From the IMG/VR virus record IMGVR_UViG_3300044641_004856, positions 1 to 64,000 of that record: a stretch of 64,000 nt of DNA, one strand, 5' to 3'. The notes beneath the pieces were generated by a model. That model was not told the origin of the DNA and made no database searches. It saw only the letters and a list, made by a program, of their open reading frames with translations. The position numbers were made by a program, and so were the translations under genes. This DNA comes from a virus. This document shows positions 1-64,000 of this stretch, one piece after another. Position 1 is the first letter of the stretch. Each line of letters begins with the position of its first letter.

Positions 1-1
1 T

Positions 2-196
2 GGTACAGGGTTTGTTGGTAATGGTTTCTATTGGGGAATGTATCCCACATCTACAAACTCAACAAGTGGTTACGGTGGATACTTAACTACCGTTCAAAAC
101 CCACCCGTCTCAGACTCAGACAGGGGTGCTTCAGTAACAGGAGATGCCTCTGGTTCCCTAGGTGCTGGTGACGTTGGTGGAAGCGGTGGCTTTTAA
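2..196 (+). CDS. 3' end of a Gly/Ser-rich hypothetical protein (truncated by window start)
   Basis: Open frame GTGFVGNGFYWGMYPTS...GGSGGF ending TAA at 194-196; translated by hand. Confidence 0.6.
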   Translation, partial: GTGFVGNGFYWGMYPTSTNSTSGYGGYLTTVQNPPVSDSDRGASVTGDASGSLGAGDVGGSGGF

Positions 197-197
197 A

Positions 198-280
198 TAG
201 GTCCCTGGTTTCTCCCCGAAAGACGTATAAGCACGCCGAAAAACCAAGGACCTAACTTCTTTTAGCGGAAGCACTAAAAG
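198..280 (-). ncRNA. Candidate structured small RNA, antisense to the gene flow
   Basis: 14-bp outer stem, inner stem GGCGUG-cuua-UACGUC and a separate CUUUUAG/CUAAAAG hairpin; three G-U pairs form only on the minus strand. Confidence 0.4.
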
Positions 281-307
281 ATTATCATACTTCTTTTGCC
301 AAGGCAG

Positions 308-337
308 TTGACTCAAGTCATTTAGTCAGGTTATTCT
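308..337 (+). promoter_or_regulatory. SigA-like promoter giving a leaderless mRNA for the lipoprotein
   Basis: TTGACT-18 nt-TATTCT, then 6 nt to ATG 344; no SD; palindrome TGACT-ca-AGTCA overlaps the -35. Confidence 0.6.
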
Positions 338-343
338 GCTGCT

Positions 344-628
344 ATGACTATAAACCCGAAATTAGTTATACCCCTATTAGTTCTACCCCTATTAACTGGG
401 TGTTCAATGAATGCCCCTATGGACATAACAGTCCCAGTCGATGTACACGACAACACTTTTAATAATGGTCCTGGAACAAGTCTTCCAAATGGAAACAATG
501 GTCAGACCACTATTGAAAATCCTATAGACGATGTAGACCCAAATGCACCACAAGATATTCCAGATGCATGGAGTGAAGATAGCGTAGACACTCCAGAACC
601 AATTCCGTTACCAACCCCACAAGGTTAA
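344..628 (+). CDS. Small lipoprotein with acidic, Pro-rich disordered tail
   Basis: Basic N-terminus, hydrophobic stretch and lipobox LLTGC. Confidence 0.75.
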   Translation: MTINPKLVIPLLVLPLLTGCSMNAPMDITVPVDVHDNTFNNGPGTSLPNGNNGQTTIENPIDDVDPNAPQDIPDAWSEDSVDTPEPIPLPTPQG

Positions 629-631
629 TTT

Positions 632-672
632 AAATAACTTGTAGGTTTAACTCACCTACAAGTTATTTTTTT
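632..672 (+). terminator. Intrinsic terminator
   Basis: AAATAACTTGTAGGT-7 nt-ACCTACAAGTTATTT followed by a T run. Confidence 0.75.
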
Positions 673-761
673 GCTTCAATTAGGTTCTAACTTACACAAT
701 ATGTAACTTAATTCTTAGCACTAACTCGACACTACGCACATTAGTCGAGGGAGTTTTTTAA

Positions 762-3200
762 TTGCTGAAGAGAGCAATCGCGGTATTTTTTACTACCGCC
801 CTATTTGTATTTATCTACTCCATTTTAGGTATTGATACCGCTTCTGCAGAAGAACCTGTAGTAGTTCAAACTACTCCTGCATCGGATACAGTTCTTGCTC
901 AAATCGATACAGCAACAGCCGTTATAGCAGTTGCTCAAGAAAAAATAGTCAGTGCTAACACAGAAGTAACAGCAGCAGCATCAACCCTCAATACAGCAAC
1001 CACAACTGCTGCTCCTTCTGTTGTTGCAGAACCTACTGTAGTTGCTGCTGTTGAGACAGCACAAACTGCTGTAGTAGAAGCAAAGACTGCTGTAGTCGCT
1101 GCAGAATCAGCAACAGCCGTAGCAGTGACCGCAGTAGCAGCAGTTGAGTCACAAACAGCAGTAGTAGCCGTAGTAACGCAGGACGTTACTACTGCAACCG
1201 CAGTTGTTGCTACAGCCACAGCAGCAGTTGAGTCACAAACAGCAGTAGTAGCAGTTGCAACAACTAACCTAACTAATGCTCAAACTACACTGACCGCTCT
1301 TCAGAATACCCCTTCAGATAGCAAAACCTATACAACCGAAGGCTATGTAGCCCCTGTTGCTCCTGAAACCCCAACAGTTACTACAACAACGCTTCCAGTC
1401 ATGTACGACGGCTTTACAAAAATTAACACGCCTTTTGACATAAAAATGGGTAACACAGTTTATGAAGGTCAAGGAACAAACAGCCAAATTTATGTGACTT
1501 CAAAAGCAACTATTACCTTTGGTAATGGCGACTATAACTGGTGGGATTTTCCAGCAGGAGCACATATCTCAGTCTTTGGTAGCGACTTTCAAAGTGCTGG
1601 ACCTAACTCATCTACAGTAGTAAAGACTACTGAAACTACTCTAGAAGTTGACTGGAATCTACATAGATTTGCAGACCCAAATAGCCCTATTACAAATGTA
1701 AATTGGAAGATGACAGTCAATCCAACAACAGGGGAATGGACTGGTGTAGGAACCGTTGCGGGAAACACAACACAACTGCATAACGGTCCTCGTATTGGTG
1801 TTCGTGAAGCAGCAGGTCAAGCAGTAAAGCCAATGACTAATGTAACCAATGAAACTTTAACGGCTCAAATTGAAAGCCAAACAGCAGTAGTCGCTGATAA
1901 AACAGAAGTTAAAGCGGTTGAAGTTGCTGTGCTTACGTCTCTTACAGAAGTGAAAACAACAGCAGAGACAGCACTTGCAACAACTCAGACCACACTAACA
2001 GCAGAAACTCAAACACTAAGCACTCTCCAATCGACAAAAGAAGTAGCAGTTGCTACTGCCAGTACGTTAGCAGATGTAGCAGTTGTTAAAGCAGAGGTCG
2101 CTACTTCCACAGTCGCTTCTGCCGTTGCCGTAATTGCTTCAGTTGTGCAGTCCCAAGTCGTTCCGCCCACTCCCGCTCCCACTCCCGCACCAGAACCAGA
2201 GCCACAACCACTCCCACAACCACAGCCAGAGCCAACCCCACCAACACCCCAAGAACCAAACCCTGTAACACCTGAACCTCCTGCTCCTGAACCAGAGCCA
2301 GAGCCTACACCAGAGGAACCTCCTGCTGAAGAGCCACCTGCTGAGGAACCACCAGCAGAAGAGCCACCAGCAGAAGAACCTCCTGCTGAGGAACCACCAG
2401 CAGAAGAACCTCCTGCTGAAGAACCTCCTGCTGAAGAACCACCAGCAGAAGAACCTCCTGCTGAAGAACCTCCTGCTGAAGAGCCACCAGCAGAAGAGCC
2501 ACCAGCAGAAGAACCTCCTGCTGAAGAGCCACCAGCAGAAGAACCTCCTGCTGAAGAAACTACTGCCGAAGAGGTAGAGGCTGTTGTTGATGACCTTCTT
2601 TCTGATGGCAAGTTATCTGCTGCTGATGCAGATGAAGTTCTTGATGCTTTAAATGCCGATGGCGAAATCTCTAAAGAAGAAGTGAACTCTTTATCAGAAG
2701 CACTTGCTGCAGATGGAAACCTTACTAATGCAGAAAAAGAACTTGTTGCAGAAGCATTGGTTGAATCTGTTGCAGCAGGAGAAACTCTTACATCAGAACA
2801 AATACAAGAGGCTGGAATTGAGTTTAAAGACTTACCAGCAGAAACTCCTGTTGATGTTAGAACTGACGAAAATGGAAATGCTGTCATAATTACTGCAGAA
2901 GTTGCTGCTGCACTTGTCGTGCTAGAAAATCCCGCAGAACTAATTGGTGCACTATTTGAAGACCCAGGTCAAGTGTTACTTGCATTGGGCAGCATTGGTG
3001 CTGACATGTCAGAAGAAGAACGTGAAGAAGCAACTGACATGGTTGTTGCCACTGTAGTTGCAGCAGGTGCTGCTATGAACGCCGTTGGTGCTGCAGCAGG
3101 TGCTGCTGGTTCTACTGGTGGTTCTACTGGTGGCGGAGGAAGTTCTGGTGGCGGAGGTCCATCAGGTGATAGTAAAGGTGTTAGGAGACGGAAACCTTGA
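762..3200 (+). CDS. Large exported, probably membrane-anchored surface protein (Ala/Val/Thr helical stalk, globular head, Pro/Glu repeats, acidic C-terminal region)
   Basis: Signal peptide ending ASA-EE; heptad-like A/V/T segments flank a ~170 aa beta-rich domain; (EEPPA)16; C-terminal hydrophobic stretch then RRRKP. Confidence 0.75.
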   Translation: MLKRAIAVFFTTALFVFIYSILGIDTASAEEPVVVQTTPASDTVLAQIDTATAVIAVAQEKIVSANTEVTAAASTLNTATTTAAPSVVAEPTVVAAVETAQTAVVEAKTAVVAAESATAVAVTAVAAVESQTAVVAVVTQDVTTATAVVATATAAVESQTAVVAVATTNLTNAQTTLTALQNTPSDSKTYTTEGYVAPVAPETPTVTTTTLPVMYDGFTKINTPFDIKMGNTVYEGQGTNSQIYVTSKATITFGNGDYNWWDFPAGAHISVFGSDFQSAGPNSSTVVKTTETTLEVDWNLHRFADPNSPITNVNWKMTVNPTTGEWTGVGTVAGNTTQLHNGPRIGVREAAGQAVKPMTNVTNETLTAQIESQTAVVADKTEVKAVEVAVLTSLTEVKTTAETALATTQTTLTAETQTLSTLQSTKEVAVATASTLADVAVVKAEVATSTVASAVAVIASVVQSQVVPPTPAPTPAPEPEPQPLPQPQPEPTPPTPQEPNPVTPEPPAPEPEPEPTPEEPPAEEPPAEEPPAEEPPAEEPPAEEPPAEEPPAEEPPAEEPPAEEPPAEEPPAEEPPAEEPPAEEPPAEEPPAEEPPAEETTAEEVEAVVDDLLSDGKLSAADADEVLDALNADGEISKEEVNSLSEALAADGNLTNAEKELVAEALVESVAAGETLTSEQIQEAGIEFKDLPAETPVDVRTDENGNAVIITAEVAAALVVLENPAELIGALFEDPGQVLLALGSIGADMSEEEREEATDMVVATVVAAGAAMNAVGAAAGAAGSTGGSTGGGGSSGGGGPSGDSKGVRRRKP
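1136..1252 (+). repeat. 33-bp exact direct repeat, 84 nt (28 codons) apart
   Basis: agcagcagttgagtcacaaacagcagtagtagc at 1136-1168 and 1220-1252. Confidence 0.85.
2313..2552 (+). repeat. Coding tandem repeat, 16 x 15 bp (EEPPA)
   Basis: gar gar ccw ccw gcw repeated 16 times, varying only at synonymous positions. Confidence 0.95.
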
Positions 3201-3364
3201 AAATAATTAAGGACATGATTGACCAACTATGGACACTTTTAGGCATGTTTATTGCCTGGGTAGTCCTTGATGGAAGTGCCAAAACCATTGTTGGCTACGC
3301 TATTGTTGGAACACTTCTTGCTTGGGCTATCACTTACCCAATCAGAAACCGAGAAGACGACTAA
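3197..3364 (+). CDS. 55-aa two-TM membrane protein (missing from ORF track), coupled to the upstream gene
   Basis: TTG overlaps the upstream TGA; AGGAG upstream; MKIIKDMIDQLWTLLGMFIAWVVLDGSAKTIVGYAIVGTLLAWAITYPIRNREDD. Confidence 0.75.
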   Translation: MKIIKDMIDQLWTLLGMFIAWVVLDGSAKTIVGYAIVGTLLAWAITYPIRNREDD

Positions 3365-3398
3365 AATATCAATAGTGTCTATCTGACACATTTAGGAG

Positions 3399-3686
3399 AT
3401 GTACATGAATAAAGCAGCACTCGAATCGTACTTACGCAATTTACTTGGTCAAGTAATTGCAGCAGTAATGATTGTTATGCAAACAAGCAACGCAGCAACA
3501 CCTTTGGACTTTGGACAATCTGAATGGCTACTCGTAGCAAACGCTCTATGGGGTTCACTAATCCCAACAGCACTACGTTGGGCTAATAAGAAGGACCCAG
3601 CCTTTGGTCGTCTTGCAGAAGTTGCAGCAAAAGAAGTTTCAAAAAAACTTGCTACAAAGCCAGTAAAGTCAGTTAAAAAGAAGTAA
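3399..3686 (+). CDS. Putative holin
   Basis: 95 aa, two hydrophobic helices, Lys-rich C-terminus, AGGAG RBS. Confidence 0.55.
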   Translation: MYMNKAALESYLRNLLGQVIAAVMIVMQTSNAATPLDFGQSEWLLVANALWGSLIPTALRWANKKDPAFGRLAEVAAKEVSKKLATKPVKSVKKK

Positions 3687-3706
3687 CTACAAAAAGGACC
3701 CTAGAA

Positions 3707-4075
3707 ATGTCGAAGATAGAAACTATTTCAATTCTTGTTGGAATCGCGTTAGGAGGCGGGGCAATTCTAGGGTTCTTTATAAACAAACTTAATAAGTTGT
3801 TTGCAACGTGGGGAAAATTTATTAGAGACTGGGAAGGGGAAGAGGCTTCTGAAGGTAGAGATGCTGTTCCAGGGGTTATGGCTCGTCTTAATAAACTTGA
3901 TGGCGAACTCTCTCACAATGGAGGTAAGTCTATAAAAGACATGGTTTTCCGCATGGAGGTCAGGCAAGACCGCTTAGAACGTAAGATGGAAGAAGCAGAG
4001 ATTGTCCGCCAACAGAATCAAGTTATTTTACTTGAAGCAATAAAGACGCTTAACACACAAATACAGCCAAAGTAG
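3707..4075 (+). CDS. Single-TM membrane protein of actinophage lysis cassettes (DUF2746-like)
   Basis: N-terminal TM, ELSHNGGKSIKD motif, C-terminal coiled coil. Confidence 0.55.
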   Translation: MSKIETISILVGIALGGGAILGFFINKLNKLFATWGKFIRDWEGEEASEGRDAVPGVMARLNKLDGELSHNGGKSIKDMVFRMEVRQDRLERKMEEAEIVRQQNQVILLEAIKTLNTQIQPK

Positions 4076-4089
4076 GGAAAAATACTCTT

Positions 4090-4692
4090 ATGGCCCTAAA
4101 TCAAATTCAGTTCGGTGCTCCCCCAGGTGGACCAGGAGCAGACATTGTTGCACGTATCGGTGGTCTTGTTAACAAAGGCATCGAAGGCAAAAAAAATTCT
4201 CAAGGTAATGCACAGTCAATTGTTGCACAGCACGTTTTATCTAGTGTTCGTGCCGAAAGACAACACGGTTATGACTTAGAGAAGATGGGTGTAAAGCACT
4301 CACAAACTCGCGAACTTCAAGATGCTGGAGTTGCTGCAAAAGCAGCCTCTGAAAAAGCAGGTCGTCGTCACGAAACACGCATGACAAGGTTAACTCAAGG
4401 ACATGAGATTGCAAAAATGGGAGCAGCCTTCGCTGGCATTGGTCAGTTAAGTGAAAGCGGGAAAGTTGCTGAGTTTAAAATTGGTGACATGAGTGGAAAG
4501 TTTAACGCTCCTCGTGAAACACCAGCACCAGTTGCTATGCCAACTGTTCCAGATACAACACCTCCTCCTGTAACTTCTACACCAAGTGCTTCTGGTGGTC
4601 GCGTAGGACGTGACCCAAAGACAGGTCGTGCCGTAAGTTTAAAGAGTTCAACCCCACCTCCAGCAAAAAGAGCAACGGGTAAAAAGAAGTAG
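4090..4692 (+). CDS. Hypothetical protein (possibly an internal virion protein)
   Basis: 200-aa ORF; helical middle, Pro/Thr linker, basic tail. Confidence 0.6.
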   Translation: MALNQIQFGAPPGGPGADIVARIGGLVNKGIEGKKNSQGNAQSIVAQHVLSSVRAERQHGYDLEKMGVKHSQTRELQDAGVAAKAASEKAGRRHETRMTRLTQGHEIAKMGAAFAGIGQLSESGKVAEFKIGDMSGKFNAPRETPAPVAMPTVPDTTPPPVTSTPSASGGRVGRDPKTGRAVSLKSSTPPPAKRATGKKK

Positions 4693-4694
4693 TA

Positions 4695-4958
4695 ATGGCA
4701 AAATCAGCAGCGTGGCAACGTAAAGAGGGTAAGAACCCAAAAGGCGGTCTTAACGAAAAGGGGCGTAAAGCCTACGAACGTGAGAATCCTGGTTCAGATT
4801 TAAAGCCACCTGTTTCAAGAGAAAGAGCACAACGCTCACCTAAAGACGCATCACGTCGTAAGTCGTTTTGTGCACGTATGGGTGGCATGCCAGGACCAAT
4901 GGAGAAAAACGGAAAACCAACACGTAAGGCACTAGCATTACGTAAGTGGGATTGTTAA
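4695..4958 (+). CDS. DUF6321-like small basic phage protein
   Basis: AWQRKEGKNPKGGLNEKGR...RRKSFCARM...LRKWDC signature. Confidence 0.75.
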   Translation: MAKSAAWQRKEGKNPKGGLNEKGRKAYERENPGSDLKPPVSRERAQRSPKDASRRKSFCARMGGMPGPMEKNGKPTRKALALRKWDC

Positions 4959-4975
4959 TTACTAAGGAGCAATAA

Positions 4976-5275
4976 ATGGCAACTAAAAAAACGCTAGAAA
5001 TTGTTTGCGTTAACTGCAACAAACCAGGCTTTTATCTTTATAAAGTTAATAACGCGGTTCAATATTGGTATTGCCGTCAGTGCCTACCTGGATTTTTGTA
5101 TGCTCAAAGAGACGCTGGTAACTTGGTTACATCCGATGCCTTAGATTCTTTTCAACAAGAAGCAATTGACATTCTAAAGACTGACATCCCTCCATATAAG
5201 GAAGAAGAGGCTCCTGTAAAGGAAACCCCTTCCGCCACAAAAAAGAAAATAGCAGTTGAGCCTGATGAAGAATGA
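4976..5275 (+). CDS. Hypothetical Zn-binding protein
   Basis: CxxC...CxxC; AAGGAG RBS. Confidence 0.65.
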   Translation: MATKKTLEIVCVNCNKPGFYLYKVNNAVQYWYCRQCLPGFLYAQRDAGNLVTSDALDSFQQEAIDILKTDIPPYKEEEAPVKETPSATKKKIAVEPDEE

Positions 5276-5505
5276 AACTTATAAGAAAATTTGCAATACA
5301 GGGACACCCCGTTCCTGCAAGTTCAAGTAGGCCTCTAGGACCCTTTCCCCCTGAAGTTTTAAGTCAACCCCAGGTCGAATACGGTAACGAACATTCGGAC
5401 TCTTTACACGAAGCACTCGATACCGTTCGTCTTTTCAGATGTCGCGACTGTGACGAGGTTCTTTATAGGGACCAACTTGATAACCACACATGTGAGGAAA
5501 TATAA
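5272..5505 (+). CDS. Hypothetical protein with C-terminal zinc finger
   Basis: CRDC...HTC; ATGA overlap with upstream gene. Confidence 0.65.
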   Translation: MKLIRKFAIQGHPVPASSSRPLGPFPPEVLSQPQVEYGNEHSDSLHEALDTVRLFRCRDCDEVLYRDQLDNHTCEEI

Positions 5506-5508
5506 ACA

Positions 5509-6189
5509 ATGGCAACAAATAACAACGGGAATCTTCTTGATTCCGCAGGAGAAGTCGCAATTGATGCGGTGTGGGGCAACATGCCACCACAACCAAACGA
5601 TGTGCGTACAACTCGTCTAGATTTAACACTTGGAGACCACATCAACCTTGAATCAGGTTGGGGCGGATACCCACAGTTCACAGCAGGTTCAACAGGTGCT
5701 GACGTAGTAGGTTCAACTGACTATGTACAGGTTTCTGATGTTCGTGGCTTCACAACAGCACTTGCAGAAGATGCTCTTAGAGACAATGGTCTTACAGTAA
5801 CAACTGCAACAGCAGCAGCAAACTCTAAGACTAACATCACACGCATCAACGCAACAAGTGCAACAGTTGCGGTAGTTTATGCAACAAGTGCAGACACTAA
5901 CTATCCAGTTGGCACAAAGGTTCAAATCTTTGCAGGAACTGCAGCAGCAGAGTCTCCAGTTGCCGTACCAGCAGCCCTAGTTGGCTCTTGGACAGTAACT
6001 GCTAGTGCTTCTGGAAACATTACAATCTCAGGCACAGGATTCTCAGTTGCTGATACCACTGGTATCAATGCAACAGGAACTCTTGCTGGTCTTGCTGGAA
6101 CAATTAAGACTCAATCAATTGCTGGCAATGCTGCAACAACTGCAGTCGGTGCAGCAGTAACAATTACACCTTGGGCAACAGCGTCCTAA
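5509..6189 (+). CDS. Probable virion protein with an interrupted PASTA-like domain
   Basis: VSDVRGFTTALAEDALRDNGLTV ... GTIKTQSIAG..VGAAVTITPW; codon usage resembles the capsid gene. Confidence 0.6.
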   Translation: MATNNNGNLLDSAGEVAIDAVWGNMPPQPNDVRTTRLDLTLGDHINLESGWGGYPQFTAGSTGADVVGSTDYVQVSDVRGFTTALAEDALRDNGLTVTTATAAANSKTNITRINATSATVAVVYATSADTNYPVGTKVQIFAGTAAAESPVAVPAALVGSWTVTASASGNITISGTGFSVADTTGINATGTLAGLAGTIKTQSIAGNAATTAVGAAVTITPWATAS

Positions 6190-6202
6190 TTAAGGAGTAA
6201 TA

Positions 6203-6967
6203 ATGGCTCGGGTTACCTCCACAGGTGGTAGTGACGATAGACAAAGAAATGTTCTACGTGCTAGAACATCTTCTGATGAACTATCAGCATTACTAGACCC
6301 GACCCGCGAACTCTATGGAGTTGGCGAACGAGAAGTAAAAGGCATGGCAAAGATGCTGGGGGTGACTCCACAAACGGGACGTATTAATCCGTTTCAGTCA
6401 CTCCCAGTATCGCCAGGCTCTGAGTTTTATGATGCTATTGAAATTTTTGAGGGCGATGACGAAGAAGAAGCGGGTGAGTTTTATGACCCTACTCGTTACT
6501 CAAACTATGCAGATGAGCCGTTAGATAACTACGATGCTCCTGCACCATTAACCGTATTACCTACATCAACTACTAATTATCAACGTCCTAGAACAGTTGC
6601 TGCAGGATATGACCCAAAGCGTGAAACATTAACCGTTGTCTTTAGAGACGGGTTGTTCTATAACTATTACGATGTTAAGCCATCAACTTGGAGTGCTTTT
6701 AAAGCAACGATTTCTAAAGGGCGTTTTATTCGCCAATACTTAGATAGCCATGCTCGTGGAGATGCTGCTATGGGTCAACTACCTACTTATGCTAGAGAAA
6801 CCCTATATCGAATTGTTCGTACTAATCAGATATACTTTGAAGGTCGTCAAAGTCTTGTACCTACCTCTAAGACTGGTTACGGTGTTACTAAAAAGCCAAG
6901 AACTCAAGCAAATAAGCCTAAAACCACAGCACTAAAATCCAGTCGGGGTAATAAAAAGAAACGGTAA
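6203..6967 (+). CDS. KTSC-domain protein
   Basis: AAGYDPKRETLTVVFRDGLFYNYYDV...F..TISKGRFI motif. Confidence 0.8.
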   Translation: MARVTSTGGSDDRQRNVLRARTSSDELSALLDPTRELYGVGEREVKGMAKMLGVTPQTGRINPFQSLPVSPGSEFYDAIEIFEGDDEEEAGEFYDPTRYSNYADEPLDNYDAPAPLTVLPTSTTNYQRPRTVAAGYDPKRETLTVVFRDGLFYNYYDVKPSTWSAFKATISKGRFIRQYLDSHARGDAAMGQLPTYARETLYRIVRTNQIYFEGRQSLVPTSKTGYGVTKKPRTQANKPKTTALKSSRGNKKKR

Positions 6968-6970
6968 CAA

Positions 6971-7279
6971 ATGCCAAAGGCGCACAACATTGGAACAGAA
7001 CGATTCGTACAAGTTATTAAACAGCCCCTTACGTGGGGTAATAAACTCGTAGTCCATGGCTGGACCCAAGAAATTGAAGAACCATACCGTTTTGCAACTC
7101 CACTTATGGTTAGACTACCCCTAAGCCGTATTCTTGTTTTAGGAAAATGGCAAGGAACAAAGTCTGAAGAAGAAGCACTCAACAGTGCAATTTCGAGAAG
7201 GGATGTAACTTACGATGATTTTAAAGAAGAAAAAGGATGGGTACCAGCCCCAGACGAAGATACAGAAGCGTATATCTAA
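6971..7279 (+). CDS. Hypothetical protein
   Basis: 102-aa ORF in operon context. Confidence 0.65.
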   Translation: MPKAHNIGTERFVQVIKQPLTWGNKLVVHGWTQEIEEPYRFATPLMVRLPLSRILVLGKWQGTKSEEEALNSAISRRDVTYDDFKEEKGWVPAPDEDTEAYI

Positions 7280-7445
7280 GTTACCTACTCCAGAGTTAAT
7301 TGGATGGGTTGAGGCTTCTTTATTTGCTATAGGCAGAGATACTTTTGCTTGGCAGAAGTCAAACGAATCAGTATTGCTAGATGAGTTAGAAATGGGTGCA
7401 GAAGCACTTTTAGAAATCATGCGAGAATTAAAGAGAAGGTCGTAA
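7215..7445 (+). CDS. Hypothetical helical protein
   Basis: 76-aa ORF overlapping the upstream gene and filling the gap before terL. Confidence 0.6.
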   Translation: MILKKKKDGYQPQTKIQKRISKLPTPELIGWVEASLFAIGRDTFAWQKSNESVLLDELEMGAEALLEIMRELKRRS

Positions 7446-7489
7446 CTTAGTGATAGAATTAACCGTCTCCCTCTCTCAGACGCGGGGTT

Positions 7490-7515
7490 GCCCACTTCGG
7501 TGGGCTTCTCTGTTT
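7490..7515 (+). terminator. Terminator-like hairpin just upstream of terL
   Basis: GCCCAC-TTCG-GTGGGC followed by TTCTCTGTTT. Confidence 0.55.
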
Positions 7516-7524
7516 AGGAACTAA

Positions 7525-9123
7525 ATGTCTATTGATTTTAATGATGAGAAGTTTGAGGAAATTAATCCCGAACTTTACGCAGCAGAAGATGAAGAAGTTC
7601 CGCTACCCCCTGAAGAAAATGACTTAGATGAACTCTCGATTCAATTTGTTGAAAAACTAATAAATAAAATCTTAGAGTTTCAAGAAGTTCTTGTTGGGTA
7701 TCCTCTACACCCCTATCAACTTCCGTTAGCACGTCGTGTAATTGAGTCAGTTTTAATTAATGATGGTGAAGAAATTACAGCCCTTGCAGCACGTCAGTCA
7801 GGTAAATCTGAAACAGTTGCAAATACTGTTGCAACATTAATGATTCTTCTTCCACGTCTTGCAAAGTTATACCCAGATTTATTAGGTAAGTTTAAAGATG
7901 GACTTTGGGTTGGTTTGTTTGCACCAACAGAAGGTCAGGCAGAAACACTCTTTGGTCGTACTGTTACACGACTTACATCAGAGCGTGCATTAGAAATTCT
8001 TGGTGACCCTGAAATTGATGACTCTGCTGCACGTATTGGTGGAGTAACTCGAATGATTAAACTAAAGAAATCTGGCTCAACAATTACGATGATGACTGCA
8101 AACCCCCGTGCAAAAATTGAGTCTAAGTCTTTCCATTTGATTGTTATTGACGAGTGCCAAGAAGCAGATGACTTTGTTGTATCTAAGTCAATTTCCCCAA
8201 TGCTTGCTTACTATGCGGGAACTATGGTTAAAACAGGCACACCAACAACTAGCAAAAATAACTTTTATAGGGCTATTCAATTAAACAAGCGTCGTCAAAC
8301 AACTAGAGGTGCTAGACAAAACCATTTTCAATGGGACTGGAAAGATGTTGCTAAGTTTAATGAAAACTACTCCAAGTTTATAAAGAAAGAAACTTTGCGT
8401 ATTGGAGAAGATTCAGACGAGTTCCAAATGTCTTACAACTGCAAGTGGCTTCTTGAACGAGGTATGTTTGTAACTTCTGGAGTTATGGACGAACTAGGTG
8501 ATACTTCACAAGAACTAGTAAAGGTTTGGCACAAGACACCTGTGGTAGTTGGCATTGACCCTGCACGTAAGATGGACTCAACAGTTGTTACTGTTGTATG
8601 GGTTGACTGGGATAGGCCAGATGAGTTCGGTTATTTTGAACATCGAGTCTTAAACTGGCTGGAGTTACAGGGAGATGACTGGGAAGAACAGTACTTCCAA
8701 ATCGTTAACTTCTTAAGTAACTACGATGTTTTAGCAGTTGGTGTTGACGCTAATGGTGTTGGAGATGCTGTTGCACAGCGTCTTAGACTTTTATTGCCTA
8801 GAGCAGAAGTTGCTTCTATTACCTCTAGTGCTACTGAACAGTCACAAAGGTGGAAACACCTTCAAGCGTTAATCCAAAGAAAATTATTGGGTTACCCTGC
8901 CCACGCAAAAACACGTCGTTTAAGAACGTGGAAAAGGTTTTACCAACAGATGGTAGATGCTGAGGTTCAGTACAAGGGTCCTAACTTCCTTGTGGCTGCT
9001 CCTGATGAGTCTTACGCCCATGATGATTACGTTGATAGCCTCTCTATTGCCTGTGCTTTAACTAAGGACTTAGTTATGCCAGAGGTGGTTTTAACCAGTA
9101 GCCCGTTTTTCAGTAAAAATTAA
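7525..9123 (+). CDS. terL: Terminase large subunit
   Basis: Walker A ARQSGKS, Walker B IVIDECQ, TGT motif III, nuclease VGIDPA and HDDYVDS. Confidence 0.95.
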   Translation: MSIDFNDEKFEEINPELYAAEDEEVPLPPEENDLDELSIQFVEKLINKILEFQEVLVGYPLHPYQLPLARRVIESVLINDGEEITALAARQSGKSETVANTVATLMILLPRLAKLYPDLLGKFKDGLWVGLFAPTEGQAETLFGRTVTRLTSERALEILGDPEIDDSAARIGGVTRMIKLKKSGSTITMMTANPRAKIESKSFHLIVIDECQEADDFVVSKSISPMLAYYAGTMVKTGTPTTSKNNFYRAIQLNKRRQTTRGARQNHFQWDWKDVAKFNENYSKFIKKETLRIGEDSDEFQMSYNCKWLLERGMFVTSGVMDELGDTSQELVKVWHKTPVVVGIDPARKMDSTVVTVVWVDWDRPDEFGYFEHRVLNWLELQGDDWEEQYFQIVNFLSNYDVLAVGVDANGVGDAVAQRLRLLLPRAEVASITSSATEQSQRWKHLQALIQRKLLGYPAHAKTRRLRTWKRFYQQMVDAEVQYKGPNFLVAAPDESYAHDDYVDSLSIACALTKDLVMPEVVLTSSPFFSKN

Positions 9124-9214
9124 AACTGAGTTAACCCTTACTTATAGTAAAAAATCAGAGAAAATCATCTTTGGAATAGGCCATTCCGTCTTACTAACCT
9201 TATAAGGAGTCATA

Positions 9215-9610
9215 ATGACACTAGCACCAAACCCACAGTTCCCTGAGAAGGGTTCAAATGTTTACGAAATGAAAGAGGCAGGAAACGCATCACGTCGTGG
9301 TCCTCTTCGTTTTGAAGAAGGTATCGCAACTGATACTGATGTTCCAAATGATTTTGAACTAGGAATGCAGCAAGGTTTTGCTGCTGCTGCAGGTCGTCCA
9401 AACCGTAATGCTCCAGTCTGGCAAAAGACTGCTGCAGAAACTATGCAGGCACGTGCCCATGTTGGCTCTGCTGCATGGACAGAAGCACCAACATTCCTTG
9501 CTGAGTTCTCACACGGGTCTTTCACAGACTATGCAGAACAAAAGACTGAGGTTGTTGCACGCTCTGGTGGACGTACACAACGTACTTCTCCAACCGTAGT
9601 AAACGACTAA
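9215..9610 (+). CDS. Hypothetical protein, probably head-associated
   Basis: Strong TAAGGAG RBS; lies between terL and portal. Confidence 0.7.
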   Translation: MTLAPNPQFPEKGSNVYEMKEAGNASRRGPLRFEEGIATDTDVPNDFELGMQQGFAAAAGRPNRNAPVWQKTAAETMQARAHVGSAAWTEAPTFLAEFSHGSFTDYAEQKTEVVARSGGRTQRTSPTVVND

Positions 9611-9623
9611 AAGAGTTTTTTGT

Positions 9624-9659
9624 CTTTGACCCCCTAGGATTGTCCTAGGGGGAACAAAG
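9624..9659. other. GC-rich stem-loop (RNA stabiliser, processing site or terminator)
   Basis: CCCCCTAGGA-ttg-TCCTAGGGGG extended by CTTTG/CAAAG; no downstream T run. Confidence 0.55.
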
Positions 9660-9676
9660 TTGTAAAGGAAATAACT

Positions 9677-9958
9677 GTGGCTGAAAAACCTGCAAATCCA
9701 AAACTTTGGGAAATGGTGATTGCTCAAGCAAGAGCCAAATACTCAACGTACCCAAATCCTGCAGCAAGTCACTGGGTTCGAGAGAGATACACTCAAAGTG
9801 GTGGTAGATTTATAGACTCAAATAGTCCTATAGAACAAACAAAAAAACTTAATGAAAAACAATTTGCAAAACTGCAAAAAGAACGTGGAACTAAAAAAGA
9901 CGCAAAAGACGTGAAACGTAAAAAGGATAAGGGCGGAAAAAAGAGTGACACTAAGTAA
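9677..9958 (+). CDS. Small basic hypothetical protein
   Basis: KPANPKLW...YPNPAASHWV..Y...GG.F motif seen in small virion-module proteins; Lys-rich tail. Confidence 0.65.
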   Translation: MAEKPANPKLWEMVIAQARAKYSTYPNPAASHWVRERYTQSGGRFIDSNSPIEQTKKLNEKQFAKLQKERGTKKDAKDVKRKKDKGGKKSDTK

Positions 9959-9967
9959 GGTCATACG

Positions 9968-11707
9968 ATGAGTTTTGTTGACTTTTCTCCTCCCTCATAC
10001 AGAGCAGCCTCCTCTGATTTAACTATTTCAATTTCTCCACTTGGTTTAGTGGAACTAGCAGACGAAGAATTTGAAGTTCATGGTCCGCGTTTAAATCGCT
10101 ACTCTTTAAATTGGGCGATGTATTTAGGTCATCACTGGGGTTATCGCCGTGAACAAGGCGAAATGCAAATTGCAGTCAACTACTACAGAGCATTTACAGA
10201 CTATCTTTCTAGATTTACATTTGGCAAGGGAATTGGTTTCCGCAGCCCTAAAGCAACTGAAGCAATTGTTCCAGACCGTTTGCAACGAGTATGGGAAGTA
10301 GATAACGACAAAACTAGAGTTCTTTTAGAAATGGCACAACAAGGTGGAATCTCTGGAGATTGTTTTGTAAAAGTAGCCTATGAAGAACCGTGGACTGATG
10401 CAATTGGTCGAGTACACCCAGGAAAAGTTCGAGTTCTTCCTCTTAACTCCTCTTTCTCATTCCCAGAGTTTCATCCACACGACCGCAATCGTCTTTTAAG
10501 ATTTAAGCAGAAGTACCGTTTCTGGGGAACTTCTTTAGAGGGAACAAGACAGGTATTTACTTACACTGAGATTCTTACAGATGACCTTATTGAAGAATAC
10601 ATTAACGATGAACTTATTGACTCTCGTCCAAATCCCCTAGGAACAATTCCTGTTGTACATATTGCAAATATTCCTGTTGCTGGTTCTCCTTGGGGTTTAC
10701 CTGATTGCCATGACATTATCTCTATTAACCGTGCATACAATGAAATTTCAACAGATGTTGCAGACATTATTAACTACCACGCTGCACCTGTAACAGTTAT
10801 TGTTGGTGCAAAGGCTTCTAACCTTGAGAAGGGTCCCAAGAAAGTTTGGGGAGGTCTTCCTAAAGATTCACAGGTATTTAACCTAGAAGGTGGCGGAGCA
10901 GGAATCGAAGGTGCTCTAAAGTATCTTGAACTATTAAAGCGTTCTATGCACGAGTTAATGAACGTTCCAGAGACAGCACTGGGTCAAGTCCAACCAATTT
11001 CAAATACATCTGGTGTTGCACTTTCAATTCAGTATCAACCGCTTATGAATCGTTGGACTCAAAAGACGGCTCAGTATGGAATCGGCCTTGAGAAGATTAA
11101 TGAACTTATTATTTTAAACTTGGCAGTTAAAGAGCCAGAAACAATGATGTACAACCCAGATGAAGACGGTCCAATCAAAGAAGGTCAAATGGTTAAACTT
11201 GACCCTAACGACTCTCTTACCTATCAAAACAGCGTTCAGTTCCCACCTCCTCTTCCACTAGATAAGTTAATTATCCTTAACGAAGTACAAACTAAACTTG
11301 GCATGGGTCTTGAGTCTAAAGAAGGTGCTTTACGCACTTTGGGAGAAGAGTTCCCAGAAGAGAAACTACAAGAGATTCGTGAAGAACTTAAAGCGGAAGC
11401 ACTTTCAGATGGTGCTCTAACCTTGTTAAAGGTGCAGATTCAAAAAGAAATTCAAGATATGACTGGAATGATGCCAGGTCCTGGAGGAGATGGAGCAGTT
11501 CCACTGCAACCTACTCAACTAGGTGATGGCGACATTATGGGAGATAACCTCTCAGGTGCTCCAACCCCAGAAAATGCTGCCGACCCTGCTGCCCAAGAAA
11601 TGGCTATGACAGAGGCTAGTATGGAGATGGATATTCGGAACAAACTGCTGACCGAATCCTATGGAACGAAAATTCCACAGAGAAGAGCAGTAGATAGAAG
11701 TCAATAA
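9968..11707 (+). CDS. Portal protein (SPP1 gp6-like)
   Basis: 579 aa after terL; NPLGTIPVVH and NTSGVAL motifs. Confidence 0.9.
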   Translation: MSFVDFSPPSYRAASSDLTISISPLGLVELADEEFEVHGPRLNRYSLNWAMYLGHHWGYRREQGEMQIAVNYYRAFTDYLSRFTFGKGIGFRSPKATEAIVPDRLQRVWEVDNDKTRVLLEMAQQGGISGDCFVKVAYEEPWTDAIGRVHPGKVRVLPLNSSFSFPEFHPHDRNRLLRFKQKYRFWGTSLEGTRQVFTYTEILTDDLIEEYINDELIDSRPNPLGTIPVVHIANIPVAGSPWGLPDCHDIISINRAYNEISTDVADIINYHAAPVTVIVGAKASNLEKGPKKVWGGLPKDSQVFNLEGGGAGIEGALKYLELLKRSMHELMNVPETALGQVQPISNTSGVALSIQYQPLMNRWTQKTAQYGIGLEKINELIILNLAVKEPETMMYNPDEDGPIKEGQMVKLDPNDSLTYQNSVQFPPPLPLDKLIILNEVQTKLGMGLESKEGALRTLGEEFPEEKLQEIREELKAEALSDGALTLLKVQIQKEIQDMTGMMPGPGGDGAVPLQPTQLGDGDIMGDNLSGAPTPENAADPAAQEMAMTEASMEMDIRNKLLTESYGTKIPQRRAVDRSQ

Positions 11708-11838
11708 ATTTCAGATGAAAAATCTGATTTAGCCTGACAAACACTTCGAAATGTTGTGCAATTATCAGGTAAGAAATGTGGGACACGCGGGTAAAACCGC
11801 ATTCGGACAATAACCAAGGAAACGGATACGCAATTACT

Positions 11839-12597
11839 ATGGAAAACACTGAAGTACAAGAAGTACAGATTGAGTCAGTAGTGCAAGAGACTGCTACTCC
11901 TATCGTGGAAAGTAAGGCTTCTAAGGAAGCAACTGACTTTGGCTTTTCAGCCGAAGACCTATCTCGTGCTCGTGCACAAGAAAAGGAAAAGTTGTATCCG
12001 CAAATGGAAAAACTAAAAGAAGAACTTGCTACCTTGAAGAAGGAGCGCGATGAGAAGGCAGAGCAAGAAGAAATTGCTCGTCAACAGCAGGCTGAACTTG
12101 AGGAAAAGAAACTAGAAGCAGACATGGACATCCGTCAACTTCTAGAGAAAAAGGAAAAAGAATTTCAGACTCAGTTAGAAGCAGAGCGTCTCGAAAGAGA
12201 ACGAGCATTTGCTCTACTTGAGCAAGAAAAACATTTTCAAGAAGTAATGCAGTACCGTCAACAAAGAATTGAGCAGGAGCGTGAAAACGTAATTCCTGAA
12301 CTCATTGATTTGATTGAGGGTAACAACCGTGATGAAATCGAGCAGAGCATCGCGTCATTGAAAGATAAATCTGCTCGTATTCTCGACTCTGCACAGCAGG
12401 CTTTACAGTCTACTCGCAGGGAAATGGCAGGAACACGTATTACGTCTCCTGCATCAGGACCTCTCGATAATGATTCGGAACAACGTTCGTACTCTCCCGA
12501 AAGTATTCGGGAAATGTCATTGGCGGATTACGCGAAGCAACGAGCCAAACTACTTGGCGAAGCAGCAGGTAATCGTGGTAAGGGACTGTTCGGGTAA
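11839..12597 (+). CDS. Capsid scaffolding protein
   Basis: Acidic coiled coil ending IREMSLADYAKQRAKLLG, directly before the capsid gene; start placed at ATG 11839. Confidence 0.8.
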   Translation: MENTEVQEVQIESVVQETATPIVESKASKEATDFGFSAEDLSRARAQEKEKLYPQMEKLKEELATLKKERDEKAEQEEIARQQQAELEEKKLEADMDIRQLLEKKEKEFQTQLEAERLERERAFALLEQEKHFQEVMQYRQQRIEQERENVIPELIDLIEGNNRDEIEQSIASLKDKSARILDSAQQALQSTRREMAGTRITSPASGPLDNDSEQRSYSPESIREMSLADYAKQRAKLLGEAAGNRGKGLFG

Positions 12598-12646
12598 AAC
12601 CAAACAAACTAGATTATCCAACTAACAAGAAAGGACTGATACCAAC

Positions 12647-13771
12647 ATGGCATCAGCGATTACAGGCACCAGTGAATTAGCAGGAGCACCTACCGCATAT
12701 AGTGGTTCAAACTCCAGCCTATCCACAGCAATTCAGACCATCTGGTCTAAAGAAATTTTATTCCAAGCAATGCCAATTCTGCGTTTCGAGCAGTTTGCAG
12801 TTAAGAAGACTGAACTAGGTGTAGCACCTGGTCTTCGTGTGAACTTCCTACGTTACAAGAACTTTGCTGTAGACCCAGCACCACTTACAGAAGGTGTACG
12901 TCTAACAACAAACGCTCTTACAGCAGAACAAATTGCAATCACAGTTGCAGAACACGGCTACGCAGTAGCAGTTTCTGAACTACTTCTTAACGCATCATTC
13001 GATGACGTTATGGCATCATCTTCACGTCTTCTAGGTCGCCACATGGCACAGTACCTAGATGTACAGGCACGTAACACACTAGGTGCTGCAACATCTGCAG
13101 TATTTGGTTACGACCGTACAGGCGTATCAGCAGGGTCACAGTCATTCTACGACGAAGGCTCAAAGGCAACATCAATCTCAACCATCACAGCCAACCACAA
13201 GTTGACTACTGGTTCTGTCAAGGATGCTGCACTTACCCTTGCTTCAAAGAACATTCCTCGCTTAGGTGAGACATACGTAATGTTCATCAATCCAAAGCAG
13301 TCACGTGACATTCGTTCGAACCCAGAGTTCATCGAAGTTACAAAGTACGCTGCTCCAGGAAACTTCATGCTAGGTGAAATCGGTCGTCTATACGACGTAG
13401 TATTCATCGAAACAACTCAGGTTAAGTCATACGCATCAGGAGCAGTTGTTAACGAGACTGCAAACGTTGGTGCACCTGCTGACCAGACTGAAGTTCCAGT
13501 AAAGGCAAACACAAACCCAGGTTCAGGTGGAAACCCAACAGGTTCAACTTCACCAAACCCTGCTGGTTCATCTGCTGGCACTGCAGCAACAACTGTCTAC
13601 GAGTCAATCATGATTGGTGACAACGCATTCGGTCACGCAATTTCCCTTCCAGTTGAACTTCGCGATGGTGGCGTTCTTGACTTCGGTCGTGAGCACGCTC
13701 TTGCTTGGTACGCAATTTGGGGTCTTGGCGTAATCACAGACCAAGCAATTTGTAAGGTCTTCACCGCTTAA
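12647..13771 (+). CDS. Major capsid protein (N4-gp56 family)
   Basis: LRFEQFA, PLTEGV, GEIGRLYDVVFIET and DFGREHALAWY motifs; highly biased codons. Confidence 0.93.
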   Translation: MASAITGTSELAGAPTAYSGSNSSLSTAIQTIWSKEILFQAMPILRFEQFAVKKTELGVAPGLRVNFLRYKNFAVDPAPLTEGVRLTTNALTAEQIAITVAEHGYAVAVSELLLNASFDDVMASSSRLLGRHMAQYLDVQARNTLGAATSAVFGYDRTGVSAGSQSFYDEGSKATSISTITANHKLTTGSVKDAALTLASKNIPRLGETYVMFINPKQSRDIRSNPEFIEVTKYAAPGNFMLGEIGRLYDVVFIETTQVKSYASGAVVNETANVGAPADQTEVPVKANTNPGSGGNPTGSTSPNPAGSSAGTAATTVYESIMIGDNAFGHAISLPVELRDGGVLDFGREHALAWYAIWGLGVITDQAICKVFTA

Positions 13772-13783
13772 TTAAATAAGCAT

Positions 13784-13827
13784 TGGTCGGAAGAGTCCCA
13801 TACTCCTTCTTTGGGACTCTTCCGCCA
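13784..13827 (+). promoter_or_regulatory. Stem-loop after the capsid gene with an anti-SD-like loop
   Basis: CGGAAGAGTCCCA-tactccttctt-TGGGACTCTTCCG; no T tract. Confidence 0.6.
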
Positions 13828-13864
13828 CAAAAATTAACAAAACAAACACAAGGAGAAATACATC

Positions 13865-14236
13865 GTGGCAAACAAAGCAACTAGTCCTTTGGACGCAACA
13901 GGGCGTGCACAGGAACAAGCAACTAAAGAAAATGCAGAAGCACTCCGTAAGCGTAAGGAAGAAATTTCTACCGCAAACAGAGTTGAGGCTGAACTTCTGG
14001 AGACTGCGGTCTTTGACCCAAAGAGTCCAGAGAAACCAATTGTTCTAGACGAAATCGTAGAAGTTGGCGTAACACTTGCAAATGATAAAGTTGTTATCCG
14101 AACCATCACAGACATTGAAGAAATGACTTGGGGCGTAGGAAACACATACAACTTTAAAGCAGGAGTTAAGTATTCAGTTCCATCAGAACTGGCTAACTAC
14201 CTTGAAGGTCTAGGTTATATTTGGCGACCAAACTAA
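13865..14236 (+). CDS. Hypothetical head-associated protein
   Basis: GTG start with AAGGAG; follows the capsid gene. Confidence 0.7.
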   Translation: MANKATSPLDATGRAQEQATKENAEALRKRKEEISTANRVEAELLETAVFDPKSPEKPIVLDEIVEVGVTLANDKVVIRTITDIEEMTWGVGNTYNFKAGVKYSVPSELANYLEGLGYIWRPN

Positions 14237-14265
14237 ACAATCTGTTTAGTTGTCGTCAATACTCT

Positions 14266-14312
14266 GGTTACTCCTCTAGTTTCTGCCCTCCTCCTAGAGG
14301 AGTAACCTTTTT
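14266..14312 (+). terminator. Intrinsic terminator with a pyrimidine-rich loop
   Basis: GGTTACTCCTCTAG-14 nt-CTAGAGGAGTAACC-TTTTT; a second hairpin (~14221-14259) covers the upstream stop codon. Confidence 0.75.
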
Positions 14313-14375
14313 AATGCTGATTAAATCTGGTTAATACGGAATCATTAGCATCTAGAGTTTAAGCACGGAGGATAC

Positions 14376-15431
14376 GTGGCAACAGCGTCTAACTTAGCCG
14401 AAATGGTTAGGTCCGAAATAGGAGACTCCTCTAAGTCTTTTGTTATGCAGTTTATTGCAGATGGTACAACAAATAGATTTGGTCTTCACTACTCTCCAGT
14501 AGATGCAGCAAGCCTGTACGTAAGATTTGATGATTCCAATGTTTCCAACGATGTTTCCGTAGAGGAAGCAACAGGAGTTTTAGTAACAGATGTGATTCCA
14601 CCAGATGGCACTGAAATCACAGTTGCTGGTAATTACTTTAGATACTTTACACCAGCAGAAATTAATCGCTTTGTAGAAAACGCTGTATTGCAGCATTCAA
14701 ATAATAGAACAGACTCTTTAGGAAGAATTCAAACTCTTGAAAATCTTCCTCCAGTAGAGGTTTATCCAGTATCTCTTCTTGCAAGCACACTTGCTCTTTA
14801 CACTTTAGCAACTGATGCTTCATTCGACATTAACGTCTTTGCTCCAGACGGTGTGACAATTCCACGTTCTGAGCGTTACCGTCAATTAATGGATATGATT
14901 CAAGCACGCAAAGACCAATACCGCGAACTATGTGTTCTGCTTGGTATCGGTATGTATCGTATTGAGGTATTTACATTCCGCAGAATTTCTAAGACAACAA
15001 ATCACTACGTACCAGTTTATCGACCACAGGAGGTGGATGATTACTCTTACCCAGAAAGAATCGAACTTGCCCGACCTACCTATGGCGACCAGCCCTCAGA
15101 ACGACCTTATGACTCTGTGGACCTTACTGCCTATCAAGATGTGGCGTTTACGTACTCTATTCCGTTCGTCGGAAGCCTCGTCACACGAGGAGTAGTAGCA
15201 AATATTCGTTGGAAAGCAGGAGTTTTACAAAGTCACATGCCGTTTACTGTGACAGTTACTACCTCTCCAACCGATAATACAAGCCATACGATTACTTTAA
15301 GTTTGACCAAGGACCAGACCAAAAGACTTGCACAGCGTATGTACTGGGACATCGAGTTAGTTAGTGATAACGGAACTCGAGAAACATACAAGGCTGGCAA
15401 ACTATTTACAGTGCGTGAGGTGACAACGTAA
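14376..15431 (+). CDS. Head-tail adaptor/neck protein with extra domains
   Basis: [12 protein letters not shown]-terminus and [14 protein letters not shown]; C-terminal BppU-like [10 protein letters not shown]...YWDIEL...[10 protein letters not shown]. Confidence 0.6.
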
Positions 15432-17575
15432 TGCCTATTGACCCAAATAGCCCTCTCTATCCAGAGATTGACCCTGCACTTTTACCTGGAGTTCCTACAA
15501 CTCGAGGACCTCGTGGTTATCAAGGACCAACAGGACCAACAGGTCCACAAGGTCCTGCAGGTTCTGCTTCTGCAACTGGTGCAACTGGTGCAACAGGAGC
15601 AACTGGTGCGACAGGTGCAACAGGACCACAAGGTCCTACTGGTGCAGTTGGTCCACAAGGTTTAACTGGATTTACTGGTCCACAAGGTGCAACTGGTCCT
15701 ACTGGTGCTGACTCTCTTGTAACTGGTCCTACTGGTGCTGCAGGAGCAACAGGACCTACTGGTGCGATGGGTTCTACTGGTGCTACAGGTGCAATGGGTG
15801 CGACAGGACCAACAGGTCAACAAGGTATTCAAGGTCCACAAGGTATTCAAGGTGTAACTGGTCCGACTGGTGCATCTGGTGTTGCTGGTAATACAGGAGC
15901 AACTGGACCAACTGGTTCACAAGGTATTCAAGGACCAACAGGACCTACTGGTGCTACTGGTGCTGCTTCAACAGTAACTGGACCTACAGGTCCGACTGGT
16001 GCACAAGGTGCACTTGGTTTTACTGGACCTACAGGTTCTACTGGACCTACAGGACCAACAGGTGCTGCTTCAACAGTTACAGGACCTACAGGTAACACAG
16101 GACCTACAGGACCTACAGGACCTACTGGTGCACAAGGAACTGCTGTAACAATTAAGGGTGAGTATGCCGATGAAGCAACTTTACTTGCTGCTCGTCCTAC
16201 AGGAAATTTTGGCGATGCTTATTTAATCGCAAGTGGTGATTTGTATGTTTGGACTCCAAACTCAACTCCACCAAACTTTGGTACATGGAATAACGTTGGA
16301 AACATTCAAGGACCAACAGGACCTCGAGGTTTTACTGGACCAACTGGTGCTGAAGGTGCTGCTTCAACAGTAACTGGACCAACAGGTTCTACTGGTCCTA
16401 CAGGAGCCACTGGTGCTACTGGTGCTGCTTCAACCGTAACTGGTCCTACAGGTGCAACAGGTCCTACTGGTGCAACTGGTCCTACTGGTGCTACTGGTGC
16501 TGCTTCAACCGTAACTGGTCCTACAGGTTCTACTGGACCAACAGGAGCAACTGGTGCAGCCTCAACTGTTACTGGTCCAACAGGTGCTACTGGACCAACA
16601 GGTCCAACTGGAGCAACTGGTCAAGATGGTACATCTATTAACCTTAAGGGAACTGTTGCAGCAGTTGAGAATCTTCCTGCAACAGGAAATACAAATGGTG
16701 ATGCTTACCTTGTAACTGCAACAGGAAATATTTGGATTTGGTCAGGAAGTGCTTGGACAGATGGTGGACCATTCCGTGGTCCAACTGGTGCGACTGGACC
16801 TACTGGTCCAACTGGAGCCACTGGTGCTGCCTCTACTGTTACAGGACCGACTGGTGCTACAGGACCTACTGGTGCTACTGGACCAACAGGTGCACAAGGC
16901 CCAACAGGTGCACGTAACGGAACAACCTTTAAGATTACAAATAATGGTGCGGGAACACAATTTTTAGTTGAAGGTATTCCAGGAGACACACCAACACTTG
17001 ATGTTGTTCGTGGAGAAACTTACTACTTTGATTTAAGTGCTGTGCCTATTACAGACTCTTTCACAATTCGCTTTAACTTAACAGATACTGCAAACCCAAT
17101 TCCTGGAATGGTTGGAAACAACATTTCTACAGGAGCCTACGGTGGCAGTACTCCAAACATTATTACCTACACAGTTCCTCTTGATGCTCCAGCAAACTTA
17201 GTTTACCGAAGCGTTCAAGATGCAACTCAAGTTGGTGTCATTGCTATCTATGATAAGCGTGGTCCTACAGGACCTACTGGTCCACAGGGTGTAACTGGTC
17301 CTACGGGTGCAGCATCAACCGTTACGGGTCCTACGGGTCCTACAGGTCCTACTGGTCCTACTGGTCCTGTTGGTCAATTCACTGCCTCAGAAAGTGCTCC
17401 TACTGTTGAAAGTGCAGAAGCAGGTGATGCTTGGTTTAACACTCAAAATGCAAAAACTTACGTATTCTTTAATAATGCGTGGGTAGAGGTTGCTTCAGGA
17501 AACCTTGGTCCTACTGGTCCACAAGGACAGGCTGGTTCATTAGCACTATCTACAATGTGGTGGTTAGGAGCATGA
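15431..17575 (+). CDS. Collagen-like fibre protein (GPT/GAT repeats)
   Basis: Long Gly-X-Thr runs broken by two GDAYL..TG.L..W knobs and a cupredoxin-like domain; TAATG coupling to the adaptor gene. Confidence 0.85.
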
Positions 17576-17648
17576 TGTTTACACAGTTAAATACAAAATT
17601 ACTTAGTAAAGTATGCAAGATGATTACAGAGAAGGATGGTCGTAACTA

Positions 17649-20354
17649 ATGCCTGGTTTTCTTGGTGGTAGTAGTGGAGGAAGTACAAGTTCTTCTGGTG
17701 TAGGCGGAGAAATCCAATTCCCATCGCAGTTTATTGACCCAGTAACTAAACTCCGTGTTTCACAACCTGAAACACTGATTGATACTGACTTTGAATATGG
17801 TCTACAGCCTACTAAGTGGGAAACTGTTGAACTTATTAACAACACTCCATCGTTCTTCTCAAAGAGCGGTGATACAACTATTCCTAACATTTCATCGATT
17901 TTATCTACAGAGCAATCTCGAGAAATTAAAGTTATTACCTCTCTTGCTCATGGACTTGCTGTTGGTATTCCTATCAACGTTGCTGGAACAAAGTCACTTA
18001 CAGCAAATGGTTCTTTCATTATTAACTCTGTCCCAACACCAACATCTTTTACTTATCTATGTAAGCAAAACCAAGCACAAACTGCTTCTATTGAAGACCT
18101 TTACACATCTGTTATTACAGGCGAGTTTTTCCAAGGTTCTCAGATTAGAATTTCAGACTCTGAAGGTATTAAAACAGATGCTGGAACTATCTCTACCCTT
18201 ACAGTTAAGACAGACAGCCCACATGGTTTTGGTTTAAACACTCCGTTTTACTTCCTTAACCTAAACTCTTCTATTTCTCAAGAGTTTGACTCATCTAATA
18301 CAACTGGTAAGTCTTTCGATGCTTCTAACTCATCTACTGCACAAACATTTGACGGCTCAAACACCTTAAACTACTTACCTATTAATGTCGATAACAAGGC
18401 AAGTACTGGAAATATTACAAGCAGTATTCTCTCTGTTGATACATCACAAGATACAATTACCGTCTCACACCAGACTGGCGAAACATTTGTAAACGCTGTT
18501 ATTGGAACTCCTCTTTACTACAACGTAGTTGCGGGTTCAGGTTACTTCTTTACCAATCCTCGCGGAGTTGTTTTTGTAAAATCAACAGGCACTCTCAGTG
18601 CGTCAACTGCTACATTTTCCGTAAGTGAGATTCCAAACGGAACTACTATTGACATTGTTGGTTCAATGACAGGAACTTTTCAATTAGCAAACCTTGCAAA
18701 AACATTTGCTGGAAATAACCAAGGATTAGAAGCACCTGTTACAGTCCAACTTGGAGACCCAAAGTCATTTGATGGTGCAAACACTGCGGGTGGCTCTGGA
18801 ACTATTTCATCATTTAGCGGTTCTTTGGTGAGTATGCTTTCCGACTCTGGAATCTCAGACCTTGATTGGTATAACGGCACTATGGTGCAGTACACCACAA
18901 CAGGAAATGCTGCTACAGGTTTGACAGCAAATGGAACTTACTTTATTGACACATTCTTCTTTAACAATACTCCTGGTCAATATTTCTTTACACTAAAGAA
19001 CTTACCAGGAACAGCAGGAAGCCCTATCACCTCCATGTCAGGTGGAACTGGAACTCAGAAGTTTAGACAAATTGGTGTTTCAGCAGACCTTGACATTGTT
19101 CACGTAAAAAATAATGGCTTTGTTGATAAGCAGATGATTAAATACACTTATCCATCAGGTGGTCGTTTTTCTACTCCAGGTACTGAAGCAAAAGATTTCT
19201 ACTTTGTGACTAATAAATACGATGACCACAACTTTAAGATGAATCACTTGTTGGCATCTATTCTTCCTCTTACTGCCTCAATTACTGGAGAAGCGGTAAC
19301 TAACAATATTGTTGCTGGTTCTCAGCAGACATTGACTGCTCAAGGATATACAGGGGCAGTGTCTTACACTATTTCCCCAGCATTGCCTTCAGGTTTAACA
19401 ATGAGCACATCTACAGGATTAATTAGCGGAACTCCTACTGGTGCTTACGCAATTACGCACACAATTACAGGAACAGACTCATCTGGTGCTCAAGCATTCC
19501 AGACAGTTAACATCAACTTTACTGCTCCGCCTCCACAGGGACAGACTCTTTACTCTTCCCCTGGAACATACACATTTACTGTCCCTGCCCGTACATCAAC
19601 GCTTTCTGCAGTTGCTATTGGCGGTGGCGGTGGCGGTTCTTACGTATGGTCTCGTGGTCCTGGCGGTGGCGGTGGTCTTGCTTGGGCAAGAGATATTGCT
19701 GTAACTCCAGGTGAAACATTTACAGTTGTAGTCGGTCGTGGCGGTAACATGTGGAGTTACTGGAGTGGTGATGGCTATGGGGATAACTCTTACCTACAAC
19801 GTAACTCTGGCGGTCAAATAATTTGTCGTGGTTACGGCTCTGGTCGTGGTGGTCCAAACTCTAACGGCGGAGCATCAGGTGGTTTTGATTACACTGGAAC
19901 TGGTGGTGGCGGTCGTGGTGGTTACACTAACTGGGAATGGAGTTACTCTGGTGCTGGTGCTGGCGGTTATGAGGGTCGTGGTGGTGAAGGCAGTTACGGT
20001 TATAACCCAGGTTATGGTGGTGGCGGTGCTGCTGGTACTACTTACTCCTCAACATGGGGAACTCCAGGTGGTGGAGGAACAGGAATTAATGGTCAAGGTG
20101 CTGACGGCGTAGGTCGCGGTTCAGGCGTAGGCGGTGGAGGCGGTTCTGGCGGTCAAAACGGCCAAAATGGTGAGCCTTACTACTCCTATTCACGTGGTCA
20201 TATTTACGGCGGTCAATACGGTGGCGGTGCTGGCGGTTCTGGCTCACAGTGGTACGGTGGCGGAAACGGCGGAGTTGGTGGAGTTCGTATTATTTGGGGA
20301 CCAAACCGCTTCTACCCAGCAACCAATACCCAAGACGTTACACCAACAAGTTAA
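17649..20354 (+). CDS. Modular virion fibre protein, part 1 (repeat modules, putative Ig domain, Gly-rich domain)
   Basis: KLRVSQPETLIDTDFEYG N-terminus; LPSGLTMSTSTGLISGTPT Ig motif; GGGGG-rich C-terminus ending GGVRIIWG. Confidence 0.75.
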   Translation: MPGFLGGSSGGSTSSSGVGGEIQFPSQFIDPVTKLRVSQPETLIDTDFEYGLQPTKWETVELINNTPSFFSKSGDTTIPNISSILSTEQSREIKVITSLAHGLAVGIPINVAGTKSLTANGSFIINSVPTPTSFTYLCKQNQAQTASIEDLYTSVITGEFFQGSQIRISDSEGIKTDAGTISTLTVKTDSPHGFGLNTPFYFLNLNSSISQEFDSSNTTGKSFDASNSSTAQTFDGSNTLNYLPINVDNKASTGNITSSILSVDTSQDTITVSHQTGETFVNAVIGTPLYYNVVAGSGYFFTNPRGVVFVKSTGTLSASTATFSVSEIPNGTTIDIVGSMTGTFQLANLAKTFAGNNQGLEAPVTVQLGDPKSFDGANTAGGSGTISSFSGSLVSMLSDSGISDLDWYNGTMVQYTTTGNAATGLTANGTYFIDTFFFNNTPGQYFFTLKNLPGTAGSPITSMSGGTGTQKFRQIGVSADLDIVHVKNNGFVDKQMIKYTYPSGGRFSTPGTEAKDFYFVTNKYDDHNFKMNHLLASILPLTASITGEAVTNNIVAGSQQTLTAQGYTGAVSYTISPALPSGLTMSTSTGLISGTPTGAYAITHTITGTDSSGAQAFQTVNINFTAPPPQGQTLYSSPGTYTFTVPARTSTLSAVAIGGGGGGSYVWSRGPGGGGGLAWARDIAVTPGETFTVVVGRGGNMWSYWSGDGYGDNSYLQRNSGGQIICRGYGSGRGGPNSNGGASGGFDYTGTGGGGRGGYTNWEWSYSGAGAGGYEGRGGEGSYGYNPGYGGGGAAGTTYSSTWGTPGGGGTGINGQGADGVGRGSGVGGGGGSGGQNGQNGEPYYSYSRGHIYGGQYGGGAGGSGSQWYGGGNGGVGGVRIIWGPNRFYPATNTQDVTPTS

Positions 20355-20367
20355 GGAGTGAGTAGAT

Positions 20368-23300
20368 ATGCCAATTAATATTACCGCAGCAGGTTTAACA
20401 GGAACTCATACCTTTACACCTACAAACATCAACACTGCTGACTACTACCTTTACTACCCAACCAATACGCTTGGTCAACCAACTATTCCTGAAGCACTTA
20501 GAGATGGTTCTGCCTTTATTTACAATACTGGTCTAGGAACAATTAATGGGCTTAGTGATAGCAGTTTGTATTACATCAAGCGTGTTGGAACTGCTCAAGT
20601 ATTTTTTAGCACAACTGCAGGTGGTTCTGATGTAGCACTAACAACTCCTACTGCAGGAACTGCGTTTTTTAATGCTCCTTATGTATACCAAAATAAACTT
20701 TCTATTGAGGCAACTCTTTCAGATAACCAAGCGGTTCGTTATGTAACAGATGGAACAGCAATTGGTGGGCTTACAAAAAACAACGTTTACTTTATTAAGA
20801 CCTCAAACACAGGTTTTGGTACAGCAAATGCTCTCTACACATTCTCCTCATTTATCTTTACAACTGCTGGAACTACTGGAAACGTAGGACCATCAATTTC
20901 AACTATTAAAGCGCACTCTAGTTATAGTGCTGCTTCTTGGAAGACAGACTACCTACAAGCAGGTAACTTCCAAGGTTATCAAGACTGGACAGTTCCAACC
21001 TCTGGTACCTACACATTTAACGTTCGTGGTGCTGCAGGTCTTAATGGTTCTGGTTCTGGTGCTGCAGGTCGTGGTGCGATTGTTCAAGGAAGAGTCTTCC
21101 TGCAAAAGGGAGAAGTCATTACTATTGTAGTTGGACAACGCGGAACTGCTGCTCGTTCTGGTTCAACTTACGGTGGTTCAGGTGGTGGTTCTTGGGTTGT
21201 TCGTAAATCAGGAAACGTCCCTCTTTTTGTGGCGGGTGGAGGTTCTGCAGATGCAGATACTACTAACGGTCGAGATGGTGCTCTTACAACTGCTGGTGGT
21301 CAATCTTCTGCTAGTGCTGATGGTGGCTCAAATGGTAATGGTTCAGTTGCAACTGGAGGTAACTCTGGTGGTGGCGGTGGTTTTTCTACCGATGGTTCTA
21401 ACGCAACTAACGGTGTTAAGGGCGGTGGCTCTTTTGCTACAGGTTTAACAACAACTGGTGGAGGAACTGTTGGTGGATTTGGTGGATTTGGTGGCGGTGC
21501 ATCTGCTGACGGAGACACAACTGGTCAATCTGGTGGTGGCGGTGGCTACTCTGGTGGTGCTGGTGCTCGCTCTAATGCTGCACGTGTTGCAGGCGGTGGC
21601 GGTGGTTCATTCATCGTAACTTCAGCAACAAACGTTGCAACCTCAACTGGTTCTTTCAACGGCTCAACATCTTGGGGAACAGAAACAATTACAAACCTCA
21701 ACTCTTGGAATGCTGATGCTGATGGTCAAGTAACAGTAACTTTAGTTGCTGCTGCTGCTGCAACAGTTACTTTGCACCCAACTGCAGTTGATGCAAATGA
21801 CGGAACAAACGGAATTACTTTAACTGCTGGGGGAAGCAAGTATCACGCTTTAGTTCCTCTACAGGTAGACTTAGTAAGTAATACTTTTTACTCACCATCT
21901 TTGCATGGTTTGAGTAACGGTGAAGCAGTTAAGTTTGTTACCAATGGAACTACTCCTGGTGGCATCACTGCAAACACAGCGACTTACTACGTCAATAAAG
22001 TTGACAATTATTCTTATAAATTAAGTACAACTCCGTCTCCATCATTTACTGATGTTGATGTGACAAGCCCTGGTGCTGCAAGTATTGAGCGTTTTGACAA
22101 AATTATTGTTAATACTGCAACCAATACGATTACTATTAACAACCACGGTTTCTTGGCTAATCAGCCTGTTAAGTATGCAGTCAATGGTGGAACTGTTATT
22201 TCTCCACTTGTTGATGGTGCTACTTACTACGTAAAGACAGTAGTAGATGCAAACCGCATTATCCTAAGCCAATCTTTGAATGGCCCAGATTTAGATTTAA
22301 CATCTGCAGGAACTGGAACTGGACACTCCTTTATCTTCGTTACAGTTAACGTTGAAGAAGACAGCCTTTACATTCCACAGCACGACCTATCAACTGGTCA
22401 AAGAGTTGTTTACTCAAGTGGTGCTGGAACAGTAATTGGCGGGCTTACAAACGGTGCTGCTTACTTCGTATTTAGAGTAGATGCCAACATTATCAAGTTG
22501 TCTACTGTTAAAACAGGAGCAGCGATTGTTAACCTAACAGGTCTAGGTACAGGAACTCACACTCTGACTGTTAACTCAGTTGATTTGACTACTGAAACAA
22601 TCACAATTCCAAACCACGGATTTACTACAGGTGAACTTGTATCTTACGATACAGCAGGACAAACACCACTAACAGGACTTGTTTCTGGTTCTCCTTACTA
22701 TGTAATTGCACCAAATGGTGATGAAATTAAGTTGGCAACAACTTATGACAACGCTATTAATGGAACAGCGATTAACTTAACAGGTGTTGGAGTTGGAAAG
22801 CACAGACTTTACTCACTCATCCGTACACCAGATGGTATCTACACAGTAGATGCAATTCCATCTACAACAACCTTTAATGTTAAAGCAAATGGTCTTGTAC
22901 CACTTATTATTAAAGAGTTTGTTCCTCGTTCTACTGTAGATACACAACAGAACGTATTTAAGATTCTAGGTCACGGTTTTATTACTGGAACCAAGGTTGC
23001 CTATAATTCAGGTGGAGGTTCATCAATTGGTGGACTTACTTCAGGAACTGACTACTATGTAATTAACGTAAATAAGGATTACATTAAACTGGCTTCTTCT
23101 GCAGATAATGCAATTTCTGGTACCCCTATTACTATCTCTGACTTTGGTTCTGGAAACAGCCACCACTTTACATCTGCCCAGATTAACGGACAGATTGTTG
23201 GTGCAGGTACAGTTTCTACTGAATCAGGCTCCGTATTGGTAGCAGGTTCTGGAACAGCCTTTGCTAAGATTCTAAAGGTGGGAGACAAGTTCCGCGTATT

Positions 23301-25962
23301 CCCATCCAATACAAACAAGTCCAACACCTTTGCAAGTGCTGCCTTTAATGCATCAACTAACGTTATTACAATCACTAGCCATGGATATTTAACTGGTGAC
23401 GTTGTTACTTACACAGCAGGAGCAGGTGGTGTTGCACCAACTGGTCTTGTTACAACATATAACTACTATGTTCGTCGTATTGATGCATCAAGCATTACCC
23501 TTCACAACACTTTAACTGATGCAACAAACAATACAAACCAGGTTGACTTTACAAACCAAGGAACTGGTTCTGCCCACAACCTAATTAACGTAGTTCCAAG
23601 AACTCCGATTATTAGAACAATTACTGCTATTGGTTCTGACACTCAGATTACAATTGACAGACCTTATAGCGAGGCTTACACAGGAGTTTCATACTCTTAC
23701 CCAACATTTATCTATGTTCGTCCTGAAGGATACTCTCTACACAGACCATTTGATGGTGGTGTGGAAATGTCCACAGGTGTAGGAACATCCTTCTCTCAGA
23801 TTGTTCGTCAGACTCGTAAGTACTTCCGTTACCAGTCAGGTAAAGGTATTCAGGTATCGTTTGCTATTAACTTTAAACCATCAATTGACCTTGAAACACT
23901 AACTAAGATTAGTGCGACAACTATTCAAGGTAAGACTCGTCGTCCACACGGCTTGTTAAATGGTCTTACAGTTGCAATTAAGGATGCTCTAAAGCCAGAC
24001 GGCACGATGAGCACTGTCTACAACGGTCTGTTCCAAATCTCCGTATTAGACCCTTACACCTTTACCTACATCTCTCCTGCAGCAATTCCTGCGGGTCAAG
24101 AAAAGTCTTATGGCTTTGCACACCTCTATGTAAACGCATGGCAAAATGGTGCTGTTCGTTCAGGTATGTTTGACTTCCAGAACGGTATGTACTTTGAGTT
24201 TGATGGACAGAAGATTTATGCAGTGCGTCGTTCTTCTACCCAACAGATTGCTGGAGTTGCTGCAGCACAACAAGGTTCTGAACTAGTATTTGGAACTGGA
24301 ACAGCATTTACCTCTCAACTAGCAGCAGGTGACATGATTGTTATGCGTGGTCAGTCTTACAAGGTTGCTAATGTTACAAGTGACACTCAAATTACTATTA
24401 AGCCTGAGTACAAAGGTGCATCAGGACCTATAAAAGAGTTTAATCCGCAAACAGTTGTTAATGCTACTGCTGACACCTTCACTATCTTAGGTCACGGTTT
24501 TGTTGAAAACCTTGCTGTTACCTACGACTCAATTGACGGCGTTCCAGTCGGAGGTCTTATCAACGGACGTACTTACTACATTAAAGTTATAGACAATAAT
24601 ACCTTTAAGTTAATGGGTACACCAAACTCTGTTTCAACGGTAGCACTTGCTGATACAGGTTCAGGAACTCTGCACTCATTCCAGCCTTCAAAGGCAGGTA
24701 TTATTATTACTAAGACTATCGATACAAGAGTTCCACAAGAGTCTTGGAATATCGATGTCTGCGATGGAACTGGCCCAACAGGTTATGTTCTTGACCTAGC
24801 AAAGATTCAAATGGCTTACATTGATTACTCTTGGTACGGTGCAGGAAAGATTCGTTTTGGATTTAAAGATGCAACAGGAACAGTCAAGTATGTTCACGAA
24901 TTTAAGCACAACAACGTGTTGTATGAGTCATACCTACGTTCAGGTAACTTGCCTGCACGTTATGAAGTAACCACTCTTTCTAACCCAACATACATCCCTT
25001 ACCTATTCCACTGGGGTACTTCGGTTATCATGGATGGTCGCTTTGATGATGACAAGGCATACCTCTTTACAGGAACTAGCCAGACGCTACAGATTCTTGG
25101 TACTACAGCCAAGTCATTTGGTTCAAGGGCTATTAACGTTTCAACTAACCGCGTTAACATCCCAACACACGGTTTCTCTAGCGGAGATGCTGTGACATTC
25201 CAGGGCTTTACCTCAGCAGGTATTGCTGGTGTAGTAAGTCAGAACCCAGGAACTGTAAACAACGTAGGCCATCCGTTCTCTCAAATGCAGAATCAACGGA
25301 CCTACTATGTTTGCCGTCAAGATGCTGACAACATTACCTTCCACAATACTCAAGCAGATGCTATTGCAACGTCTGGTACTTCACCAAACATTGTTCTTGG
25401 CACAAATCCTATTGATATTACTACTACAGGTAACACTCAGTACACCTTCTTTATCTACCCACTAGGTGCTGCAAATAACACCTCTGGTATTAACTACCAG
25501 CCACTTCTATCAATTCGCCTCTCTCCTTCAGTATCTGAAGGTTTGACAGGTAAGTTGGGTGACCGTGACGTTATTAACCGCATGCAGTTGACTATGAGTG
25601 AAATTGGTATCCAAACAACTCAGTTGGTGGATGTTAAGTTACTTCTCAACGGACGTTTGAACAACTTGAACTTCCAAGGAGTGCCACAGCCTTCTCTAAC
25701 TCAGACAATTCAACACACATCAAATGACACTATCTCTGGTGGTGTTCAGGTTTACAACTTCCGTGCATCAGGTGGTGCTTCAGGTAGTGAGAACTCAACT
25801 ACAGTTGATATTAGTGAGTTGTTCGAACTTTCAAACTCTATTCTAGGAGGAGACTCCGTGTACCCAGATGGTCCAGACATTCTAACGATTGCTGTGGCTC
25901 GTCTAACAGGTAACACCACTCTAACTTCTGCTAAATTATCATGGCGAGAAGCACAAGCCTAA
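20368..25962 (+). CDS. Giant modular virion fibre protein, part 2 (1864 aa)
   Basis: About 10 HGF.TG..V.Y...GGL..G..YYV modules; Gly-rich domain; RQTRKYFRYQSGKG / IDYSWYGAG / GNLPARYEV core. Confidence 0.8.
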   Translation: MPINITAAGLTGTHTFTPTNINTADYYLYYPTNTLGQPTIPEALRDGSAFIYNTGLGTINGLSDSSLYYIKRVGTAQVFFSTTAGGSDVALTTPTAGTAFFNAPYVYQNKLSIEATLSDNQAVRYVTDGTAIGGLTKNNVYFIKTSNTGFGTANALYTFSSFIFTTAGTTGNVGPSISTIKAHSSYSAASWKTDYLQAGNFQGYQDWTVPTSGTYTFNVRGAAGLNGSGSGAAGRGAIVQGRVFLQKGEVITIVVGQRGTAARSGSTYGGSGGGSWVVRKSGNVPLFVAGGGSADADTTNGRDGALTTAGGQSSASADGGSNGNGSVATGGNSGGGGGFSTDGSNATNGVKGGGSFATGLTTTGGGTVGGFGGFGGGASADGDTTGQSGGGGGYSGGAGARSNAARVAGGGGGSFIVTSATNVATSTGSFNGSTSWGTETITNLNSWNADADGQVTVTLVAAAAATVTLHPTAVDANDGTNGITLTAGGSKYHALVPLQVDLVSNTFYSPSLHGLSNGEAVKFVTNGTTPGGITANTATYYVNKVDNYSYKLSTTPSPSFTDVDVTSPGAASIERFDKIIVNTATNTITINNHGFLANQPVKYAVNGGTVISPLVDGATYYVKTVVDANRIILSQSLNGPDLDLTSAGTGTGHSFIFVTVNVEEDSLYIPQHDLSTGQRVVYSSGAGTVIGGLTNGAAYFVFRVDANIIKLSTVKTGAAIVNLTGLGTGTHTLTVNSVDLTTETITIPNHGFTTGELVSYDTAGQTPLTGLVSGSPYYVIAPNGDEIKLATTYDNAINGTAINLTGVGVGKHRLYSLIRTPDGIYTVDAIPSTTTFNVKANGLVPLIIKEFVPRSTVDTQQNVFKILGHGFITGTKVAYNSGGGSSIGGLTSGTDYYVINVNKDYIKLASSADNAISGTPITISDFGSGNSHHFTSAQINGQIVGAGTVSTESGSVLVAGSGTAFAKILKVGDKFRVFPSNTNKSNTFASAAFNASTNVITITSHGYLTGDVVTYTAGAGGVAPTGLVTTYNYYVRRIDASSITLHNTLTDATNNTNQVDFTNQGTGSAHNLINVVPRTPIIRTITAIGSDTQITIDRPYSEAYTGVSYSYPTFIYVRPEGYSLHRPFDGGVEMSTGVGTSFSQIVRQTRKYFRYQSGKGIQVSFAINFKPSIDLETLTKISATTIQGKTRRPHGLLNGLTVAIKDALKPDGTMSTVYNGLFQISVLDPYTFTYISPAAIPAGQEKSYGFAHLYVNAWQNGAVRSGMFDFQNGMYFEFDGQKIYAVRRSSTQQIAGVAAAQQGSELVFGTGTAFTSQLAAGDMIVMRGQSYKVANVTSDTQITIKPEYKGASGPIKEFNPQTVVNATADTFTILGHGFVENLAVTYDSIDGVPVGGLINGRTYYIKVIDNNTFKLMGTPNSVSTVALADTGSGTLHSFQPSKAGIIITKTIDTRVPQESWNIDVCDGTGPTGYVLDLAKIQMAYIDYSWYGAGKIRFGFKDATGTVKYVHEFKHNNVLYESYLRSGNLPARYEVTTLSNPTYIPYLFHWGTSVIMDGRFDDDKAYLFTGTSQTLQILGTTAKSFGSRAINVSTNRVNIPTHGFSSGDAVTFQGFTSAGIAGVVSQNPGTVNNVGHPFSQMQNQRTYYVCRQDADNITFHNTQADAIATSGTSPNIVLGTNPIDITTTGNTQYTFFIYPLGAANNTSGINYQPLLSIRLSPSVSEGLTGKLGDRDVINRMQLTMSEIGIQTTQLVDVKLLLNGRLNNLNFQGVPQPSLTQTIQHTSNDTISGGVQVYNFRASGGASGSENSTTVDISELFELSNSILGGDSVYPDGPDILTIAVARLTGNTTLTSAKLSWREAQA

Positions 25963-25974
25963 AAAGGAGCACAA

Positions 25975-26511
25975 ATGGCAATTATCAGACTGGGGGTTGT
26001 TAACCCTTCTGCAAACGTGGCGACTATTGCGTCCACGGTGGCTAACTCCCACCTTGTTTCCGTGATTATTGCTAACAGGTCTCTAAATGCTTCGCCTGTA
26101 ATGAAAGCAAACGTGTGGGTTGCTCCTCAAGGGGCTACCACTGTTTCTCAATACGCCTACGTCTGTGCTAACTTAATTGTTGGCCCAGGGCAATCTTTTG
26201 AAACATTTAGGTTTGCACTAAATGCAAACGATGTGCTTTATGTTTCATCAAATACTGATGATGCCTCCTTCTCTGTTTATGGACTTCTGCAATCAGAAGA
26301 TGTTGGTCCTGGAGATGCTTTCCAAACATTTAGAAACAAAACAATTCGCGGTAATGCAAACGTTATTTATGTAGACAAGGGCACAACTGCTCAACGTGAT
26401 AACACTACAGAGGTTGGGTATATTAGGTTTAATACCGATTTGAATAATGGCGAAGGAGCACTAGAAGTGAAGACAACAACTGGTTGGAAAACAGTAGGGT
26501 GGGATGCATAA
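25975..26511 (+). CDS. Virion structural protein, paralogous to the N-terminus of the next gene
   Basis: Shares [14 protein letters not shown] with 26512; GTTAQR...GYIRFNTD motif. Confidence 0.7.
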   Translation: MAIIRLGVVNPSANVATIASTVANSHLVSVIIANRSLNASPVMKANVWVAPQGATTVSQYAYVCANLIVGPGQSFETFRFALNANDVLYVSSNTDDASFSVYGLLQSEDVGPGDAFQTFRNKTIRGNANVIYVDKGTTAQRDNTTEVGYIRFNTDLNNGEGALEVKTTTGWKTVGWDA

Positions 26512-27990
<1,479 letters not shown>

Positions 27991-28012
27991 CATCACTACA
28001 ACTGGAGCATAA

Positions 28013-28591
28013 ATGACGGACTACCCAAACTGGTTTAAAGCAGGCGGAGCAGAAGCAAACTTTGAAAAGTTTCTCTCTTCTTATAAAGGCAAGCCTTTGT
28101 CATGCTTGCAAATTGGTGCGTATACAGGTGATGCTACTCAGTGGTTGTTCAGTAATGTGCTAACCCATGAAGAATCAACTCTTACTGATGTGGACACTTG
28201 GGAAGGCTCAGAAGAGCCAGACCATGCAGAGATGAACTGGCATAGCGTAGAAGAAACCTATGACTTAAGAACTCTGTGGCATCAAAATGATGAACGTCTT
28301 TATAAACGCAAAATGACTAGTGATGAGTTCTTTAGCAGGAATGTATCTTCTTTTGACTTCATCTACATTGATGGGGACCACAGGGCCATGTCAGTGCTTA
28401 AAGATAGTATGAACGCTTTGCTTTGTTTAAAACCTAACGGCATTTTGGCTTTTGACGATTATATGTGGTCTCTTGGTAAAGAGCCTTTCTATGACCCTAA
28501 ACCTGCAATTGACGCAATTCTTTCTTGCGTACCATCTCACGAATTCACGTTGTTAGAAAAGGGGCTACAAGTATGGATACAAAAAAACTAA
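28013..28591 (+). CDS. Class I SAM-dependent methyltransferase (Methyltransf_24-like)
   Basis: LQIGAYTG, VDTWEGS, FDFIYIDGDH and LKPNGILAFDDY motifs. Confidence 0.88.
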   Translation: MTDYPNWFKAGGAEANFEKFLSSYKGKPLSCLQIGAYTGDATQWLFSNVLTHEESTLTDVDTWEGSEEPDHAEMNWHSVEETYDLRTLWHQNDERLYKRKMTSDEFFSRNVSSFDFIYIDGDHRAMSVLKDSMNALLCLKPNGILAFDDYMWSLGKEPFYDPKPAIDAILSCVPSHEFTLLEKGLQVWIQKN

Positions 28592-29634
28592 AAATTGCTG
28601 TTTATGCAATTGCATTAAATGAAGAACAGTTTGTAGAGCGTTGGTATAACGCTGCTAAAGAAGCAGACTTCCTTCTGATTGCAGATACTGGTTCAACAGA
28701 TAAGACTATTGAAAAAGCCAGAGCATTAGGAATTAACGTTGTTGAGATTGCTATTGTTCCTTGGAGATTTGATGATGCACGAAATGCAGCCGTTGCTGCA
28801 ATTCCTAGAGACATGGACTATTGCATCGCACTAGATATGGACGAAGTTTTTGTGGCGGGATGGCGTGAAGAGTTAGAGAAAGTCCCTGAAGGGATTACTC
28901 GTCCACGTTATAAATACACATGGTCTTGGAATGCAGATGGTTCTGAAGGATTAACTTACAGTGGAGATAAGATTCATTCACGTAAGGGATACAGGTGGAC
29001 ACACCCTGTGCATGAAGTTATGCGAAATTACGGGATGGAAGAGACTCAATCATGGACTGGATTACAGATTCATCATTTCCCAGACAACACTAAGTCTAGA
29101 AGTCAATACTTCCCTTTGTTAGAAATGGCTGTAGCAGAAAGTCCAAACGATGACAGAAATGCACACTACCTAGGTAGAGAGTATTACTTCAATGGAATGT
29201 GCGACAAAGCAAAGGCAGAGTTACAACGACATCTTTCGTTGCCAAATGCTGTTTGGAAACCAGAACGTGCTGCATCAATGCGTTACATTGCTCGTTGTTC
29301 TGAAGGTGCTGAAAAAGAAGAGTGGCTAATGAAAGCACAAGAGGAATACCCTGAATCTAGAGAAGCCTTAGTTGAACTATCTGAGTATTACTACAGCATC
29401 AGTGATTGGCATGCTTGCCTTCGAATGGCAAAGAGAGCCTTAGACATAAAACAACGACCACTTGAATACTTAACAGACCCTAAAGCATGGGGTTACACAC
29501 CATACGATATGGCAGCAATTTCTTCTTATCACTTAGGTTTTAAAGAGGATGCCCTGACATTTGGACAAGAAGCACTTAACATAGAACCTAATGATGAACG
29601 TCTAAAACGTAATTTAGAGTTCTATTCTGCTTAG
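28573..29634 (+). CDS. Glycosyltransferase family 2 with C-terminal TPR repeats
   Basis: AIALNEE, DTGSTDKT, FDDARN, LDMDE (DxD), VHE; TPR-like helices; start moved to ATG 28573. Confidence 0.9.
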   Translation: MDTKKLKIAVYAIALNEEQFVERWYNAAKEADFLLIADTGSTDKTIEKARALGINVVEIAIVPWRFDDARNAAVAAIPRDMDYCIALDMDEVFVAGWREELEKVPEGITRPRYKYTWSWNADGSEGLTYSGDKIHSRKGYRWTHPVHEVMRNYGMEETQSWTGLQIHHFPDNTKSRSQYFPLLEMAVAESPNDDRNAHYLGREYYFNGMCDKAKAELQRHLSLPNAVWKPERAASMRYIARCSEGAEKEEWLMKAQEEYPESREALVELSEYYYSISDWHACLRMAKRALDIKQRPLEYLTDPKAWGYTPYDMAAISSYHLGFKEDALTFGQEALNIEPNDERLKRNLEFYSA

Positions 29635-29642
29635 GAGAGTTC

Positions 29643-30269
29643 ATGCGGGGAAGTAGATTACAGGGTCGCTTTGACCTTGAGTATGAACAAAAGCGGATGT
29701 ATGAAAGCATCAAAGAAGATTTACAACACCCTGTTGGTGTTGAAGTTGATTGGTTCCGTTGGAACAACGATTGGTATGAAGAAAACGTTGCCACTGTAAG
29801 AGACCCTCTTTACGACGTTTCAAACTCTGGTTATGTAGGAACAGGTAACGTTGGAGGTCGACGTTGGATTCCTCCCTTTAGTCTTCCTGCTATTACTGCT
29901 CAAATTATTCGTGGTAGCAATGACCTTAATGAGCGAGGCTTCTACGTAGTCGACACTTTGCGATTAGTTCTTAACGTAGGAGATGTTGAAAAACTTTTGC
30001 CTGGTATGTTGCTAGACCCATCAGACCATTTAAAAGACAGAGTTGTTTATCGTGGGAATGTTTTTAGTCCTTCTAGAATTAACCCTAGAGGACATTTTGG
30101 CTATAACTGGGCTGTTGTAACTGTTGATTTGACTGAAGTTAACTCAGAAGAATTAGTAAATGACCCTCAATTCCAGTATTTGGCACTAAAAGGTCAGCGA
30201 GAAATGATACCTTACGAAGAGTTGTATTACGGATTTAATGGATATGGAGAAGGAAAATATGGTAACTAA
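29643..30269 (+). CDS. Probable head-closure/stopper protein
   Basis: Beta-rich ~200 aa with DRVVYRGNVF; position in neck module. Confidence 0.5.
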   Translation: MRGSRLQGRFDLEYEQKRMYESIKEDLQHPVGVEVDWFRWNNDWYEENVATVRDPLYDVSNSGYVGTGNVGGRRWIPPFSLPAITAQIIRGSNDLNERGFYVVDTLRLVLNVGDVEKLLPGMLLDPSDHLKDRVVYRGNVFSPSRINPRGHFGYNWAVVTVDLTEVNSEELVNDPQFQYLALKGQREMIPYEELYYGFNGYGEGKYGN

Positions 30270-30411
30270 CGAAGAGCGTGAAGTTTTAGAAGCACAAAAG
30301 ATTGTTCTAGAAACCGACATTGCTGATTCTCAGTCTTGGCGAGGTGCTCGTGAGTTAGCAGCAATGGGCGATGCTCTTGCAAAACTAACAGCGAAACTAG
30401 ATAGCGAGTAA
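30259..30411 (+). CDS. 50-aa helical hypothetical protein (missing from ORF track)
   Basis: AAGGA RBS; MVTNEEREVLEAQKIVLETDIADSQSWRGARELAAMGDALAKLTAKLDSE. Confidence 0.6.
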   Translation: MVTNEEREVLEAQKIVLETDIADSQSWRGARELAAMGDALAKLTAKLDSE

Positions 30412-30414
30412 CCC

Positions 30415-30933
30415 TTGCCTCTCAATCTTCCCAAGCGTGGAGATAACAACTGGGACACGCCACTTAATGCTGCCTTAGTTGACTTAGACACTCGAGTAAC
30501 TACGCACACTCACCCTGCATCTGCAACTGCTTATCCAAGCCCAATTGCTTACACACCTGTGTGGTCTGGAACTGGTTTAGTGCAGTCTTCTAACCTTGCT
30601 ACAGGAACATACTTTGATTATGGTCAGATGGTTGTTGTGCAAATTACAGTTCCGATGACAAACGTTACTCATTTTGGTACTGGTGCTTACTCGGTAACTC
30701 TTCCAAAACAATCAGCACTTCATGCAAATGCTTGGGGTGGAACTATTCACGACACAAGTCTAAGTAAGTTCTACAGTCTTAAGGGGCACTTAGAAGCAAA
30801 CAGTAACGTTTGCAGTCTTTGGTTTATAAACCAAGCCACTCAAGACCAAACATTTGCTGCAACCACACCTTTTGTTCTTGCTACAGATGACCTGTTCCAC
30901 ATCAACTTTATTTACCAGGCTAAATCTGCGTAA
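30415..30933 (+). CDS. Short fibre/receptor-binding-type protein
   Basis: GDNNWDTPLN N-terminus; YTPVWSG...GTGAYSVTLP head-domain pattern. Confidence 0.55.
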   Translation: MPLNLPKRGDNNWDTPLNAALVDLDTRVTTHTHPASATAYPSPIAYTPVWSGTGLVQSSNLATGTYFDYGQMVVVQITVPMTNVTHFGTGAYSVTLPKQSALHANAWGGTIHDTSLSKFYSLKGHLEANSNVCSLWFINQATQDQTFAATTPFVLATDDLFHINFIYQAKSA

Positions 30934-31199
30934 TGGCTGAAAAAAAGAAACCTGTTAAACCAGAGAAGCCAGTAACTATTGCTATTGGAGTTCCTGGTCG
31001 TAAGGCTCATATCTCACATAAGGTCACCAAAAATAAAAAAGGCGATGTTGTAGTAGAGCACACAAACTCAAAGCAGGGTAAATACGATAAGATTAACCTT
31101 ACTAAAAAAAGCCAAGGCTCAATAAAGTCTGTGGCTCAAGGAGTCAAGGGCGTAAAAGAATGGCATAAGAAAAATCCGCACACGAGTAGGAGTACGTAA
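30933..31199 (+). CDS. Lys-rich small hypothetical protein
   Basis: 88-aa ORF, TAATG-coupled. Confidence 0.65.
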   Translation: MAEKKKPVKPEKPVTIAIGVPGRKAHISHKVTKNKKGDVVVEHTNSKQGKYDKINLTKKSQGSIKSVAQGVKGVKEWHKKNPHTSRST

Positions 31200-31345
31200 T
31201 GGCGACTAAAGTTGCTGCAGACCCTTGTTGGAAGGGATATGTTCAAGTAGGTATGAAGACCAAAAACGGCAAAAAAGTGCCAAACTGTGTTCCTGAAGGT
31301 TCTGGAAAGAAAAAAGTAGCAGCCCCCAAGAAAGGCAAAAAATGA
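31199..31345 (+). CDS. 48-aa Lys-rich protein with PCWKGY...VPNCVP motif (missing from ORF track)
   Basis: MATKVAADPCWKGYVQVGMKTKNGKKVPNCVPEGSGKKKVAAPKKGKK; AGGAG RBS; coupled at both ends. Confidence 0.75.
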   Translation: MATKVAADPCWKGYVQVGMKTKNGKKVPNCVPEGSGKKKVAAPKKGKK

Positions 31346-31623
31346 ATTTAGCATTTGAATTAGACTTAGTTGTGAGGGGATTAATTGAATTCCCTGAAAA
31401 TGAGCACAACGCTGCAGCATTAGCGGAGGTACGACCAATTGCTGCAAAACTAACTATTTTAAAAGACCAGGTAACAGAAGACGTTCTTTCTAAAGAACAA
31501 GTTATTACTTCTTTAGAAAACGTAAAGGGAGAGTTAGATGTCCTTGATTCTATTTTGCCTTTTGTTAAAATTGCTGCTGCAGACCTACTGCGGTTTGTTA
31601 ACCTACTAAAAGAAAGCGAGTAA
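31342..31623 (+). CDS. Hypothetical helical protein
   Basis: 93-aa ORF, ATGA overlap. Confidence 0.6.
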   Translation: MNLAFELDLVVRGLIEFPENEHNAAALAEVRPIAAKLTILKDQVTEDVLSKEQVITSLENVKGELDVLDSILPFVKIAAADLLRFVNLLKESE

Positions 31624-31627
31624 GAGC

Positions 31628-31759
31628 ATGTGTGCTGTATGCGGATGCGGTAAGAAAAAGGGTCAGGCTGGATTTGGTAAAGGTAAAGGCTCTGCTATGG
31701 ATGACAAAAAGAAAGCCTCTATGCTAAAGGGCAAAGACAAAGACAAGAAGAAGAAGTAA
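31628..31759 (+). CDS. 43-aa Lys-rich protein with MCxxCGC start (missing from ORF track)
   Basis: MCAVCGCGKKKGQAGFGKGKGSAMDDKKKASMLKGKDKDKKKK. Confidence 0.65.
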   Translation: MCAVCGCGKKKGQAGFGKGKGSAMDDKKKASMLKGKDKDKKKK

Positions 31760-31764
31760 CCCCT

Positions 31765-31926
31765 ATGGCTAAAGAACTCTCACCTAAACAAAAGCAAATT
31801 GCTAAAGTTGCTGGAAACCCTAAAAAAATTGAGGGTAAAGACTTCCAAGCGTTAAAGGCTATGAAAAAAGGCTCTGGCGTAAAAGGTAAGACTCAAAAGC
31901 AATTGCCTCGTAAAAAGGGTATGTAA
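31765..31926 (+). CDS. 53-aa Lys-rich protein (missing from ORF track)
   Basis: MAKELSPKQKQIAKVAGNPKKIEGKDFQALKAMKKG... Confidence 0.7.
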   Translation: MAKELSPKQKQIAKVAGNPKKIEGKDFQALKAMKKGSGVKGKTQKQLPRKKGM

Positions 31927-31947
31927 TCCTTAAAAGAATTAAAGTTT

Positions 31948-31974
31948 AAGCCCCCGACTGGGGGCTTTTTCTTT
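31948..31974 (+). terminator. Intrinsic terminator
   Basis: AAGCCCCC-gact-GGGGGCTT followed by TTTCTTT. Confidence 0.85.
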
Positions 31975-32044
31975 ATCCTTGTCTTAGCAAGAACCATGCG
32001 GGTCTTGCTGTTTTACTTGCTGATTTAACTGCTGCTTTAAGGGG

Positions 32045-32239
32045 ATGTCTATGTCTACTCCATGGTACGAACAGGTTGCTGAGATGCAGTCTGCCAGTGA
32101 GCGTGATGAGTTTGTAAAAGGTATGTACGGTTTTAAACCGCATAATCAGCATAATTTTGTAATTGGTCTTTTGGCTGGGTATGTCGGAACTAAACTACTT
32201 TTTAACTCAAAGAAGTCACGCCGTGAGACAAATAACTAA
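32045..32239 (+). CDS. Small hypothetical protein
   Basis: 64-aa ORF; AAGGGG RBS (true start may be ATG 32051). Confidence 0.6.
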   Translation: MSMSTPWYEQVAEMQSASERDEFVKGMYGFKPHNQHNFVIGLLAGYVGTKLLFNSKKSRRETNN

Positions 32240-32543
32240 ACTCAAGCCAGCATTTATAAAAGCAGCCCGTCAAACCGCTCAATTCATGACGCTTGAATTG
32301 CGTAATGAAACACGAGCCAGTGGTTGGAACCCTGATGTTGTTGACGCTATTAAAGTCTCCTATTCCAACAACCACCTAAGTATTAACATCCCTGCAAAAT
32401 ATAAGCCGTTGGCAGATAACTGGGAGTTTGGTACTCCTAATCGCCAACCTACTGGGGCAATCCGACGTTTCTCAAATCGCCCAGAAGAGGCAGAGAAGTT
32501 TCTTTTAAAAAGCGTTAAGACTTCTTTAAGAGGTGTCCTATGA
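32223..32543 (+). CDS. Putative neck/tail-completion protein
   Basis: GTG start preferred; WEFGT..RQPTGAIRRF motif resembles tail-completion proteins. Confidence 0.5.
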   Translation: MRQITKLKPAFIKAARQTAQFMTLELRNETRASGWNPDVVDAIKVSYSNNHLSINIPAKYKPLADNWEFGTPNRQPTGAIRRFSNRPEEAEKFLLKSVKTSLRGVL

Positions 32544-33184
32544 CACTAGGTCCTTTATTTTTAGAAGAAGACAACATGCTCAAAGAAAAACTTAAAGGCA
32601 TTCTTGTCCATGACCAACGAGCAGACAACGAAAAAATTGGTCGTCCTGTGCAGGTATGGTTTGGTCAACCTGACGTTGAACTTAGAGACCAGACTTACCC
32701 ATTTATTACTATTGACTTAATTGACATTCTTGAGGACCGTGCTCGCTCACATAGAGGCAAGGTTAACAAAACTACCGCTCCATATTTAGAGCCTGCAAAT
32801 TTTCCTGTTAACAAGGCTTGGGAAATTGATTACCCAATTCCAGTAAACCTTGATTACCAAGTAACGACGTATTCACGTCAACCTCGACATGATAGAGAAA
32901 TTCTTGCTGAACTTCTCTACTCAAGATTAAAGTTTCGCAATGCGACTTTAATCGGTAATGACGATACCGTCCGTCGTCTTGATGTTCTCGATGTCTCAAA
33001 ACGAGATGTTGTAGAACAGGCTAAACGCCTGTTTGTAAATGCAATTACTGTGCGTGTTTCAAGTGAAATTCCACAGGATATGTATGAAGAGTTCTACAAG
33101 GTGCAAAAAGTTAAAGTCACTGGTTCCGCTCCTGCTCCAAGGCAGAGGATTATCGGAGTCAACTACGAACAAACATCTCGCTAA
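32540..33184 (+). CDS. Tail terminator/tail completion protein
   Basis: YPFITIDL and PIPVNLDYQVTTYSR motifs; directly before the sheath gene. Confidence 0.7.
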   Translation: MTLGPLFLEEDNMLKEKLKGILVHDQRADNEKIGRPVQVWFGQPDVELRDQTYPFITIDLIDILEDRARSHRGKVNKTTAPYLEPANFPVNKAWEIDYPIPVNLDYQVTTYSRQPRHDREILAELLYSRLKFRNATLIGNDDTVRRLDVLDVSKRDVVEQAKRLFVNAITVRVSSEIPQDMYEEFYKVQKVKVTGSAPAPRQRIIGVNYEQTSR

Positions 33185-33223
33185 TAATCGGACCCCCTAC
33201 CAACAACCTAGATAGGAGAAATC

Positions 33224-34747
33224 ATGGCAGTTTATAAAAGACCAGGAATTTACATCAGTGAAGTCCTGCTCCCTGCTCCAATTACTAACTCCATAACAGC
33301 ACAGGCTGCTGGTATGGTCGCTGCACCATTTGCCCAAGGACCAACAACATTAACCTTGGTTAACTCATGGTATGAATTTACAAAGCATTTTGGTGGTTAC
33401 AATTCATTGTTCCCAGCCACATTTGCTGTCTCTCTCTTTTTCCAAAATGGTGGAAGAGAGTTGTATGTTAAAAGAATTATGGGCCAAACAGCACAGGCTG
33501 CAACTGGCGTAGTTCCTCGTGCTTCTGGTGCTGGAACTGTTTTAACACTAACTGCAAAAAATAAAGGAACTGACGGTAATAACTACCGCGTTCAAATGTC
33601 AAACGGAACTGCTGTTGGAAACTCTCTAAATATTGCTATTTACAAAGAGGGAGTTCCTGGAACTTCTACTAGCATTCAAGACGATATTTTAGTTGAACAG
33701 TACGACAACGTTTACACAGATGAACCACTTTCTAATAGTTACGCACCAACAGTGATTAACTCAGTTTCACAACTTTTTACTTGTACTGTTAGTGATAACA
33801 CAAACCTTCCAAGTGTTAACGTTGTGCCATTTACTGGTGGAACTAATGGAAATGCAATAATTGATACCGACTACTCTAGTTCAACAGATGGCGTAATTGC
33901 ATCCATTGCAACTATTGACCGTCCTTTGGTAGTGTTTTTACCTGGTCTTTATGATTTGTTGACCGCAAACGCAGCAACACAAATTCAACTTGATGTTGCT
34001 GCTGCATGTGAGAGTTCACAAAAGAACTTCTACGTTGGAGAAACTCAAAAAGACCGTACAGTTACACAAGCGTTGACTACTGCCGATTCACTTGGTGGTG
34101 GTAGAAGTTTTGCTGCTGTTTACTATCCTCACGTATTTGTTTCTGACCCTCTTGGTGTAGCCACAGGTGCTACACGTAAGGTAGGTCCTGCAGGTGCAGT
34201 TGCTGGTTTGTTCTTAAGAACTGATGCAACTGTTGGTCCATTCAAAGCCCCTGCTGGTTTAACAGCAAACCTTGTTGGAGTTGTTTCTACAGAAAAGACA
34301 TTTACTACTACTGAGTTAGATACTTTAAACTCAAGTAAGTATCCAATTAACCCTATTCGTCAAATCCCAGGTGCGGGTATCTCAGTAATGGGTGCACGTA
34401 CTCTGCTACAGGACGGAACAGCAAACAAGTATGTAAATATGCGTCGTTCTCTTATTTACATCCGCAAGAGTTTGCAAAACCTAACAGAGTTTGCGCTATT
34501 CGAAAATAACAATGAGCAGTTGTGGGGTCGTATTACTACAACCCTTAACACCTTCTTAAATGAATACCGCAATCAAGGAGGATTACGTGGAAATTCTCCA
34601 TCAGAAGCGTACTTTATTAAGTGCGACGCTGAAAACAATACTGCTGCCTCTATCGCTAGTGGCGAAGTTCGCATCGAAGTCGGTGTGGCTTTGCAGTACC
34701 CTGCGGAATTCGTGGTTATTAACCTTAGCCAGAAGACCTTAAACTAA
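33224..34747 (+). CDS. Tail sheath protein
   Basis: RPGIYISE, AAVYYP, FKAPAG, GARTL, YVNMRR, FENNNEQLW and VGVALQYPAEFV motifs. Confidence 0.95.
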   Translation: MAVYKRPGIYISEVLLPAPITNSITAQAAGMVAAPFAQGPTTLTLVNSWYEFTKHFGGYNSLFPATFAVSLFFQNGGRELYVKRIMGQTAQAATGVVPRASGAGTVLTLTAKNKGTDGNNYRVQMSNGTAVGNSLNIAIYKEGVPGTSTSIQDDILVEQYDNVYTDEPLSNSYAPTVINSVSQLFTCTVSDNTNLPSVNVVPFTGGTNGNAIIDTDYSSSTDGVIASIATIDRPLVVFLPGLYDLLTANAATQIQLDVAAACESSQKNFYVGETQKDRTVTQALTTADSLGGGRSFAAVYYPHVFVSDPLGVATGATRKVGPAGAVAGLFLRTDATVGPFKAPAGLTANLVGVVSTEKTFTTTELDTLNSSKYPINPIRQIPGAGISVMGARTLLQDGTANKYVNMRRSLIYIRKSLQNLTEFALFENNNEQLWGRITTTLNTFLNEYRNQGGLRGNSPSEAYFIKCDAENNTAASIASGEVRIEVGVALQYPAEFVVINLSQKTLN

Positions 34748-34767
34748 GAAAAGGAGCCTAACTAAAA

Positions 34768-35376
34768 ATGGCATTCGTAGATAAAAACAGGTCAAGTCTT
34801 GCGACTGACCCAATTAGAAACTTTAGGTTTTTGGTCAGATTTCTTCCTCTGAACTCAAATGACACTAATCTTTCTGATTTAAGTACAGCAACTATGGGCT
34901 TTACTTCAGTTTCAGGAATGGCTGTAACCACAGACTCTATTCCTTATCGTGAAGGTGGCTACAATACTACTGTTCACCAAATTCCTGGACAAACTTCTTT
35001 CCAGCCAGTTACTCTTCAAAGAGGCGTACTTATTGGAAATAAGCAAGGCTGGAACTGGATGAAGAACATGTTCTACACAGTTCAAAATGGTGGAAACAGA
35101 ACTATCAATCAAAACTTCCGTTGCGATATTGAAATTTCTGTTCTTCCACACCCAATATCAAATCAAACAATTGCTGCAGGTGCACAAGAAGACACTGCAA
35201 TGAGGTTTAAGTTTTACAACTGCTGGCCTACAGCAATTGCTTACTCAGACCTTAACGCTGGTGACAACTCTCTCCTTGTTGAACAAATGACAATGGTGCA
35301 TGAAGGATTCGATACATCGTTTGCTTCATTTGATGCTGCTAAGAAGTTTGTTTCTGCACCAGCAGTTGACGCGTAA
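34768..35376 (+). CDS. Tail tube protein (T4 gp19-like)
   Basis: DPIRNFRF, GFTSVSG, YREGG, IPGQ..F.PVTLQRG and NCWP motifs. Confidence 0.93.
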   Translation: MAFVDKNRSSLATDPIRNFRFLVRFLPLNSNDTNLSDLSTATMGFTSVSGMAVTTDSIPYREGGYNTTVHQIPGQTSFQPVTLQRGVLIGNKQGWNWMKNMFYTVQNGGNRTINQNFRCDIEISVLPHPISNQTIAAGAQEDTAMRFKFYNCWPTAIAYSDLNAGDNSLLVEQMTMVHEGFDTSFASFDAAKKFVSAPAVDA

Positions 35377-35399
35377 CTAACTAACTAAAGGAAAATAAA

Positions 35400-36206
35400 A
35401 TGACTACTCAAACCGTAAAAGCATCTGAAAATCCAGACCTTGTAAACCAAATGGTTGCCCAAGCACTGGCCGAACCTGAAAAACAACAAGAATCAGTTGT
35501 AGTTACTCCTCCTTCTGATGTTCACGTTACTCTCCCTGGCGGATTTATAAATTCTGCTGGGGAGAGTGTGACAACAGTTGAGGTTCGTGAATTAACTGGA
35601 AAAGACGAAGAAGCAATTGCAAGAGCACAGAATCTTGGCAAGGCTCTTCTACAAGTACTAAGCCGTGGAACTGTCAAAATTGGAAAAGAACCTGCTACTG
35701 AAGATGCACTAGATGCAATGTTGGCTGGCGACAGAGATGCTGTCATGCTAGGTATCTACAAAGCAACTTTTGGTAATACACCAGAACTACAAGGTTTTTG
35801 TGGCGGATGCAACGCATTTAAGCCAGTTACCATTAACCTAAATGAAGATATTAAAGTAAGAACTTTAGTAGATGAGCCTAGTTTTGTTGTAAACGCTAAA
35901 TGTGGAGAAGTAGTGGTTACCCTACCAACAGGTTACTGTCAAAAAGAGTTAGTGAATAACTCAGATAAAACTATGTCTGAGTTGACAACGATTCTTCTTG
36001 AGAACTGCATTCTTAAGATTAACGGTCGTCCCGTTATTAGTAAAGGACAGATTCAAAACTTAGGCATTAGTGACAGACGCTTAATTGGCGAAGCAATTAA
36101 TAAACACGCAATTGGCCCAGTTTTTGAAGATATTTCAGTTACTTGTCCTGACTGCGAAGGTGAGGTAAACACTCCTATTAACTTAGGAAGTTTGTTTCGC
36201 TTTTAA
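35400..36206 (+). CDS. Tail/baseplate assembly chaperone (T4 gp26-like)
   Basis: VRELTGKDEE, GDRDA, two CxxC; between tube and tape measure. Confidence 0.75.
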   Translation: MTTQTVKASENPDLVNQMVAQALAEPEKQQESVVVTPPSDVHVTLPGGFINSAGESVTTVEVRELTGKDEEAIARAQNLGKALLQVLSRGTVKIGKEPATEDALDAMLAGDRDAVMLGIYKATFGNTPELQGFCGGCNAFKPVTINLNEDIKVRTLVDEPSFVVNAKCGEVVVTLPTGYCQKELVNNSDKTMSELTTILLENCILKINGRPVISKGQIQNLGISDRRLIGEAINKHAIGPVFEDISVTCPDCEGEVNTPINLGSLFRF

Positions 36207-36345
36207 AATTTCTCAATATCCAGTTTTGATGGCTGAATGGTTAGCCTTATCAGAGAGACATCAAGGATGGACCCTTACTGAAATAAAAGAACTTTCAGTA
36301 AGAGAACGAAAAAATTGGTTAGAACTTGCTAAAGAAGGTTACTAA
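36202..36345 (+). CDS. C-terminal extension of the chaperone in the +1 frame (GT-like product); internal ATG at 36229
   Basis: KISQYPVLMAEWLALSERHQGWTLTEIKELSVRERKNWLELAKEGY; entered at TTT-TAA; no SD before the ATG. Confidence 0.65.
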   Translation, partial: FKISQYPVLMAEWLALSERHQGWTLTEIKELSVRERKNWLELAKEGY

Positions 36346-36354
36346 GGAGTTGAC

Positions 36355-39069
36355 ATGGCAGAATTAAACGATTCGTTAAAACAAACCGACGAATTGTTAT
36401 CCAGCATTGTCAAAAGTCTGACCTCTGCTGAGCAAATAACTAAACGCCTTGAAGGTTCTATGGGTGGAGTTGCTGGAAAAGCAAAGTCTGCTAAGGGTGG
36501 TGGTGACCGACATATCGGTACGGGTCAACATAGCCAAATGCCACACATGGACAAAGTAACTTTTAGTGGACAAGAAAAAGTTGATAGCACTGCAGAAATT
36601 GCTATGCGAGAGGGTATGGAGGCCACTAGATATGGCTTAACCCCTACTCGTGGTCAAAAATTATTGGGAGTTGGTCAAGGACTTGCACAAGCAACCTTTG
36701 GTATTGCTGCTGGAGCAATGGCTGCAATGCCAGGAGTTGCCGAAGTTGGTGCAAGTGCTGGTAACTATTACGGAGCATCTATTCGTTCTAATATGAGCCG
36801 TACTTCAATAATGAATGCCACTTTTGGTGGTTTAGCAGGTGGAGTTACGAGCACTCTTTCTTCTTCAAATATTGCAAGTATTGCTGCAGCAAGAGGCATT
36901 ATGCCAGGAAGTGCTCAATACAATGCTTTAGTTGCAGATGTTGGTGGTGCTGCACGGTATATGAACATGGCAAATGAAAACGCTATGGTTGCCATGTCTG
37001 GTTTTACTCAAGGAGACTTTTCCTCTCGTTTATACAACATTGGTGTTAGCACTTACGATTCAAAAACTGGTAAGGCTCGAGGCCAAGATGAAATTTTTGG
37101 TCAACTCTACGGTCGTCTCACTCAAGGTCAAGGAAAAATGAGTGTAGAAGAGACTATGAATAGTTTTCAAGCAGGTGGTTTTAACAAAGCAGTTACTGAT
37201 TTAGGAATGACAGAAGACCAAAGACAACTTTTTATGCAATATTCTGTTGATAGAGCAGCAGGAAAACCAACTGATTTATCTAAACTAGGGTACGGACAAA
37301 ATCCTCTAGCGGATAAAATGCGTATTACCGCATCTGATACATCGGTTTTAAATACGTACACCGAACCCGTATTAAAAGGACTTAAAGCAGCAGCCGATTT
37401 AATTGAGACCACAGTTAATCCTGCATTAGAAAAATTGGCTGGTACTGCAGGAGTGGCATCAGGATTTTTAGGTGGTATGGGTGAATCACGTGCAGGAATG
37501 GGCATGGGTATCGCTGGTGGTGGAATTGTTCAAGGATTGATGACTGCTGGTGGTGCTTTCTTAGGTGCTAAAGGTGCTCAAGGTCTTTTAGGCAAAGGCG
37601 GTTCTAGTGGGGTTAAAGCAGGAGGTTTTAAAGGTCTTTTAGGAAAAGCAGGACTTGCTGGATTAACCTACATGGGATTAGAGCAAGTACAAAAGTTTTT
37701 TAACAAAGCAGATGTTCCAGATGAAATGCGTTATATCGCAAACCTTTTATTTGACGCAGGTCAAGGTGGGTTGACTGGATTAGCAACAGGAAACCCTTAT
37801 GCAGCCCTTGCTGGTACAGTCGCAGGCACTGCTGGTGGTGTTGCAAACCCTTACGGTGGTAAAGGCGGTGGTACTCCAGGATTTGGTGCTGCTTTTGGTT
37901 CTAGTGGCGTAAATAGTGCAAACCCCTCTTCACCAATTACTAATGGTGGTGTAGGAACACCTTACGGTGCTACGGGAAGTTTATGGTCTGGGGGAAGTCA
38001 CACAGGTCAAGATTACCCATGTGCTGTTGGAACTCCTGTTCACGCATCATTAGGTGGAATGGTTATTAATACAAACCCTGGTTCAGATTACGGTAAAACT
38101 GTAGAAATTGACCACGGAAACGGTTATCAAACTTTGTACGGACATTTATCGGAAGTACTGGTCAAAGTTGGAGACACTGTTACGCAAGGACAGTTAATTG
38201 CAAAAAGTGGTGACACTGGAAAAGTTACAGGTCCTCACTTGCACTATGAAGTACGTAAAGGAAAAAATAACCCAGTAAATCCTGATGAATTAAGCAAAGC
38301 AGGAGGTTCTGGTTTAGCAGGAGTTCTGGGTGCAAGTGGCAATAATGGAACATCTACTAACGGGCAACAGTTATCGGCTATGGTTGGTTCTAAATCTTTA
38401 CAAGAATTACTAAGTGGGGGTATAGGAAATCTTCCTGCTGAACTTTTGGGTAGTGCTAGTAGTAGTAGTGCTACAAGTGGTGGAGCAAAGGTAATCCTTG
38501 GAACTGGTAGTGAAAAAGAATGGGCTACTGGTCTTCTTCAAAAAATGGGTGCTCCAGTCAGTGATGCTTCTATAAATGCTCTTACTACATGGATGCGTCA
38601 TGAAGGTGGACACTGGAAAAACTCTGCTCACTACAATCCTTTAAATACCACATTAGACATGAGTAACAATGAGTCTATGAATAGTGTGGGAGTAAAACGC
38701 TACAAATCTTGGGAAGAAGGATACGCAGCAACTATAGGAACGTTGACAGGAAAAAATGCTGGGGACCGTGGGTATACAGCAATTGTAGATGCTTTAAAGT
38801 CAGGTGCTTCGACAGATGCTATTTTAGCAGCAGTAAATAACTCAGCATGGATGACTGGTAAAACGGGAAAAAACCCTTATAAGTTCCAAGGTGGAGGCTC
38901 ACCTTCAGTTGCAACACTTAACTCTTCAGCAGGACTAAATATATCTCCGTCTATCACAATTAATGTAAGCGTTCAACAAGCATCTTACGCTGAGGCTATG
39001 AGTCTTGTTGAAATTGTTAAAACTCAACTTGAAAAAGAAAATTTACTTAGAATAGTAGGTGGGAAATAA
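36355..39069 (+). CDS. Tape measure protein with M23 peptidase and C-terminal lysozyme-like domain
   Basis: Gly/Ala helical body; HTGQD, YGHLS, GPHLHYEV; WMRHEGG...YNPLNTT...GVKRYKSWEEG. Confidence 0.88.
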   Translation: MAELNDSLKQTDELLSSIVKSLTSAEQITKRLEGSMGGVAGKAKSAKGGGDRHIGTGQHSQMPHMDKVTFSGQEKVDSTAEIAMREGMEATRYGLTPTRGQKLLGVGQGLAQATFGIAAGAMAAMPGVAEVGASAGNYYGASIRSNMSRTSIMNATFGGLAGGVTSTLSSSNIASIAAARGIMPGSAQYNALVADVGGAARYMNMANENAMVAMSGFTQGDFSSRLYNIGVSTYDSKTGKARGQDEIFGQLYGRLTQGQGKMSVEETMNSFQAGGFNKAVTDLGMTEDQRQLFMQYSVDRAAGKPTDLSKLGYGQNPLADKMRITASDTSVLNTYTEPVLKGLKAAADLIETTVNPALEKLAGTAGVASGFLGGMGESRAGMGMGIAGGGIVQGLMTAGGAFLGAKGAQGLLGKGGSSGVKAGGFKGLLGKAGLAGLTYMGLEQVQKFFNKADVPDEMRYIANLLFDAGQGGLTGLATGNPYAALAGTVAGTAGGVANPYGGKGGGTPGFGAAFGSSGVNSANPSSPITNGGVGTPYGATGSLWSGGSHTGQDYPCAVGTPVHASLGGMVINTNPGSDYGKTVEIDHGNGYQTLYGHLSEVLVKVGDTVTQGQLIAKSGDTGKVTGPHLHYEVRKGKNNPVNPDELSKAGGSGLAGVLGASGNNGTSTNGQQLSAMVGSKSLQELLSGGIGNLPAELLGSASSSSATSGGAKVILGTGSEKEWATGLLQKMGAPVSDASINALTTWMRHEGGHWKNSAHYNPLNTTLDMSNNESMNSVGVKRYKSWEEGYAATIGTLTGKNAGDRGYTAIVDALKSGASTDAILAAVNNSAWMTGKTGKNPYKFQGGGSPSVATLNSSAGLNISPSITINVSVQQASYAEAMSLVEIVKTQLEKENLLRIVGGK

Positions 39070-40397
39070 TGCCTGACGTAAAGGGTTTAGGTGCTAAAGC
39101 AGACCAAGAAAAAAGGTTGGCTGCTTCTCTTAAGGCTGCAGAAGATGCAAATGAGAAAGCAAAATTTGCTAAAAGCGTAGCGGAAAGGGCTAAGTCTAAA
39201 GAAACAACCTTAAAAGGACTAATAGCACAACTTGATTTGCTGCAGGCTGAAAAAACAAGGCTTTCTGGTTTAAGAACTTTCTATCAAAACAACCTTAATA
39301 ATTTAATCCTTAGTAATGCCAGTGAAGCAAACATTGCTGCTGCTAAAAAACTTTGGGTTGATACAGATAACTCTATTAAAAAAATTGACACTAATATTGC
39401 AAAAAAGGCTAAAGAATACGGAGATGCAGCCAATAATGGTAAAGTTTCTGCACGAGCAGGGGCTGCACAGTTTCGAAAAGAAGCCAAGGTTAGGCAACAA
39501 TTAGCAAAGGCTAAAAACGACAAAGCCAATCCTAATGGAAGTAAAAATACTAAAGAAGATACTGATGGTGCAAATGAAAACCCTATTAGATTTAATGCTC
39601 CTATGGTTAGGTCAGCATACTTTGGAACAAACCACCATTCAACTAAGTATTTAACCGCTAAAGGAGCATTACCGCCTGCTGCTTCACAACTTCTTGCTGA
39701 CCTCGGTAACTTTGGTGACGGACAAACTAACAGAGGGTTTATTATTCCAAACAAAAGGTCACAAGAGGCAGCCTTGTCTAAACTAGATGCTAAAGATAAA
39801 GCAATAGTTGGTGGGTATAAAGTTCCTTACGGATTTAGGTTTCATTACAATCCTCAATTTGTAACACAATCTTACGGTTCCATAACAGGTATTTCCCCAG
39901 AATTACTTGAGTCTGGAAAAGACAAGACAAACATGATAACTACTCCTGCTTCTAGTAGTTCAATTTCAATTACCTTGTACTTAAACAGAATTGAAGACAT
40001 GAACGCTTTGGCAAACTTTAACGTTAAAGAACCAAGTTATTTTGCTCCCATTAACTCTGATGAGAAATCTCTAAAGTACTACCCAGAAATAGTTTCAGCA
40101 TCAGACCGTAAACTAATTAAAGACTTTGGAACAATGTACGATTTAGACTTTCTTTTTAAAACAATAAACGGTGATATGGGTGGATACAAAAGCCCATTGC
40201 GTGGAATACAAACTGGCGATGTTGGCTGGTTAAACGGTATTGCAGTTGAGGTTCACATGGGAAGAAAACTAAGATATTTAGCAAGAGTAACAAACATCAG
40301 CGTTAATCATGTTCAGTTCACTGAAAATATGGTTCCAACATTAACTACCGTAGTTCTTACTATGGCACGGTTTCATGATGCAATGGTTAAGGATTAA
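39069..40397 (+). CDS. Tube initiator/baseplate protein with N-terminal coiled coil
   Basis: FRFHYNP...SISITLYLNR...ISVNHVQFTENMVP; follows the tape measure gene. Confidence 0.65.
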   Translation: MPDVKGLGAKADQEKRLAASLKAAEDANEKAKFAKSVAERAKSKETTLKGLIAQLDLLQAEKTRLSGLRTFYQNNLNNLILSNASEANIAAAKKLWVDTDNSIKKIDTNIAKKAKEYGDAANNGKVSARAGAAQFRKEAKVRQQLAKAKNDKANPNGSKNTKEDTDGANENPIRFNAPMVRSAYFGTNHHSTKYLTAKGALPPAASQLLADLGNFGDGQTNRGFIIPNKRSQEAALSKLDAKDKAIVGGYKVPYGFRFHYNPQFVTQSYGSITGISPELLESGKDKTNMITTPASSSSISITLYLNRIEDMNALANFNVKEPSYFAPINSDEKSLKYYPEIVSASDRKLIKDFGTMYDLDFLFKTINGDMGGYKSPLRGIQTGDVGWLNGIAVEVHMGRKLRYLARVTNISVNHVQFTENMVPTLTTVVLTMARFHDAMVKD

Positions 40398-40399
40398 AA

Positions 40400-40681
40400 G
40401 TGATTCCTTTATCTAGTAGATACGCTGATGGCCTTTTGTTAAAGGCTTACCACCCAGTCAAATTAAGTTTTGAAGTTGGTGTTTATCGTGTTTTCCCTAA
40501 TAACGTCTCTGGAGTTTTTTACTACTCTTGGGTAGAAGGTGACCGCCTTGATATTTTAGCAAGCAGATTTTTGGGTGACTCTCGTCTTTGGTGGGTTATC
40601 ATGGACTATAACGATGACATCCATAGTCCTTTTGAATTAGTTCCTGGTCAACAGTTAAGGATTCCAGTTCATGTCTTATAA
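40400..40681 (+). CDS. LysM/tail-X-like baseplate protein
   Basis: EGDRLDILASRFLGDSRLWWVIMDYN...PGQQLRIP. Confidence 0.85.
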   Translation: MIPLSSRYADGLLLKAYHPVKLSFEVGVYRVFPNNVSGVFYYSWVEGDRLDILASRFLGDSRLWWVIMDYNDDIHSPFELVPGQQLRIPVHVL

Positions 40682-41918
40682 TCAAAAGTATTCTTCACGT
40701 GAACACAACTCTTTTTCTGTAGAGTTTCCTGATTATCCAACTTTTGGTTTTTCTGCTGACAATATAACGTTAGAACAAAAAGTTAATACTCACGACGTTC
40801 TTACTATAGCCTTTACAAATTTTAATTTGGCTATGCTAAAAGGGCTAAAAACACAATCGCCAGTAGTCGTTAATTGGAAAACTTCTAATCAAGTACGTGG
40901 AACTTTTTATGGGGTTGTTTACGGAGTCCAAAGAACTCATGCTGTTCAATCCAGCAAAGACGTTCAAATTATTTGTTTAGGGTTGACTTTTTTAATGAAA
41001 GAGTCGAGGTCTGGTATTTGGACAAATAAAACAATTAATGAAGTAGTTAGTATTGTTGCAAAAAGAAACAAACTAAAAGCAGTAGTTAGTGGTCATCCAG
41101 CAAGATACTCTCAGATTACACAACAAGGAGAAAGTGATTGGGAGTTTTTACAAAGACTAGCGGATGATAGTGGCTATACCATCGCTATTAAAGATAAAAC
41201 TATTCTCTTTAGAACCATTGACGAAATTGTTTCTGAGTCTATTGGTGGAATGCCTATTTTATACCAAGAGCAAACCTTTATGCCAGCATTTTCTAGCCTA
41301 CAAGAACAAACACTAGATAGACTGACTCCGTTGTATGGAGACTACTTAGAAAGCCCTGACTTGCCTAACAACTCTAACAAAATTACTAGAGGTGTTGACC
41401 CGATAAAAGCACTTACGTTTACTTCTACTGAGTCACCAAAAAATAAACAACAAACAAGAAAAGTTAAATCTGACCCCATTTTCAACCAAGAACTTACTAA
41501 CGTAGTTGTTAATACAAAAGAATTCTCTCAATCTGTAGCAAAAGCAAAGGCTGCTAAAGCACGTTTTAACATACCTGCAAAATTTAAAAGCCAAGGTGAC
41601 CCACGAATAGTTCCAAATTCTTTGGTAGAAGTTAAGGGGATACTAGGAGATGCCGATGGCTATTGGTTAGTACACAAGGTTACTCACTACATAAACGTTA
41701 ATGGTGTGTACCAATGTAACGGCACTTTGCTTAGTGACGGTAAAGAACAAAATTATAGAAAACAACCTAACACAAATACACAGCCTGATAGTCCGTATGT
41801 AAACATACAGGCTGTACTAAAAAACCAAACCGCAACAAAAAATAAACCTTCGTATACCGCACCAACAATTTTGTTTAAAAATGGAAAAGCCACAACACTA
41901 ACTGGGAAATGGAGTTAA
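40671..41918 (+). CDS. Baseplate hub (gpD/VgrG-like)
   Basis: QQGESDWEFLQRLA, GDPRI and GYWLVHKVTH motifs. Confidence 0.85.
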   Translation: MSYNQKYSSREHNSFSVEFPDYPTFGFSADNITLEQKVNTHDVLTIAFTNFNLAMLKGLKTQSPVVVNWKTSNQVRGTFYGVVYGVQRTHAVQSSKDVQIICLGLTFLMKESRSGIWTNKTINEVVSIVAKRNKLKAVVSGHPARYSQITQQGESDWEFLQRLADDSGYTIAIKDKTILFRTIDEIVSESIGGMPILYQEQTFMPAFSSLQEQTLDRLTPLYGDYLESPDLPNNSNKITRGVDPIKALTFTSTESPKNKQQTRKVKSDPIFNQELTNVVVNTKEFSQSVAKAKAAKARFNIPAKFKSQGDPRIVPNSLVEVKGILGDADGYWLVHKVTHYINVNGVYQCNGTLLSDGKEQNYRKQPNTNTQPDSPYVNIQAVLKNQTATKNKPSYTAPTILFKNGKATTLTGKWS

Positions 41919-41920
41919 GC

Positions 41921-42325
41921 ATGTCGTATGAATCCGCAATAAGTTTTCCAATTCGCTTAGACAGTTATGGGAATCTTGCAACCACGGTTGACCCTAGTAA
42001 AATTTGGGCTGATAGAGTAACCTCTGTAATCGGTACTATGGTTGGTGAAAGAATCAATCGTCCAAATTTTGGAACACGTATTGCTCGTCAATGGATGAAT
42101 GGATTGAGCGGTATTCAAGGGGATATAGAGTCTGAAATTCAACAGGCGTTTATATCGTTTCTTCCTTTACTAAACTTGCTTGAAACTTCTTTTGAACACG
42201 ACGATGCAAATGGGTCTCTTAAAGTTATACTTACCTACGCACTACCAAACGATAAGGAAGAGTCTACTGTAATTGCTCTTGTCAGTATTGGCAATAAACA
42301 ACCTCAGTATCAGGAGAACATCTAA
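41921..42325 (+). CDS. Baseplate wedge protein (gp25/gpW family)
   Basis: AISFP and GERINRPNFGT motifs. Confidence 0.85.
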   Translation: MSYESAISFPIRLDSYGNLATTVDPSKIWADRVTSVIGTMVGERINRPNFGTRIARQWMNGLSGIQGDIESEIQQAFISFLPLLNLLETSFEHDDANGSLKVILTYALPNDKEESTVIALVSIGNKQPQYQENI

Positions 42326-43878
42326 TGGCAATTAATCAAATCCCAATAACAATTGACTATACAAGCAGGGACTATGAAGCCCTTCGTGAAGAATTAGTTG
42401 CTCGAATTAAGGAACGAATTCCTGAATGGAATGGTTCCGATAATGGTGACTTCGGCGTAGTTTTAGCAGAAGCATTTGCTTACATGGGAGATGTTGCAAA
42501 CTACTACATTGACCGAATTGCTAACGAGTCTTTTTTATCAACAGCAACTCAACGCGAAAGTATTTTAGCAATTGCGGAGACGTATGGTTACGTGCCTTCT
42601 GGGTATAAAAATGCTTCAGTCGATGTTGTTTTTTATAATAACTCTGCTTCTGCTGTAACTATTCCAGCAGAAACTCGTATAGATGGCGAAGTAATTGCAA
42701 ATGACACGGTAGAAACAGTCACTTTTACAACAACAGACAGCCTTATAGTTCCACCATTTTCTAATCAAGCACGAGGTGAAGCCACAGTTCTTGCGTATCA
42801 AGGAAAGTTAAATACTGTTGAAGCAAACGATGTTTATGGTGTTCTACTCGGAACCTCGGATGCAGAACCTTCTCAAACTTTTATTATTGATGACTTCCCA
42901 GTTGTAACTAATAGCGTTGAAATATACGTTCAGGGAGGAACTGCTTGGAAAAAATGGCAGAGAGTAACTCATTTAATTGATTTTAGTGCAAATGATGCAG
43001 TCTTTACTACGCGTTTAACACCAGATAATGAAGTAATCGTTCTTTTTGGAGATGGTATCTCTGGAGCAATTCCTACATACCAATCAGCAATTAGAGCAAA
43101 ATATGTTGTAGGTGGAGGAAATTCAGGGAATGTCCCAAGCGGTACTTTAATTAATATTGCCCGTGTTCCTGGTCTTTCACAAACACAGGTTTCTGCTTTA
43201 AACGGTGTAATAGACGTTAATAACGTAAATGCTGCTGTTGGAGGAAACGAGCCAGAAGATAATGAATCTATTCGTGCTGGTGCACCATTATTTTTACGCA
43301 CTCAAAACAGAGCAGTAACCCTCGATGATTTTCAAAATTTAGCCTTGTCTGTCGAAAATTGCGGTAAAGCAAAAGCAGTTGGAACATCTGCTACTGCTGT
43401 AACTTTGTATGTTGCTCCATACCGTGATTTTTCTGACTTTGATGCTACTCCTGGTATTGAAATAATCAGTAACGTACCAACTGCAACTCTTGAGTGGAAC
43501 CTGTTAAAAACAGACGTACAAAACTTTTTAGCAAATAAAATGCTTGTTGGAACAACTTTAAGTGTTGTTAAGCCTGTTTACGTTCCAGTAACAATGAACC
43601 TTCAATACACTCGAGAGCCAGAATTTAGCCAAACTGTTGTTGAAAAATCAATAAAAGCAGCAATCGTTGAAAACTACTCGTATAACTTTGTTGATTTTGG
43701 ACAAGAACTAACTATTCAAAATGTCGAATCTCTTCTTCAAACCGTTGAAGGTGTAAAATTTGCTAAATGTAGGTTTCTTTATAAAACAGGTGGAACCCCA
43801 AGTTTAGCAGCCATTTCTGCTTTACCGAATGAAATATTTACTTTTGCTGAACCAGATGTGGTGCTTGAGGTTCTTTAA
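42325..43878 (+). CDS. Baseplate J-like wedge protein
   Basis: IDYTSRDYEALR, NESFLSTAT, FGDG..GAIP and RAVTLDDF motifs. Confidence 0.9.
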   Translation: MAINQIPITIDYTSRDYEALREELVARIKERIPEWNGSDNGDFGVVLAEAFAYMGDVANYYIDRIANESFLSTATQRESILAIAETYGYVPSGYKNASVDVVFYNNSASAVTIPAETRIDGEVIANDTVETVTFTTTDSLIVPPFSNQARGEATVLAYQGKLNTVEANDVYGVLLGTSDAEPSQTFIIDDFPVVTNSVEIYVQGGTAWKKWQRVTHLIDFSANDAVFTTRLTPDNEVIVLFGDGISGAIPTYQSAIRAKYVVGGGNSGNVPSGTLINIARVPGLSQTQVSALNGVIDVNNVNAAVGGNEPEDNESIRAGAPLFLRTQNRAVTLDDFQNLALSVENCGKAKAVGTSATAVTLYVAPYRDFSDFDATPGIEIISNVPTATLEWNLLKTDVQNFLANKMLVGTTLSVVKPVYVPVTMNLQYTREPEFSQTVVEKSIKAAIVENYSYNFVDFGQELTIQNVESLLQTVEGVKFAKCRFLYKTGGTPSLAAISALPNEIFTFAEPDVVLEVL

Positions 43879-44348
43879 TGAATAACGAGTACACGGGAAC
43901 TTACCGAGGTGTCGTTACTAAAAATAAAGACACTGATGGTCACAGGCGAATTAAGTGTAAGGTTCCTCAATTATTTGGTGACGCAGAACTAAATTGGGCA
44001 TGGCCTTTAGAAACATCAAGCCTTAAAACACAAGTTCCAGATGTTGGTGAAGGTGTTTGGATTGCCTTTGAAGGTGGAGACCCAGGCTACCCAATTTGGA
44101 GTGGCAACTTTGGAAAACCAAAAAACGGTAAGCGAGTAAATGTTAAGGTCTTGTCAGACTCCGTTTCTTTAACTGGACTGACCCCTTATTTTAAAACCGA
44201 ACGTACTGCAAATGGGACTACAGAGATTGACCTTGTTGCTACCTTACTAGCCATGGCTGCTGCTTTAAAAGACCACGAAACACGCATTGCTACCTTAGAA
44301 ACTCAGATAACTCAGAAAGCAAACGTTAGCCACAGCCATCCTGCCTAG
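43878..44348 (+). CDS. Baseplate spike (gp5 OB-fold/gpV-like)
   Basis: YRGVV, RIKCKVPQ, PDVGEGVWIAFEGGDP.YP; C-terminal HSH. Confidence 0.85.
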   Translation: MNNEYTGTYRGVVTKNKDTDGHRRIKCKVPQLFGDAELNWAWPLETSSLKTQVPDVGEGVWIAFEGGDPGYPIWSGNFGKPKNGKRVNVKVLSDSVSLTGLTPYFKTERTANGTTEIDLVATLLAMAAALKDHETRIATLETQITQKANVSHSHPA

Positions 44349-44424
44349 TCATTCATAGCCTGTTTAGGGAGTCAAACTCCTTGTTTAACGTCAAAATTGA
44401 CCTTAGTCGTTTAGGAGAATAATT

Positions 44425-45093
44425 ATGCCCGCTTCGTATCCCGCAGGTGTCAAAGGTTTTACTACCAAGGTTGACTTTACCGACCTCGTATTAGCCGACC
44501 ACGTTAATGCTCTACAAGATGAAGTTCGTGCTCTACAAGCAACTATTGGCACAGACCCACAAGTAAGTAGTGGTTGGGTTGGAACTCTCGATAAAACAAC
44601 CCAAACTTGGGCAACGTTAAAAGCACGTATTGCAAATCTTGAGTACGGAGTAGTTAACGACTCACACACCCAGTACACACATAACACTGGTGGAGATACT
44701 ATTCAGGCTAATGGTGCAACCATTATTCCTCTTAAACTAAAAGGTTTTACTAGCCAAACAGCAGACTTACTAAGATTTGAAAACTCAGCAGGAACAACCT
44801 TAACTAAAGTTGATAAAGACGGAAAACTTTTCATTAACAATCAAGAAATCAAACCTGTTCTTCATCAACAGGCTCAACCAGATGGTGTGGCATTAGGATT
44901 ACCTCAAGGAACTCTTTGGGTAGATTCTGATTCAAACCCTGCAGTTTTATCTGTGGACACAACTATTCAAATTACTGGTGGAACCCTAACTGGTGACCAA
45001 GCATTGACTTCCCGCCTTCGTAATATCACCGTGTCTACTTCTGACCCAACTGGCGGAAATAACGGAGATATTTGGCTTAAGTACACTGTGTAG
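44425..45093 (+). CDS. Short tail fibre/stem protein
   Basis: ADHVNALQDEV N-terminus; ends RNITVSTSDPTGGNNGDIWLKY, a common fibre-tip motif. Confidence 0.65.
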   Translation: MPASYPAGVKGFTTKVDFTDLVLADHVNALQDEVRALQATIGTDPQVSSGWVGTLDKTTQTWATLKARIANLEYGVVNDSHTQYTHNTGGDTIQANGATIIPLKLKGFTSQTADLLRFENSAGTTLTKVDKDGKLFINNQEIKPVLHQQAQPDGVALGLPQGTLWVDSDSNPAVLSVDTTIQITGGTLTGDQALTSRLRNITVSTSDPTGGNNGDIWLKYTV

Positions 45094-45104
45094 GTCTAGG
45101 TACT

Positions 45105-46421
45105 ATGCCTATTCAGATTAAAGTCGCCAACAATTACGTTTCTTCAGGCTCTGCGTTTTTTAAAAGCGGTGGTGCTTGGATAAAGGCTAAAGAAGGTTAC
45201 GTAAAAGTTGAAGGCACTTGGCGTAAGTTTTTTGTGTCGGAGTTTAAAGACTTCTTTGAAAGAGCAAACGCTTCAACATTAGGCACTTCTCCTACTGGAC
45301 AAGCCTGGACAGTTGGTAGAGGCACTTGGAACATACTTGATGGTAAAGCACAAATTGCTACAGCAAAGTCAACATACCCAATTGCTTTAGTTGATGTTGG
45401 ACTAACAGATTTTGAACTACAGGCAAATGACATGGTTCCAGGAGTTGGCGTAATAATTAGGGCAGAGTCTTCTACTACTTGGTGGGGCTTAGTTGGTTGG
45501 AATAACCAAGTTGCTTACACATATTCTTTTTGCCCACAAGCACTCGTTAATCAAGGCTACTGCATTGTAGATAATATTTGCCAGCAAACAATTTGTCCTG
45601 GTGGGTATCAAACAGGGCAAAATTGTTCCCAAGGTCCTTGTTTAGTGCGTGAGCCAGACCAATTAGTTGGTATTGATTGTACGTATGCTTACTATCCAGG
45701 AACAACAACCTGTACTCCCGTCTCTACGCCACAAACAACTTGCCAAAACGTATGCATTAAAAACTGTACTAAAACAACTTGTACACCAGGAAAAACAACC
45801 TGTACCAACTACCCTAAATGGGGAAGACAGTGTTACACCAGTGAACCAACCTGTACCTCTTCCTCTTTCTGTTGTGATAGAGATACGGTATGCAGTACAA
45901 CAATTGTTATAACGCAATCTTGCACAACATCAGCAGGTAGTTATCGAGAAACGTGTGCTGGGTACTCTAGTCAGCAAGGAGCGTGTACCTCCTATGGTGC
46001 AGACGTTTGTACATCTTTTTCAACTTGTCCTGGTGGAACTACAACTCAAAACGTTGTCTGCGGTTACCCAGACTGTGCACAACTAGGTTCACGTCAAGTA
46101 TGCCCAGTTGCAGAACAAACGGCGACTGGATACAATTACTTCTATAAACTTTACCTAATTAAGTCTGTAAATGGCGTTATAACCGTAGAACAACAATTTG
46201 ATATTGGGGAAAACTTCAAGGCTCTTGGTGTGCTTGGAGTCGGTCCTAACTTAGCAGTAAACGTGTATAGAGATAACGCCTATAACGACCAGATTAAGGT
46301 GTTGAGTTACTCGTCGTTTACCTCCCCAGCAGGAAGTAACTTCGGTATATTTGGCTATCCTTCAAATTACCAAGAAGGTAATACAATTGGTTCAATACAA
46401 GTAAAGCAACCAGGAGCATAA
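45105..46421 (+). CDS. Putative fibre-tip adhesin with a 26-Cys insert in a beta-sandwich domain
   Basis: N-terminal KSGGAW..AKEGYVKVEGTW motif; all 26 Cys lie in 45531-46103. Confidence 0.65.
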   Translation: MPIQIKVANNYVSSGSAFFKSGGAWIKAKEGYVKVEGTWRKFFVSEFKDFFERANASTLGTSPTGQAWTVGRGTWNILDGKAQIATAKSTYPIALVDVGLTDFELQANDMVPGVGVIIRAESSTTWWGLVGWNNQVAYTYSFCPQALVNQGYCIVDNICQQTICPGGYQTGQNCSQGPCLVREPDQLVGIDCTYAYYPGTTTCTPVSTPQTTCQNVCIKNCTKTTCTPGKTTCTNYPKWGRQCYTSEPTCTSSSFCCDRDTVCSTTIVITQSCTTSAGSYRETCAGYSSQQGACTSYGADVCTSFSTCPGGTTTQNVVCGYPDCAQLGSRQVCPVAEQTATGYNYFYKLYLIKSVNGVITVEQQFDIGENFKALGVLGVGPNLAVNVYRDNAYNDQIKVLSYSSFTSPAGSNFGIFGYPSNYQEGNTIGSIQVKQPGA

Positions 46422-46422
46422 T

Positions 46423-46704
46423 ATGAGTGAAAAAAGTCCGTGGCAGTTATGGAAAGAAAAAAACCCAGGTGATGCTGTTCGTCCATGGGATTTACTAAAT
46501 CCTAATGTAAAGCGAGTCGACGATGAAACTCGGGATTACCGACTTAACCATTGTCTAGGATGCAAACATTTAATTAAAGCCACTAAAACATGTACTAAAT
46601 GTGGCTGTTTTATGACAGAAAAAACTAAATTAGCCCATGCTTCATGCCCCATTGGACTATGGGGTGCTGTTACTATAGAACCTACAAACACAGAAGGAGA
46701 ATAA
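46423..46704 (+). CDS. Small Cys-cluster protein (DUF6171-like)
   Basis: R...CLGC...CTKCGCFM..K......CPIGLW. Confidence 0.7.
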   Translation: MSEKSPWQLWKEKNPGDAVRPWDLLNPNVKRVDDETRDYRLNHCLGCKHLIKATKTCTKCGCFMTEKTKLAHASCPIGLWGAVTIEPTNTEGE

Positions 46705-46705
46705 A

Positions 46706-46891
46706 ATGGCGGAGAACCAAAGATTTTTAGCGTTTGTCCTTGATGGAGAAGTAGCAGAAATACTTCAGACCGATGACAAACTTGCTGCTATTTTTCTAAG
46801 TCAACCAAAAGTAGTTGAATTTGATAGAGAAAAAGACGGTGTTGTTGCTGGTATGAAGTACGACGGCACGAAGTTTAGTAACCCTGAGTAA
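46706..46891 (+). CDS. Small tail-associated protein
   Basis: AFVLDGEV...GMKYDGTKF pattern; AAGGAG RBS. Confidence 0.65.
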   Translation: MAENQRFLAFVLDGEVAEILQTDDKLAAIFLSQPKVVEFDREKDGVVAGMKYDGTKFSNPE

Positions 46892-46893
46892 AA

Positions 46894-47331
46894 ATGCCTA
46901 CATATAGAGAAGTATACGTTTGGAATGGGAACGCTTGGGACTCCCTTGCTATTGCCCTACCCGATTTAACTTCCTATGCCTCAAAAGTTGCTGACAATAC
47001 CTTTTCAGGTGCTCAAACTTTTTCTGGAAGAATTACTCGAGAAGGACAAGTTCCTTACGCTATTGAAACAGGGACAGTCAACCTCACTACAACAACTACT
47101 GGTGACCAATTAATTATTGGAACTAGAACTTTTGGAGTAGGGCGATTTACTTCAACACCTCTCGTATTTCTACAAGTTCGATACGGAACAACTGTTAAAA
47201 ACGGTTATGCAACAGCAAAGGCAGTTAGTTCAACTCAGTTTGGTTACGAAGTAGTTATGAACGTTGCCATTACAGATTCACAAAGTCCTATAACACTATT
47301 TGTTGATTATCTCGCTATCCAGATGGTCTAG
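46894..47331 (+). CDS. Fibre-type protein with a lectin-like C-terminus
   Basis: YVWNGNAW; NTFSGAQTFSG; GRFTSTPLVF. Confidence 0.55.
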   Translation: MPTYREVYVWNGNAWDSLAIALPDLTSYASKVADNTFSGAQTFSGRITREGQVPYAIETGTVNLTTTTTGDQLIIGTRTFGVGRFTSTPLVFLQVRYGTTVKNGYATAKAVSSTQFGYEVVMNVAITDSQSPITLFVDYLAIQMV

Positions 47332-47342
47332 GAGGTGAACCA

Positions 47343-49535
47343 GTGGCAAAATATGCTGGTTCCATTTATCGTGGAGCGTATTATGGTAACTCTCCGCGTC
47401 TTGTTTACAATGTTACCCCCTTCCTTGCTTCTGCATTAACTTACGACAAAGTACAGTTATTTTGGCAATTACCTCAAGGAGATTTTTCTCAATTTAGGCT
47501 TGTTAGAAATAATACTAACTTTCCTGAAAGTGCTGAAGATGGAACAATCGTTTGGCAACAAGTTTCTGCCACAAATATCAGTGGTCAAGTATCTAGAAAC
47601 TCAATTATTGATGGTGAAGATAACGTTAGCGAAACTTATTACAAAGGCCTTATTCCTGGTCAATTTATTTACTATACCGTATTTCTTTACACTTCAACCA
47701 AGGTTTGGGTTGCTGCGGGTTCTACCTACGTCCTGATACCTAAAAAGTTAAGCAGCACAGACACTTTGTACAACATGCTTCCTAGAATCTTTACTACTAA
47801 AGACGGAAGTCCTACAGGACCAATGGAAAAAGATACTTTTCTGTATAATTTCTTAGATTCTTTTGGGTTTACTTACGACCAGATATTAACTTATGCCGAC
47901 TTAATTAAACCTTCTTTTGGAGAGTCTAAACTTCCCCCTCAATTTTTAGGGTATAAGTTTTTAAGTTATGGTCTTTATTTAGAACGAGGATTAGCCTTTA
48001 AAAACCAAAAAAAGTTAGTTCGTGAATCGGCTAGACTTTTTGCATTAAAAGGAACTGAACTAGGCATCAATAACTACATAGAGTCTTTAAGTGGCTATGC
48101 ACCTGTTTTAGTAAAATCTCCTAACCTACTTTTAGATATGCAAGATGCCACTTTTAAAAATGGTTTTGGTCGTTGGATTGCAACGGCAGGAACTTTAACT
48201 GCGGATAACACACAGACTTTAGCAACGGGAACCAACGCTATTGACACAGTTTGGTCTGGAAAAGTAGTAACCATTTTGCCAACAGTTACCTTTAAACAAA
48301 GGTTGAATGACGTGGCTCAGTTAACAACTAACGTAGCCCACGGTTTAGAAGTTGGTGATACCGTTACTGTTGCAGGTGTAGATGCTAACTACAACGGAAC
48401 CTTTACTGTTACAACAGTTCCAACACCAACAACTTTTACTTATGCAAGTGTCAACGCTCCAATGATTCCAACTGCTGCAACAGGAACTGCTGCTGGGGGA
48501 ACTGCTATCTCTCTAGGTCGAGATGCTCCTATTACTAAAGGAATTCCAGTTACACCTCAAACTGCTTATACGCTATCTTTTTATGCAAAAACTGTTGCCA
48601 ACGGAACTTTAACACCTGCTTTATACTGGTATGACGAACTAGGTAAAATAATTGGCTCTAGAGTTATGGGCACAGAACTCGGAACAATTGGTCAAGTTCA
48701 AAGAACAACTTTGGCTGCAACTTCACCAGCAGGTGCTGCTTATGCTGGAATTAGGATTTACTTAACCACTACAGGAACTTACTATATTGATATGGTTCAA
48801 TTAGGAAAAACCATAGACATAACTAATTACGACGAACCACGTAGTATTGATGTATTTTTAGAGCCAAGGAAAGTAAATTTAATTAGTAACCCGTCTTTTG
48901 AAACAAACGGCAATTTATGGACTACTAACTCTTCAAAAACCCTGGTTGCAGATGTTCCAACGGGTGTTCCAGGAGCACAGTCTCTTCGACTTAGTGGAAC
49001 AAACGCACTTTCTGTAACAACTACCTGTGCAACCTCTTCAACTTACACAATTTTTGATGACAATAACTATGTGTTTTCTATTTACCTAAAGGCAAGTGCC
49101 CCTTGCACTGTAAACATAACTTTAGGTGTTACTGATGAAACAGGGACAGATGCGGAAAGTGCTGTTCAAACTTGTAACTTAACCACTGATTGGCAAAGGT
49201 TTTACACTACTGTGTATATTCCAATTGACTTTTCACCCCAAAATACTATTACAATGACTGCAAGTGTTTCAGGAACATTGACAGGGCAAACAGTTACATT
49301 AGACAACGCTCAGGTAGAACGTGGTTACCAACCATCAGAATATTTTGACGGTTCTATGCCGTCCGATTACGGTGTTGTATGGTCAGGAACTGCCCATGCT
49401 TCAAGGTCATTCTACTATACAGACAAAAACATTAAAATCCCTAGACTTCTTATAAGCCTTCCAGATTGGATTCCACGGCATATTCCTTACCGTATCAGAA
49501 GTTACGCTGGTGTCGAAGGAAGTTACGCTCCATAG
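47343..49535 (+). CDS. Baseplate wedge/tail protein with carbohydrate-binding-like domains
   Basis: LYNMLPRIF and LKGTELG motifs; NLISNPSFE CBM-like domains. Confidence 0.7.
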   Translation: MAKYAGSIYRGAYYGNSPRLVYNVTPFLASALTYDKVQLFWQLPQGDFSQFRLVRNNTNFPESAEDGTIVWQQVSATNISGQVSRNSIIDGEDNVSETYYKGLIPGQFIYYTVFLYTSTKVWVAAGSTYVLIPKKLSSTDTLYNMLPRIFTTKDGSPTGPMEKDTFLYNFLDSFGFTYDQILTYADLIKPSFGESKLPPQFLGYKFLSYGLYLERGLAFKNQKKLVRESARLFALKGTELGINNYIESLSGYAPVLVKSPNLLLDMQDATFKNGFGRWIATAGTLTADNTQTLATGTNAIDTVWSGKVVTILPTVTFKQRLNDVAQLTTNVAHGLEVGDTVTVAGVDANYNGTFTVTTVPTPTTFTYASVNAPMIPTAATGTAAGGTAISLGRDAPITKGIPVTPQTAYTLSFYAKTVANGTLTPALYWYDELGKIIGSRVMGTELGTIGQVQRTTLAATSPAGAAYAGIRIYLTTTGTYYIDMVQLGKTIDITNYDEPRSIDVFLEPRKVNLISNPSFETNGNLWTTNSSKTLVADVPTGVPGAQSLRLSGTNALSVTTTCATSSTYTIFDDNNYVFSIYLKASAPCTVNITLGVTDETGTDAESAVQTCNLTTDWQRFYTTVYIPIDFSPQNTITMTASVSGTLTGQTVTLDNAQVERGYQPSEYFDGSMPSDYGVVWSGTAHASRSFYYTDKNIKIPRLLISLPDWIPRHIPYRIRSYAGVEGSYAP

Positions 49536-49546
49536 AAATTTAGGTC

Positions 49547-49558
49547 TAAGATACACCT
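49547..49558 (+). promoter_or_regulatory. Leaderless -10 element at the start of the replication module
   Basis: TAAGAT, 6 nt, ATG 49559; no SD. Confidence 0.45.
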
Positions 49559-49813
49559 ATGGACCTACTTATAGAACTACTTGTAATCTCTTTTGCTGTT
49601 GCATATTTTACTGAAGCAATTCAAGCCTTCTACGATTTAAAAAAACTACGTGGGTTTGTTGCCTTGCCATTTGCTGTTTTGTTTTGTTGGTTGTTTGGTT
49701 ACCCATGGATAGAAACAGCACTGTTTGCTCCCGCTAGTTCTTTCTTAGCCTTAGCAATTACAATGTTTATTACTAAAGAAGAAGTAAGTGTTCAACCAAT
49801 TCGACGATACTAG
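49559..49813 (+). CDS. Small multi-TM membrane protein (holin-like)
   Basis: 84 aa, about three hydrophobic segments. Confidence 0.65.
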   Translation: MDLLIELLVISFAVAYFTEAIQAFYDLKKLRGFVALPFAVLFCWLFGYPWIETALFAPASSFLALAITMFITKEEVSVQPIRRY

Positions 49814-49822
49814 GAGTATAAA

Positions 49823-50290
49823 ATGACGCGATTATTAATTGTTGGTAGTGCTGATGACATAGATGTAACAGTTGGTTTGCGACAGTTGTTGGATAAAAGA
49901 GTCATTGCAGAGATTGTTCTTCCCTCTAGTGAACCAAATGAAACACAAGACCAAATCATCCTCACTGCTTCTGAAAAAGGCATTCCTGTTAGCACGGGAG
50001 GAGATTTAGATACGTTGATGGAAGTTTTTGTTGCGGATGATATTTTGGCAGTTGCATGGGATGAATCAGATGAGTGCTTTGAGGCTATTGAATGGGCACA
50101 TGACAAAGGCTTAGATATATGGGACATTTCAAATGGCTTAAATATCGTTGATACACAGACAGAGGCTTTGGAAGAACACCTAGATGAAGTGCTTGCAGAC
50201 TTTACTGAATCCTTGTCAGCATTGATTTACAAGATGGTGATGGACCAAATTAACGGCGATGGTAAGCACAAATACCGTCGCTCTGAGTGA
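49823..50290 (+). CDS. Acidic hypothetical protein
   Basis: AGGAG RBS; 155 aa. Confidence 0.65.
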   Translation: MTRLLIVGSADDIDVTVGLRQLLDKRVIAEIVLPSSEPNETQDQIILTASEKGIPVSTGGDLDTLMEVFVADDILAVAWDESDECFEAIEWAHDKGLDIWDISNGLNIVDTQTEALEEHLDEVLADFTESLSALIYKMVMDQINGDGKHKYRRSE

Positions 50291-51252
50291 GCCTTTCATC
50301 TCGGCTGCTCGACGCGAATTTAAGCCATTTTCAATTTCGTCTCTTCGTTACACTGTGGTCCTTAGCGACCTCTGACGGGGTGGTAGAGCAGTCAATGGAT
50401 ACTCTCGGCTGCTCGACGCAGGCTAAATCTAGGAACACCGTCAGAGAGGCTATACGAGCCTTAGAGGACAAGGGGCTACTTGAAACACAACGCAAAAAGC
50501 GTGGGCGAGGGTTCTATTCTGGGAACACATACCAGTTGTTATGCCCTCTGTGGGAGGCATCAGTATGCCCTGCAGAGAGGGCATCTACAGATAGAGCAGA
50601 TAGTAACTATGACTACCTAGTTAATAGACTATTAGTACCTAATAGTCATATTAGTCAAACTAGTTATGAAAATATAAAAATACAAAAAGTAAGTGAGGAA
50701 TCAATGAATAAAAGTTGGCGTGAAGAACAAGCCAAGGATGATTCCATTGGTGGTATTGGAAAGTTGGAGTCAGAGACACCGAGGACACCGCCGAGCAAGA
50801 AAGACACTAAGACACGAGGACTGCGACCAGAGGCAGAATGGACAAGTCGCGATGTAGCAGCAGAGTTTTCTTACCTTGTTGGCAAGAAGTTTCCCTGGCT
50901 TCCAGGAACTGTCAACGTCGGTCACCTTGCAGGAGCACTCGCCAAGCAACGCAGCCAGTATCAGACGACAGCCCTGGTCGAACTAGAGTTGTTAAAGATG
51001 TTTATGGCTGACCAAAAGAACTTTATAGGTATCGGCAACGAGGCTCCTTATCTCTATAAGAAGTTTCTCCAGATGTTTAGGACCCACCTGGTCAAGGCGC
51101 ACAACAATCTTGGGATAGTCCTGCCGAATGTCGAGGGCGTGTCAGAAGAGATTAATACCGATGTCGTCTATGCTTCTGACGGAAGAACATTCGACAACAC
51201 GATTGCAGGTCGGTCTGCGCTAGAAAGGTATGAGAAAAAGTTAAATGCCTAA
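50287..51252 (+). CDS. Winged-HTH replication initiator-like protein
   Basis: SRNTVREAIRALEDKGLL...NTYQL; internal repeat/AT-rich linker; DnaC-like gene nearby. Confidence 0.7.
   Translation: MSLSSRLLDANLSHFQFRLFVTLWSLATSDGVVEQSMDTLGCSTQAKSRNTVREAIRALEDKGLLETQRKKRGRGFYSGNTYQLLCPLWEASVCPAERASTDRADSNYDYLVNRLLVPNSHISQTSYENIKIQKVSEESMNKSWREEQAKDDSIGGIGKLESETPRTPPSKKDTKTRGLRPEAEWTSRDVAAEFSYLVGKKFPWLPGTVNVGHLAGALAKQRSQYQTTALVELELLKMFMADQKNFIGIGNEAPYLYKKFLQMFRTHLVKAHNNLGIVLPNVEGVSEEINTDVVYASDGRTFDNTIAGRSALERYEKKLNA
50540..50710. other. Candidate replication origin inside the initiator gene
   Basis: Two TATGCCCT-N8-GGCATC repeats 24 bp apart; GACTATTAG-tac-CTAATAGTC palindrome; A-rich tract. Confidence 0.5.
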
Positions 51253-51415
51253 GTATGATTTTAAATGCGATACCTGCGAAGGCAGTCTTGTAGAAATGCA
51301 CTTGACTTTTGAATCTACTGAGCGACCTAACTGTGACCGTTGTGGCAATGCGATGAGCAAAGTATTTACACCACCTGCAGTTCAATTCAAAGGCGGAGGA
51401 TGGGGAGGTCAGTAA
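51245..51415 (+). CDS. FmdB-family zinc ribbon protein (missing from ORF track)
   Basis: MPKYDFKCDTC...CDRCGNAMSKVFTPPAVQFKGGGW. Confidence 0.85.
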   Translation: MPKYDFKCDTCEGSLVEMHLTFESTERPNCDRCGNAMSKVFTPPAVQFKGGGWGGQ

Positions 51416-51579
51416 TGCAGTGTGTTGCTAAAACCGCTACAGGTAAACCTTGCAAAGTAGTTGGGGAAGAATCTCGAGGCGGTCTGTGTCATGTCCATGA
51501 CCCAAATGGAAAGTATCAAGTGCAGCACCCTAAATTTGCAGAAGCAGTTAAAAGAATTCAGGAAAAGGAATTAACATGA
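51415..51579 (+). CDS. Small C-C-C-H zinc finger protein
   Basis: MQCVAKTATGKPC...LCHVH; TAATG coupling and GGAGG RBS. Confidence 0.7.
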   Translation: MQCVAKTATGKPCKVVGEESRGGLCHVHDPNGKYQVQHPKFAEAVKRIQEKELT

Positions 51580-51659
51580 ATCTTGCACTCATCATCGGAA
51601 TCTTAATTGGTATTCCTATTGGAATGCTCATACATGCCTGGGTAGAAAACGATGGCTAA
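51576..51659 (+). CDS. 27-aa single-TM peptide (missing from ORF track)
   Basis: MNLALIIGILIGIPIGMLIHAWVENDG; AAGGA RBS; ATGA overlap. Confidence 0.55.
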   Translation: MNLALIIGILIGIPIGMLIHAWVENDG

Positions 51660-51855
51660 AAAGAAAAAAGATTTACCCGTTTTTGCTATTGTCACTATGC
51701 CCAAGTGGAAGTCTAAAATTTTAGATGTTATTGTCGGCATCTTGTTTCCAGGAGAGTTGTATTTTGTTTTAACAATCCAAGAAACAGGTATGACTACAAA
51801 CGGTAAAGGCAAATACACCGACGACAGAGGAGTATCAGTTGACTTATCAGATTGA
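51652..51855 (+). CDS. Small hypothetical protein
   Basis: 67-aa ORF in operon context. Confidence 0.55.
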   Translation: MAKKKKDLPVFAIVTMPKWKSKILDVIVGILFPGELYFVLTIQETGMTTNGKGKYTDDRGVSVDLSD

Positions 51856-52561
51856 ATCGTTATCTCCTTTCAAACGACATTGGATACTCCGTAATTCAAA
51901 TATCCCCCGACGTTTTCTTGGGTTAGAACCTTCTGACATGTTGTCTGAGTTTCCAGAAACAGTCGTTGATTGGCTGGACGAGATAGTAACGGGCAACGTT
52001 ATTAAGCAGGTTGGTGGTCTTGGTTTAACAGGCGTTGGGTTACTTTTTGATGGAGGACCAGGACTTGGCAAAACAACTCACGCAGTTGTAGCAGCCATGG
52101 AGTTTGTTAAGAATTTACCTGACGATGAAGACACTGCTAAAAAAGTTCTTGAATACAAGTCAGGCTCAGATTACGGAATGTTATCTCGCCCTATTTATTA
52201 CTTAACCTATCCTGAGTTTCTGTCTCGCAAAAAGGCTATGTTTGACGCAGATGCTGATGAAAAGCGTGAGATGAACCGTGAAATGGAGGGGTTTCACGGA
52301 CGTGCAAAAGAAGATTGGTTAAACGTTAGGTTGTTGATACTTGACGACTTAGGTAAGGAATACGGCTCTAACTACGACAACACTTCTTTTGACGAGATTT
52401 TACGCAGTCGATACGACAGAGCATTGCCTACAATAGTAACTACCAACGAGATGCTGGAAAATTGGGGAGCCAAATACAGCAACGCGATGGCGAGTTTTGC
52501 TAATGAGGCATTCCAAAGAGTTCGCCTAGTTAACAAAGACTTACGGAAGGCACGAGCATGA
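51839..52561 (+). CDS. DnaC/IstB-like AAA+ helicase loader
   Basis: IPRRF, GGPGLGKT, LLILDDLGKE and LPTIVTTN motifs. Confidence 0.88.
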   Translation: MTYQIESLSPFKRHWILRNSNIPRRFLGLEPSDMLSEFPETVVDWLDEIVTGNVIKQVGGLGLTGVGLLFDGGPGLGKTTHAVVAAMEFVKNLPDDEDTAKKVLEYKSGSDYGMLSRPIYYLTYPEFLSRKKAMFDADADEKREMNREMEGFHGRAKEDWLNVRLLILDDLGKEYGSNYDNTSFDEILRSRYDRALPTIVTTNEMLENWGAKYSNAMASFANEAFQRVRLVNKDLRKARA

Positions 52562-52860
52562 AGAAAGGCTCAAATTTGGAGACGTGGAGAACGGTCCAGT
52601 TATTTCTCTCGACTACGGGGGTGTACGAGGTACAACTACGCCCTGGTGATACGAATGCGAAATGTAACTGCCCTTCTTACCGAGTTAGAAGCAAATGTAA
52701 ACACACCGAATTTATTCAACAGCGCATGCTAGAAAACTCTGGGCAGTACGCTATTTTAGTTCCTGAAGACGTGCCAGAAGATGAGGCTGCTAAAGCCAAC
52801 GATTCTGCAGACGCGTTTAGAAATTTTATTTTAAAATACGCGAGAGTAGAAGTGTTGTGA
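52558..52860 (+). CDS. SWIM zinc finger protein
   Basis: CNCPSY....CKH. Confidence 0.8.
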   Translation: MKKGSNLETWRTVQLFLSTTGVYEVQLRPGDTNAKCNCPSYRVRSKCKHTEFIQQRMLENSGQYAILVPEDVPEDEAAKANDSADAFRNFILKYARVEVL

Positions 52861-53273
52861 GAAATGGCGACATCTCTAATGAAACACCTTCGCGTTTAAT
52901 TGTTCTTGCAGAAGTTGTTGCCCAAACTGAAGAAGTAAAAGAAAAGAAACTTTTTAAATCTTCTACATATCTTCGCATTAGTAACATAAATAAAGAAGCA
53001 GTTGCACAGTTATGGATTTTAACTAACAAATACGGTTTGTCCGTAGAACTTGCAGGTATTGAGGAAAGTGGTTTAGATAAATCTGACTTAGACCACATTA
53101 TGGAAATTCTTGACAGGAGAGGAGGTAACCCGTTTAATTTTGCACAGATTTACATGACGACACAGGAGTTAGTAGATGACTTGCCCTATCGCGTAAATCT
53201 AAAAGGTGTGATAGACATTCCCCCTAGATTGGGAAGATATGGTTCTTGGGGTATTGAATTAAATCGTTTATGA
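52857..53273 (+). CDS. Hypothetical protein (possibly a degenerate HAD-like fold)
   Basis: 138 aa; no DxD catalytic motif. Confidence 0.55.
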   Translation: MRNGDISNETPSRLIVLAEVVAQTEEVKEKKLFKSSTYLRISNINKEAVAQLWILTNKYGLSVELAGIEESGLDKSDLDHIMEILDRRGGNPFNFAQIYMTTQELVDDLPYRVNLKGVIDIPPRLGRYGSWGIELNRL

Positions 53274-53288
53274 GAGGAGAATAAATTC

Positions 53289-54542
53289 GTGGCAGCAGAT
53301 AATGAACACAGACTAGTAAGTAAAGTAATTCGTGACCGCGACATTCTCCCAGTATTACAACGCGGAGTTACATTTGATTGGTTTTTAGATGACGACAATT
53401 CTCGCGTATGGAAATTTGTTGTAAAGCACTATGCAGAGTATTCAGAAGTTCCAACTGCTGTAACTGTTAAAGACCATTATCCAACATACAAAATTTTAGA
53501 TGTTCAAGATTCACTTGAGTTTTTAGTTGACCAAGCCGTAACGTTTAGAAGAAAACTTCTTGTAAGACAGGGTTTAGAAAACTCTGTTCAAAAATTAACA
53601 GAGAATGACCACGAAGGTGCTTTGGTTGCTATGGAAGCAGCCATTACTCGTGTTAACTCACAGGGTGTTCAGGGAACTAACGAACTTGATTTAACAAAAG
53701 ATGCGGAAGCAAGATTTGCTGAGTATCAAGCATTAGCAAACCAAACAATGCTGGGAATTCCAACAGGCTTCGACAAAATTGACGAGGCAACTGCTGGATT
53801 ACAGGGTGGGCAGTTAGTGACAGTTATTGCTCCTCCTAAAACAGGTAAGTCACAAATAGCACTAGCAATAGCGATACACGTGCATCGTGACGGCAAAGTG
53901 CCAATGTTCCAGTCTTTTGAAATGACTAACAGAGAACAACAACAACGGCATGACTCAATTCGTGCTCAAGTTTCTCATGGTCGTCTTCGTCGCGGAAAAC
54001 TCTTTCAAGATGAAGAGACTCGTTATATTGATATGTTAAAAGGCATGGACGGAATGAAAGAATCGTTCCATCTTGTTGACGCTGTAAATGGGTTAACAGT
54101 TGCCTCTTTATCTGCCAAGATTTCAAAGTTACAGCCAGACATTGTGTTTGTTGATGGTGTTTATCTCATGATGGATGAAATGACTGGTGAGATGAATACG
54201 CCACAATCTATTACAAACGTAACGCGAGCATTGAAACGTCTTGCTCAACGTCACGACATTCCAGTAGTTGTAACTACTCAGACTTTGTTATGGAAGATGA
54301 AGGGCGGGAAGGTAACTGCAGACTCTATTGGTTACTCCTCATCATTCTTCCAAGACTCAGATGTCATCCTTGGTTTAGAACCCGTTCCAGATTACGACGA
54401 TTTAAGAACTTTAAAGATTGTTGCAAGCCGTAACTGTGGTCCTAGTGAAACAAGTTTGACATGGAAGTGGGAGACAGGGTGTTTCCACGAAGAATCAAAA
54501 AACTCAACTTGTGCTGTTTGTAAGAGAGGCTTAGTAATATGA
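53289..54542 (+). CDS. dnaB: Replicative DNA helicase (DnaB-like)
   Basis: GIPTGF, APPKTGKS, SFEM, VFVDGVYLM, LKRLA and QDSDVILG motifs. Confidence 0.92.
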   Translation: MAADNEHRLVSKVIRDRDILPVLQRGVTFDWFLDDDNSRVWKFVVKHYAEYSEVPTAVTVKDHYPTYKILDVQDSLEFLVDQAVTFRRKLLVRQGLENSVQKLTENDHEGALVAMEAAITRVNSQGVQGTNELDLTKDAEARFAEYQALANQTMLGIPTGFDKIDEATAGLQGGQLVTVIAPPKTGKSQIALAIAIHVHRDGKVPMFQSFEMTNREQQQRHDSIRAQVSHGRLRRGKLFQDEETRYIDMLKGMDGMKESFHLVDAVNGLTVASLSAKISKLQPDIVFVDGVYLMMDEMTGEMNTPQSITNVTRALKRLAQRHDIPVVVTTQTLLWKMKGGKVTADSIGYSSSFFQDSDVILGLEPVPDYDDLRTLKIVASRNCGPSETSLTWKWETGCFHEESKNSTCAVCKRGLVI

Positions 54543-55501
54543 CGGTTGTAGATGTTGTTAAAGTTTTGGATAAATTAGGTGTATTTATCATAAGAGAACG
54601 TGGCGATGAAATGCTTGCTCATTGTCCTGGTCATGAAACTCGGACTGGACAAAAAGATGTTAACCCTTCTTGGTACATCAACCAACGAACAGGTGCTCAC
54701 ATGTGTTTTTCTTGTGGATTCAAAGGAAACTTATTCTCTTTAGTTGGGGAAGTCCAAGGCTTCTACATTTCAGAGGACATTGATTACAGCGCAGTTAGTA
54801 AATGGATTGCACAGATTGAAAACATTACTCCACAAGAATTGGCTGCTCGTCTAAAAGAAGCACCGCAGTATGTAGCACCAAAACAAGAATTACCTATGGA
54901 CGATTCACGATTGGCTTTATTTACAGAGCCTCCAGCATGGGCTTTAGAATCTAGAGGCTTAACAGCCGAAGCATGTCGTAAGTATGAGGTGCTGTGGGCA
55001 AAAGAAGATACGTGGATACTTCCAATTAGAAACCCACATGACCACACTTTATGGGGTTGGCAAGAAAAGCATTCGAAGCAACGTTTGTTTAGAAATAGAC
55101 CTCTAGGTGTTACAAAATCTCGCACATTATTTGGTGCACACGAAGTAACTCCAGAGCAATCAATTTTAGTTGAGTCACCTCTTGATGCTGTACGAATTGC
55201 TTCTGCAGGAGTAGTAGGGGGAGTGGCTGCCTTTGGAGCACAGGTAAGTGAGTCTCAACTTAAACTCCTACGGTATTCCGATGTGGTCATTGTTGCGTTA
55301 GACAATCCAAAAGTCGACCCTGCTGGAAAAAAAGGTTGCGAAGCATTTTTACAAGGGGCTAAGAAGTTAGGCATTACTGCTAAGTTCTTTAACTACGCTT
55401 CAACAGGTTTAAAGGATGTTGGCGATATGGCTAACGAACAAATTCTTTGGGGCATAGAGAATGCTATTGACATGATTTATGGGGAGAAGGCGTATCTCTA
55501 A
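54539..55501 (+). CDS. dnaG: DNA primase (Zn-binding + TOPRIM)
   Basis: CPGH...CFSCG, LVESPLD, ALDN and KDVGD motifs. Confidence 0.88.
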   Translation: MTVVDVVKVLDKLGVFIIRERGDEMLAHCPGHETRTGQKDVNPSWYINQRTGAHMCFSCGFKGNLFSLVGEVQGFYISEDIDYSAVSKWIAQIENITPQELAARLKEAPQYVAPKQELPMDDSRLALFTEPPAWALESRGLTAEACRKYEVLWAKEDTWILPIRNPHDHTLWGWQEKHSKQRLFRNRPLGVTKSRTLFGAHEVTPEQSILVESPLDAVRIASAGVVGGVAAFGAQVSESQLKLLRYSDVVIVALDNPKVDPAGKKGCEAFLQGAKKLGITAKFFNYASTGLKDVGDMANEQILWGIENAIDMIYGEKAYL

Positions 55502-57081
55502 TGTTTACAGGCACTTTAAAACCGTATCAAGTTGAAGCCGTTGAACGTATGGCAAAGCAAAAGAAAATGCTGGTTGCCTATGAGATGGGTTTAGGAAAAA
55601 CTTGCATGACGATTGCAGCACTTGAAGAGTTGCGGGAAAGAAAAGAAATTACCCAACCCACATTAGTTATTGTGTTAGCAAGTTTAAAGTATCAATGGGA
55701 AGCAGAGATAACAAAGTTTTCAAACGCCACAGTTACCGTCGTAGACGGGTCAAAAGCAGTACGAACTAGGCAATACGTAGATGGCACATACACGGACTAC
55801 ATAGTGACTAACTACGAGTCTATTGTTAATGACTGGGAGTTCCTAAAAGGTTTGCTATTTGACGCTATTGTGTGTGATGAGGCTACTGCTATAAAAGGTT
55901 TCCGTTCTAAAAGAAGTAAGAAGGTTAAAGAACTCGCAACAAAAATTCCCGTTAAGTATGCATTAACTGGCACACCTATTGAAAATGGAAAGCCAGAAGA
56001 GTTGTATAGCATTATGCAGTTTGTTGAACCATCGATGTTAGGTCGTTTTGATTTATTTGATAAAACCTTCATTGTAAGAAATCATTTTGGCGGGGTACAG
56101 AGATACCGCAATCTTCCGTTACTACACGAGAAGATTAAAGAAGCGTCGGTTAGGAAGGCTCAGTCAGACCCTGATGTTGCCCCCTACCTACCCGCCACTA
56201 TTCATTTAAGCCCTATCAAGGTTCGCCTAAACAAACCTGCTCGAACTCTGTATGACAAAATTAAGTTAGATTTAACAACTGACTTAGAAGAAGCCCAATC
56301 TCTTTTTGGAGGGGGTTTTTCTTTAGACGCAATTTATGGGCAAGGACAAGCCTTTGGCGGACCTGTAGACGCAATGCGTGGGGCTATCATGTCTAAAATT
56401 ACTGCGTTGCGTATGGTGTGTGACAGTCCTTCGTTACTTGTTGATAGTGCGACAAAATACAAATTAAACCAAGGCTTAGGAGGTAGTTCGTATGCTTCTT
56501 ACCTTGACGATGAGGGTTATCTAGAAAACTTAGACTTAGGTGCGTCTAAGTTAGATGCCGTAGTGAGTTACGTAGTTGACCACTTAGAAACAGACGAACT
56601 TTCTAAGGTTGTAATTTTTACAAGTTACATTGGAATGTTGACGTTGCTCCAAAACGCTTTGGCAGAAAAGAAGATAAAAAGCCGTATTTACTCAGGACAA
56701 CTGAATGCTAAAGAAAAAGAAGATTCAAAACTAGATTTCCAAAACTCAAAAGAAGTTAGGGTTTTAATCTCTAGTGATGCTGGAGGTTACGGCGTTGACT
56801 TGCCTCAAGCAAATTTACTGGTAAATTATGATTTACCTTGGTCAGCAGGTAAAGCGGTTCAACGTAACTCTCGAATACGACGTGCGTCAAGTAAATGGCC
56901 TTCCGTTATTATTCAAGACTTCTTAGTGTTAAACTCGATTGAAGAACGCCAGTTTGAAATGCTAAACCAAAAAAATTTAGTAGCAGATGCTGTTGTTGAT
57001 GGGACAGGGATTAACATTAAAGGAGGCGTTGACTTAACAGTCGGCAGTCTTTTGAACTTTTTATTAAACGCAACTATTTAA
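55501..57081 (+). CDS. SNF2-family helicase/ATPase
   Basis: EMGLGKT, CDEA, LTGTPIEN, AGGYGVDL and QRNSRIRR motifs. Confidence 0.92.
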   Translation: MFTGTLKPYQVEAVERMAKQKKMLVAYEMGLGKTCMTIAALEELRERKEITQPTLVIVLASLKYQWEAEITKFSNATVTVVDGSKAVRTRQYVDGTYTDYIVTNYESIVNDWEFLKGLLFDAIVCDEATAIKGFRSKRSKKVKELATKIPVKYALTGTPIENGKPEELYSIMQFVEPSMLGRFDLFDKTFIVRNHFGGVQRYRNLPLLHEKIKEASVRKAQSDPDVAPYLPATIHLSPIKVRLNKPARTLYDKIKLDLTTDLEEAQSLFGGGFSLDAIYGQGQAFGGPVDAMRGAIMSKITALRMVCDSPSLLVDSATKYKLNQGLGGSSYASYLDDEGYLENLDLGASKLDAVVSYVVDHLETDELSKVVIFTSYIGMLTLLQNALAEKKIKSRIYSGQLNAKEKEDSKLDFQNSKEVRVLISSDAGGYGVDLPQANLLVNYDLPWSAGKAVQRNSRIRRASSKWPSVIIQDFLVLNSIEERQFEMLNQKNLVADAVVDGTGINIKGGVDLTVGSLLNFLLNATI

Positions 57082-57091
57082 GGAGAACATA

Positions 57092-57535
57092 ATGGCAAAA
57101 GCGATAGATGAACCAAGAGACTTTCTTGGAGACGATAGCCTTGAAGGACAGGTAAAAGAGTATGCCTATCTAAAAGGCGTTGTTGATGATGCTGAAAAAC
57201 GCCAAAAAACTCTGAAGGAAAAACTATTTGCGTATATTGAAGAAAATGGTTTTGAAGACGGTAAGGGGCATTGGTGGTATGAATTTACTGAGCCTATTGA
57301 AGGAGTCAACTCTGTTCAGAAAGAAAAAAGAGTTTCTCGTACAAAAATTGACGACTTAGTTGCTGACAGAATCATTGAAGAAAAAGGACTTGCAGACAGA
57401 CTGTATAAAACAGTCCAAGTAGTTGACGAAGATGCACTATGGGCAGCCTTGTACGAGGGCGTATTGACTGCAGAAGAGGTAGATGCAATCTTCCCTCCTA
57501 AAGTTGTTTGGGCACTAAAGTTAAGTAAGAAGTAA
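57092..57535 (+). CDS. Hypothetical protein
   Basis: TAAGGAG RBS; N-terminal coiled coil. Confidence 0.7.
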   Translation: MAKAIDEPRDFLGDDSLEGQVKEYAYLKGVVDDAEKRQKTLKEKLFAYIEENGFEDGKGHWWYEFTEPIEGVNSVQKEKRVSRTKIDDLVADRIIEEKGLADRLYKTVQVVDEDALWAALYEGVLTAEEVDAIFPPKVVWALKLSKK

Positions 57536-57537
57536 TC

Positions 57538-58017
57538 ATGGCTGGATTGCGTAGCGATGATGAGATTGAAAAAGCATTTGCGGATTTGAAATACAAGCCT
57601 GGTTCTAAACAACAAAGACGGGCTATAAATCCAGAAGTTTCTAAAAAACGAAAGGCTAAAGAAGAATCTCCTTGGGATTCTTTAGCCATAAAGAAACAAC
57701 TGAATGGAAAAGAAACAGAGGTTTTCACGATTGGTGCTATGGCTCAAGCATTAGAAAAGAGCATCATTAGTATCAGGTCGTGGGAAAAACGAGGGTATCT
57801 ACCGAGAGCACCTTATCGTTTGCGGTCCAAAACTCTTAACGGAGTAAAAGTTGCAGGCAATAGGGTCTACACAAGAAGACTCATAGAAATAACTATTGAA
57901 GAGTTCTCCAAAAGAGGGCTTTTAGGAGTTTCTCGTGTAGAATGGTCTAAGCACCATGATTTAACTATTGCGATAACTTCGCGGTGGAAAGAACATGTTG
58001 CTAACGAGAGTCAGTAG
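57538..58017 (+). CDS. MerR-like HTH DNA-binding protein
   Basis: FTIGAMAQALEKSIISIRSWEKRGYLP...NRVYT. Confidence 0.75.
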   Translation: MAGLRSDDEIEKAFADLKYKPGSKQQRRAINPEVSKKRKAKEESPWDSLAIKKQLNGKETEVFTIGAMAQALEKSIISIRSWEKRGYLPRAPYRLRSKTLNGVKVAGNRVYTRRLIEITIEEFSKRGLLGVSRVEWSKHHDLTIAITSRWKEHVANESQ

Positions 58018-58060
58018 ACCTCAAATCCAACCGAGAGCGTAAGCCTCATAACCGAAAGAA
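58006..58060 (+). promoter_or_regulatory. Tandem bulged-A hairpins upstream of ssb (candidate translational operator)
   Basis: GAG-a-GTC-agta-GAC-CTC and GAG-a-GC-gtaa-GC-CTC. Confidence 0.5.
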
Positions 58061-58064
58061 GAAC

Positions 58065-58715
58065 ATGTCAATAACCAATCCAACAGTAAATGCTGCATCG
58101 TATTTAGATGTAGATAACGAAGATGCAACACCAAAAGTCGGAACAACCGTTCAATCTGGTTGGGATTCAGCCGATGCCCTATTACGTCAAGACACAACAG
58201 AGTTCCCAACTGATTTTAAATTCAGTGAAGAACCTCAACTTATTAAATTCCTAGAAGACGGTCCATTCCGTGTGTATGAACAGCACTGGATTGAACGAAC
58301 TGGGAAAAAGTCATTTGTTGCTTTAGAAACCGATGACCCCTTTACAGATTTACTTGGAAGCAAACCAAGAGCACGTTTTGCGTTTAACGTTATTGCATTG
58401 AGTGGTGACACACACACCGTTCAAATCCTTACCGCTCCTCCTTCATTTGCACGTCAAATTCGTCGTGCACACGAAGATGAGAGAAAGGGACCTCTAAGTA
58501 AAGAGTTTTGGGAAGTTTCTCGAATGGGAAATGGTCCAACTACTCAATACACTTTAAATTATGTACGTGGTCGTGACTTGGAAGAGGAATGGAATCTCAG
58601 CCTCGAATCAGTTAACGCCATTTTAAAAGATGCTGTTTGTTTTACACCTGACGTTATCAAGGAGACACCTCGAGAAGAGATGTTAAAAATTGCCCGTGAA
58701 GTAGCAGGCGCATAA
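58065..58715 (+). CDS. Single-stranded DNA-binding protein (phage type)
   Basis: IKFLEDGPF..YEQHW, FAFNV and SRMGNGPTTQY motifs; lies just before the polymerase. Confidence 0.65.
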   Translation: MSITNPTVNAASYLDVDNEDATPKVGTTVQSGWDSADALLRQDTTEFPTDFKFSEEPQLIKFLEDGPFRVYEQHWIERTGKKSFVALETDDPFTDLLGSKPRARFAFNVIALSGDTHTVQILTAPPSFARQIRRAHEDERKGPLSKEFWEVSRMGNGPTTQYTLNYVRGRDLEEEWNLSLESVNAILKDAVCFTPDVIKETPREEMLKIAREVAGA

Positions 58716-58727
58716 CTTACTGAATAA

Positions 58728-58757
58728 GGGGAGTCTGTGCCGTCACACAGACTCCCC
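58728..58757 (+). terminator. Strong stem-loop between ssb and polA (terminator/attenuator or stabiliser)
   Basis: GGGGAGTCTGTG-ccgtca-CACAGACTCCCC; weak T tract. Confidence 0.6.
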
Positions 58758-58778
58758 ACTTCTATAACAAGGGGCATT

Positions 58779-60791
58779 ATGAATATCATTACAACGGCTA
58801 TTGCTTTACAGGAAATGGTCGATTACTACTTAGACCAACCTGCTTTTGCTTTTGACGTAGAAACAGTTGGACCTGATGACTTTTCTCGCCTTCATCCCAT
58901 GCTAAATGAAATCACTTGGATTTCTTTTGCTACAGAAGGACGTGTTGATGTTATTCCAATGGGACACCCAAATGGAGAGTTTTTGCACTGGAATAAACCT
59001 TTATTAAGTTCTGCACAGGCTAGAGCAGATGAGGGCTTAGAAATCCGTGAACAAGATTTTTCAAGACGTGAAACAAGTTGGACCCCAGTATTTGATGTTC
59101 CACCAGAACAACTATTACCAGGAGAAGTTTTTGCAGCCTTAAAACCTTTAATGTTTAGCGATAAACTAAAAATTGGCCATAACTTAAAATTTGATTTAAA
59201 GGCTATAGCCAAATATTACCGTGGAGTTGTTTGTTCCAAACCTTACTTTGACACTTTGATGGCTGCTTTTATTATCGATAACAGAACAAAAAACGGCTTA
59301 TCTTTAGATGCTTGTGCTGCTCGTGAACTTGGCATAGAGGTCACTAAAGGAATTGGAAAAGCAGTTGAGCGTCATTCTTTTAGCGATGTTGCTAACTACG
59401 CTGGAATTGATGCAGAAACAACTTGGAAATTATACAAAGCGTATGAACCTAGACTAAAAGATTACAACTTACTTACAGTATGGCGTTTAGAGATGGACTT
59501 GCTTCTAGTTCTTGCAGACATGGAACTAACTGGAGCACACATGGACGAAAATGAGTTAAGTCTTTTAGCAAAAAGGTTAGAAAAAGACTTAATTGAAGTT
59601 ACTGGTAACGCTTACCGATTAGCGGGAAAAGAGTTTGCATTGAACTCAATTCCTGAAAAACAAGCCTTGTTATTTACACCTAAATCCGAAGGCGGACGAG
59701 GAATTAGACCAAATACTAAGATTAAGATTGCTCTAACTCCTAAAGGACTAGAGGCTTCAAAGAAGGGTGAAGAGTTAACAACTCGTCATTACTCAACTAG
59801 TGCAGAAGCACTCGAGTATTACAGAGAAAAAGACCCTTTAGTTGCAGAGATTTTAAAATATCAAGATTTAAATAAGATAATGACAACTTACGTAACTCCC
59901 TATACAGGGGGTGAAATTACGAGAACCACGGCTGGTAAGTCTAAAACTTCTGAAAAGCACAGTTTGCTAGTCAATGGAAAAGTTCATACAAACTTTAAAT
60001 CTCATGGAGCCGAGACTGGTCGTTTTTCCAGTAGTGAACCAAATTTACAAAACATTCCAACCGATGGAGCCTACGGTAAGTTAATTAGAAATCTATTTAT
60101 TGCTCCTCCAGGACATAAGTTAGTAGTTGCTGACTACTCACAAATTGAACCAAGAATTATCGCTTCTTTTTCTAAAGACCCTGAGTTCGTAAAAAACTAC
60201 TTAGACGGAGGAGACATTTACACAACCATTGGAGAACGAATGGGTGTAAATAGAAAAGCAGGGAAGGTTTTAGTTTTAGCAATTGCTTACGGAATTGGTC
60301 CAGAAAAAATTGCAGACCAACTTAGTTGTACTGTAAAAGAAGCACACCAACTCATGGACTTGTTTAATGATAGGTTTAGAGATATTAACCGTTATAGGCA
60401 TCAATTAATTCGCCTTGCATCACAACAACGACCTATACCTTATGTGTCTACTGTGTTAGGAAGACGACGCTATATTCCAGAGATTCTAAGTAAAGACCTT
60501 GGGCAAAAATCACGTGCCGAACGTCAAGCGTTTAACACGGTTATTCAAGGTTCGGCTGCAGACTTAATTAAACTAGCCATGGTTAGAGCACACTCATGTT
60601 TTATAAATGAGCCTACGGTTAACGTTATATTGACAGTTCATGATGAACTAGTAACAGTTACTCCCGACGCATTAGCCGAACAAGTTGGCGAAGCCATAAA
60701 AGAGTCCATGGAGGGAGTAAGATTGCCTGATATGGTGGTTCCGCTTATTGCGGATATGAAAATTGTGGAAAAGTGGGGTCAAGCAAAATGA
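58779..60791 (+). CDS. polA: Family A DNA polymerase with 3'-5' exonuclease
   Basis: FDVET, HNLKFD, TGRFSSSEPNLQNIP, ADYSQIE.R, QGSAAD and TVHDE motifs; start placed at ATG 58779. Confidence 0.95.
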   Translation: MNIITTAIALQEMVDYYLDQPAFAFDVETVGPDDFSRLHPMLNEITWISFATEGRVDVIPMGHPNGEFLHWNKPLLSSAQARADEGLEIREQDFSRRETSWTPVFDVPPEQLLPGEVFAALKPLMFSDKLKIGHNLKFDLKAIAKYYRGVVCSKPYFDTLMAAFIIDNRTKNGLSLDACAARELGIEVTKGIGKAVERHSFSDVANYAGIDAETTWKLYKAYEPRLKDYNLLTVWRLEMDLLLVLADMELTGAHMDENELSLLAKRLEKDLIEVTGNAYRLAGKEFALNSIPEKQALLFTPKSEGGRGIRPNTKIKIALTPKGLEASKKGEELTTRHYSTSAEALEYYREKDPLVAEILKYQDLNKIMTTYVTPYTGGEITRTTAGKSKTSEKHSLLVNGKVHTNFKSHGAETGRFSSSEPNLQNIPTDGAYGKLIRNLFIAPPGHKLVVADYSQIEPRIIASFSKDPEFVKNYLDGGDIYTTIGERMGVNRKAGKVLVLAIAYGIGPEKIADQLSCTVKEAHQLMDLFNDRFRDINRYRHQLIRLASQQRPIPYVSTVLGRRRYIPEILSKDLGQKSRAERQAFNTVIQGSAADLIKLAMVRAHSCFINEPTVNVILTVHDELVTVTPDALAEQVGEAIKESMEGVRLPDMVVPLIADMKIVEKWGQAK

Positions 60792-61210
60792 AGTTCTTTA
60801 AGAAGAAGAAGCAGGCTTCTTTTGATATTGACGCTTTACACGCAGAGATAATGTTTAGAATCCGTGCTTTATTTTTAGACTCTGGCATGGAAGACCCTTG
60901 GGGTATGAGTGTTATGGCTGGAACGTCTTTCACCAGTAAAGAAGTTGCAGATATGGAAGAACTAGAAAGCAAACTTCGAGTTTCAAAAATCATTCACTTA
61001 TTCCCTTTGCTTATTGCTCATGCAACTACCCTCTCAAAGGGAACAACAGAACTGCAAAGAACTAAAAATATTGAAATGCAAATGCCTGAAGAATTTTGGG
61101 ATAAGTTAGAGGAAATTCATAAAGAAGTTGCTTTTTCTGCTATCTGTGGTTCACTGGCTCAATTAGTAGATTTACAATTAATTTCAGTTGGACCAAGGAG
61201 ACCAAAATGA
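60788..61210 (+). CDS. Hypothetical protein
   Basis: ATGA overlap with polA stop. Confidence 0.65.
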   Translation: MKFFKKKKQASFDIDALHAEIMFRIRALFLDSGMEDPWGMSVMAGTSFTSKEVADMEELESKLRVSKIIHLFPLLIAHATTLSKGTTELQRTKNIEMQMPEEFWDKLEEIHKEVAFSAICGSLAQLVDLQLISVGPRRPK

Positions 61211-61584
61211 GTTCAGACTGGTGGGCAAAAAAACTACAAGGACAAGCACCTGCTGTTGGAAGACCTGACCCAACACCACCGATGCCTCCTTCGCAACAAC
61301 CTATGACACGCTATGTTGCCCCTGTAGTTCAACCCCCTGCTCCTTCTAAAGCACAAAGCGTGAATCAAACACAGCAATGTCCTGAATGCGGGTCAAACAA
61401 TTACTTAGCGGTCAACGCAAATGTCGCACCCCGTTGCTACGATTGTGGTTATCCGATTTCTCAATCAGGAAGTCGTTACGGCTCTTTAACTGGAGCACAA
61501 GTAGAGGGAACAACAAAAATGGCAGCAGGTAATGAACTCGGTAACAATTGGAATCCCCAAGGGATTATAGGAAGAGTGGATTAA
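61207..61584 (+). CDS. Zinc ribbon protein with Pro-rich N-terminus
   Basis: CPECGS...RCYDCGYP. Confidence 0.7.
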   Translation: MSSDWWAKKLQGQAPAVGRPDPTPPMPPSQQPMTRYVAPVVQPPAPSKAQSVNQTQQCPECGSNNYLAVNANVAPRCYDCGYPISQSGSRYGSLTGAQVEGTTKMAAGNELGNNWNPQGIIGRVD

Positions 61585-62597
61585 TGAACGATGAAGCAAA
61601 GAAAATCGTTGCACAACTCAACAAGAAATTTGGCAACAACGTCGTGGTTTGTGCTTCTGACATTAGGGCTGACCTTATTCCTCGCATTACCAGTGGTTCT
61701 ACTACATTGGATTACGTCCTTGGAGGAGGATTTCCAGGAAACCAGTGGAACGAATTAATTGGTGAGTCTTCTCACGGTAAAACTGCTGTTGCTTTAAAAT
61801 GTATTGCTGCTAATCAAAGACTAAATCCCGATTACACAACTGTGTGGGTTGCTGCAGAGCAATGGGTTCCCGAATACGCAGAAATGTGCGGGGTTGATGC
61901 AAGTCGCGTTATTGTTATTGAGACAAACATTATGGAAGAGGCGTATCAAGCAGTAATTGATTTTGCTGAATCCAAATCAGTAGATGCAATAGTTATTGAT
62001 TCCCTCCCAGCACTATCTCCATTACCTGAAATGGAAAAAAACATGGACGAAATGACTGTCGGTAGAGGTGCTTTGCTAACAAACAAGTTTTTTAGAGTTG
62101 TTGGTTCTGCCATGAAAAGAAGTTTAGTTGAAGACGAAAGAGCCGTATTAGGTTTGATTATTAATCAATACCGTATGAAAATTGGCGTAATGCATGGTGA
62201 CCCACGCACTACCCCTGGTGGAGAAGGTAAGAATTATGCTTTCTTTACTCGCTGTGAAGTTAGAAGAGATGAATGGATTGAGATTGGCCCTAGTGGAAAT
62301 AAAATCCGTATTGGGCAAACTATCAAGGTTCGTAGTCTAAAGAATAAAACGGCACCTCCTCAACGAGTTGCTTACTTTGATTTTTACTTTGCTCCTGGCG
62401 GTGACTGCACTCCTGGCGAATATGACTTCGCTAAAGAAATTGCAGCCATGTCAGTAGTCCACGACATTGTAGAAAGAAAAGGTGGCTGGTACTACTACGG
62501 TGAGAGAAAATGGCAAGGAAACGAGTCCTTAATCGCCAGTATTAGAGAAGAAGTCGACCTAAAAGAAGAACTGTCTAAAAAGGTATTATCATTATGA
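61584..62597 (+). CDS. recA: RecA recombinase
   Basis: GESSHGKT, IVIDSLPAL, INQYRMKIGVMHGDPRTTPGG and KNKTAPP motifs; TAATG coupling. Confidence 0.95.
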   Translation: MNDEAKKIVAQLNKKFGNNVVVCASDIRADLIPRITSGSTTLDYVLGGGFPGNQWNELIGESSHGKTAVALKCIAANQRLNPDYTTVWVAAEQWVPEYAEMCGVDASRVIVIETNIMEEAYQAVIDFAESKSVDAIVIDSLPALSPLPEMEKNMDEMTVGRGALLTNKFFRVVGSAMKRSLVEDERAVLGLIINQYRMKIGVMHGDPRTTPGGEGKNYAFFTRCEVRRDEWIEIGPSGNKIRIGQTIKVRSLKNKTAPPQRVAYFDFYFAPGGDCTPGEYDFAKEIAAMSVVHDIVERKGGWYYYGERKWQGNESLIASIREEVDLKEELSKKVLSL

Positions 62598-62914
62598 GGT
62601 CTGAGGGACAAAAACAATCTCAAAAGCACGAAAAGCGTTTAGCCAAAAAAGTTGGTGGAACACGAACTGCTGCTTCTGGGGCATTCTGGTCAAGAAAGGG
62701 AGACGTTCGTTCTAAAGAACTTTTAATTGAGCATAAGTGGACTGGTAAAAAACAGGTCACTATCAAGTCCGAAGTTCTAAAGAAGATTACGAGAGAGGCA
62801 ATACTAGATAGCCGAATACCCGTGCTCGGCTTACATTTAGATGGGGAGAACTACGTGGTTCTTCTTGAAGACGATTACTTGGAAATGAGAGAGACCGTTG
62901 AAAAGGAATCGTAA
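62594..62914 (+). CDS. Holliday junction resolvase (PD-(D/E)xK)
   Basis: HEKRLAK, ASGA...KGDV and LIEHK motifs. Confidence 0.8.
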   Translation: MRSEGQKQSQKHEKRLAKKVGGTRTAASGAFWSRKGDVRSKELLIEHKWTGKKQVTIKSEVLKKITREAILDSRIPVLGLHLDGENYVVLLEDDYLEMRETVEKES

Positions 62915-62917
62915 AGC

Positions 62918-63235
62918 ATGGATGAACCGTCTTACACATGGCGGTATAAAGCAAAGTGTCGCGGAGAAGATACTGACACCTTTTACCCACCTCGTGATAA
63001 AGAAAAGTACACAATCATTGCAGATAGAGCAAAGACGTTTTGTTTTGGAGCCACAGGGAACAAGCCCTGTCCAGTTCGTTTAAATTGTCTGTGGGATGCT
63101 GTAGAAAGGGATGAGCCACATGGAATTTGGGGAGGCCTGTCTCATCGAGAAAGAAATGCTCTAATTCGCAAATGGAAAAAGAAGTACAAAAAAACTATGT
63201 CGTTAGAACAATACATTAAAGAACTAGAGGATTAA
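62918..63235 (+). CDS. whiB: WhiB-family transcription factor
   Basis: AKC...AKTFC...CPVRLNC...GIWGGLS..ER. Confidence 0.92.
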   Translation: MDEPSYTWRYKAKCRGEDTDTFYPPRDKEKYTIIADRAKTFCFGATGNKPCPVRLNCLWDAVERDEPHGIWGGLSHRERNALIRKWKKKYKKTMSLEQYIKELED

Positions 63236-64000
63236 ATGAACGCAGAGTTAAAGAGGTTTCTAGAGGCTAAGAAGACTAACCCTAGACTTGTAGGGGATGT
63301 TGAACGGCACTTGCTTTCTAGAGCACCCGAACCACGGTCTACTACCGTCTTACACCCTTCGGAGATGGTAAAAAAAGATTGGTGTTTACGAGCCTCTTAC
63401 TTTGCATTAACTGGAGCGACTGTTAAAAAAGAAGCCCCAAACCTACGTTTGCAATCCATCTTTGATGAAGGCCATTTTATTCATCACAAATGGCAGACAT
63501 GGTTTCGAGAAATGGGTGTATTGCACGGACAGTGGCACTGCATGGTTTGTAGCAAAGAGATGTTTGCTACCTCCCCAATTGTTTGTTTAAACTGTGGTGC
63601 TAAAAGTCTGTTCTTAACTTACAGTGAAGTCACTTTGGCTGACCCTGAAACAAGAATTCAAGGTCACACAGATGGCTGGATAAAAGGTATTGGCAACGAT
63701 TGTTTAATTGAAATAAAATCAATTGGTGCAGGAACTCTACGCTTTGAAGCCCCTGACTTGTTAGCCAAGAACGAGGGAGATGTACAAAAAACGTGGCGGT
63801 CAATTAAGCGTCCGTTTAATACACATTTACTTCAAGGTCAAATTTACCTAGAACTTATGCGACGAATGCTACAGCCAGTAGACGAGATTGTTTTTCTTTA
63901 CGAGTTAAAGGCTGACCAAGATTATATGGAATTTACTATAAAAGCCGACTTTGGCATGGTTGAGGAACTATTTGAAAAAGCAAAAATAGTCTGTGCTGCG
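63236..64000 (+). CDS. Cas4-like/PD-(D/E)xK exonuclease (truncated by window end; missing from ORF track)
   Basis: Hand translation: LHPSEM...WCLR, FDEGHFIH, CxxC pairs, GHTDG, IEIKS, HLLQGQIY. Confidence 0.8.
   Translation, partial: MNAELKRFLEAKKTNPRLVGDVERHLLSRAPEPRSTTVLHPSEMVKKDWCLRASYFALTGATVKKEAPNLRLQSIFDEGHFIHHKWQTWFREMGVLHGQWHCMVCSKEMFATSPIVCLNCGAKSLFLTYSEVTLADPETRIQGHTDGWIKGIGNDCLIEIKSIGAGTLRFEAPDLLAKNEGDVQKTWRSIKRPFNTHLLQGQIYLELMRRMLQPVDEIVFLYELKADQDYMEFTIKADFGMVEELFEKAKIVCAA

Follow-up and report, generated by a model that had tools for sequence, protein, structure and literature searches.

In the long tail fibre of phage T4, one long fibre is built from consecutive, side-by-side gene products (gp34-gp35-gp36-gp37). 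In chaperone-usher pili, an incomplete beta domain is completed by the N-terminal extension of the next subunit, and the polypeptides are joined as a fibre. A further point of reference is phrog_5838, a cyanophage 'virion structural protein' family (annotated T4-GC_863) whose single-gene members include proteins of S-BM3 (2087 aa, SBM3_00190), a podovirus (1736 aa) and S-RSM4 (1108 aa, SRSM4_036, recorded as similar to an S-PM2 structural protein). Here we describe a pair of adjacent genes, both matching this family, in the window, that is, the whole 64,000-nucleotide stretch of viral DNA analysed. Gene 1 aligns through aa 28-91 with profile positions 102-162 (E 3e-21) and gene 2 through aa 872-1352 with positions 137-557 (E 2.4e-122). 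The features of the pair are as follows.

17649..20354, + strand: gene 1, a 901 aa ORF with translation
17709..17933, + strand: conserved N-terminal family segment of gene 1 (aa 21-95; DPVTKLRVSQPETLIDTDFEYGLQPTKWE); tblastn to cyanophage single-chain proteins, covering ~aa 21-200
18846..19064, + strand: penultimate gene 1 module (aa 400-472), complete, with its own terminal ITSMSGGTGTQKF piece; module HMM positions 14-77 of 81
19068..19268, + strand: truncated last module of gene 1 (aa 474-540); module HMM positions 4-60 of 81, or 1-54 or 1-57 of 78
19293..19520, + strand: He_PIG Ig-like domain in the gene 1 tail (aa 549-624); Pfam PF05345, E 2.1e-8, 34.9 bits against a cut-off of 24
19521..20351, + strand: glycine-rich C-terminal tail of gene 1; phrog_4474 (aa 573-898), E 9e-45
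20352..20367, + strand: stop codon TAA (20352-20354), GGAG ribosome-binding site (20355-20358) and a 9-nt spacer, followed by the gene 2 ATG (20368)
20368..25962, + strand: gene 2, an 1864 aa ORF with translation
20368..20415, + strand: gene 2 N-terminal peptide (N-peptide) MPINITAAGLTGTHTF, corresponding to the last two strands absent from the truncated gene 1 module; proposed donor strands
20845..21741, + strand: ALK/LTK-like glycine-rich domain (aa ~160-458) in a repeat-module loop; Pfam PF12810 at aa 211-458, E 2.1e-8, 34.9 bits against a cut-off of 24.5
21859..23583, + strand: array of canonical ~80-aa modules (aa 498-1072) ending ...IKL...INLT..G.GTH.F; six to seven full-length HMM matches of 97-111 bits
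23680..25959, + strand: C-terminal family core (aa 1105-1864; HRPFDGG, RQTRKYFRYQSGKG, DYSWYGAG, ...SWREAQA); tblastn to cyanophage virion structural proteins and alignment A4
24448..24681, + strand: stand-alone module within the core (aa 1361-1438); rows of alignment A4

Gene 1 thus runs from the N-terminal family segment, with KLRVSQPETLID at ~aa 34, through beta domains, one complete and one truncated module and the Ig domain to the glycine-rich tail; its close homologues carry a precomputed PF21722 match. Gene 2 opens with the N-peptide and continues with the module array, in which the ALK-like glycine-rich domain is nested; its C-terminal family core shows 90 or more invariant columns across the 47 cores of alignment A4.

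The initial annotation stated that the motifs at the two ends of this pair usually occur in one polypeptide, and the wider family bears this out: 118 of 120 long metagenome homologues carry the N-terminal motif and the core motif in one chain, separated by ~130 to >2500 aa in single-chain homologues. Fused homologues covering both genes were recovered not only as the S-BM3, S-RSM4 and podovirus proteins but also at loci L050-L083, where the complete ORFs are single chains of 1550-2260 aa, except for the frameshift-like L051. Shorter single-chain homologues, of ~1100 aa, are encoded at loci L094-L173. The N-terminal family segment, which shares a chain with the core in these fused homologues, lies in gene 1 of the window (DTDFEYG...TKWE), and the core motifs (YFRYQSGKG, DYSWYGAG, W.E.QA) lie in gene 2, so that no single polypeptide holds both. 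The same split is found in Actinomycetia phage DSL-LC01 (824 + 2853 aa, 13-nt gap), whose homologue of gene 2 is 54.6% identical over 92% query coverage. It recurs in 38 related viral contigs, mostly from different metagenomes and 50-98% identical, with -1 to 49 nt between the genes, every frame relation represented and, in three contigs, an extra ORF of 119-124 aa between both genes. The split clade appears to be common in freshwater viral metagenomes. As proposed at first annotation, the comparison supports gene fission of a protein that is one chain elsewhere, with the break conserved across the clade. A close fused relative of the split clade was also sought, and the search returned only family-level fused proteins. 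Two candidates for that role were rejected: P0218 has a gene-1-like N-terminus followed by repeats that are not orthologous, and P0129 proved to be a gene 1 with a long tail. A literature search turned up no account of this split, and the DSL-LC01 paper (PMC10611076) does not discuss these two genes.

A single gene interrupted by an assembly or sequencing error would yield a similar picture, and error-like breaks do occur in the related contigs L011 and L051, where the family gene lies in ORFs overlapping by 14 and 28 nt; these two were rejected as parallel splits because overlapping ORFs are what a frameshift gives. For the pair described here, an error is hardly credible, as the stop, ribosome-binding site, ATG and first residues recur in DSL-LC01 and the 38 contigs. 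Gene 1 also recurs at a consistent size: among its 973 homologues at E<=1e-5, the 120 best-scoring protein clusters are nearly all 800-1050 aa long, with one 561-aa partial.

The narrow junction raises a second possibility, that the two ORFs are joined in translation into one polypeptide by programmed frameshifting or read-through. The two genes lie only 13 nt apart, with gene 2 in the +1 frame relative to gene 1. We regard it as very improbable, since relatives combine their variable gaps with three frame relations and with extra in-frame stops or the inserted ORF, and share no slippery sequence. The gap itself contains the GGAG, placed 9 nt upstream of a conserved ATG, and GGAG or AGGAG immediately follows the gene 1 stop in most relatives as well. 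Judged from this arrangement, gene 2 is translated separately.

The position of the break was defined with a module HMM seeded on six canonical gene 2 repeats and refined with 214 modules. The last module of gene 1 (NNGFVDKQMIKY...YFVTNKYDDHNFKM) retains four of six strand motifs (ITI, V.Y, YYV, IKL) and lacks INLT and G.G.H.F, in agreement with the earlier reading that its usual ending is missing; coverage of the model stops at position 54 of 78, and the HMM matches end at one common point across all gene 1 homologues. The first 16 residues of gene 2 correspond to the rest of the 78-position model, so that the claim that gene 2 opens with exactly the missing piece also held. Joining gene 2 aa 2-19 to the last gene 1 repeat raised the score from 25.8 to 35.6 bits (+9.8) and extended coverage from 1-54 to 1-78 of 78, above all 200 shuffled-peptide controls (mean 26.4, maximum 32.2 bits). 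In unrelated module arrays, the N-peptide aligns to the ends of complete modules, after ...IKL.... The stand-alone module in the core is informative about unit boundaries: it is present in all four other split-lineage rows printed from A4, whereas the nine fused-lineage rows printed show a clean ~89-column gap at its site, and since it runs through to G.G..H.F, one module unit ends with that piece. These sequence comparisons support a break inside one repeat unit that behaves as a single structural domain, and the best explanation puts the break point within a loop of the ~80-aa module, after strand motif four and before strand motif five.

Structural and profile searches gave limited matches for the module and the core. 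The module model (mean pLDDT 60) returned weak matches to SH3-like, FCCH-like and other small barrels (Z 3-4.5), with UBA1 FCCH chains at Z 3.5-4.1 among many SH3-like matches and no pilin fold among the structural matches listed. Pfam E1_FCCH (PF16190) scored 28.1 bits against gene 2 aa 1363-1418, just under its cut-off of 29.5. Sequence and profile searches of the core against the PDB yielded, as sole match, the N-terminus of the F2-pyocin side fibre (64 residues, E 1.8e-6), and a search of the ESM Atlas returned only viral 'hypothetical protein' clusters. The searches thus yielded no solved structure with which the module or the core could be compared.

Beyond the truncated module, the gene 1 tails vary among relatives, comprising an Ig domain with an ALK-like glycine-rich domain, Gly_rich_2 alone, or an unnamed domain that is fibrinogen-like by eye. 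In relative L012, the gene 1 tail adopts, in the predicted model, the ALK/LTK TG-GRD fold (Z 27.5, rmsd 2.9 over 264 residues against human ALK GRD), and the Ig domain is similar in fold to domains of SraP and cadherins (Z 9-10.7). A free C-terminus with a swappable tip had been suggested for gene 1, and the differing tail domains support that suggestion; the tail is exchangeable and resembles a binding domain. The glycine-rich domain of gene 2, matched by PDB ALK chains at E 5e-11, is by contrast nested: the module resumes at VTLHPTAVDANDGTNGITLTAGGSKYHAL after it, and in every gene 2 homologue the module is cut at this site, at HMM position ~44, and followed by ~355 aa.

Because gene 2 begins with exactly the missing strands, the two chains probably rejoin. 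The peptide is strongly conserved: gene 2 starts with M[PA]I[ND][IV]T..G..GTH.[FL] in all 38 split loci, mean column identity is 0.74 for aa 1-16 versus 0.53 for aa 25-100, and G9, G12 and H14 are invariant across 33 sequences. The first barrel of gene 2 spans aa ~24-106, which makes the N-peptide surplus to that barrel. When gene 2 aa 1-165 were folded alone with AlphaFold2, the peptide was a coil (pLDDT 49-51). In a natural read-through chain from L012 (about 61% identical), which carries the last gene 1 modules and the tail, AlphaFold2 placed peptide strands at residues 557-559 and 567-570 (pLDDT 60-80), with the gain in confidence extending over the whole N-terminal region of gene 2, peptide included. 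In this model the peptide may instead lie on the Ig or the glycine-rich domain; the match lists from Foldseek and VIA searches with it were taken up by those two domains and were uninformative on the modules.

Covariation did not add to this picture. Mutual information between the N-peptide and the last gene 1 module was not above background in 34 pairs, the top pair, T13 with M496, being single and anecdotal, and mean-field DCA on 214 modules (effective number 127) gave noise, mostly in gap columns. Strand donation at the module junction, as initially proposed, receives indirect support from the conserved peptide, from the lack of an anchor domain of gene 2's own and from the coil-versus-strand contrast; covariation stayed at background. 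The null result would also fit a real fission without strand-donation reassembly, in which the products are independent virion proteins and the N-peptide has another role, for example as adaptor to some other part of the virion, as assembly signal or as a cap for the first module of gene 2. Consistent with such independence, the truncated module was confidently predicted (pLDDT 77-91 over residues 81-140 of the L012 read-through model), though the one chain in which this was seen included the peptide as well. Yet gene 2 lacks any other anchor at its N-terminus and completes its first barrel without the peptide, the peptide is disordered when the gene 2 N-terminus is folded alone, and it keeps the terminal motif of the module exactly in 38 of 38 loci; on balance we consider independent proteins unlikely, if still a serious alternative.

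Our preferred reading, which we hold to be reasonably probable, is that the two genes encode halves of an ancestral phrog_5838 virion fibre protein that was split once, the chains being rejoined by the N-peptide in the gene 1 module. The comparisons above show the fission and its conservation, the position of the break within a module, the exchange of tails and the separate translation of gene 2. On this reading the ancestral giant fibre gene broke once, in a freshwater phage clade related to DSL-LC01. Gene 1 kept the N-terminal segment with a short length of stalk and, from the broken module, four of six strands, followed by a tail and a stop, and gene 2 starts with the two missing strands and continues into the remaining stalk and the C-terminal core. 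The rejoining is inferred: by analogy with donor strands elsewhere, the N-peptide would insert into the open gene 1 module, joining both chains as one fibre, with the gene 1 tail projecting where they meet, as a tip or a side branch. A more specific formulation, for which the evidence seems to us evenly poised, is a split-domain joint that arose by a single ancient fission within a small beta-barrel repeat, with two donor strands supplied by the downstream protein and a C-terminal socket for exchangeable binding domains, converting a linear fibre into a branched one.

How the far ends of the chains are arranged bears on a further variant with two junctions, proposed in the initial annotation, in which the N-terminal segment of gene 1 packs onto the gene 2 core and closes a ring, with the stalk looped. 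Conservation within the family is highest in the N-terminal segment and in the core, and these two occur together in one chain in the 118 of 120 long homologues noted above. The usual plan, a linear fibre with an N-terminal anchor, a stalk and a distal C-terminal core, fits these observations equally well, and we think ring closure rather doubtful.

If strand donation is true, the pair represents a split-domain connector that evolved naturally within a virion fibre, for which intact ancestor-like forms still exist for comparison with the split fibre. It would then illustrate one route by which a loop-inserted domain becomes a free, swappable tip without loss of the fibre, and would provide a compact pair of a 16-residue peptide and a barrel usable for protein joining. 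The metagenomic 'hypothetical proteins' of ~900 aa and of ~1900-2900 aa, which number in the hundreds, are, on the preferred reading, two halves of one structure and should accordingly be annotated jointly.

Among described systems, the cyanophage phrog_5838 family shares the N-terminal segment and the core motifs ending in W.E.QA, with repeat modules between them. It differs in being one chain, whereas the window and the DSL-LC01-like clade have two genes, and in the ~100-aa extra N-terminal domain of its fused forms, which neither gene 1 nor any other part of the window encodes. The resemblance to chaperone-usher pili would be one of mechanism and is offered as an analogy only: the last gene 1 module, judged by sequence, likewise lacks its C-terminal strands (HMM 1-54 of 78), and the N-peptide, which matches the missing HMM positions, would fill the vacancy. 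The pilus domain, however, is an Ig fold missing one strand, whereas the present module gives weak SH3-like barrel matches and misses two; pili build a polymer, whereas here two different proteins are predicted to be joined once. A scan of ten neighbouring proteins revealed neither a chaperone nor an usher. The ALK/LTK glycine-rich (TG) domain PF12810, shared by gene 2 and the L012 gene 1 tail, occurs here as a phage virion module, nested once in a repeat loop and, in relatives, forming a free tail at the fission point. As in the T4 long tail fibre, adjacent genes would encode one long fibre; here, however, the break maps to a precise intradomain point, and it can be placed within a single repeat domain because relatives without the break are known and both domain halves are recognisable in the two genes.

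The window covers a structural region of a phage, in which gene 1 and gene 2, the putative halves of one giant virion fibre protein, are arranged as follows.

Features of the structural region
7525–9123, large terminase
9968–11707, portal
12647–13771, major head protein
15431–17575, collagen-like fibre
17649–20354, + strand, gene 1, 901 aa
20368–25962, + strand, gene 2, 1864 aa
20845–21741, ALK-like glycine-rich domain within gene 2 (aa ~160–458), flanked by module halves at aa 106–158 and 459–495
26512–27990, collagen-like fibre

Gene 1 closes with TAA (20352–20354), directly followed by GGAG (20355–20358), and the ATG of gene 2, which is read in frame +1, lies 9 nt downstream. The motifs quoted in the initial annotation were all found in the two translations. 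Immediately 3′ of gene 2, the ORFs at 25975–26511 and 26512–27990 have in common an N-terminal domain of ~110 aa (MAI.RL..NP.AN...SVIIAN...), a sequence pattern suggesting that two distinct fibres attach through a shared domain.

Both products match phrog_5838 (‘virion structural protein’), at profile positions 102–162 for gene 1 (aa 28–91) and 137–557 for gene 2 (aa 872–1352); the family is known so far only as an unnamed virion structural protein. Fused, single-chain homologues, as noted in the initial annotation, proved numerous. In tblastn searches of phage genomes, matches to gene 1 aa ~21–200 and gene 2 aa ~1115–1864 adjoin in cyanomyoviruses, and records hold single genes in S-BM3 (2087 aa), S-RSM4 (1108 aa) and a 39.9-kb podovirus (1736 aa). 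Among the 120 best matches to proteins of 1578–4505 aa in a large protein collection, 118 combine in one chain the N-terminal motif with a motif of the core, the C-terminal family region of gene 2. Gene 1-type proteins numbered 973 at E≤1e-5, the best 120 of which are nearly all 800–1050 aa long, with one 561-aa partial. Where fused homologues carry a ~100-aa N-terminal domain (YTFDASA...LQIFI), encoded nowhere in the window, gene 1 has a Gly/Ser-rich stretch (aa 1–20, 17649–17710). Neither the module nor the core is represented among solved structures. A core segment of ~64 residues (approximately 24240–24430; core profile positions 187–250; GS..V.G.GT.F...L..GD.I..RGQSY.V..I.SDT) matches the N-terminus of the F2-pyocin side fibre (25ve_A, E 1.8e-6) and, weakly, a distal tail protein.

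A module HMM, seeded with six canonical repeats from gene 2 and then refined with 214 modules, defined six conserved strand motifs: ITI, V.Y, YYV, IKL, INLT and G.G.H.F. The last repeat of gene 1 ends after IKL (HMM positions 1–54 to 1–60), as do the last-module matches of nearly all gene 1 homologues, longer alignments entering the tail. The INLT and G.G.H.F pieces form the first 16 residues of gene 2 (hereafter, the peptide), and a complete module comes next. Joining the peptide to the last gene 1 repeat by script raised the score from 25.8 to 35.6 bits with full HMM coverage, against a maximum of 32.2 bits for shuffled peptides (n=200). With the repeats in tandem, an independent guide to their phase was needed. 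The split-clade core contains a stand-alone module (24448–24681; gene 2 aa 1361–1438) running from the ITI strand to ...GSGTLHSF, which is absent, as a clean gap, from all nine fused-lineage cores inspected; in unrelated giant module proteins, the gene 2 N-terminus aligns with module ends after ...IKL.... Together, these fix the phase and place the break inside a unit rather than between units, bearing out the proposed mid-domain split. Long tandem arrays of the ~80-aa module occur in P0271 (4645 aa), P0289 (7951 aa) and P0288 (1133 aa), proteins that have neither the family N-terminal segment nor the core.

The closest phage, Actinomycetia phage DSL-LC01, carries counterparts of both genes (824 and 2853 aa; gap 13 nt), with the gene 2 N-terminus MPINITALGGAGTHTL. 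Among 80 related viral contigs, the split was present in all those with at least 50% identity in which both genes were readable. In these, gene 1 spans about 810–1540 aa where complete and lacks the core, while gene 2 (1860–2900 aa) contains it and begins M[PA]I[ND][IV]T..G..GTH.[FL]..[TV]NVN. Distant contigs (L050–L083) encode one ORF of 1550–2260 aa where the gene is complete, the exception being the frameshift-like L051. The two genes are separated by −1 to 49 nt, in every frame relation and often with extra stops, and three contigs (L021:12851–13207, L043:12534–12905 and L031) carry a 119–124-aa ORF between them. This variation rules out assembly error as the cause, and likewise argues against recoding that would join the two ORFs. 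The fission reading is secure: the break is genuine, ancient and confined to one clade. In contrast, the family gene in L011:12073–17677 and L051:1745–7437 is broken into ORFs that overlap (14 and 28 nt, respectively) and lack a stop–RBS–start layout; these were rejected as further fissions and are probably sequencing frameshifts or pseudogenes. We found no account of the split in the literature searched, which included the DSL-LC01 paper (PMC10611076).

Module loops accept insertions. Every gene 2 homologue has an ALK-like glycine-rich domain (~355 aa) nested in one module between its YYV and IKL strands, and some, including those of relatives with the fibrinogen-like gene 1 tail, carry a further ~750-aa domain array in the same loop of another module. 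The fission may represent a further event of this kind at the IKL/INLT loop, in which a stop, RBS and start would have taken the place of the return link. The proposal of a swappable tip is supported by several distinct gene 1 tails after the break: a He_PIG Ig plus glycine-rich domain in the window and most relatives; Gly_rich_2 alone, repeated in some; and, in the DSL-LC01 type, an unnamed domain that is fibrinogen-like by eye, with only a sub-threshold Pfam COLFI match. The tail of L012, a related contig, superposes on the human ALK GRD (Z 27.5). As for the module itself, gene 2 aa 1–165, modelled with low confidence, has the first barrel at aa ~24–106 and weakly matches small barrels (SH3, FeoA, KOW, E1 FCCH domain; Z 3–4.5), a lead rather than proof that the module fold is a small barrel.

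In L012, the two genes share a reading frame, and reading the stops as glycine yields a natural single chain comprising the last two gene 1 modules, the tail, a 16-residue spacer and gene 2 aa 1–165. AlphaFold2 modelled this chain with a mean pLDDT of 76.8 (checked alignment A2, 54 rows), the peptide (residues 553–568) reaching about 60–80 with strands at 557–559 and 567–570, whereas in gene 2 aa 1–165 alone (A3, 33 rows) aa 1–26 had pLDDT 49–51 and no secondary structure. The peptide is thus ordered only when the gene 1 C-terminal half is present, the gain in confidence extending to the whole gene 2 N-terminal region. Conservation is 0.74 in the peptide versus 0.53 in the next 75 residues, with G9, G12 and H14 invariant; the first barrel is complete without the peptide, and no further anchor is present at the gene 2 N-terminus. 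In 34 pairs, no covariation was detected between the peptide and the last gene 1 module. Of the earlier proposal that the split chains rejoin by strand donation at two junctions, the fission stands, and donation at the module joint, the peptide entering the open gene 1 module, is somewhat favoured by predicted order and conservation, with covariation adding nothing. For the second junction, between the gene 1 N-terminal segment and the gene 2 core, a linear fibre of anchor, stalk and distal core is the simpler reading. In a linear fibre, gene 2 would be held on the virion through the module joint. The proposed mechanism resembles the donor-strand complementation of pili, but fold and context differ, making this an analogy rather than membership.

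Follow-up and report, generated by a model that had tools for sequence, protein, structure and literature searches.

The DNA analyzed here, a window of 64,000 nucleotides, belongs to a 92,874-bp IMG/VR virus record (IMGVR_UViG_3300044641_004856) that is estimated to be 96% complete. The early genes encode, in order, a terminase, portal, capsid, collagen-like fibres, sheath and a tape measure with a peptidase domain. These are followed by genes for a gp25-like protein, a baseplate J-like protein, a gpV/gp5 OB-fold spike, a 222-aa fibre-like protein (44,425–45,093, plus strand) and the 438-aa protein described here (45,105–46,421, plus strand), a lectin-like tail protein whose hairpin insert bears a ladder of Cys. 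We call it the Cys protein and found 40 full-length homologues. Located 3′ of this gene are a 93-aa protein with the motif CxxC...CxxCxC...CP and a 61-aa ORF (together 46,423–46,891, plus strand), a 145-aa ORF and a 730-aa fibre with a CBM_4_9 domain. Major capsid proteins of the Streptomyces myophages BRock and LuckySocke are 59–61% identical to that of this phage, and in LuckySocke the genes after baseplate J encode minor tail proteins. From the capsid kinship and the 37–47% G+C of the window, the host is probably an actinobacterium of low G+C. A scan of genomes for prophage copies returned partial matches to the first half of the core only, in Acidimicrobiia/Iamiaceae MAGs and two Bacillales genomes; as these matches are too weak, we do not name a host from them.

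The order of this module is conserved in 24 related viral loci. In these loci, the 222-aa fibre-like protein is always upstream of long forms of the Cys protein. Its last 25 amino acids match a tail-fibre PHROG and its C-terminal residues 155–220 are nearly invariant, while the rest diverges to about 70% between phages. The 93-aa and 61-aa pair is always syntenic, lying directly downstream in 23 of the 24 loci, with the other (L023) ending within the Cys gene; a relative with a short insert (L024) also has the pair downstream. The 93-aa protein matches Pfam DUF6171 weakly, at 23.1 bits, which is under the cut-off.

The Cys protein can be divided into four parts, all encoded on the plus strand. 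Residues 1–45 (45,105–45,239) form an N-terminal module, a β-hairpin with G-x-W-x-K motifs that is probably an attachment module. It is the best-conserved part of the protein (dN 0.05, entropy 0.25 bits), matches the N termini of phrog_25859 and phrog_36019 and is missing from three short relatives (P0041–43) and from many family members; comparison with the downstream 145-aa ORF revealed no similarity. Residues 46–142 (45,240–45,530) and 334–438 (46,104–46,418) are, from AF2 strands and VIA-align comparisons, the two halves of a ConA-like β-sandwich. Between them lies an insert of 191 residues (143–333; 45,531–46,103) that, on the evidence of symmetry, paired Cys changes, coevolution and AF2, is a two-armed β-ribbon with 26 Cys in up to 13 nested pairs. 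The last strand of the first half contains AYTYSF and the first strand of the second half GYNYFY; in the AF2 model both are sandwich strands flanking the insert, as an earlier note on this DNA, made from the letters alone, had proposed.

All 26 Cys fall within residues 143–333 and none outside, a span that also contains 33 Thr. Cysteine makes up 13.6% of the insert and 0.43% of the other ORFs of the 64-kb window. The outgoing arm has Cys at residues 143, 153, 159, 164, 174, 179, 192, 203, 213, 217, 221, 226 and 233, and the returning arm at 243, 250, 256, 257, 263, 273, 284, 294, 302, 308, 319, 324 and 333. The arrangement of 13 + 13 Cys around the tip C233-TNYPKWGRQ-C243 (45,801–45,833), which the earlier note had described, is thus correct as counted. 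Spacers before the center are 9, 5, 4, 9, 4, 12, 10, 9, 3, 3, 4 and 6, the central loop is 9, and those after it are 6, 5, 0, 5, 9, 10, 9, 7, 5, 10, 4 and 8. From these measured spacers we reproduced the matches 9/8, 5/4, 10/10, 9/9, 4/5 and 6/6 on which that note had drawn, and nested pairing places CPQ opposite CPV and CPGG opposite CPGG, as it claimed. When the Cys are paired from the outside in, the sums of the two positions are 476, 477, 478, 472, 476, 473, 476, 476, 476, 474, 477, 476 and 476. Seven of the 13 sums equal 476 and the mean deviation is 1.0 residue; the other six pairs sit 1–4 residues off register. Mirror symmetry this good arises in only 0.019% of shuffles of the spacers and in 0.0025% of sets placed at random, so chance does not explain the mirror spacing (P about 1e-4 to 1e-5). 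We ruled out a DNA-repeat artefact as its source: repeats in the DNA are only 14–20 nt long, and the symmetry is therefore a feature of the protein.

Homologues allow the nested order to be examined independently of the spacing. A search of 5.8 billion proteins identified 40 full-length relatives (95–33% identity) and three short ones. Cys counts in the 40 range from 20 to 34 and are odd in one only. Five predicted pairs (3-24, 5-22, 9-18, 12-15 and 13-14, numbering the Cys from the N terminus) vary jointly, in keeping with the expectation that Cys would be gained and lost in symmetric pairs. Specifically, C174 and C302 are both present in 21 sequences, both absent from 19 and single in 1; C226 and C250 are both present in 22, both absent from 18 and single in 1; C159 and C319 are both present in 37 and both absent from 4; and C233 and C243 are both present in 38 and both absent from 3, these three homologues having longer loops. 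The fifth pair, C213/C263, is lost jointly in one homologue (P0014). Where 226/250 are absent, Cys are usually present at 224 and 252 instead (both in 11 sequences), and this shift of −2/+2 is what adjacent positions on the same face of an antiparallel ribbon would give. A/Y, E/T or T/Q take the place of lost pairs, and extra Cys are added as one per arm. Seven pairs lack covariation support because they are invariant in the well-aligned homologues. On a tree made solely from the non-insert (core) columns, C174 has 11 changes and C302 has 10. The two never move in opposite directions, and they agree in direction in about 3.9 of 4 independent contrasts on supported branches. Control Cys that are not predicted partners are uncorrelated on this tree.

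Changes in insert length follow the same rule. An insert longer by 9 residues (P0032) and inserts shorter by 3 (P0012/13) retain the sum pattern because both arms changed together; indels that broke the symmetry had been named as a possible refutation, and those we found preserve it. Residues other than Cys also coevolve across the arms. Using MI with APC correction for long-range pairs among 156 variable insert columns in 41 sequences, we found that 9 of the top 10, 17 of the top 20, 24 of the top 40 and 38 of the top 80 pairs lie within ±2 of i + j = 476, where 0.3, 0.6, 1.1 and 2.2 would be expected by chance. With Cys columns removed, the counts are 9/10, 13/20, 21/40 and 30/80. The antidiagonal contacts span outgoing-arm residues 157 to 233, and the arms are therefore in register along the whole insert, a conclusion independent of any structure predictor. 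The pair distribution has a single peak, with no second diagonal seen, a weak test with 41 sequences.

The AF2 models are in agreement, although they are not fully independent of the MI analysis because both draw on the same alignment signal. For the full protein, modeled from the 41-sequence alignment, the mean pLDDT is 78.7, with most of the insert at 73–81 and both of its ends near 60; for the insert alone (16 sequences) it is 85.0, and all five models score 81–85. The long hairpin expected of such a model is what AF2 predicts for the insert alone, at pLDDT 85. Both models contain eight mirror strand pairs in the same register, with matching three-residue breaks between pairs, and P237-K238-W239 forms the turn. 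Strands take up 138 of the 191 residues when the insert is modeled alone, and the two faces of the ribbon are alike rich in Thr, Ser and Gln. Taken with the paired Cys changes and coevolution, this makes nesting of the Cys partners across the two arms well supported. The stricter claim, that every Cys i pairs with Cys 27 − i, holds in part: six pairs are off register, and C217, C221, C256 and C257 cannot be assigned partners.

These four Cys deserve separate mention. C217-IKN-C221 (45,753–45,767, plus strand), a 'knuckle' in the outgoing arm, is invariant in 41 of 41 sequences, and its two Cys are off register with their nested partners (sums 474 and 477). In the returning arm, C256-C257-D-R-D (45,870–45,884, plus strand) has invariant C256, C257, D258 and D260, and a dN of 0.14 versus 0.6–0.7 in its flanks. 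The four Cys cannot form regular cross-strand rungs without a bulge.

The body that carries the ribbon has the fold of a ConA-like lectin/CBM β-sandwich. VIA-align matched the scaffold to the CBM66 structure 4b1m (Z 16.0), the C-terminal receptor-binding domain of TM4 gp23 (9n6a, Z 14.8), residues 109–311 of the Douge baseplate chain 8zdo_a (Z 14.3) and CBM2 of the phage J-1 Dit (Z 12.9), with rmsd of 2.5–3.7 over 148–176 residues for the first three. The matched region of 8zdo_a is probably the BppU CBM, which the Douge paper places at 116–311 (PMC13033339). In BFVD, six uncharacterised proteins of uncultured Caudovirales have the nearest models, and minor tail proteins of actinophages come next. 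A Gly-rich-motif sandwich of the gp38 type (T2/S16) was rejected, as the fold is that of a ConA-like CBM and no gp38-like family matched. For the insert, neither Foldseek nor VIA-align with the insert-only model returned a significant solved analogue. The best Foldseek matches are the pore stems of aerolysin and lysenin (E about 9e-3, TM ≤ 0.16) and the best VIA-align match is the phi29 knob hairpin, at Z 3.0, where models without a clear match typically reach 7–8. At the sequence level, the Cys protein has no match by tblastn in 50,697 GenBank phage records or in Pfam and NCBIfam, and the family profile has no hit among PDB sequences at E ≤ 0.1.

The Cys protein is the most divergent gene product of the module at every distance across the 24 loci. 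In near phages it is 69–80% identical and its neighbors 77–99%, with the J-like, fibre-like, 93-aa, 145-aa and 730-aa proteins at 86–99% and the 61-aa ORF the lowest neighbor; in far phages it is 33–38% identical and the neighbors 37–76%. That the ribbon is the fast-evolving part of the protein is well supported. dN is 0.05–0.08 in the N-terminal module and core, 0.14–0.18 at the hairpin base and 0.60–0.72 in the distal arms and tip, and dN/dS climbs from 0.10–0.17 to 0.4–0.7 in the insert. As dN/dS is below 1 and insert dS is saturated, the insert may be under relaxed constraint. Variation had been predicted for the tip, and tip alleles are indeed discrete (NYPKWGR-type, TREDRITR-type and several others, with the TREDRITR tip also present in homologues of 33–37% identity); column entropy, however, follows the same profile along both arms, such that the distal three quarters of both vary too.

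How might such a protein function? We favor, at a probability of about 0.6 for the explanation as a whole, a host-recognition protein of a myophage that combines a lectin-like body with a long, Cys-laddered antiparallel ribbon. The gene product would be a baseplate- or fibre-attached protein of an uncultured myophage related to the BRock group of Streptomyces phages. This role is suggested by its position after the gp25-like, J-like, gpV-like and fibre-like genes, by the match of its core to phage receptor-binding CBMs and by its having the greatest divergence in the module. The N-terminal ~45 residues would anchor the protein to the tail, possibly by docking to the nearly invariant C terminus of the upstream 222-aa protein, which is a candidate partner. 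The idea in the earlier note of a single adhesin capping a trimeric fibre would involve these two ends, and their high conservation is circumstantial evidence for it. The ConA-like sandwich forms the body and, by analogy with the Douge BppU CBM and TM4 gp23, may bind sugar. From between adjacent sandwich strands, 191 residues would exit and re-enter as one two-stranded ribbon of ~95 residues per arm, which could be on the order of 20–30 nm long if extended. A lectin-like head with a single long ribbon is well supported; the ribbon probably contacts the host.

In this mechanism, each residue of one arm would face its counterpart in the other (i + j = 476), and up to 13 nested cross-strand Cys pairs would hold the arms together. 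The pairs are most likely disulfides, which may form once the virion meets oxidising water. The rungs would stabilise the ribbon without a hydrophobic core, leaving the residues between them and the 8–9-residue tip loop free to change, so that the distal three quarters of the ribbon could serve as the hypervariable, host-facing part and both rungs and arm length could be gained or lost as matched pairs.

Several other readings can be envisioned. If the Cys instead bound metal, as Zn or Fe-S clusters, or made local knots, the four invariant Cys that are off the ladder register (C-x3-C and CC, with adjacent invariant Asp) would be a candidate site, and a Zn-ribbon-like protein is encoded next door. 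Doubt about disulfides also arises because virions assemble in the reducing cytoplasm and no thiol-redox gene is recognisable; we found no Erv1/ALR, thioredoxin, glutaredoxin or DsbA-like gene in the 92.9-kb genome. Nevertheless, we regard this reading as highly improbable, the least likely of those considered. Nearby Cys changing in groups of three or four would be expected of zinc fingers or Fe-S sites, but the changes are in distant pairs, the 217/221/256/257 site being a candidate exception. Cys change in twos rather than fours, partners covary in nested order up to 160 residues apart, non-Cys columns give the same antidiagonal, and the residues that replace lost pairs are not metal ligands. 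Among 143 of the best family profile matches of 240–700 aa, 131 (91%) have an even number of Cys, 66 of them 2 mod 4 and 65 of them 0 mod 4. We favor disulfides over metal sites because of these even counts with no preference for multiples of four, the non-ligand replacements and the Cys-poor proteome; pairwise changes and the precedent of disulfide-bonded virions point the same way. The separation of up to 160 residues between covarying partners also rules out a Tenebrio-type Thr/Cys β-helix with local disulfides.

The readings that accept the ladder differ in what the ribbon does. The more serious, which we nonetheless consider unlikely, assigns receptor binding to the lectin-like core and makes the ribbon a passive stalk, strut or spacer, its variability reflecting weak constraint outside the Cys framework and arm length. 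Consistent with this reading, dN/dS in the arms does not exceed 1, variation is not concentrated at the tip but extends over the entire distal ribbon and both of its faces, the TREDRITR tip is kept between proteins of only 33–37% identity and the core alone resembles glycan-binding CBMs. However, the insert also has elevated dS, and closely related phages carry discrete tip and arm cassettes in new combinations, a pattern typical of genes that determine host range. Moreover, a side projection from a lectin domain that ends in a free loop has nothing to space, and insert length runs from about 40 to about 400 residues across the family. Alternatively, the hairpins of several subunits could pack into a β-barrel or sheet, forming a tube or needle at the baseplate like aerolysin stems or podophage knobs. 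A free two-stranded ribbon of ~95 residues per arm is without precedent, and the only, weak look-alikes (aerolysin and lysenin stems at E about 1e-2, the phi29 knob at Z 3.0) are oligomeric hairpins. Yet both faces of the modeled ribbon are polar, lacking the amphipathic alternation of aerolysin-type stems, and the single coevolution antidiagonal gives no hint of a second strand register, albeit as a weak test with 41 sequences. Since a barrel would be disturbed by the frequent paired indels and rung changes seen among close relatives, and a myophage already possesses a tube and spike, we view packing of this kind as very unlikely.

Elements of the proposed host-recognition protein are familiar from other systems. 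In θ-defensins, protegrins and tachyplesins, two antiparallel strands are joined by nested, parallel cross-strand disulfides. The term 'cystine ladder' is in use for such an arrangement (PMC13408038). The Cys protein shares with these peptides the antiparallel hairpin and the nested cross-strand Cys pairs, as judged from covariation and AF2, with the disulfides themselves presumed. The peptides are free or cyclic antimicrobials with 2–3 rungs in 16–18 residues, whereas the Cys protein would have up to 13 rungs in a 191-aa insert of a 438-aa virion protein, with bulges between rungs. Very long hairpins also occur in the stems of aerolysin and lysenin and in the phi29 gp9 knob, to which the insert model has no significant match; shorter and without Cys, the hairpins of these proteins are found only in oligomeric barrels.

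Bovine ultralong CDR-H3 loops likewise extend a long β-ribbon from a β-sandwich, are hypervariable and differ in Cys number among alleles; their disulfides belong to a folded knob and are absent from the stalk. The resemblance to the Cys protein lies in the ribbon on a β-sandwich scaffold, the hypervariable sequence and the variable number of Cys. As the Cys protein has a non-Ig scaffold, Cys along both arms of its stalk and a plain tip loop of 8–9 residues, the comparison made in the earlier note with the bovine stalk and knob is a loose one: there is no knob, and the disulfides would be in the stalk.

Among phages, the Cys protein resembles the ConA-like receptor-binding domains of the actinophage proteins TM4 gp23 and Douge BppU in its superposable sandwich, in the location of its gene within the baseplate/fibre module and in the actinophage-like lineage of its phage, as seen in the major capsid protein; for Douge, the BppU CBM is reported to bind glycans of the mycobacterial cell wall (PMC13033339). 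Neither these domains nor CBM66 has been described with a long Cys-rich hairpin insert, and none has detectable sequence similarity to the Cys protein (PDB profile search at E ≤ 0.1; Pfam). Disulfide-bonded virions are known for cyanophage Pam3 (PMC9942802), Agrobacterium phage Milano (PMC10811340) and the M. abscessus phage Jabs (PMC13419713), and Pam3 fibres come off on treatment with DTT (PMC9942802). Assembly in the cytoplasm thus does not prevent tail and adhesion proteins from acquiring disulfides in the virion; in these phages, in contrast to the ladder proposed here along a single hairpin, the disulfides join subunits or staple ordinary domains.

The family to which the Cys protein belongs is large. 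A profile search of 1.84 billion representatives returned 1,643 proteins at E ≤ 1e-3 and 415 at E ≤ 1e-10. Cys counts in the 143 members analyzed range from 4 to 46, and other family members have none. In the same 143, length minus Cys span is 229 ± 31 aa and length correlates with span (r = 0.92). The short relatives, of 267–272 aa, retain the sandwich but not the N-terminal module, and their insert of ~60 aa contains 6 Cys. Simple mirror spacing is significant in roughly a fifth of the sampled members. Because many members lack it, the single-hairpin reading is secured for this clade and not for the whole family. It is an attractive but tentative idea, to which we give slightly less than even odds, that the design is a general display scaffold of (probably) freshwater actinobacterial phages, one that lacks a solved analogue. 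In it, a free two-stranded ribbon on a lectin domain would draw nearly all of its stability from a ladder of cross-strand disulfides (0 to 23 pairs across the family), would be tuned in length by the gain or loss of matched rungs and could diversify almost every residue other than Cys for host recognition, much as an antibody does with its loops.

No phage protein of such a design was described in the literature reached by our full-text searches, and the structure searches found none either. Should the ladder prove real, this β-hairpin would be the longest one known to be stapled by disulfides, and it raises the question of how 13 ordered disulfides are reached in a protein made in a reducing cytoplasm. 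It could also interest binder engineers, as a natural scaffold almost freely variable in length and surface. For the phages themselves, the ribbon would represent a new viral route to a thin, stable and hypervariable probe that needs no hydrophobic core, and it would point to what probably determines host range in a large group of uncultured phages, whose family of at least 1,600 clusters at 50% identity is currently without Pfam or NCBIfam annotation.

The 222-aa fibre-like protein encoded upstream of the Cys protein (window positions 44425-45093) is almost invariant over its C-terminal residues 155-220 (...TTIQITGGTL.GDQALTSRLRNIT.ST..PTGGNNGDIW.KY), whereas identity in the remainder of the protein falls to ~70%. 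As judged from sequence conservation, this pattern is the opposite of that of a receptor-binding tip and suggests instead that the C-terminal stretch is a docking surface.

Directly downstream of the Cys protein, positions 46423-46891 hold the gene for a 93-aa protein, which carries the motif CxxC-x9-CxxCxC-x12-CP, and a 61-aa ORF. This gene order is kept in every related viral locus that reaches beyond the end of the Cys gene (L001-L022 and L024), including L024, which belongs to a different phage and encodes a short relative of the Cys protein (266 aa, 6 Cys). Among near phages, the 93-aa protein is 91-99% conserved, far above the Cys protein. It matches DUF6171 weakly and also phrog_13558, and no relative was found among solved structures. 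One possible role for the 93-aa protein is to assist maturation or assembly.

Elsewhere in the window, two collagen-like tail-fibre proteins (15431-17575 and 26512-27990), each with a strong match to collagen-like minor tail PHROGs, are encoded on either side of a 1,864-aa ORF (20368-25962). The 904-aa protein in the tape-measure position (36355-39069) contains an M23-type metallo-endopeptidase domain at residues ~530-650. Across the phage proteome (window 1-64000), Cys content is strikingly low at 0.43%, and many structural proteins, among them the products of the 812-, 714-, 442- and 222-aa ORFs, contain no Cys.

The family of the Cys protein, as collected by profile search, also includes giant relatives of 1,200-2,500 aa (P0070, P0075, P0087, P0131, P0148, P0153 and P0154), in each of which the first half of the sandwich (profile positions ~47-130) is matched 5-8 times. 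In other members, such as P0107, P0116, P0088 and P0175, the insert is 300-400 aa long and contains 32-46 Cys that show no simple mirror spacing; inserts of this type may be branched or consist of several hairpins.
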